From a virus (Duplodnaviria > Heunggongvirae > Uroviricota > Caudoviricetes): a stretch of DNA of 6,443 bases. Positions 1 to 6,443 of this stretch are shown one piece after another. The notes below the pieces were generated by a model. It was not told the DNA's origin. It did not search any database and worked only from the letters and a program-made list of their open reading frames with translations. The stretch lies in the IMG/VR virus record IMGVR_UViG_2698536392_000020; one strand, written 5' to 3'. How positions within the stretch are numbered: the stretch's first letter is position 1; every line of letters starts with the position of its first letter. Both the position numbers and the translations under genes were made by a program.

Positions 1-73
1 CTCTCCAGGAAACCCGGGGCGGTTCAGCCTCATATTTATCAGAACTGGTGTACGTCCAATACAGGAGGTTGTC

Positions 74-163
74 GTGCTGGTTCTCAAATGTGCGCTAGCT
101 ATTGCGGCTGTAATGGCAATTTATTGTCTTGCTGTTGTTCTTACGGATCGCCTTTCTGATTGA
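74..163 (+). CDS. Possible small hydrophobic peptide (29 aa, MLVLKCALAIAAVMAIYCLAVVLTDRLSD), or the C-terminal end of a gene that begins left of the window
   Basis: Consensus Shine-Dalgarno AGGAGG at 63-68, 5 nt before a GTG at 74; the frame ends at TGA 161-163. The same frame is open back to position 2, so this may be the tail of a longer upstream protein. One predicted transmembrane stretch followed by a charged tail. Confidence 0.2.
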   Translation: MLVLKCALAIAAVMAIYCLAVVLTDRLSD

Positions 164-317
164 TTTTATATTGGCGAGGTGACGGGAGTTAAGTAGAATT
201 GCTGCGGGTGCTTGAGGCTATCTGCCTCAGGCATGAACACCAAAGGCAGATAGAGAAAAGCCCCAGTTAACATTACGCGTCCTGCAAGACGTTTAACATT
301 AATCTGAGGCTCAATCT

Positions 318-530
318 ATGAACGGCAAATCTAGGTTAGCCTCTTACGTGCCGAAAGGCAAGGAGAAGCAGGCTATGAAGCAGCAAAAGGCGATGTTAAT
401 CGCCCTGATCGTCATCTGTTTAACCGTCATAATGACGGCACTGGTAACGAGGAAAGACCTCTGCGAGGTACGAATCCGAACCGGCCAGACGGAGGTCGCT
501 GTCTTCACAGCTTACGAACCTGAGGAGTAA
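318..530 (+). CDS. mok-like in-frame N-terminal extension of hok (70 aa)
   Basis: ATG at 318 with a weak SD (TGAGG 305-309); the ORF shares frame and stop with hok. Chromosomal hok loci are annotated with such a Mok extension (as I recall, MokC is 69 aa against HokC 50 aa). Confidence 0.45.
   Translation: MNGKSRLASYVPKGKEKQAMKQQKAMLIALIVICLTVIMTALVTRKDLCEVRIRTGQTEVAVFTAYEPEE
375..530 (+). CDS. hokD: Hok/Gef-family type I toxin (51 aa), closest to HokD (RelF)
   Basis: Translation MKQQKAMLIALIVICLTVIMTALVTRKDLCEVRIRTGQTEVAVFTAYEPEE matches the Hok family (transmembrane helix followed by the conserved periplasmic Cys-containing tail). From memory it differs from K-12 HokD at about one residue. 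SD AGGAGA at 361-366, 8 nt before the ATG. Confidence 0.85.
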   Translation: MKQQKAMLIALIVICLTVIMTALVTRKDLCEVRIRTGQTEVAVFTAYEPEE

Positions 531-598
531 GAGACCTGGCGGGGGAGAAATCCCTCGCCACCTCTGATGAATCAGGCATCCTCAACGCACCCGCACTT

Positions 599-625
599 AA
601 CCCGCTTCGGCGGGTTTTGTTTTTT
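599..625 (+). terminator. Rho-independent terminator of the hok transcript
   Basis: Stem CCCGC (601-605), loop TTCG, stem GCGGG (610-614), extended by A-T pairs, followed by a T-tract 615-625. Confidence 0.7.
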
Positions 626-697
626 CCTGGCATTCTGGTTTACAATTCGCACGCCAGCCTGAACAACTGGCACCTGCTGCGCCAGCAGAGACAACCG

Positions 698-976
698 ATG
701 GCGCACGATACCAAATTATACAATTCTGATGATTCTGCCGTCTTTGCCAGCAGGCGCGGACGGTGTTTTTACGCATTCAAATCTGACTGGTACCAGCATC
801 CCCCATGCACTGAAGAACAGGCCGAATGGCTCATTCCGTGTTACCGCAGGCGCGGATGCGAGGTTAAAAAAGCCCTTAGCCTCGACTACCGTCACTGGAT
901 AATCTCCGTCAGGCTCCCTTACTCCGAACGGCCACCGCGTCCGTCCCGCACATTCCAGCAACGGATCTGGAGGTAA
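698..976 (+). CDS. rem: Small prophage protein, Rem-like by position (92 aa from the first ATG)
   Basis: ORF lies between hok and the DUF968 gene, as rem does in the Qin prophage (hokD-rem-ydfU). The first ATG in frame is at 698; the ORF-track start at 617 is a TTG inside the terminator T-tract and is unlikely. Sequence identity to Rem cannot be confirmed without a search. Confidence 0.5.
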   Translation: MAHDTKLYNSDDSAVFASRRGRCFYAFKSDWYQHPPCTEEQAEWLIPCYRRRGCEVKKALSLDYRHWIISVRLPYSERPPRPSRTFQQRIWR

Positions 977-977
977 T

Positions 978-2027
978 GTGCGGGTATTACTTCGACCTGT
1001 TCTGGTACCGGAACTCGGTCTGGTTATCGTTAAGCCAGGCCGTGAATCCATGCGGGTATTTCATGGCGGCAGGGTGCTGGTGGAGTCTGAACCGAAAAGC
1101 ATGCGTAATCTGCCGTCCGGGGTCGTTCCTGCCGTTCGCCAGCCGCTGGCGGAAGATAAATCATTACTGCCATTTTTCAGCAATGAGCGTGTGATTCGTG
1201 CTGCTGGTGGCGCTGGTGCACTGTCTGACTGGTTATTACGTCACGTTAAATCCTGCCAGTGGCCTCATGGTGATTACCACCACAGCGAAACCGTCATACA
1301 TCGTTACGGTACCGGCGCGATGGTGTTGTGCTGGCACTGCGACAACCAGCTGCGCGACCAGACATCCGAATCACTTGAGCAACTTGCTCAACAAAACCTG
1401 TCAGCATGGATGATTGACGTCATCCGCCACGCAATGAATGGCACACAGGAACGGGAATTATCGCTGGCTGAATTATCCTGGTGGGCAGTCTGCAATCAGG
1501 TGGTGGACGCATTACCTGAGGCAGTATCGCGTCGTTCTCTGGGATTACCGGCGGAAAAAATCCGCTCCGTATACCGTGAAAGCGACATCATACCGGGAGA
1601 ACAGACCGCCACCAGCATACTGAAGCAGCGCACAAAAAATATTGCGCTACCGCCTCACACCCACCAGCAACAGAACCCACCACAGGAAAAGACGGTGGTC
1701 AGCATTGCCGTTGATCCGGAGTCTCCGGAATCCTTCATGAAACGACCTAAACGTCGCCGCTGGGTAAATGAGAAATACACACGCTGGGTAAAGACACAGC
1801 CGTGTGCGTGTTGTGGTAAGCCAGCGGACGATCCTCATCATCTGATTGGTCATGGTCAGGGTGGAATGGGAACAAAATCCCACGATATTTTCACGCTACC
1901 GCTGTGTCGGGAGCATCACAACGAGCTTCATGTGGATCCGCTGGCGTTCGAAGAAAAGCATGGTTCCCAGGTTGATTTAATTTTTCGTTTTCTTGATCAC
2001 GCTTTTGCAACCGGCGTGCTCGGGTAA
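978..2027 (+). CDS. DUF968-family prophage protein (YdfU-like), with a C-terminal Cys/His cluster
   Basis: 349-aa ORF starting at GTG 978 with SD GGAGG at 969-973; an alternative ATG start at 1050 (MRVFHGG...). C-terminus contains CACCGKPADDPHHLIGHG...LCREHHNELH, an HNH/zinc-binding-like pattern. Gene order matches ydfU in Qin-like prophages. Confidence 0.75.
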   Translation: MRVLLRPVLVPELGLVIVKPGRESMRVFHGGRVLVESEPKSMRNLPSGVVPAVRQPLAEDKSLLPFFSNERVIRAAGGAGALSDWLLRHVKSCQWPHGDYHHSETVIHRYGTGAMVLCWHCDNQLRDQTSESLEQLAQQNLSAWMIDVIRHAMNGTQERELSLAELSWWAVCNQVVDALPEAVSRRSLGLPAEKIRSVYRESDIIPGEQTATSILKQRTKNIALPPHTHQQQNPPQEKTVVSIAVDPESPESFMKRPKRRRWVNEKYTRWVKTQPCACCGKPADDPHHLIGHGQGGMGTKSHDIFTLPLCREHHNELHVDPLAFEEKHGSQVDLIFRFLDHAFATGVLG

Positions 2028-2039
2028 AAGAGGTTACTG

Positions 2040-2411
2040 ATGCGTATAGAGTTTGTTTTGCCTTACCCGCCGACGGTGAACACCTACTGGCGACGTCGTG
2101 GCAGCACATATTTTGTATCAAAAGCCGGTGAGCGTTATCGCCGGGCTGTGGCGCTTATTGTTCGCCAGCAGCGGCTGAAATTAAGCCTGTCCGGACGGCT
2201 GGCAATAAAAATTATTGCAGAACCACCGGATAAGCGCCGCCGTGACCTGGACAACATTCTGAAAGCACCGCTGGATGCGCTGACGCATGCGGAAGTGCTC
2301 ATTGATGACGAGCAGTTTGATGAAATCAATATTGTGCGCGGTCAGCCTGTGCCAGGTGGACGGCTGGGCGTGAAGATTTACGAAATCAGAGGTGGTAACG
2401 ATGGCGCGTGA
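2040..2411 (+). CDS. rusA: RusA-family Holliday junction resolvase (crossover junction endodeoxyribonuclease)
   Basis: 123 aa; SD AAAGAGG at 2027-2033. Conserved RusA acidic motifs ([13 protein letters not shown] and IDDEQ) and overall similarity to K-12 RusA as remembered. Typical nin-region position immediately upstream of Q. Confidence 0.85.
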
Positions 2412-2772
2412 TATCCAGATGGTTCTTGAGCGATGGGGGGCATGGGCAGCAAATAATCATGAAGATGTAACATGGCCCTCGATAGCTGCTGGTTTTAAAG
2501 GATTAATCCCGACTAAAGTGAAATCACGTCCTCAGTGTTCTTATGATGACGCCATGATAATTTGTGGTTGTATGGCACGATTAAACAAGAATAATCAGTA
2601 TTTGCACGATTTGTTGGTGGATTATTACGTAGGTGGAATGACATTTATGGCTCTTGCACGTAAGCATAGATGTTCTGATGGGCTTATTGGTAAAAGGCTT
2701 TATAAAGCGGAAGGTATTATTGAAGGAATGCTTATGGCTCTGAATGTCCGGTTAGATATGGATATGCGGTAG
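2401..2772 (+). CDS. Q: Late-gene antiterminator Q, small Phage_antitermQ type (QuuD-like)
   Basis: About 123 aa from ATG 2401 ([25 protein letters not shown]...), resembling DLP12 QuuD as remembered. The ATG overlaps the rusA stop by 11 nt, which suggests translational coupling. The ORF-track start at GTG 2392 is a less likely alternative. Confidence 0.8.
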
Positions 2773-2865
2773 GGATATATAGTGATGAGGGTTATGTTTT
2801 CTGTGTTTATAATTAACATGTTTATTTTTTTTGATGGTCATGTATTGTGGAAGGTAGATAAAATG

Positions 2866-2894
2866 TTGCCTGGTGAATTGAAAGTATTGATAAT
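2866..2894 (+). promoter_or_regulatory. Candidate sigma70 promoter upstream of the CPBP gene
   Basis: -35 TTGCCT (2866-2871), 17-nt spacer, -10 GATAAT (2889-2894); followed by SD AAAAGGAG (2914-2921) and ATG 2926. A second possible -10, TATAAT at 2808-2813, lies 36 nt after the Q stop. Identified by eye only. Confidence 0.25.
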
Positions 2895-2925
2895 CAATCT
2901 TCATCATTAAATAAAAGGAGTGCTT

Positions 2926-3744
2926 ATGTGGATTGTGTTAGTACTGTCACTGTCAACTCTCAGTTGGCATAAGGTAGTGGCTTTTTCATTGTTGACGGTG
3001 TCTGTTGTCCTGGCTGTGCTTAATGATATTATTGATTGGTCGGTGTTGTTTTTTGTTGCTACAATCGTTTTTTTTATTATTTTGAAGTTCAACTGGAAAT
3101 ATAACGCCTGGGCTAAATCTATATATGAAGTTGGCATAGTTTTATCAGCCATAGCATTATCTTTCCATCTATGGCCAGGGTTTCACAATCCTGTAGTGCT
3201 AAATTCTGTTACTGTTGGCCCTCAAAGCACTCCCTATACAATGTATTTTAATTTTGATAAAGCGCTGGTGCCATTTTTGTTAGTCCTGTGTACATCTTCT
3301 TTGTTTAAAAAAGAAGTAAAATCAGAAGTGTCTTTGTGGAAGTGGGGGGCTCTGTCGCTCTCTGTTCCTCTTATCCTGTTTTTGGCTGTTTTTTTTGGTG
3401 GATTAAAGCCAGAGATTCATTTCCCTGAGTGGTTGCCAGAGTTTATATTGGCTAATTTGTTTTTTGTGTCTCTGGCAGAGGAATCATTATTTAGAGGGTA
3501 TATTCAATCACGGCTATCAGAAGTAACGTCTCCATTGGTTGCATTAATTGTGGCGGCTTTGTTGTTTGGTTTTTTTCACTATTCAGGTGGTGCTTTACTT
3601 GTATTATTTGCCACGTTATCTGGTGTTGTGTATGGATTGTCATGGATGTGGAGTAGGCGTTTGTGGGTTGCCACCCTTTTCCATTTTGGTTTGAATCTGT
3701 GTCACTTGTTATTCTTTACCTATCCATTTTTAAAACATAATTGA
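2926..3744 (+). CDS. CPBP-family (CAAX protease / Abi, PF02517-like) intramembrane metalloprotease
   Basis: Polytopic hydrophobic protein with the three CPBP signature motifs in order: EExxxR (AEESLFRGY), FxxxH (FGFFHYSGG) and HxxxN (FHFGLNL). Strong SD; ATG 2926 preferred over GTG 2920. AT-rich, unlike the flanking phage core. Confidence 0.8.
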   Translation: MWIVLVLSLSTLSWHKVVAFSLLTVSVVLAVLNDIIDWSVLFFVATIVFFIILKFNWKYNAWAKSIYEVGIVLSAIALSFHLWPGFHNPVVLNSVTVGPQSTPYTMYFNFDKALVPFLLVLCTSSLFKKEVKSEVSLWKWGALSLSVPLILFLAVFFGGLKPEIHFPEWLPEFILANLFFVSLAEESLFRGYIQSRLSEVTSPLVALIVAALLFGFFHYSGGALLVLFATLSGVVYGLSWMWSRRLWVATLFHFGLNLCHLLFFTYPFLKHN

Positions 3745-3884
3745 TTTTTTCTATGGTTTTAAATTTATAAGACTGAAAAATAGCAGGACGTGACATTTGC
3801 ATGAAAAATATGCACGGCAAAGCATTTACGTACGTAAAAAATCAGGTATGCTGTTAAGAGTGGTTATTTCGCCGCATAGCTTGA

Positions 3885-3907
3885 CCCCGCCTCTGAGCGG
3901 GTTTTTT
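3885..3907 (+). terminator. Rho-independent terminator
   Basis: Stem CCCGC (3886-3890), loop CTCTGA, stem GCGGG (3897-3901), followed by TTTTTT (3902-3907). Lies about 140 nt downstream of the CPBP stop. Confidence 0.65.
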
Positions 3908-4030
3908 GTGCCCGCAAAGTAGCGCAGTGCGTTAAATGTGCTGGTAGTTATTAATACAGGTCTTTCAGCTTGCTGGCTTTTTCGACAAGAGTTATTGGTG
4001 TGTCACGTTAACCGGAAAGGGTAAAAAGAC

Positions 4031-4270
4031 ATGCTGAAACAGCAGGATATGACAGAAACCGCCAGAGTTGTGTTTGATGAATTAAGCGTCACCGAACCGG
4101 CGACGGTCGGGGAGATTGCGCAGAATACGTACCTTTCACGCGAGCGCTGCCAGTTAATACTGACCCAGCTGGTTATGCGGGTCTGGCAGACTATCAGTTC
4201 GGTTGTTACAGACGCCTTCAGTCCTGAAGGCTTTTTTATTTGTGGTAAATGGGCGGCTGGTGGGTGTTAG
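4031..4270 (+). CDS. Small hypothetical protein (79 aa) with a helix-turn-helix-like segment
   Basis: ORF with a weak SD; the segment TVGEIAQNTYLSRERCQLILTQLV looks HTH-like. Codon composition looks coding. However, a terminator-like hairpin with T-tract (4214-4241) sits inside the last 20 codons, so the true 3' end, or the coding status, is uncertain. Confidence 0.4.
   Translation: MLKQQDMTETARVVFDELSVTEPATVGEIAQNTYLSRERCQLILTQLVMRVWQTISSVVTDAFSPEGFFICGKWAAGGC
4214..4241 (+). terminator. Terminator-like hairpin with T-tract
   Basis: GCCTTCA (4214-4220), loop GTCC, TGAAGGC (4225-4231), followed by TTTTTTATTT (4232-4241). Confidence 0.45.
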
Positions 4271-4298
4271 CGGCACCTGTCAGTCCTTTGCTTATGTG

Positions 4299-4329
4299 TT
4301 GATGATAATTTACCTTTTGGGGCTATAAT
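4299..4329 (+). promoter_or_regulatory. Candidate sigma70 promoter for the AraC-family gene
   Basis: -35 TTGATG (4299-4304), 19-nt spacer (longer than optimal), consensus -10 TATAAT (4324-4329). By eye only. Confidence 0.25.
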
Positions 4330-4364
4330 TGAACTAACCAATTGCTAATGAAAGTAAAATTATA

Positions 4365-5078
4365 ATGGTTGTTGTCTGTTCAGTTATCATGGTTTGCTCC
4401 CCAATTAATATTTTTCTTGAAAAGGATACGTTGTCACTTAAGCCCGGCTCAGTCGTTCTGGCCACCAAATGCATCAGGGCGCTTTTCCTTATGCATTATG
4501 GCAAAGTTAAAATTTTCGATATAAACCATTCCATAGTAAGTCAATATCTGGAAATTCAGCATAAGCTGACAAGAACTCATCTGACTGACGTTCCGCTTTA
4601 TCTGTCACTGGAACCCAACAACCCTGCGTTGGCTGAGGCTTTAATTACCAGCCAGAGATTTTCCGGAGATACCACGGATATGTTTCTTATGATGGCATGC
4701 CTGTCGCTGTTTGAATCAGATGAACGGATATTATTATTTTTAAGTGGATGTTTATCCAGTATAAGTGCCAAAGTCAGGGCGATAATTCAGACAGATATAT
4801 CAGCAAGCTGGACGCTTGGTGCGATTGCGTTACGCCTGCATATGAGTGAGAGTTTGTTAAAGATAAAACTGAAAAATGAAGGGCGCATGTTCAGTCGCTT
4901 GTTGCTGGAAGAGCGGATGCGTGTTGCTGTCAATATGTTATGTTCCCGGCATGGATATGGACAGGCTGTAGCAGAAAAATGCGGTTATTCAAGCTGGTCC
5001 TACTTTATTTCTGTATTTCACCGCTATTATGGCTTCCCGCCAGACAGATATGTATCCAGGCAAGGGCTTGATTATTGA
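4365..5078 (+). CDS. AraC/XylS-family transcriptional regulator of the YdeO/AppY/GadX type
   Basis: 237 aa. The N-terminus MVVVCSVIMVCS resembles the MSLVCSVIFI of YdeO and MDYVCSVVFI of AppY as remembered. The C-terminus has the AraC double-HTH (..MSESLLKIKLKNEGRMFSRLLLEERMRVAVNML...AEKCGYSSWSYFISVFHRYYGFPP). AT-rich. No recognisable SD. Confidence 0.85.
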   Translation: MVVVCSVIMVCSPINIFLEKDTLSLKPGSVVLATKCIRALFLMHYGKVKIFDINHSIVSQYLEIQHKLTRTHLTDVPLYLSLEPNNPALAEALITSQRFSGDTTDMFLMMACLSLFESDERILLFLSGCLSSISAKVRAIIQTDISASWTLGAIALRLHMSESLLKIKLKNEGRMFSRLLLEERMRVAVNMLCSRHGYGQAVAEKCGYSSWSYFISVFHRYYGFPPDRYVSRQGLDY

Positions 5079-5106
5079 TTTTCATCTGATTATTATTTTT
5101 TGACCC

Positions 5107-5178
5107 GGCCCTTTAGCTCAGTGGTGAGAGCGACTCATAATCGCCAGGTCGCTGGTTCAAATCCAGCAAGGGCCACCA
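5107..5178 (+). tRNA. ileZ: tRNA with CAU anticodon (Ile2/ileX-like by sequence), possibly structurally defective
   Basis: Acceptor stem GGCCCTT/AAGGGCC, D-arm GCTC-AGTGGTGA-GAGC, anticodon loop CTCATAA, T-arm GCTGG-TTCAAAT-CCAGC, discriminator A and encoded CCA. Only 14 nt lie between the D-arm and the variable loop instead of the usual 18, so the anticodon stem is shortened to 3-4 bp. Confidence 0.6.
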
Positions 5179-5185
5179 TCACATA

Positions 5186-5262
5186 CCGCCATTAGCTCAT
5201 CAGGAAAGAGCGCCAGCTTTCGAAGCTGGTTGCGCGGAGTTCGGGTCCCCGAAGGCGGTCCA
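5186..5262 (+). tRNA. argN: tRNA-Arg (anticodon UCG)
   Basis: Cloverleaf by eye: acceptor CCGCCAT/AAGGCGG (one A-A mismatch), D-arm GCTC-ATCAGGAAA-GAGC, anticodon arm CCAGC-TTTCGAA-GCTGG, T-arm with TTCGGGT loop and one mismatch, CCA encoded. The deviations make it less certain than the next tRNA. Confidence 0.6.
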
Positions 5263-5275
5263 TTATCTGTATCCT

Positions 5276-5352
5276 GCGTTGTTAGCTCAGCCGGACAGAG
5301 CAATTGCCTTCTAAGCAATCGGTCACTGGTTCGAATCCAGTACAACGCGCCA
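5276..5352 (+). tRNA. argO: tRNA-Arg (anticodon UCU)
   Basis: Clean cloverleaf: acceptor GCGTTGT/ACAACGC, D-arm TAGCTCAGCCGGACAGAGC, anticodon arm ATTGC-CTTCTAA-GCAAT, T-arm ACTGG-TTCGAAT-CCAGT, discriminator G, CCA encoded. Confidence 0.85.
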
Positions 5353-5366
5353 CACTTATTTTCCCT

Positions 5367-5392
5367 GGCTCGCTTTTGCGGGCCTTTTTTTT
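5367..5392 (+). terminator. Rho-independent terminator after the tRNA cluster
   Basis: Stem GGCTCGC (5367-5373), loop TTTT, stem GCGGGCC (5378-5384), followed by eight T (5385-5392). Confidence 0.75.
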
Positions 5393-5619
5393 AAATGTCT
5401 CACAATTCAGGCGGTTGACTGTTGTCTGGTTTGCGGGGAGTTTGTTAAAAGAAACTGGCATGGTGAATCCCCCTGTGCGGAGGGGCAATCAGCGAGTAGG
5501 TATATGGGATAATCGCGGATTCAGGTGCTGGTACTGAATTCACCGGGAGGCACCCAGCACCATGCAATGGCACATAGCGCCACTCTCCAGCCCCTCTCCG
5601 GAGGGGCTTTCTTATGGAC

Positions 5620-5648
5620 AAAAAAAGCCCGCGCAGGGAGACGCGGGC
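5620..5648 (-). terminator. Minus-strand intrinsic terminator-like element
   Basis: On the + strand, seven A (5620-5626) precede an inverted repeat GCCCGCG (5627-5633), 8-nt loop, CGCGGGC (5642-5648). Read on the minus strand this is a GC-rich hairpin followed by U7. Confidence 0.45.
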
Positions 5649-5841
5649 GGCAAGGAATAAACAACAAAACGTGAAGTAATATTTCAGCTGGCGAATAATA
5701 TCCGACAGTAATCACTCTGCGCAATAGCGCGGCCTTTTTCGTATTGCGGGCTGTTGTCTCTCTTCTGCCATTGTCCTGTAACTTCCGGACTTCAGCCCGC
5801 TCCTCATTTTACTCACAATATTATCCCGGCCGGGAGGATTC

Positions 5842-6443
5842 ATGGCATTTAAACACTATGATGTTGTCAGGGCGGCGTCGCCGTCAGACCTTGCGGAAAA
5901 GCTGACACACAAACTGAAAGAGGGCTGGCAGCCATACGGCGGACCGGTTGCCATTACGCCGTACACACTGATGCAGGCGGTGGCTATTGAAGGAGATCCA
6001 CAGGTCGGCCCTTCATCTGAGCCGGACTGGTTCTACGTGGTTGTGCTTGCCGGACAGTCCAACGGCATGGCCTACGGTGAAGGGCTTCCGTTACCGGATT
6101 CTTACGATGCTCCGGATCCGCGCATTAAACAGCTGGCGCGCCGCAGCACGGTAACTCCGGGTGGAGAGAGTTGTACGTATAACGACATCATCCCGGCTGA
6201 CCACTGCCTGCATGATGTGCAGGATATGAGTACGCTGAATCATCCGAAGGCAGACCTGAGCAAAGGGCAGTACGGCTGTGTCGGCCAGGGCTTACATATT
6301 GCCAAAAAACTGCTTCCGTATATCCCGAATAACGCGGGGATCCTGCTGGTACCATGCTGTCGTGGTGGTTCTGCATTCACCCAGGGCGTTGAGGGGACAT
6401 TCAGTGCGGACACTGGGGCCAGCCAGGATTCGGCACGCTGGGG
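5842..6443 (+). CDS. nanS: NanS-p-like sialate 9-O-acetylesterase (N-terminal DUF1737-like region plus SGNH esterase domain), 5' partial; continues past the window end
   Basis: SD GGGAGG at 5832-5837, ATG 5842; the frame is open to the window end (200 codons). Contains GQSNGMAYGEGLPLPD...PRIKQLAR...DVQDM...ILLVPCCRGGSAF, closely resembling E. coli NanS/YjhS as remembered. Occupies the position downstream of the stx site in Stx-phage-like prophages. Confidence 0.85.
   Translation, partial: MAFKHYDVVRAASPSDLAEKLTHKLKEGWQPYGGPVAITPYTLMQAVAIEGDPQVGPSSEPDWFYVVVLAGQSNGMAYGEGLPLPDSYDAPDPRIKQLARRSTVTPGGESCTYNDIIPADHCLHDVQDMSTLNHPKADLSKGQYGCVGQGLHIAKKLLPYIPNNAGILLVPCCRGGSAFTQGVEGTFSADTGASQDSARW

Follow-up and report, generated by a model that had tools for sequence, protein, structure and literature searches.

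Does the interval between the antiterminator gene Q and the tRNA cluster of this lambdoid sequence encode one functional system, or several genes that belong to different units? The window, that is the whole stretch of DNA analysed (6,443 bp; IMG/VR virus record IMGVR_UViG_2698536392_000020), carries there, at 2773-5090, three open reading frames, and all features described below lie on its plus strand. An earlier note, made from the letters alone, had described an AT-rich cargo module made up of a CPBP-family protease, a small helix-turn-helix (HTH)-like ORF and an AraC-type regulator, in a combination not recognised as characterised. Over its 2318 bp the interval matches O157:H7 genomes with 99.6% identity and strain 2013C-4830 with 100%, and the Sakai Sp4 record shows the same order of Q, 'CAAX amino terminal protease', hypothetical protein, AraC regulator and ileZ-argN-argO (ECs_1084-1087). 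What the interval represents is the stretch from Q to the tRNAs in a lambdoid prophage of the Sp4/CP-933N type, as carried by LEE-positive Shiga-toxigenic E. coli; this stretch has already been catalogued as ECs1084-1087 of Sakai Sp4 and as Z1787-Z1789 of EDL933 CP-933N (O-island 50), the Z numbers being assigned here on the basis of primer matches and gene order. Functional studies have been published for two of the three genes, so the combination is not an uncharacterised one. In Sakai and OK1 a pchA/PerC-family gene comes after the same region, and Sp4 also has tccP2 and espV remnants. The full identity to 2013C-4830 suggests that the exact source was a non-O157 strain, and in 2013C-4830 a second lambdoid remnant is located just upstream of the matching region.

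The order of Q (2401-2772), the AT-rich interval and three tRNAs (5107-5352) is as originally described. Computed GC content is 0.403 for 2773-5090, compared to 0.510 for the left flank (1-2772) and 0.542 for the right flank (5091-6443), a gap of approximately 10 standard errors (binomial SE about 0.01 for 2.3 kb), and the AT-richness is therefore real. Nevertheless, 2773-5090 is not one compositional block. The fall in GC starts within the Q gene (GC 0.42, GC3 0.36), which places the left boundary near 2400 and not at 2773, and the interval is interrupted at 3884-4301 by 418 bp with a GC content of 0.498, inside which lies the small ORF (GC3 0.61). The truly AT-rich stretches are 2773-3883 (GC 0.364) and 4302-5090 (GC 0.408), and these parts are, as had been supposed, separately acquired, being horizontally acquired cargo in a lambdoid prophage. 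An Rfam search of the whole window found no RNA families inside 2773-5090, its matches outside being sok, the tRNAs and STnc100.

The Q gene is of the PF06530 type (169.5 bits in Pfam; a PGAP CDS in identical and near-identical records), and its protein shares 95 of 119 residues (80%, BLASTP) with Q933 of the Stx2a phage Sp5. It is followed at 2926-3744 by the gene for a CPBP-family intramembrane glutamic endopeptidase, 272 aa from the ATG at 2926, which is present as first described (PF02517 at residues 171-260, 69.6 bits against a cut-off of 22.4). The protein is identical to Sakai ECs_1085 at 271 of 274 positions, and the Z1787 primers of Jandu et al. match the window at 2943-2963 and 3418-3437; the gene is therefore Z1787 (ECs1085). 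The family motifs EExxxR, FxxxH and HxxxN are intact, with E187/E188/R192, F216/H220 and H255/N259 invariant in 16 homologues of 46-84% identity. An AlphaFold2 (AF2) model (mean pLDDT 91, pTM 0.88) is all-helical and polytopic, with ten helices predicted to be almost wholly membrane-embedded, and the top Foldseek matches in the PDB, with weak E-values, were SpdC (6U0O_A; probability 1.00, TM 0.45-0.49, E 0.011) and Rce1 (4CAD; probability 0.84, E 0.048). Z1787 is predicted to be an inner-membrane glutamic endopeptidase that is polytopic and retains its catalytic site intact. A candidate sigma-70 promoter of the gene, TTGCCT-17 nt-GATAAT at 2866-2894 (9/12 in a consensus scan), is kept in PapM-36-2 and RM8082, with a -35 of TTGCCA in two relatives; it may well serve as a promoter, and Z1787 transcripts have been detected in uninduced cultures (PMC2654852). 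In lysogens the gene would probably be transcribed from this candidate promoter, and after induction probably by read-through of the early-right operon.

A late promoter PR' is predicted downstream of the CPBP gene, at 3825-3852, by homology to positions 4312-4346 of the Sakai Sp5 locus (L009). It comprises a -35 of TTTACG (3825-3830) that sits within the palindrome TTTACGTACGTAAA, a 16-nt spacer and a -10 of TATGCT (3847-3852), weaker than the TATCAT of Sp5. The predicted start near A3859 is a coordinate transferred by our own calculation from Sp5, for which dRNA-seq and Term-seq have located the PR' start and the tR' end (PMC7547250). An element of about 85 bp (3825-3907) aligns with the Sp5 PR' core, the K-12 DLP12 element and four other loci. 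By this homology the CPBP gene would be the only one of the three upstream of the late promoter, and the other two, the small ORF and psrA (the gene of the AraC-type regulator), would be downstream of it. The earlier expectation that Q-dependent late transcription reads into the block would then hold for psrA but not for the CPBP gene.

Two hairpins follow the predicted promoter. T1 (3886-3907; CCCGCC-TCTGAG-CGGG and a T-run), identified by a terminator scan and a 7-locus alignment, spans roughly +28 to +49 of the late RNA predicted here and is kept in all PF06530-Q loci examined. T1 was considered as tR' and downgraded, given that the equivalent hairpin of Sp5 is located approximately 200 nt before the mapped tR'. 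T2 (4214-4237; GCCTTCAGTCCTGAAGGC and T6), intrinsic terminator-like in the scan and conserved across loci, overlaps the stop codon of the intact form of the small gene and is likely the tR' equivalent ahead of a second cargo slot, slot B. The conserved leader would have the order PR', T1, a 65-aa winged-helix-like gene (carrying a 1-bp deletion here) and T2.

It is conceivable that PR' lies instead directly after Q (2773-2925), in which case the late leader would include the CPBP gene, and PR' would drive its constitutive transcription up to T1 acting as tR'. The PR' of Sp5 does abut the Q stop codon, the window has promoter-like sites at 2835-2907 and a perfect TATAAT (2810-2815) kept in three Q-CPBP loci, and Q, CPBP and T1 are co-inherited, the homology to RM8082 running through T1 and ending just past it. 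We consider this placement quite improbable, since each locus has a single Sp5-PR'-like core (-35 palindrome, -10, TAAGAGTGGTTA and hairpin), which in the window is downstream of CPBP, the K-12 DLP12 core is likewise far from quuD, after nmpC, and 2773-2925 has no similarity to the Sp5 PR' region.

The small ORF (4031-4270, 79 aa), downstream of the PR' predicted at 3825-3852, derives by frameshift from a 65-aa gene that is conserved elsewhere: alignment with five intact copies shows that one G is missing after 4177, and PGAP labels it 'frameshifted'. The 79-aa ORF has no Pfam match, and the intact 65-aa form has only sub-threshold winged-helix matches (TrmB, 18 bits vs. a cut-off of 25.6); the gene corresponds to phrog_331 (E 1e-37) and carries the PGAP name 'TrmB family'. 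Intact copies show mostly synonymous changes (86 vs. 34 codon differences), and the 'hypothetical/TrmB' ECs1086 has decayed from a late-leader gene that is widespread and under purifying selection. At this locus the small ORF is a pseudogene, and it belongs to the conserved phage backbone.

Downstream of T2, psrA (4365-5078; Z1789/ECs1087) encodes a YdeO/AppY-like AraC/XylS regulator identical to the product of the Sakai gene at 236 of 237 positions; ecs1087 has been named psrA (PMC13502914) and z1789 PsrA (PMC10877973, PMC8565820). The AraC HTH is at the C-terminus (PF12833, 36.9 bits against a cut-off of 33.6; PF00165, 35.6 bits against 26.6), and the likeness to YdeO (31% identity) and AppY (29%) that had been read from the sequence is confirmed. 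The best NCBIfam match is the YdeO family (NF007407), at 104.1 bits compared to an equivalog cut-off of 348; the protein would work like YdeO/AppY and is not a YdeO equivalog. According to reviews and one primary paper, from which its function is taken here, PsrA activates gadE/yhiF, regulators of GAD acid resistance, and thereby represses type III secretion indirectly (PMC10877973, PMC13502914, PMC8565820). The best promoter-like site in the scan (10/12), ATGATA-16 nt-TATAAT at 4302-4329, is a candidate for psrA's own promoter and is kept in CEA212U; a promoter role for it appears plausible. HnrS sRNA affects psrA expression indirectly; as an element of 2773-5090 it was rejected, its copies being in Sp9, Sp10 and Sp12 (PMC13502914). 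The three tRNAs (5107-5352; ileZ-argN-argO type, anticodons CAT, TCG and TCT; ARAGORN, Rfam and Sakai annotation) form the right boundary of the cargo, and in the scan the cluster is preceded by a promoter-like site (5068-5096) and followed by a terminator (5367-5384).

Whether the three genes travel together was assessed among 5426 complete E. coli genomes. They are adjacent, on the same strand, and the whole block is found in 540 genomes of several serogroups including O157, O26, O103, O111 and O145, as would be expected if the CPBP protein, the small HTH ORF and the AraC protein were one functional module, e.g. a membrane protease controlling a regulator pair. At 540 of 572 CPBP loci psrA is downstream; almost all of these loci are at least 99% identical, and the association can therefore be explained by common descent. 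The small-ORF backbone piece occurs at 4701 places in 2159 genomes, with many different neighbours, and is frameshifted here and in O157. CPBP genes are present at 577 places in 572 genomes and also exist without psrA, as at L007, L008 and H7, L007 having a DNA methyltransferase downstream instead and L008 stx1d, without the small ORF or the AraC gene. Genes of the psr type occupy 1324 places in 726 genomes, less than half of which adjoin CPBP, and psr homologues also follow other Q families and other genes in the position of CPBP, as in L005 and phiSTEC1575-Stx2k. Distant CPBP homologues of Salmonella, Dickeya and Photorhabdus are located in unrelated chromosomal loci with neither a conserved partner gene nor toxin neighbours, and in the window the DNA between CPBP and psrA includes the predicted late-promoter core and two hairpins that resemble terminators.

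The independent distributions (4701, 1324 and 577 places) show that the three genes are not inherited as one unit. The module proposed in the earlier note is largely refuted, and we hold a joint function to be highly improbable. Equally remote are the uses suggested for such a module, namely host reprogramming, superinfection exclusion or abortive infection. In PADLOC-DB 2.0 neither the CPBP nor the AraC protein has a match, and the intact small ORF has a marginal one only (E 0.0036); the search gives no evidence that either of the two proteins acts in defence or abortive infection. Host reprogramming does hold for PsrA on its own, through the published effects on gadE/yhiF and type III secretion. 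Very probably the interval is mosaic in structure, with two cargo ('moron') slots that are independent of each other and flank the late-promoter leader. Slot A, from Q to PR', would contain the CPBP gene Z1787/ECs1085, inherited as a unit with its Q allele, with which it is contiguous in all 572 carrier genomes. Slot B, from T2 to the tRNA cluster, would contain psrA, which Q-antiterminated late transcription would cross.

What the slot A gene does is a separate matter. In the one study that reports a phenotype, by Jandu et al. in 2009, loss of Z1787 abolished the block that EHEC imposes on IFN-gamma/STAT-1 signalling; the deletion was only partly complemented, Z1787 in HB101 had only a partial effect, and the authors suggested a secreted protease (PMC2654852). 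The predicted membrane-embedded helices argue against that suggestion, and because the protein is predicted to be an integral membrane enzyme the STAT-1 effect would seem to be indirect. Since Z1787 would also lie upstream of the late promoter and directly ahead of the psrA leader, both the secreted-protease view and the partial complementation deserve re-examination.

CPBP ('Abi') proteins confer bacteriocin self-immunity in Firmicutes. By analogy, the CPBP protein may benefit the phage, for example through superinfection exclusion or by making the cell immune to bacteriocins or membrane toxins, and not be a virulence factor, the STAT-1 phenotype being indirect or polar. Its complete linkage to the Q allele and its position in the early-right, not the late, operon would fit this, as would the partial complementation and the partial effect in HB101. 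Against it, a tblastn search of 50,697 phage records gave no homologue (the PHROGs family of the protein is phrog_13291), the PADLOC search was negative for CPBP, the distant homologues are ordinary chromosomal singletons, and a literature search found no reported exclusion or immunity phenotype. On balance we think such a function unlikely, and the polar component, in which the deletion would act on the expression of the downstream psrA or the late leader, is doubtful to the same extent. Our own suggestion, made tentatively and with low confidence, is that the Q-linked protease, as a product of the phage early operon, acts on a specific substrate in the membrane or the periplasm, for example in exclusion or immunity, or in processing bacterial surface or secreted proteins in a way that affects host-cell signalling. 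If true, this would give the Enterobacterales their first CPBP protease of defined function, and the STAT-1 phenotype of 2009 would be explained.

As a discovery the region itself carries little weight, since reference EHEC genomes already have it annotated, and PsrA is well established as linking prophages with acid resistance and type III secretion. The gap between PF06530-type Q and the late promoter appears to be a recurrent cargo slot, occupied by CPBP here, by nmpC in DLP12 and by other genes elsewhere, and is distinct from the classical slot after tR' that holds stx, DNA methylase or psr.

Among known systems, the window is closest to Sakai Sp4, with which it has in common the gene order, 99.6% nucleotide identity, the small-ORF frameshift and the tRNA cluster; it differs in residue 174 of PsrA (R in the window, H in Sakai), in three substitutions in the CPBP protein and in a 4-nt deletion in the first tRNA. 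The PR'-StxS-tR' leader of Sp5/Sp15 (Sy et al. 2020) likewise has a -35 in a 14-bp palindrome, a TATnnT -10, the +1 motif TAAGAGTGGTTA and a proximal GC hairpin, and the Q proteins of Sp5 and the window are 80% identical. In Sp5, however, PR' abuts Q, whereas the window has an 819-bp protease gene and flanking non-coding DNA between them, and in place of the 258-nt StxS leader that follows the Sp5 hairpin it has the backbone piece, with the 65-aa ORF and a terminator of its own. The nmpC gene of the K-12 cryptic prophage DLP12, located upstream of the lysis genes, is likewise cargo between a Q homologue (quuD) and this conserved PR' core; it encodes a porin, is on the opposite strand and is unrelated in sequence to the CPBP gene.

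At the protein level, the CPBP protein shares PF02517 and the three catalytic motifs with the family that includes Rce1, SpdC and MroQ, and its predicted fold is best matched by SpdC and Rce1. It differs in being prophage-borne and in belonging to a subfamily found across Enterobacterales, whose members have about 272-276 aa and a conserved stretch of their own (H83-PGxxN ... MYxNxDKAxxPF), and it falls under every cut-off of the named CPBP equivalogs in NCBIfam, including MroQ and the myxosortases. Within the prophage-encoded PsrA/PsrB/PatE group of EHEC, the protein encoded in the window is itself PsrA. With about 240 aa, similarity over the full length and a C-terminal AraC HTH it resembles YdeO and AppY of K-12, and all of these regulators are described as feeding into gadE and AR2 acid resistance (PMC10877973, PMC8565820). 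The genes differ in location, ydeO being at a chromosomal locus beside ydeN and safA and appY beside ompT in DLP12, while psrA occupies the late-leader slot of a lambdoid phage, a slot whose equivalent in many Stx2 phages is occupied by a DNA methylase.

The 2318-bp interval (2773-5090) is found at 100% identity in E. coli 2013C-4830 and at 99.6% in many O157:H7 genomes, and at least 80% of it is held by 540 of 5426 complete genomes. In O157:H7 Sakai it forms part of prophage Sp4 (equivalent to CP-933N / O-island 50 of EDL933), annotated in the order ECs_1084 (antiterminator Q), ECs_1085 ("phage CAAX amino terminal protease family protein"), ECs_1086 (hypothetical), ECs_1087 (AraC-family regulator) and ileZ1-argN1-argO1, with pchA further on. 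The CPBP protein of the window is identical to its Sakai counterpart at 271 of 274 positions and the AraC protein at 236 of 237. The three open reading frames are present as described in the earlier note, namely a CPBP/Rce1-like protein (PF02517, 69.6 bits), an AraC-type protein (PF12833 and PF00165) and a 79-aa small ORF (4031-4270) with no Pfam match; all three have PHROG families (phrog_13291, phrog_331 and phrog_1450). Upstream lie the genes for Hok, DUF968, RusA and a PF06530 Q protein, and downstream three tRNAs.

The note had taken the interval for a single AT-rich block. Its AT-richness holds (GC 0.403, compared to 0.510 in the left flank, 1-2772, and 0.542 in the right flank, 5091-6443), but it comprises two AT-rich segments split by a piece of normal GC: slot A between Q and the predicted late promoter PR' (2773-3883, GC 0.364, with the CPBP gene at 2926-3744), a backbone piece (3884-4301, GC 0.498) and slot B between the hairpin T2 and the tRNAs (4302-5090, GC 0.408, with psrA at 4365-5078). 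In sliding windows GC falls from 0.51-0.56 in the left part to 0.35-0.39 at 2550-3750, rises to 0.48-0.49 at 3900-4350, drops to 0.39-0.43 at 4350-5100 and reaches 0.50-0.59 beyond 5100. At the left, the AT-richness extends beyond the interval into the Q gene (2392-2772; GC 0.42, GC3 0.36).

The proposal that the three genes form one module is contradicted by their independent distribution. The CPBP gene was found at 577 places in 572 genomes, a psr-type gene (at least 85% identity) at 1324 places in 726 genomes, and the whole block in 540 genomes; by these counts only a minority of the 1324 psr places could adjoin a CPBP gene. A query running from Q through CPBP was covered to at least 80% in 572 genomes, so the CPBP gene is always contiguous with this Q allele in the collection, and alleles of this Q that diverge further (about 83% DNA identity) occur without it. 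CPBP without psrA is seen in PapM-36-2 (Q, CPBP, intact small ORF, DNA methyltransferase, tRNA-Thr/Gly) and in RM8082 (Q, CPBP, then stx1d, with the small ORF and the AraC gene both absent), and in 2011C_4247 coverage of the block stops after its first 72%. Conversely, psr occurs without CPBP in CEA212U and in phiSTEC1575-Stx2k, where the psr homologue is directly 5' of the tRNAs and stx2k. Taken together, the counts and exceptions identify Q and CPBP, not CPBP and the AraC gene, as the linked pair. In the Stx1d prophage of RM8082 (L008, 2984-6338) the same Q-CPBP unit, its CPBP gene 88.7% identical in DNA to that of the window, directly precedes stx1dAB and its StxS-like leader, so the protease gene also belongs to a Shiga-toxin phage.

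Aligned to the copies of four other genomes, the small ORF of the window and of Sakai lacks one G after position 4177 (GTTATGGCGGG to GTTATGCGGG), and PGAP flags it as frameshifted in the identical records as well as in those of O157. In intact copies the product is 65 aa long, and the stop codon falls in the loop of a hairpin (T2; 4214-4231 plus T6) that resembles a strong terminator. Codon differences among five distinct intact copies are mostly synonymous (86 vs. 34 non-synonymous; nine vs. zero in one pair), from which it follows that the small ORF is a real gene elsewhere and has decayed in the window. Its winged-helix assignment is sub-threshold only (TrmB, 18 bits vs. a cut-off of 25.6). 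The 418-bp piece carrying it is phage backbone, not cargo: it occurs at 4701 places in 2159 of the complete genomes, after three different Q families (PF06530, PF06323 and PF06576), and its surroundings differ. In locus L003 it is flanked by a hypothetical gene and by one for a DNA methyltransferase, in L004 nothing precedes it and DUF3927/IraM follows, and in CEA212U a hypothetical gene of 618 bp stands on one side and a psr homologue on the other. In many Stx2 phages it is followed by a DNA methylase, tRNAs and stx2.

The late promoter appears to lie downstream of the CPBP gene, with a predicted start near 3859; the CPBP gene would then occupy a slot between Q and PR', and the small ORF and psrA would lie in the late leader. 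The Q of the window shares 80% identity with Q933 from Stx2a phage Sp5, in which TTTACGATCGTAAAAATCTGCATATCATGATAAGAGTGGTTACATTGCCACGCAGTCGAACCCGCCGATGCGCGGGTTTTTTT is directly 3' of the Q stop codon and the PR' start and tR' terminator 3' end have been mapped to 1,266,203 and 1,266,460 of NC_002695.1, spanning 258 nt (Sy et al., PMC7547250). Transferred with a + 142-bp offset inferred for NC_002695.2, these become 4346 and 4603 of the Sp5 locus L009; the former is an A seven bases past the TATCAT hexamer and the latter the final T of the tR' T-run, so the transfer is internally consistent. By homology to Sp5, the window element covers 3825-3907 and has a predicted -35 TTTACG within the perfect palindrome TTTACGTACGTAAA, a 16-nt spacer and a -10 TATGCT, with TAAGAGTGGTTA and a hairpin (CCCGCC...GGGTTTTTT) downstream. 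Each of the compared loci that has a PF06530 Q, K-12 DLP12 among them, contains the element once, and in RM8082 it is kept 3' of CPBP, followed by sequence homologous to StxS/tR' of Sp5 and then stx1d.

The 14-bp palindrome (3825-3838; L009 4312-4325; around 3975 in the CEA212U locus) overlaps the predicted PR' -35. At the same place Sp5 has TTTACGATCGTAAA, and CEA212U, with its more divergent Q, has the different TGTTATAACA; the palindrome may be a putative Q-binding element covarying with the Q allele. In K-12 DLP12 (L019) the PR' core TAAGAGTGGTTA shared by PF06530-Q phages is at 3226-3237, after nmpC (530-2826) and before essD, which puts nmpC in the same cargo slot as the CPBP gene. Further occupants of this slot are the 618-bp hypothetical gene of CEA212U and an ORF6N fragment in another compared locus (L006).

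A protease on O-island 50, gene Z1787, has been studied previously (PMC2654852), and the RT-PCR primers of that study match the CPBP gene (2943-2963 exactly, 3418-3437 with one mismatch). The Z1787 transcript was up about 2.7-fold with HEp-2 cells, and deletion abolished EHEC inhibition of IFN-gamma-induced STAT-1 phosphorylation, with only partial complementation (PMC2654852); the gene is also cited by a later transcriptome paper. Its transcription is likely to proceed from a candidate promoter, TTGCCT-17-GATAAT at 2866-2894 (TTGCCA in two relatives), which fits the reported expression in uninduced cultures (PMC2654852). The start codon is ATG 2926, both in relatives and according to PGAP, with an AGGAG ribosome-binding site 5 nt upstream.

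The three CPBP motifs (E187, E188, R192; F216, H220; H255, N259) are intact and invariant in 16 homologues, as is a subfamily-specific stretch at about residues 83-119. An AlphaFold2 model is confident and all-helical (pLDDT 91), its best PDB matches being the two CPBP structures, SpdC and Rce1, with weak E-values. Homologues of equal length and about 50% identity are widespread in Enterobacterales (among others Enterobacter, Citrobacter, Dickeya, Serratia, Photorhabdus, Providencia, Hafnia and Salmonella), with no conserved neighbour and at unrelated loci of the chromosome. The window protein reached none of the named CPBP equivalog cut-offs and had no match in PADLOC or, by tblastn, in 50,697 phage records. 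Our reading is that it is probably an active endopeptidase of the inner membrane whose gene was captured from the chromosome of an enterobacterium. Since it is predicted to consist almost entirely of transmembrane helices, the released protease envisaged in the 2009 paper (PMC2654852) does not fit; any real STAT-1 effect would more probably be indirect, or partly polar on the adjacent late leader and psrA. It seems improbable that the Q-linked protease has a defined phage-benefit or host-interaction function.

Upstream of the tRNAs, a scan found a promoter-like site (5068-5096) that matches the tRNA promoter noted for Sp5 (PMC7547250). The first tRNA (5107-5178, CAT anticodon, ileZ in Sakai) has 72 nt and, compared to Sakai Sp4, Sakai Sp5 and CEA212U, is short by 4 nt, one GAGC of the GAGCGAGC repeat in the D-arm/anticodon-stem region, and so may be defective. 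Just 3' of the cluster and a terminator (5367-5384) there is a strong, full-length match to the Rfam family STnc100 (RF02076, 130.6 bits; 5429-5619, plus strand). Near the left end of the window is a hok/sok type I toxin-antitoxin (206-530, plus strand). Positions 206-380 match the Rfam family sok with 111.7 bits, and the Hok/Gef ORF, which ends at 530, bears the name hokD in the identical records; a weak isrK-like match (539-620, 27 bits) is under the gathering score. In 2013C-4830 (L020, 1-6212), which matches the window at 100%, a further TrmB-like ORF, another psr homologue and a cluster of Ile, Arg and Arg tRNAs are found about 8 kb 5' of the match. After this second cluster come a truncated lysis cassette and an IS3 element that abuts the hokD gene of the window. 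The upstream set looks like tandem or recombined lambdoid remnants.

The AraC protein of the window is PsrA itself, ecs1087 of Sp4 having been named psrA (PMC13502914). According to two reviews, PsrA (z1789 on O-island 50) is a regulator of the AraC/XylS family; by inducing GadE and YhiF it represses type III secretion, and it contributes to persistence in sheep. In the same reviews, its paralogue PsrB binds at the promoters of hdeA and gadE and increases acid resistance (PMC10877973, PMC8565820). Transcription of psrA is likely to start from the candidate promoter ATGATA-16-TATAAT at 4302-4329, the top-scoring site of the scan, directly 3' of T2. Its expression responds to HnrS, an Hha-targeting sRNA (PMC13502914), which is consistent with H-NS/Hha silencing of AT-rich cargo. 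The Sakai record gives ECs_1087 as 195 aa from an internal Met (start 4491) and PGAP as 237 aa (start 4365); the long form is favoured, since both the YdeO model and the alignments with YdeO and AppY reach back to residues 1-3 of PsrA. PsrA did not reach the YdeO equivalog threshold in an NCBIfam profile search. It probably works like YdeO and AppY of K-12, to which it is 31% and 29% identical along its full length. Given the published PsrA work and the Z1787 study (PMC2654852), two of the three genes have already been studied experimentally, and the whole region is no new kind of system but the already known Q-to-tRNA segment of Sp4/CP-933N.

What the first reader, a model, noticed from the sequence alone, without database searches (positions are those of the whole stretch)
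4365..5078. Prophage-encoded YdeO/AppY-like AraC regulator immediately upstream of the tRNA cluster
The N-terminal MxxVCSVxxxC signature and the C-terminal double HTH place it in the acid-resistance regulator subgroup (YdeO, AppY, GadX, GadW). From memory, prophage-borne members of this group (PatE and the Psr regulators in EHEC) rewire host acid resistance and type III secretion, so this gene is a candidate lysogenic-conversion regulator. I cannot verify that relationship without a search.
Basis: partly seen in the sequence, partly recalled or inferred. Interest (0 to 1): 0.6.

Follow-up and report, generated by a model that had tools for sequence, protein, structure and literature searches.

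The report
Known prophage regulator gene psrA

Summary
The ORF at 4365-5078 (+) is real: 237 aa, with a C-terminal AraC-type double HTH and an N-terminal MxxVCSV motif, ending 28 nt before three tRNA genes. It differs by one residue (R173H) from Sakai ECs_1087 and from the EDL933 copy. A 2026 paper from the lab that named the Psr family calls ecs1087 psrA. Published qPCR primers for z1789 (= psrA in two reviews) map onto this ORF. It is 90.7% identical to the OI-57 copy (PsrB), 37% to the OI-8 protein (PatE), 35% to GadW, 31% to YdeO and 29% to AppY; GadX aligns only in the DNA-binding half. Reviews report that PsrA/PsrB raise gadE and yhiF expression, indirectly repressing LEE type III secretion, and that PsrB binds the hdeA and gadE promoters. 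The window is 100% identical to two O165:H25 STEC genomes, where it lies in an IS-riddled prophage remnant with a second psr copy 10 kb away. The gene sits in a recurring cassette (TrmB-like ORF, psr, ileZ-argN-argO, terminator); in a Stx2k phage this cassette lies directly upstream of stx2. The published LEE-repressing sRNA EvrS lies about 380 nt downstream; its paper never calls the neighbouring gene PsrA. Verdict: observation confirmed, interpretation supported, already known.

The parts
4365..5078 (+). psrA coding sequence, 237 aa plus stop. It carries the R173 allele; O157:H7 has H173, from a single G/A difference at nt 521.
   Evidence: ORF. 236/237 identity to Sakai ECs_1087 (extended to the upstream ATG) and to EDL933 WP_000261909.1; the single nucleotide difference. 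z1789 primers map at 4726-4744 and 4867-4884.
4365..4763 (+). N-terminal domain (residues 1-133), beginning with the MxxVCSVI motif. Presumed regulatory or dimerisation domain; its fold is not resolved.
   Evidence: Motif shared with YdeO, AppY, GadW and PsrB. The AlphaFold model shows beta-strands at 3-54, but pLDDT is below 50 for residues 59-130. No solved homologue for this half.
4764..5063 (+). AraC/XylS-type DNA-binding domain (residues ~134-233) with two helix-turn-helix motifs.
   Evidence: Pfam HTH_18 and HTH_AraC. PDB 3mkl, the GadX DNA-binding domain: E 1e-18 by sequence; rmsd 1.5 A, TM 0.85-0.88, 43-44% identity by structure. pLDDT is 80-94.
4302..4329 (+). Predicted sigma-70 promoter of psrA (ATGATA, 16 nt, TATAAT), 36 nt upstream of the ATG.
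   Evidence: Best-scoring promoter-like site in 2300-6000, 10 of 12 matches. The -10 hexamer is invariant in five cassette copies and the -35 has one change in one copy. Prediction only; no transcript data examined.
4214..4231 (+). Terminator-like hairpin with a T-run upstream of the psrA promoter, inside the TrmB-like ORF. It would insulate psrA from upstream transcription unless that transcription is antiterminated.
   Evidence: The stem is retained with a different loop in the Stx2k phage copy.
4031..4270 (+). Small TrmB-like ORF (79 aa as read here) forming the upstream part of the recurring psr cassette. PGAP marks it as frameshifted in this strain and in O157:H7.
   Evidence: ORF. PGAP annotations. 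Intact versions occur in copy 2 of the source strain and in the Stx2k phage. No Pfam hit at E <= 0.01.
3886..5393 (+). Extent of the recurring psr cassette: terminator, TrmB-like ORF, psr, three tRNAs, terminator.
   Evidence: blastn breakpoints at 3886/3897/3925 to 5393, with 87-92% identity to EDL933 OI-57, phage phiSTEC1575-Stx2k and the second copy in strain 2013C-4830, while the Q genes upstream differ.
5107..5178 (+). ileZ-type tRNA (anticodon CAT; PGAP calls it tRNA-Ile). Here it is 72 nt with a 4-nt deletion and is probably defective.
   Evidence: The deletion of one GAGC unit is seen only in the window copy. It folds with a non-canonical anticodon arm.
5186..5262 (+). argN-type tRNA-Arg (anticodon TCG).
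5276..5352 (+). argO-type tRNA-Arg (anticodon TCT).
5367..5384 (+). Intrinsic-terminator-like hairpin with T8, closing the psr-tRNA unit.
   Evidence: Conserved in the other cassette copies.
5429..5619 (+). sRNA EvrS (Esr023), Rfam family STnc100. The mature 154-nt RNA is estimated at about 5460-5613. It is a neighbour of psrA, not part of it, and is also a published negative regulator of LEE.
   Evidence: Rfam RF02076, 130.6 bits against a gathering score of 47. The published EvrS qPCR primers, RACE primers and 46-nt Northern probe all match with 0 mismatches at 5464-5599. Terminator at 5589-5608.

Best explanation
[quoted passage not shown] It is a two-domain AraC/XylS-family transcription factor of the GadW/YdeO/AppY/PatE branch. 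Its GadX-like C-terminal double HTH binds AT-rich promoter DNA of the host GAD acid-fitness island. This raises expression of gadE and yhiF (dctR), and GadE/YhiF in turn repress the LEE operons. The net effect of the prophage gene is higher acid resistance and lower type III secretion. Shown here: the identity of the gene, its domain make-up, its prophage cassette context, and its distribution. Taken from the literature on O157:H7: the regulatory targets and phenotypes. Inferred: that the O165:H25 allele behaves the same way; that it is transcribed in the lysogen from its own conserved promoter at 4302-4329; and that, being AT-rich, it is subject to H-NS/Hha silencing.
For: The ORF and its domains are. 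The protein is 99.6% (236/237) identical to Sakai ECs_1087 and EDL933 WP_000261909.1, and 90.7% to the OI-57 copy. PMC13502914, from the lab that named the family, writes 'psrA (ecs1087, Sp4)' and describes a PsrA/GadE cascade that represses the LEE. Reviews PMC10877973 and PMC8565820 give psrA = z1789, PsrB = z2104 at 90% identity, action via GadE and YhiF, PsrB binding to the hdeA and gadE promoters, and a role for psrA in persistence in sheep. Published z1789 qPCR primers map inside the ORF. Gene order is the same as Sakai Sp4 and EDL933 CP-933M at 98.7% DNA identity. The modelled DNA-binding domain superposes on the GadX DNA-binding domain at 1.5 A. GC content is 39-43% against 51-56% in the flanks. 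The -10 hexamer is conserved across all cassette copies. The host lineage O165:H25 has LEE (eae epsilon) and gad, so both arms of the circuit are present.
Against: No functional data exist for this allele or this strain. It carries R173 where O157:H7 has H173, though this position varies across the family (R/H/G/L/Y/N). In the source genome the surrounding prophage is decayed and IS-interrupted, and no Pch/PerC regulator or effector gene is annotated in the 20 kb fetched on either side of the window, so its regulatory setting may differ from Sp4. The primary papers (Tree et al. 2011; Yang et al. 2015; Bender et al. 2012) were not held, so the mechanism rests on reviews and on a later paper from the same lab. 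The promoter is a consensus match only.
Confidence: 0.93

Rival explanations
1. The gene is intact but functionally silent or diverged in this O165:H25 background. On this reading it is an H-NS-silenced passenger in a dead prophage remnant, or its R173 allele or altered context gives it a regulon different from that of O157 PsrA.
For: The prophage around it is fragmented by IS3 elements and has a frameshifted nanS-p and a truncated lysozyme. The adjacent ileZ tRNA carries a 4-nt deletion. A second psr paralogue lies 10 kb away and could be redundant. The gene is AT-rich. In O157, deleting psrB alone had little effect, so paralogues are not all equally active.
Against: The ORF has no frameshift or stop and differs from the experimentally active allele by one residue at a variable position. 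The promoter -10 and the start codon are identical to those in Sakai.
Confidence: 0.05
2. It is an orthologue or functional replacement of a core acid-resistance regulator (YdeO, AppY, GadW or GadX), not a distinct prophage family.
For: The best NCBIfam hit is the YdeO model, aligned over the full length. The N-terminal motif is shared.
Against: Identity is only 29-35%. The YdeO score is 104 bits against a cutoff of 348, and the GadX score is 88 against 500. The gene sits in a lambdoid prophage cassette rather than at the ydeO, appY or gad loci.
Confidence: 0.01
3. It is a Rns/ToxT-type direct virulence activator or repressor that binds LEE promoters itself and responds to a fatty-acid ligand.
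For: Full-length sequence and Foldseek hits to Rns, CsvR and ToxT.
Against: These hits have 14-22% identity and 15-17 A rmsd, and are driven by the DNA-binding domain. The N-terminal model is low-confidence. The literature describes the effect on LEE as indirect, via GadE and YhiF.
Confidence: 0.01

Closest known systems
PsrA (z1789 / ECs1087), prophage-encoded secretion regulator A of EHEC O157:H7
   Same: 236 of 237 residues. Same gene order (hok, DUF968, RusA, Q, CPBP protease, TrmB-like ORF, psrA, ileZ-argN-argO, EvrS, nanS-p). Same promoter region.
   Different: R173 instead of H173. The host is O165:H25. The prophage is a decayed, IS-interrupted remnant beside a truncated ynfG rather than the yccA-adjacent Sp4/CP-933M, and the ileZ tRNA next to it has a 4-nt deletion.
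PsrB (z2104, OI-57 of EDL933)
   Same: 90.7% identical, same length, same cassette with tRNAs, and the same published pathway through gadE, yhiF and hdeA.
   Different: 22 substitutions, five of them in the DNA-binding half, including W211R in the second recognition helix. The OI-57 cassette has a different Q region, and PGAP annotates only two tRNA genes there; its middle tRNA region is diverged.
PatE (z0321, OI-8 / CP-933H)
   Same: A prophage-borne AraC regulator of the same branch, with a full-length alignment. It is published as an activator of gadE and hdeAB and a negative regulator of LEE genes.
   Different: Only 37% identical, 247 aa, and located in a different prophage (thrW-adjacent) without the tRNA cassette.
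GadW, YdeO, AppY and GadX of E. coli K-12
   Same: Same AraC/XylS architecture. The MxxVCSV N-terminus is shared, except with GadX. The DNA-binding domain is 43-44% identical to that of GadX. All act on the GAD acid-fitness island. AppY is also prophage-borne, in DLP12.
   Different: 29-35% identity, scores below all NCBIfam equivalog cutoffs, and different loci.

Membership tests
Psr family (PsrA/PsrB prophage-encoded secretion regulators) | Near-identity to the reference PsrA (ECs1087 / z1789), and about 90% identity to PsrB | tested here: met
   99.6% to ECs_1087 and the EDL933 copy; 90.7% to the OI-57 copy. z1789 primers map in the ORF.
Psr family (PsrA/PsrB prophage-encoded secretion regulators) | AraC/XylS-type C-terminal double helix-turn-helix | tested here: met
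   Pfam HTH_18 and HTH_AraC above their cutoffs. GadX DNA-binding domain match.
Psr family (PsrA/PsrB prophage-encoded secretion regulators) | Found only on prophages | tested here: met
   Lambdoid late-regulatory context in the window and in Sakai, EDL933, O165:H25 and a Stx2k phage. 1323 of 1324 matching places are chromosomal.
Psr family (PsrA/PsrB prophage-encoded secretion regulators) | Association with effector loci and Pch (PerC-family) regulators on the same prophage | tested here: inconclusive
   pchA lies 4 kb downstream in Sakai Sp4, and PerC-family genes are present in EDL933 CP-933M and OI-57. No PerC or effector gene is annotated in the 20 kb fetched on either side of the window in the decayed O165:H25 locus.
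Psr family (PsrA/PsrB prophage-encoded secretion regulators) | Activates gadE and yhiF and indirectly represses LEE type III secretion | not testable with these tools
   Known for the O157:H7 alleles from the literature. It needs a wet-lab test for this allele.
YdeO (NCBIfam NF007407 equivalog) | Score at or above the curated cutoff of 348 bits | tested here: not met
   104.1 bits; 31% identity.
GadX (NCBIfam NF007432 equivalog) | Score at or above the curated cutoff of 500 bits, with a full-length match | tested here: not met
   88.4 bits, covering residues 107-232 only.
Rns/ToxT-type AraC virulence regulators | N-terminal ligand-binding (fatty-acid pocket) domain superposable on Rns or ToxT | tested here: inconclusive
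   Foldseek hits have 15-17 A rmsd, and the N-terminal model has pLDDT below 50 over residues 59-130.

The most novel reading that the evidence does not exclude
psrA and the sRNA EvrS, about 380 nt apart and separated only by the ileZ-argN-argO tRNAs, may form one linked prophage module. It would dampen the LEE by two routes: a protein acting via GadE/YhiF and an sRNA acting via z2269 mRNA. The adjacent tRNAs may also supply the AUA and AGA codons that psrA uses unusually often. The EvrS paper does not recognise its neighbour z1789 as PsrA, so this linkage appears not to have been examined.
Probability: 0.15. Interest if true: 0.4.

Novelty: already known. Interest (0 to 1): 0.15.

Why it matters
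PsrA is one of the ways EHEC prophages rewire core host regulation, coupling acid resistance to the timing of type III secretion and contributing to persistence in ruminants. Recognising this ORF as psrA mainly has annotation value, in three respects. PGAP labels it only 'helix-turn-helix domain-containing protein'. The Sakai annotation starts 42 codons too late. The z1789 / 'OI-50, CP-933N' label used in reviews maps, in the corrected EDL933 assembly, to the yccA-adjacent prophage (CP-933M / Sp4 equivalent). There is also a modest new link: the published LEE-repressing sRNA EvrS is the immediate neighbour of psrA, and a close psr homologue sits directly upstream of stx2k in a converting phage.

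Tried and rejected
(1) The primary papers (Tree 2011, PMC7099609; Yang 2015, PMC4288888; Bender 2012, PMC3416394) are not held, so the mechanism is cited from reviews and from a 2026 paper by the same lab.

(2) The original EDL933 record NC_002655 is not in the collection. In the corrected assembly, the potC-adjacent prophage expected to hold z1789 has no AraC gene. I resolved this by mapping published primers.

(3) I tested whether the sRNA HnrS, which the 2026 paper links to psrA expression, lies in this window. It does not: it is on Sp9, Sp10 and Sp12.

(4) I considered that the STnc100/EvrS element marks the Q-dependent late promoter pR', which would place psrA between Q and pR'. Phage mEp460 also has a tRNA-like stretch between Q and this element, so this could not be decided and I make no claim.

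(5) The AlphaFold prediction from a 15-sequence family alignment gave a confident DNA-binding domain but an unreliable N-terminal domain, so nothing can be concluded about a ligand pocket.

(6) The readings 'YdeO/AppY/GadX orthologue' and 'pseudogene' are rejected on scores and on ORF integrity.

Full report
OBSERVATION. The window contains an ATG-to-TGA ORF at exactly 4365..5078 on the + strand, encoding 237 aa. Pfam places HTH_18 at residues 155-230 and HTH_AraC at 202-224, both above their gathering scores. The N-terminus is MVVVCSVIMVC. ARAGORN and Rfam find three tRNA genes at 5107-5178 (anticodon CAT), 5186-5262 (TCG) and 5276-5352 (TCT), starting 28 nt after the stop codon. Upstream on the same strand are hok/sok, a DUF968 protein, RusA, a Q antiterminator and a CPBP/CAAX-type intramembrane protease. 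Downstream begins a NanS-p-type esterase gene. The description 'prophage-encoded AraC regulator immediately upstream of a tRNA cluster' is therefore correct in every part.

IDENTITY. The ORF matches 726 of 5426 complete E. coli genomes, typically at two places per genome. PGAP annotates it only as 'helix-turn-helix domain-containing protein'. The whole window is 100% identical to strains 2013C-4830 and 2012C-4227, both O165:H25 STEC, and 98.7% identical to Sakai prophage Sp4. In Sakai the same gene order ends in ECs_1087, an 'AraC-family transcriptional regulator', followed by ileZ1, argN1 and argO1. Translating the reference loci gives these identities:
- Sakai ECs_1087 (read from the upstream ATG) and EDL933 WP_000261909.1: 236/237 identical. 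The only difference is R173H, caused by one G/A change.
- The 237-aa gene in EDL933 OI-57: 90.7%.
- The AraC gene of the thrW-adjacent OI-8 prophage: 37%.
- GadW 35%, YdeO 31%, AppY 29%, all over the full length.
- GadX: 38% over the C-terminal 154 residues only.

The 2026 paper from the Tree laboratory, which named the family, writes 'psrA (ecs1087, Sp4)'. Two reviews give psrA = z1789, PsrB = z2104 on OI-57 with 90% identity to PsrA, and PatE = z0321 on OI-8. These figures fit the measured identities.

A NOMENCLATURE SNAG, RESOLVED. The reviews place z1789 on OI-50 / CP-933N. In the corrected EDL933 assembly (CP008957), the potC-adjacent prophage that carries nleL, espN and espK has no AraC gene. 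The gene lies instead in the yccA-adjacent prophage, the Sp4 equivalent. The supplement of PMC11774850 lists qPCR primers for z1789. They map inside the window ORF at 4726-4744 and 4867-4884 and to the CP-933M locus. The single mismatch in the forward primer is also present against EDL933 itself, so it is a typo in the supplement. The primers find nothing in the potC prophage. So z1789 = ECs1087 = this gene, and the 'OI-50' label reflects the older assembly.

FAMILY STRUCTURE. A search of 5.8 billion proteins returned only 53 relatives, all that carry a source name being from E. coli or Shigella. There is a 99% cluster with 2285 members, a PsrB-like group at 86-90%, further groups at 74-79%, 63% and 54-58%, and a PatE-like group at 39%. 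This agrees with the reviews' statement that six additional Psr homologues exist. Many database entries are 195 aa long, starting at M43 as in the Sakai annotation. Three things argue that the 237-aa form is the real protein: the first 42 residues are conserved across the family; they carry the MxxVCSVI motif shared with YdeO, AppY and GadW; and they align to the YdeO model from position 1.

STRUCTURE. Only the DNA-binding half has solved relatives: the GadX C-terminal domain (3mkl, E 1e-18), then Rns, CsvR and ToxT. An AlphaFold model built from the family alignment is confident for residues ~134-233 (pLDDT 80-94). That region superposes on 3mkl at 1.5 A with 43-44% identity. Residues 59-130 have pLDDT below 50, and the full-length matches to Rns and ToxT have 15-17 A rmsd. 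Nothing reliable can be said about a ligand pocket. W211, in the second recognition helix, is unique to the PsrA cluster. PsrB-like proteins have R there and other groups K, Q, L, V or T. It is a candidate for the reported functional difference between PsrA and PsrB.

HOW IT WORKS. From the literature on O157:H7, PsrA and PsrB raise expression of GadE and YhiF, which repress LEE operons, so type III secretion falls. Deleting psrA raises secretion. psrA contributes to persistence in sheep. PsrB binds the hdeA (-132 to -45) and gadE promoters and increases acid survival, and PatE behaves similarly. PsrA/GadE are reported to be activated after attachment to host cells. The O165:H25 host lineage has LEE (eae epsilon) and gad, so both arms of the circuit are present.

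What I infer from the sequence:
- The gene is 39-43% GC against 51-56% in the flanks. This is typical of H-NS/Hha-silenced DNA and consistent with the reported up-regulation of psrA when the anti-Hha sRNA HnrS is expressed.
- The best promoter-like site in the region (ATGATA, 16 nt, TATAAT, at 4302-4329) lies 36 nt upstream of the ATG. Terminator-like hairpins at 3886-3901 and 4214-4231 precede it.
- The -10 hexamer and the start codon are invariant in five cassette copies that are otherwise 87-92% identical; the -35 has a single change in the Stx2k phage copy.

psrA is therefore probably an autonomous moron transcribed in the lysogen. This is a prediction; I examined no transcript data.

THE CASSETTE AND ITS NEIGHBOURS. 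blastn breakpoints define a recurring unit at window ~3886-5393: TrmB-like small ORF, psr, three tRNAs and a terminator. It is present in EDL933 OI-57, as a second copy 10 kb away in the source strain, and in phage phiSTEC1575-Stx2k, while the Q genes upstream differ. In the Stx2k phage the psr homologue (89% to this protein, 92% to PsrB) and the tRNAs sit directly upstream of stx2A/B.

Downstream of the cassette, Rfam finds STnc100 at 5429-5619 with 130.6 bits. The published primers, RACE primers and 46-nt Northern probe for the sRNA EvrS (Esr023) all match here without mismatch. EvrS is reported as a 154-nt RNA lying between z1789 and z1793 that destabilises z2269 mRNA and so lowers LEE expression. 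That paper calls z1789 'a transcriptional regulator' and never mentions PsrA. Two published negative regulators of the LEE are thus about 380 nt apart. The contiguous psrA-tRNA-EvrS stretch occurs in 692 of 5426 complete genomes, whereas the tRNA/EvrS part alone is far more widespread. Whether the two are functionally coupled is unknown. I rate it as the most novel reading not excluded, with low probability.

SOURCE-STRAIN PECULIARITIES. In 2013C-4830 the window lies in an IS3-interrupted prophage remnant beside a truncated ynfG, with a frameshifted nanS-p and a truncated lysozyme. This fits the reported high IS load and absence of iee in O165:H25. The ileZ-type tRNA in the window lacks 4 nt (one GAGC of a GAGCGAGC repeat) that the four other copies have. 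This removes the 5' strand of the anticodon stem. psrA itself uses ATA for 7 of 17 Ile codons and AGA/AGG for 6 of 14 Arg codons; ATA and AGA are the codons read by ileZ and argO.

VERDICT. Novelty: already known. Interest is low. What remains of value is annotation correction (gene name, start codon, O-island assignment) and the unremarked adjacency of psrA to EvrS and, in one phage, to stx2k.

Noticed in passing
window 5429-5619 (+): Rfam STnc100 (130.6 bits) is the published EHEC sRNA EvrS/Esr023: its primers, RACE primers and Northern probe all match exactly. The EvrS paper does not recognise the neighbouring gene z1789 as PsrA. Both are negative regulators of the LEE.
   Followed up: yes
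window 5107-5178 (+): The ileZ-type tRNA(CAT) is 72 nt instead of 76. It lacks one GAGC unit of a GAGCGAGC repeat that is present in Sakai Sp4, EDL933 OI-57, the Stx2k phage and the second copy in the same strain. The 5' strand of the anticodon stem is lost, so the tRNA is probably non-functional. The Sakai Sp4 copy instead has A rather than G at position 1.
   Followed up: partly
window 4365-5078 (+): psrA is rich in the rare codons read by the adjacent tRNAs: ATA is 7 of 17 Ile codons, and AGA plus AGG are 6 of 14 Arg codons.
   Followed up: partly
window 4995-4997 (codon 211 of psrA): W211, in the second HTH recognition helix, is unique to the PsrA cluster. PsrB-like proteins have R and other Psr groups have K, Q, L, V or T. 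It may underlie the PsrA/PsrB functional differences.
   Followed up: no
L013 (phage phiSTEC1575-Stx2k) 6121-8802: A TrmB-like ORF, a psr homologue (89% to the window protein, 92% to PsrB) and three tRNAs lie directly upstream of stx2A/stx2B in a Stx2k-converting phage.
   Followed up: partly
L010 (strain 2013C-4830) 10417-30312: The source strain has two psr cassettes 10 kb apart (the second protein is 99% identical to PsrB). They lie in a tandem, IS3-interrupted prophage remnant next to a truncated ynfG, and are followed by an 8.4-kb LPD38-domain gene.
   Followed up: partly
L003 (EDL933 CP008957, 1625001-1675000) compared with L009: Reviews place z1789/psrA, and the EvrS paper places EvrS, on CP-933N (the reviews call it OI-50). 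In the corrected EDL933 assembly the potC-adjacent prophage has no AraC gene and only a diverged EvrS-like copy. The exact sequences are in the yccA-adjacent prophage (CP-933M / Sp4 equivalent).
   Followed up: yes
L002 (Sakai) 18804-19391, equivalent to window 4491-5078: The Sakai annotation of ECs_1087 starts at M43 (195 aa), and many database entries share this short form. The conserved N-terminal 42 residues argue for the 237-aa form.
   Followed up: partly
window 2920-3744 (+): A CPBP/CAAX-type intramembrane glutamic protease gene (Rce1-like) with 35-39% GC lies between Q and the psr cassette. It is a second AT-rich moron of unknown role.
   Followed up: no
window 206-530 (+): A hok/sok type I toxin-antitoxin: Rfam sok at 206-380 (111.7 bits) and a Hok/Gef ORF at 318-530. 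A sub-threshold isrK-like match follows at 539-620.
   Followed up: no
window 4031-4270 (+): A small TrmB-like ORF upstream of psrA is part of the conserved cassette. PGAP marks it as frameshifted here and in O157:H7, but it is intact in the second copy and in the Stx2k phage.
   Followed up: no
window 2392-2411: The Q antiterminator ORF (2392-2772) overlaps the end of rusA (2040-2411). The blastn breakpoint with other prophages falls at ~2381-2386, so Q modules are exchanged precisely at this junction.
   Followed up: partly
window 5627-5648 (-): A strong minus-strand terminator-like hairpin (GCCCGCG...CGCGGGC followed by T7) lies immediately after the EvrS terminator, giving a back-to-back terminator pair.
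   Followed up: no

Follow-up and report, generated by a model that had tools for sequence, protein, structure and literature searches.

The window examined here, a 6,443 bp stretch of viral DNA, contains the late-gene arrangement found around stxAB in Stx-converting phages and has no toxin genes, and it raises the question of what occupies the roughly 450 bp between its argO-like tRNA and its nanS-p homologue. The original prediction took this interval as the place that would hold stxA and stxB, and saw in it an stx-negative relative, a site from which stx was lost, or a vacant site into which stx could be gained.

The anatomy of the window (Table 1) was assembled from the ORF list, a tRNA scan, a Pfam scan and the RefSeq annotation of a 100% identical locus. 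It bears out a Stx-phage-like late architecture without toxin, with Q, a tRNA cluster followed by its terminator, and a nanS-p homologue all present, and with stxA and stxB absent. The claimed order of Q, ileZ-argN-argO-like tRNAs and nanS-p holds as well, although Q does not adjoin the tRNAs but is separated from them by 2.3 kb of cargo (the protease, the TrmB-like ORF and the AraC-type HTH regulator). Regions used for comparison were those of VT1-Sakai (Stx1), 933W and Stx2_EC3283 (both Stx2a), the toxin-free phages PhiR5_1 and phi296, and Nil3, for which the record is partial. A type I toxin-antitoxin locus lies near the left end of the window; its sok RNA scores 111.7 bits in Rfam (gathering score 59), and its 51-aa Hok/Gef peptide matches PF01848 (E 1.8e-23) and is named HokD in the source-genome annotation. 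Just 3′ of hok there is a weak match to IsrK, a Salmonella prophage sRNA (539-620; 27.1 bits, gathering score 50; E 0.008), which is below threshold and may be due to chance.

Table 1. Predicted features of the window (coordinates in bp from its first position).
Feature	Coordinates	Strand	Evidence or remark
hok/sok type I toxin-antitoxin locus	206-530	+	sok 206-380; Hok 375-530
DUF968 protein	978-2027	+	ORF list, Pfam, RefSeq annotation of identical locus
RusA	2040-2411	+	ORF list, Pfam, RefSeq annotation of identical locus
Late antiterminator Q (Q933-like)	2392-2772	+	Pfam Phage_antitermQ E 3e-50; 79% identity to 933W Q
CPBP/Rce1-like membrane protease (intramembrane)	2920-3744	+	Pfam and RefSeq annotation
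TrmB-like ORF, frameshifted	4031-4270	+	Pfam and RefSeq annotation
AraC-type HTH regulator	4365-5078	+	Pfam and RefSeq annotation
ileZ-like tRNA (CAT)	5107-5178	+	ARAGORN; RefSeq names tRNA-Ile
argN-like tRNA-Arg (TCG)	5186-5262	+	ARAGORN, Rfam, alignment
argO-like tRNA-Arg (TCT)	5276-5352	+	ARAGORN, Rfam, alignment
Intrinsic terminator ending tRNA cluster	5367-5392	+	7-bp stem, then T8 (terminator scan)
Cargo ("moron") junction, unoccupied here	5390-5396		blastn breakpoints
STnc100-family sRNA (RF02076)	5429-5619	+	cmscan; own 3′ terminator
Candidate convergent small RNA, AsxR/AgvB slot	~5692-5620	-	Terminator scan, fold; 5′ end inferred
Terminator-like hairpin ahead of nanS-p	5717-5741	+	Terminator scan, alignment
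nanS-p homologue, 5′ part	5842-6443	+	ATG at 5842; DUF1737 and SASA esterase; extends past window end

The left flank of the gap corresponds closely to that of known Stx2 phages. ARAGORN finds three tRNA genes at 5107-5352, as predicted from the letters, and the ileZ/argN/argO-like cluster together with its terminator is 91.9% identical to the 933W cluster. The ileZ-like tRNA is 72 nt rather than 76 nt long, and an alignment with 933W, phi296, Nil3 and a second copy in the same genome shows that the GAGC of a GAGCGAGC repeat is absent at the junction of the D-stem and the anticodon stem. This tRNA scores 58.2 bits in Rfam versus 72.5 bits for the 933W copy, and is probably defective. The terminator that follows the cluster has a folding energy of -13.8 kcal/mol (z = -3.45), and in the 933W record the homologous site, which precedes stx, is likewise marked as a terminator.

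The gap itself (5393-5841) contains only short, overlapping ORFs of 32-77 aa, in agreement with the earlier view that no ORF of meaningful length lies between argO and nanS-p. Nor was any stx-like sequence detected in it: tblastn with Stx1A/B and Stx2A/B and blastn with both stx cassettes gave chance-level matches only across the whole window, and none of these fall within the gap. A stretch of 450 bp free of ORFs is by itself statistically unremarkable; the gap is counted as real because it aligns end to end with the spacer between stxB and nanS-p (mean column identity of 80% in a multiple alignment of seven loci) and because it contains a strong RNA-family match.

It is extremely improbable that the gap encodes one or more small proteins instead of RNAs. 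Several ORFs of 43-77 aa do overlap it, RefSeq and PHANOTATE call hypothetical ORFs there, and ribosome footprints are reported on some of the STnc100 copies of EDL933 (PMC5331693). One 68-aa ORF (5282-5488, minus strand) gives the sole PHROG match, to phrog_27294 (unknown function; E 1.2e-45). However, that ORF runs antisense across the argO tRNA and its terminator, the ORFs overlap one another, start with TTG or GTG and have no Pfam match, RefSeq labels its own call an incomplete pseudogene, and conservation tracks the RNA structure model. The gap was rejected as coding DNA on account of the missing Pfam match and the antisense position of the lone PHROG match; the matching ORF is probably an artefact produced when conserved non-coding DNA is annotated by automatic gene calling, and the phrog_27294 family as a whole may consist of such spurious calls.

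Where the toxin genes would lie can be read from phages that carry them, and here the original prediction does not stand. The 450 bp gap is not the stxAB slot, because Stx phages also have the homologous ~450 bp, located 3′ of stxB. In pairwise blastn, window positions 5104-5393 match, at 91.9%, the tRNA region that immediately precedes stx2A in 933W and Stx2_EC3283, and the match resumes at window position 5396, 1332 bp further on, after stx2B (breakpoints 5393 and 5396). At their left junction these Stx2 phages read GGGCCTTTTTT / ATATCTGCG (the latter beginning ATATCTG), where the window reads GGGCCTTTTTTTTAAATGTC; in phiSTEC1575-Stx2k, homology stops at 5393, where stx2k begins. Because blastn homology breaks at ~5390-5396 in all three phages, the toxin cassette is assigned to a point outside the 450 bp interval. 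Judged by these breakpoints, the stx2AB cassette (~1.33 kb) sits at a single point on the gap's left edge, at the argO terminator's T-run. Direct repeats flanking the stx2 cassette, which might have allowed precise excision, were sought and none were found beyond the terminator T-run.

Cargo other than stx is also found between these flanks. In Escherichia coli MS8320 and several IMG/VR proviruses, the STnc100 module is separated from the argO terminator by a gene of the TerB family, one with DUF3927 and small ORFs; homology to the window has its left edge at 5390-5393 and its right edge at 5388-5389. Strain WR14-2 has a DUF3927 gene at the junction. The region downstream of PR′ has been described as tolerating "moron" insertions, such as stx2AB in Sp5 (Tree et al. 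2014, PMC4104026). In TOE17 and MS8320, two different STnc100 modules lie in tandem between the tRNAs and nanS-p (L009 1325-2708; L010 2365-3442).

The RNA-family match in the gap is to STnc100 (RF02076). In a cmscan of the whole window, repeated on the interval alone, it extends over the full model (1-206) with 130.6 bits (gathering score 47; E 2e-29), and on this covariance-model evidence the plus-strand element at 5429-5619 is a member of the family. It carries the family's 3′ terminator, consisting of a hairpin (5589-5608) and a U-rich tail. STnc100 occurs at the equivalent position in 933W, Stx2_EC3283, VT1-Sakai, PhiR5_1 and phi296, with scores of 143-208 bits and with or without stx; the window copy is a lower-scoring member with a shortened central region, and since the prophage is degraded the element may be decaying. 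Its minimum free energy is ordinary for its composition (z = -1.13), so folding energy is uninformative as support and the family call rests on the covariance model. A sigma-70 consensus scan upstream of the element (5380-5430) found no promoter, and two candidates picked manually (TTGACT at 5415-5420 and CACAAT at 5401-5406) were discarded for want of a properly spaced partner hexamer.

Homologous copies of STnc100 are expressed. EcOnc27, the STnc100 copy of Sp5, is seen at ~235/247 nt on northern blots and by Hfq CRAC (Tree et al. 2014, PMC4104026), and its published probe sequence matches the 933W STnc100 row of the alignment. EDL933 has 11 transcribed STnc100 copies, of which a 191-nt copy (STnc100_4) is northern-positive (PMC5331693). 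STnc100 has been located 75 nt downstream of the stx2 operon (PMC12370729), and among the features that predict HUS in O157:H7 are sequence variants of this sRNA region (PMC12711010). By alignment and family match, the 450 bp gap is a conserved non-coding spacer with a known prophage sRNA, and it is not empty.

A second RNA is predicted on the opposite strand, convergent with STnc100 and abutting its 3′ end (5619 versus 5620). The candidate has a 5′ part of ~30-45 nt that is unstructured and G/U-rich, a terminator hairpin at 5648-5627 (8 bp, 7 of them GC) and a U7 tail at 5626-5620; its fold has z = -3.72. This architecture is as in AsxR, and in the alignment the element falls where 933W has AsxR. 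The characterised partners of this convergent kind, AsxR and AgvB, act as anti-sRNAs against FnrS and GcvB (Tree et al. 2014, PMC4104026), and their type of position and architecture (convergent with STnc100, a short unstructured 5′ part, a hairpin and a U tail) is found here. The Rfam models, with their conserved 3′ region of ~42 nt, are not matched: a 471-nt search with AsxR (RF02703) and AgvB (RF02702) gave nothing at E up to 10, whereas 933W gives AsxR 88.1 bits with the same model, and membership in either family was rejected on this ground. Matches to anti-hemB (22 bits), OmrA-B (20.5 bits), SgrS, the Leu leader and others are far below gathering scores and reflect terminator hairpins only. 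The name EcOnc15 (Sp15) was likewise not adopted, as EcOnc15 maps between Q and stx1A, outside this spacer.

Among 32 copies of the minus-strand element there are 10 variants, and an upstream TTGCGC-18 nt-TATTAT motif is kept in all 32. Variation is concentrated in the spacer of this putative promoter and in the putative seed (GTTTTGTTGTTT versus GTTTCATTGTT), a pattern that is consistent with a real gene and is not proof of one. The 5′ region (GUUUUGUUGUUUAUU) is G/U-rich, unlike the AgvB target mimic CACAACA, and the seed varies to GUUUCAUUGUU in some Stx2a phages; the same allele as in the window is present downstream of stx1 in O157 Sakai and downstream of stx2a in several phages. A tentative reading, held at clearly less than even odds, is that the element is an expressed, Hfq-dependent sRNA representing a third allele class of the anti-sRNA slot, distinct from AsxR, AgvB and EcOnc03, and that its seed would pair with C/A-rich GcvB-type sites in a GcvB-like rather than an anti-GcvB manner.

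A third hairpin, at 5717-5741, is almost invariant in 7/7 aligned loci and folds weakly (z = -1.1); a terminator function is inferred for it. Three plus-strand terminator-like hairpins (5367-5392, 5589-5616 and 5717-5741) are conserved across loci, as would be expected if the gap were a passive insulator, a terminator stack that shields nanS-p and the lysis genes from tRNA and cargo transcription and has no RNA gene of its own. This account of the gap is very improbable, as the full-length STnc100 covariance-model match spans far more than a terminator and the homologous copies are expressed, Hfq-bound RNAs. An insulator role need not compete with an sRNA module; the two are compatible.

The right flank is the nanS-p homologue that had been predicted. 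The first 200 aa of the ORF, which are all that the window contains, match DUF1737 (E 2.8e-16) and share 70% identity with the nanS-p/SASA esterases encoded by 933W (E 9e-108) and VT1-Sakai (E 7e-110); the start codon is at 5842, not 5843. Alleles of nanS-p are found on several prophages per strain (7 to 10 in EDL933 and 5 in an O104:H4 strain), and the prophages bearing them outnumber those bearing stx (review PMC8065619).

Identity to known phages is mosaic across the region. Similarity of both flanks to stx flanks, which the original prediction implied, was found: the left flank is 91.9% identical to 933W and 90.6% to the Stx2k phage, the latter only up to 5393, and the right is 98.4% identical to VT1-Sakai, only from 5536, while Nil3 is 99.8% identical over tRNAs and gap. 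The toxin-free junction of the window recurs in Nil3 (AM051322, from E. coli O157:H7), whose tRNA cluster and gap are 99.8% identical over 5353-5795 and 97.8% over 5104-5795, but in Nil3 Q is followed by tR′ and then directly by the tRNAs, without the CPBP/TrmB/AraC cargo, and the record stops before nanS-p. VT1-Sakai (Sp15) shares 5536-5842, covering the 3′ half of STnc100, the hairpin ahead of nanS-p and the convergent element, whose stem differs at 1 nt; it differs in having stx1AB upstream, no tRNA cluster and a diverged STnc100 5′ half. In phiSTEC1575-Stx2k, the block of TrmB-like ORF, AraC-HTH and three tRNAs (window 3886-5393) lies directly upstream of stx2k, but stx2k follows the junction, the STnc100 copy (7802-7990, 3′ of stx2B) lacks the 5′ part, and nanS-p is absent, its place being taken by an IraM anti-adapter gene on the opposite strand and a holin.

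The prophage of 933W/Sp5 has the same plan as the window, with STnc100 on the late strand and an abutting convergent, terminator-ended RNA between the cargo slot and nanS-p, and with the same tRNAs and terminator upstream. It differs in that stx2AB is present at its junction, its STnc100 scores 207.7 bits, its mid-spacer (window 5487-5716) is not alignable by blastn, and its convergent RNA is AsxR, while neither model, AsxR or AgvB, finds the window element. Convergent Hfq-bound sRNAs between a moron coding sequence and a conserved ORF have been reported for Sp3, 4, 5, 9, 10, 11, 15 and 17 (Tree et al. 2014, PMC4104026), and the layout of cargo slot, convergent sRNA pair and esterase ORF is already known from these O157 prophages. 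The PasD sRNAs of EPEC (Zhu, Shabalina and Storz, 2026 preprint) are a further known system that may be close to it.

The toxin-free arrangement is common. With window positions 5276-5842 as query and at least 80% coverage in one place, a contiguous argO-gap-nanS-p arrangement is present in 1029 of 5426 complete E. coli genomes, including O145, O111 and O104:H4 strains, and 573 records have at least 99% identity. The O145 strain RM12522-C8 is among the near matches, at 99.8%. In a non-random IMG/VR sample, at least 121 STnc100 cores occur among the matches listed. Among these 121, argO is adjacent in 34, at a distance of 186-221 nt (188 in the window), and further off with other DNA between in 38; 28 have no argO or stx within 3.5 kb, 15 are too near a contig end to classify, and six have stx.

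These distributions bear on whether the window belongs to a one-time Stx prophage that has recently lost its toxin cassette by deletion. Homology to stx flanks is seen on both sides, the gap is nearly identical in its right part to the Stx1 phage of O157 Sakai, decay and rearrangement have affected the prophage, and the Pas sRNA preprint names repeated stx loss as one possibility; replacement by homologous recombination through the flanks would moreover be scarless, so that stx could have been lost recently or long ago without a trace. Against this, the junction shows no scar or stx fragment and recurs in identical form in Nil3 (99.8%) and in hundreds of genomes that differ in serotype, and the flanks share no more than 85-92% identity with the Stx2 phages used for comparison. 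A toxin-free relative with a vacant cargo slot is favoured because there is no scar, the junction is common to Nil3 and many unrelated genomes, and flank identity to Stx2 phages is at this level; recent loss of stxAB is unlikely. Of the three readings originally offered for the site, an stx-negative relative with an unoccupied cargo slot is the best fit, and no positive evidence points to recent loss.

The whole window is 100% identical to E. coli 2013C-4830 and 2012C-4227. In 2013C-4830 it lies within a decayed prophage remnant beside ynfG that is interrupted and flanked by IS3 copies; in this identical source locus nanS-p carries a frameshift and IS elements truncate the holin. Because it is a remnant, the window prophage is an implausible recipient for becoming a functional Stx phage. 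The same locus (13081-29521) contains a second, diverged copy (~87%) of the AraC-HTH/tRNA/gap/nanS-p block 10 kb upstream, with IS3 between and flanking the two; both nanS-p genes are pseudogenes, and lysis genes including the holin are truncated.

The best explanation, to which a probability of roughly 0.88 is assigned, is that the window represents the late-region cargo zone of a lambdoid prophage of Stx-phage type, with the toxin slot unoccupied and the gap formed by a non-coding sRNA module. The order would be Q, cargo genes, tRNAs with their terminator, the junction at ~5390-5396, the conserved non-coding module and nanS-p, the module comprising a plus-strand STnc100 sRNA with its terminator, a convergent minus-strand RNA candidate and a further terminator-like hairpin. 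Judging from homologous copies, the STnc100-type RNA would in a lysogen be transcribed independently, bind Hfq and base-pair with host mRNAs. By the same analogy the convergent RNA would act on other RNAs, its characterised alleles AsxR and AgvB being sponges of core sRNAs, and the terminator stack would silence nanS-p and the lysis genes until induction, when Q-modified polymerase would read through. The mosaic identity suggests that cargo cassettes may be exchanged at the junction, most plausibly by recombination between conserved flanks, with the tRNAs and terminator serving on the left and the conserved sRNA core on the right.

The window is an ordinary, already described toxin-free Stx-phage relative and carries little weight as a discovery; this version is present in about one in five complete E. 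coli genomes. Its value lies in annotation, where the gap is better named an STnc100-family sRNA locus and the cargo junction proper is placed at a single point, at the argO terminator. A junction defined this precisely is useful for PCR or long-read assays that tell occupied from unoccupied slots, and for tracing prophage backbones that could gain stx by recombination.
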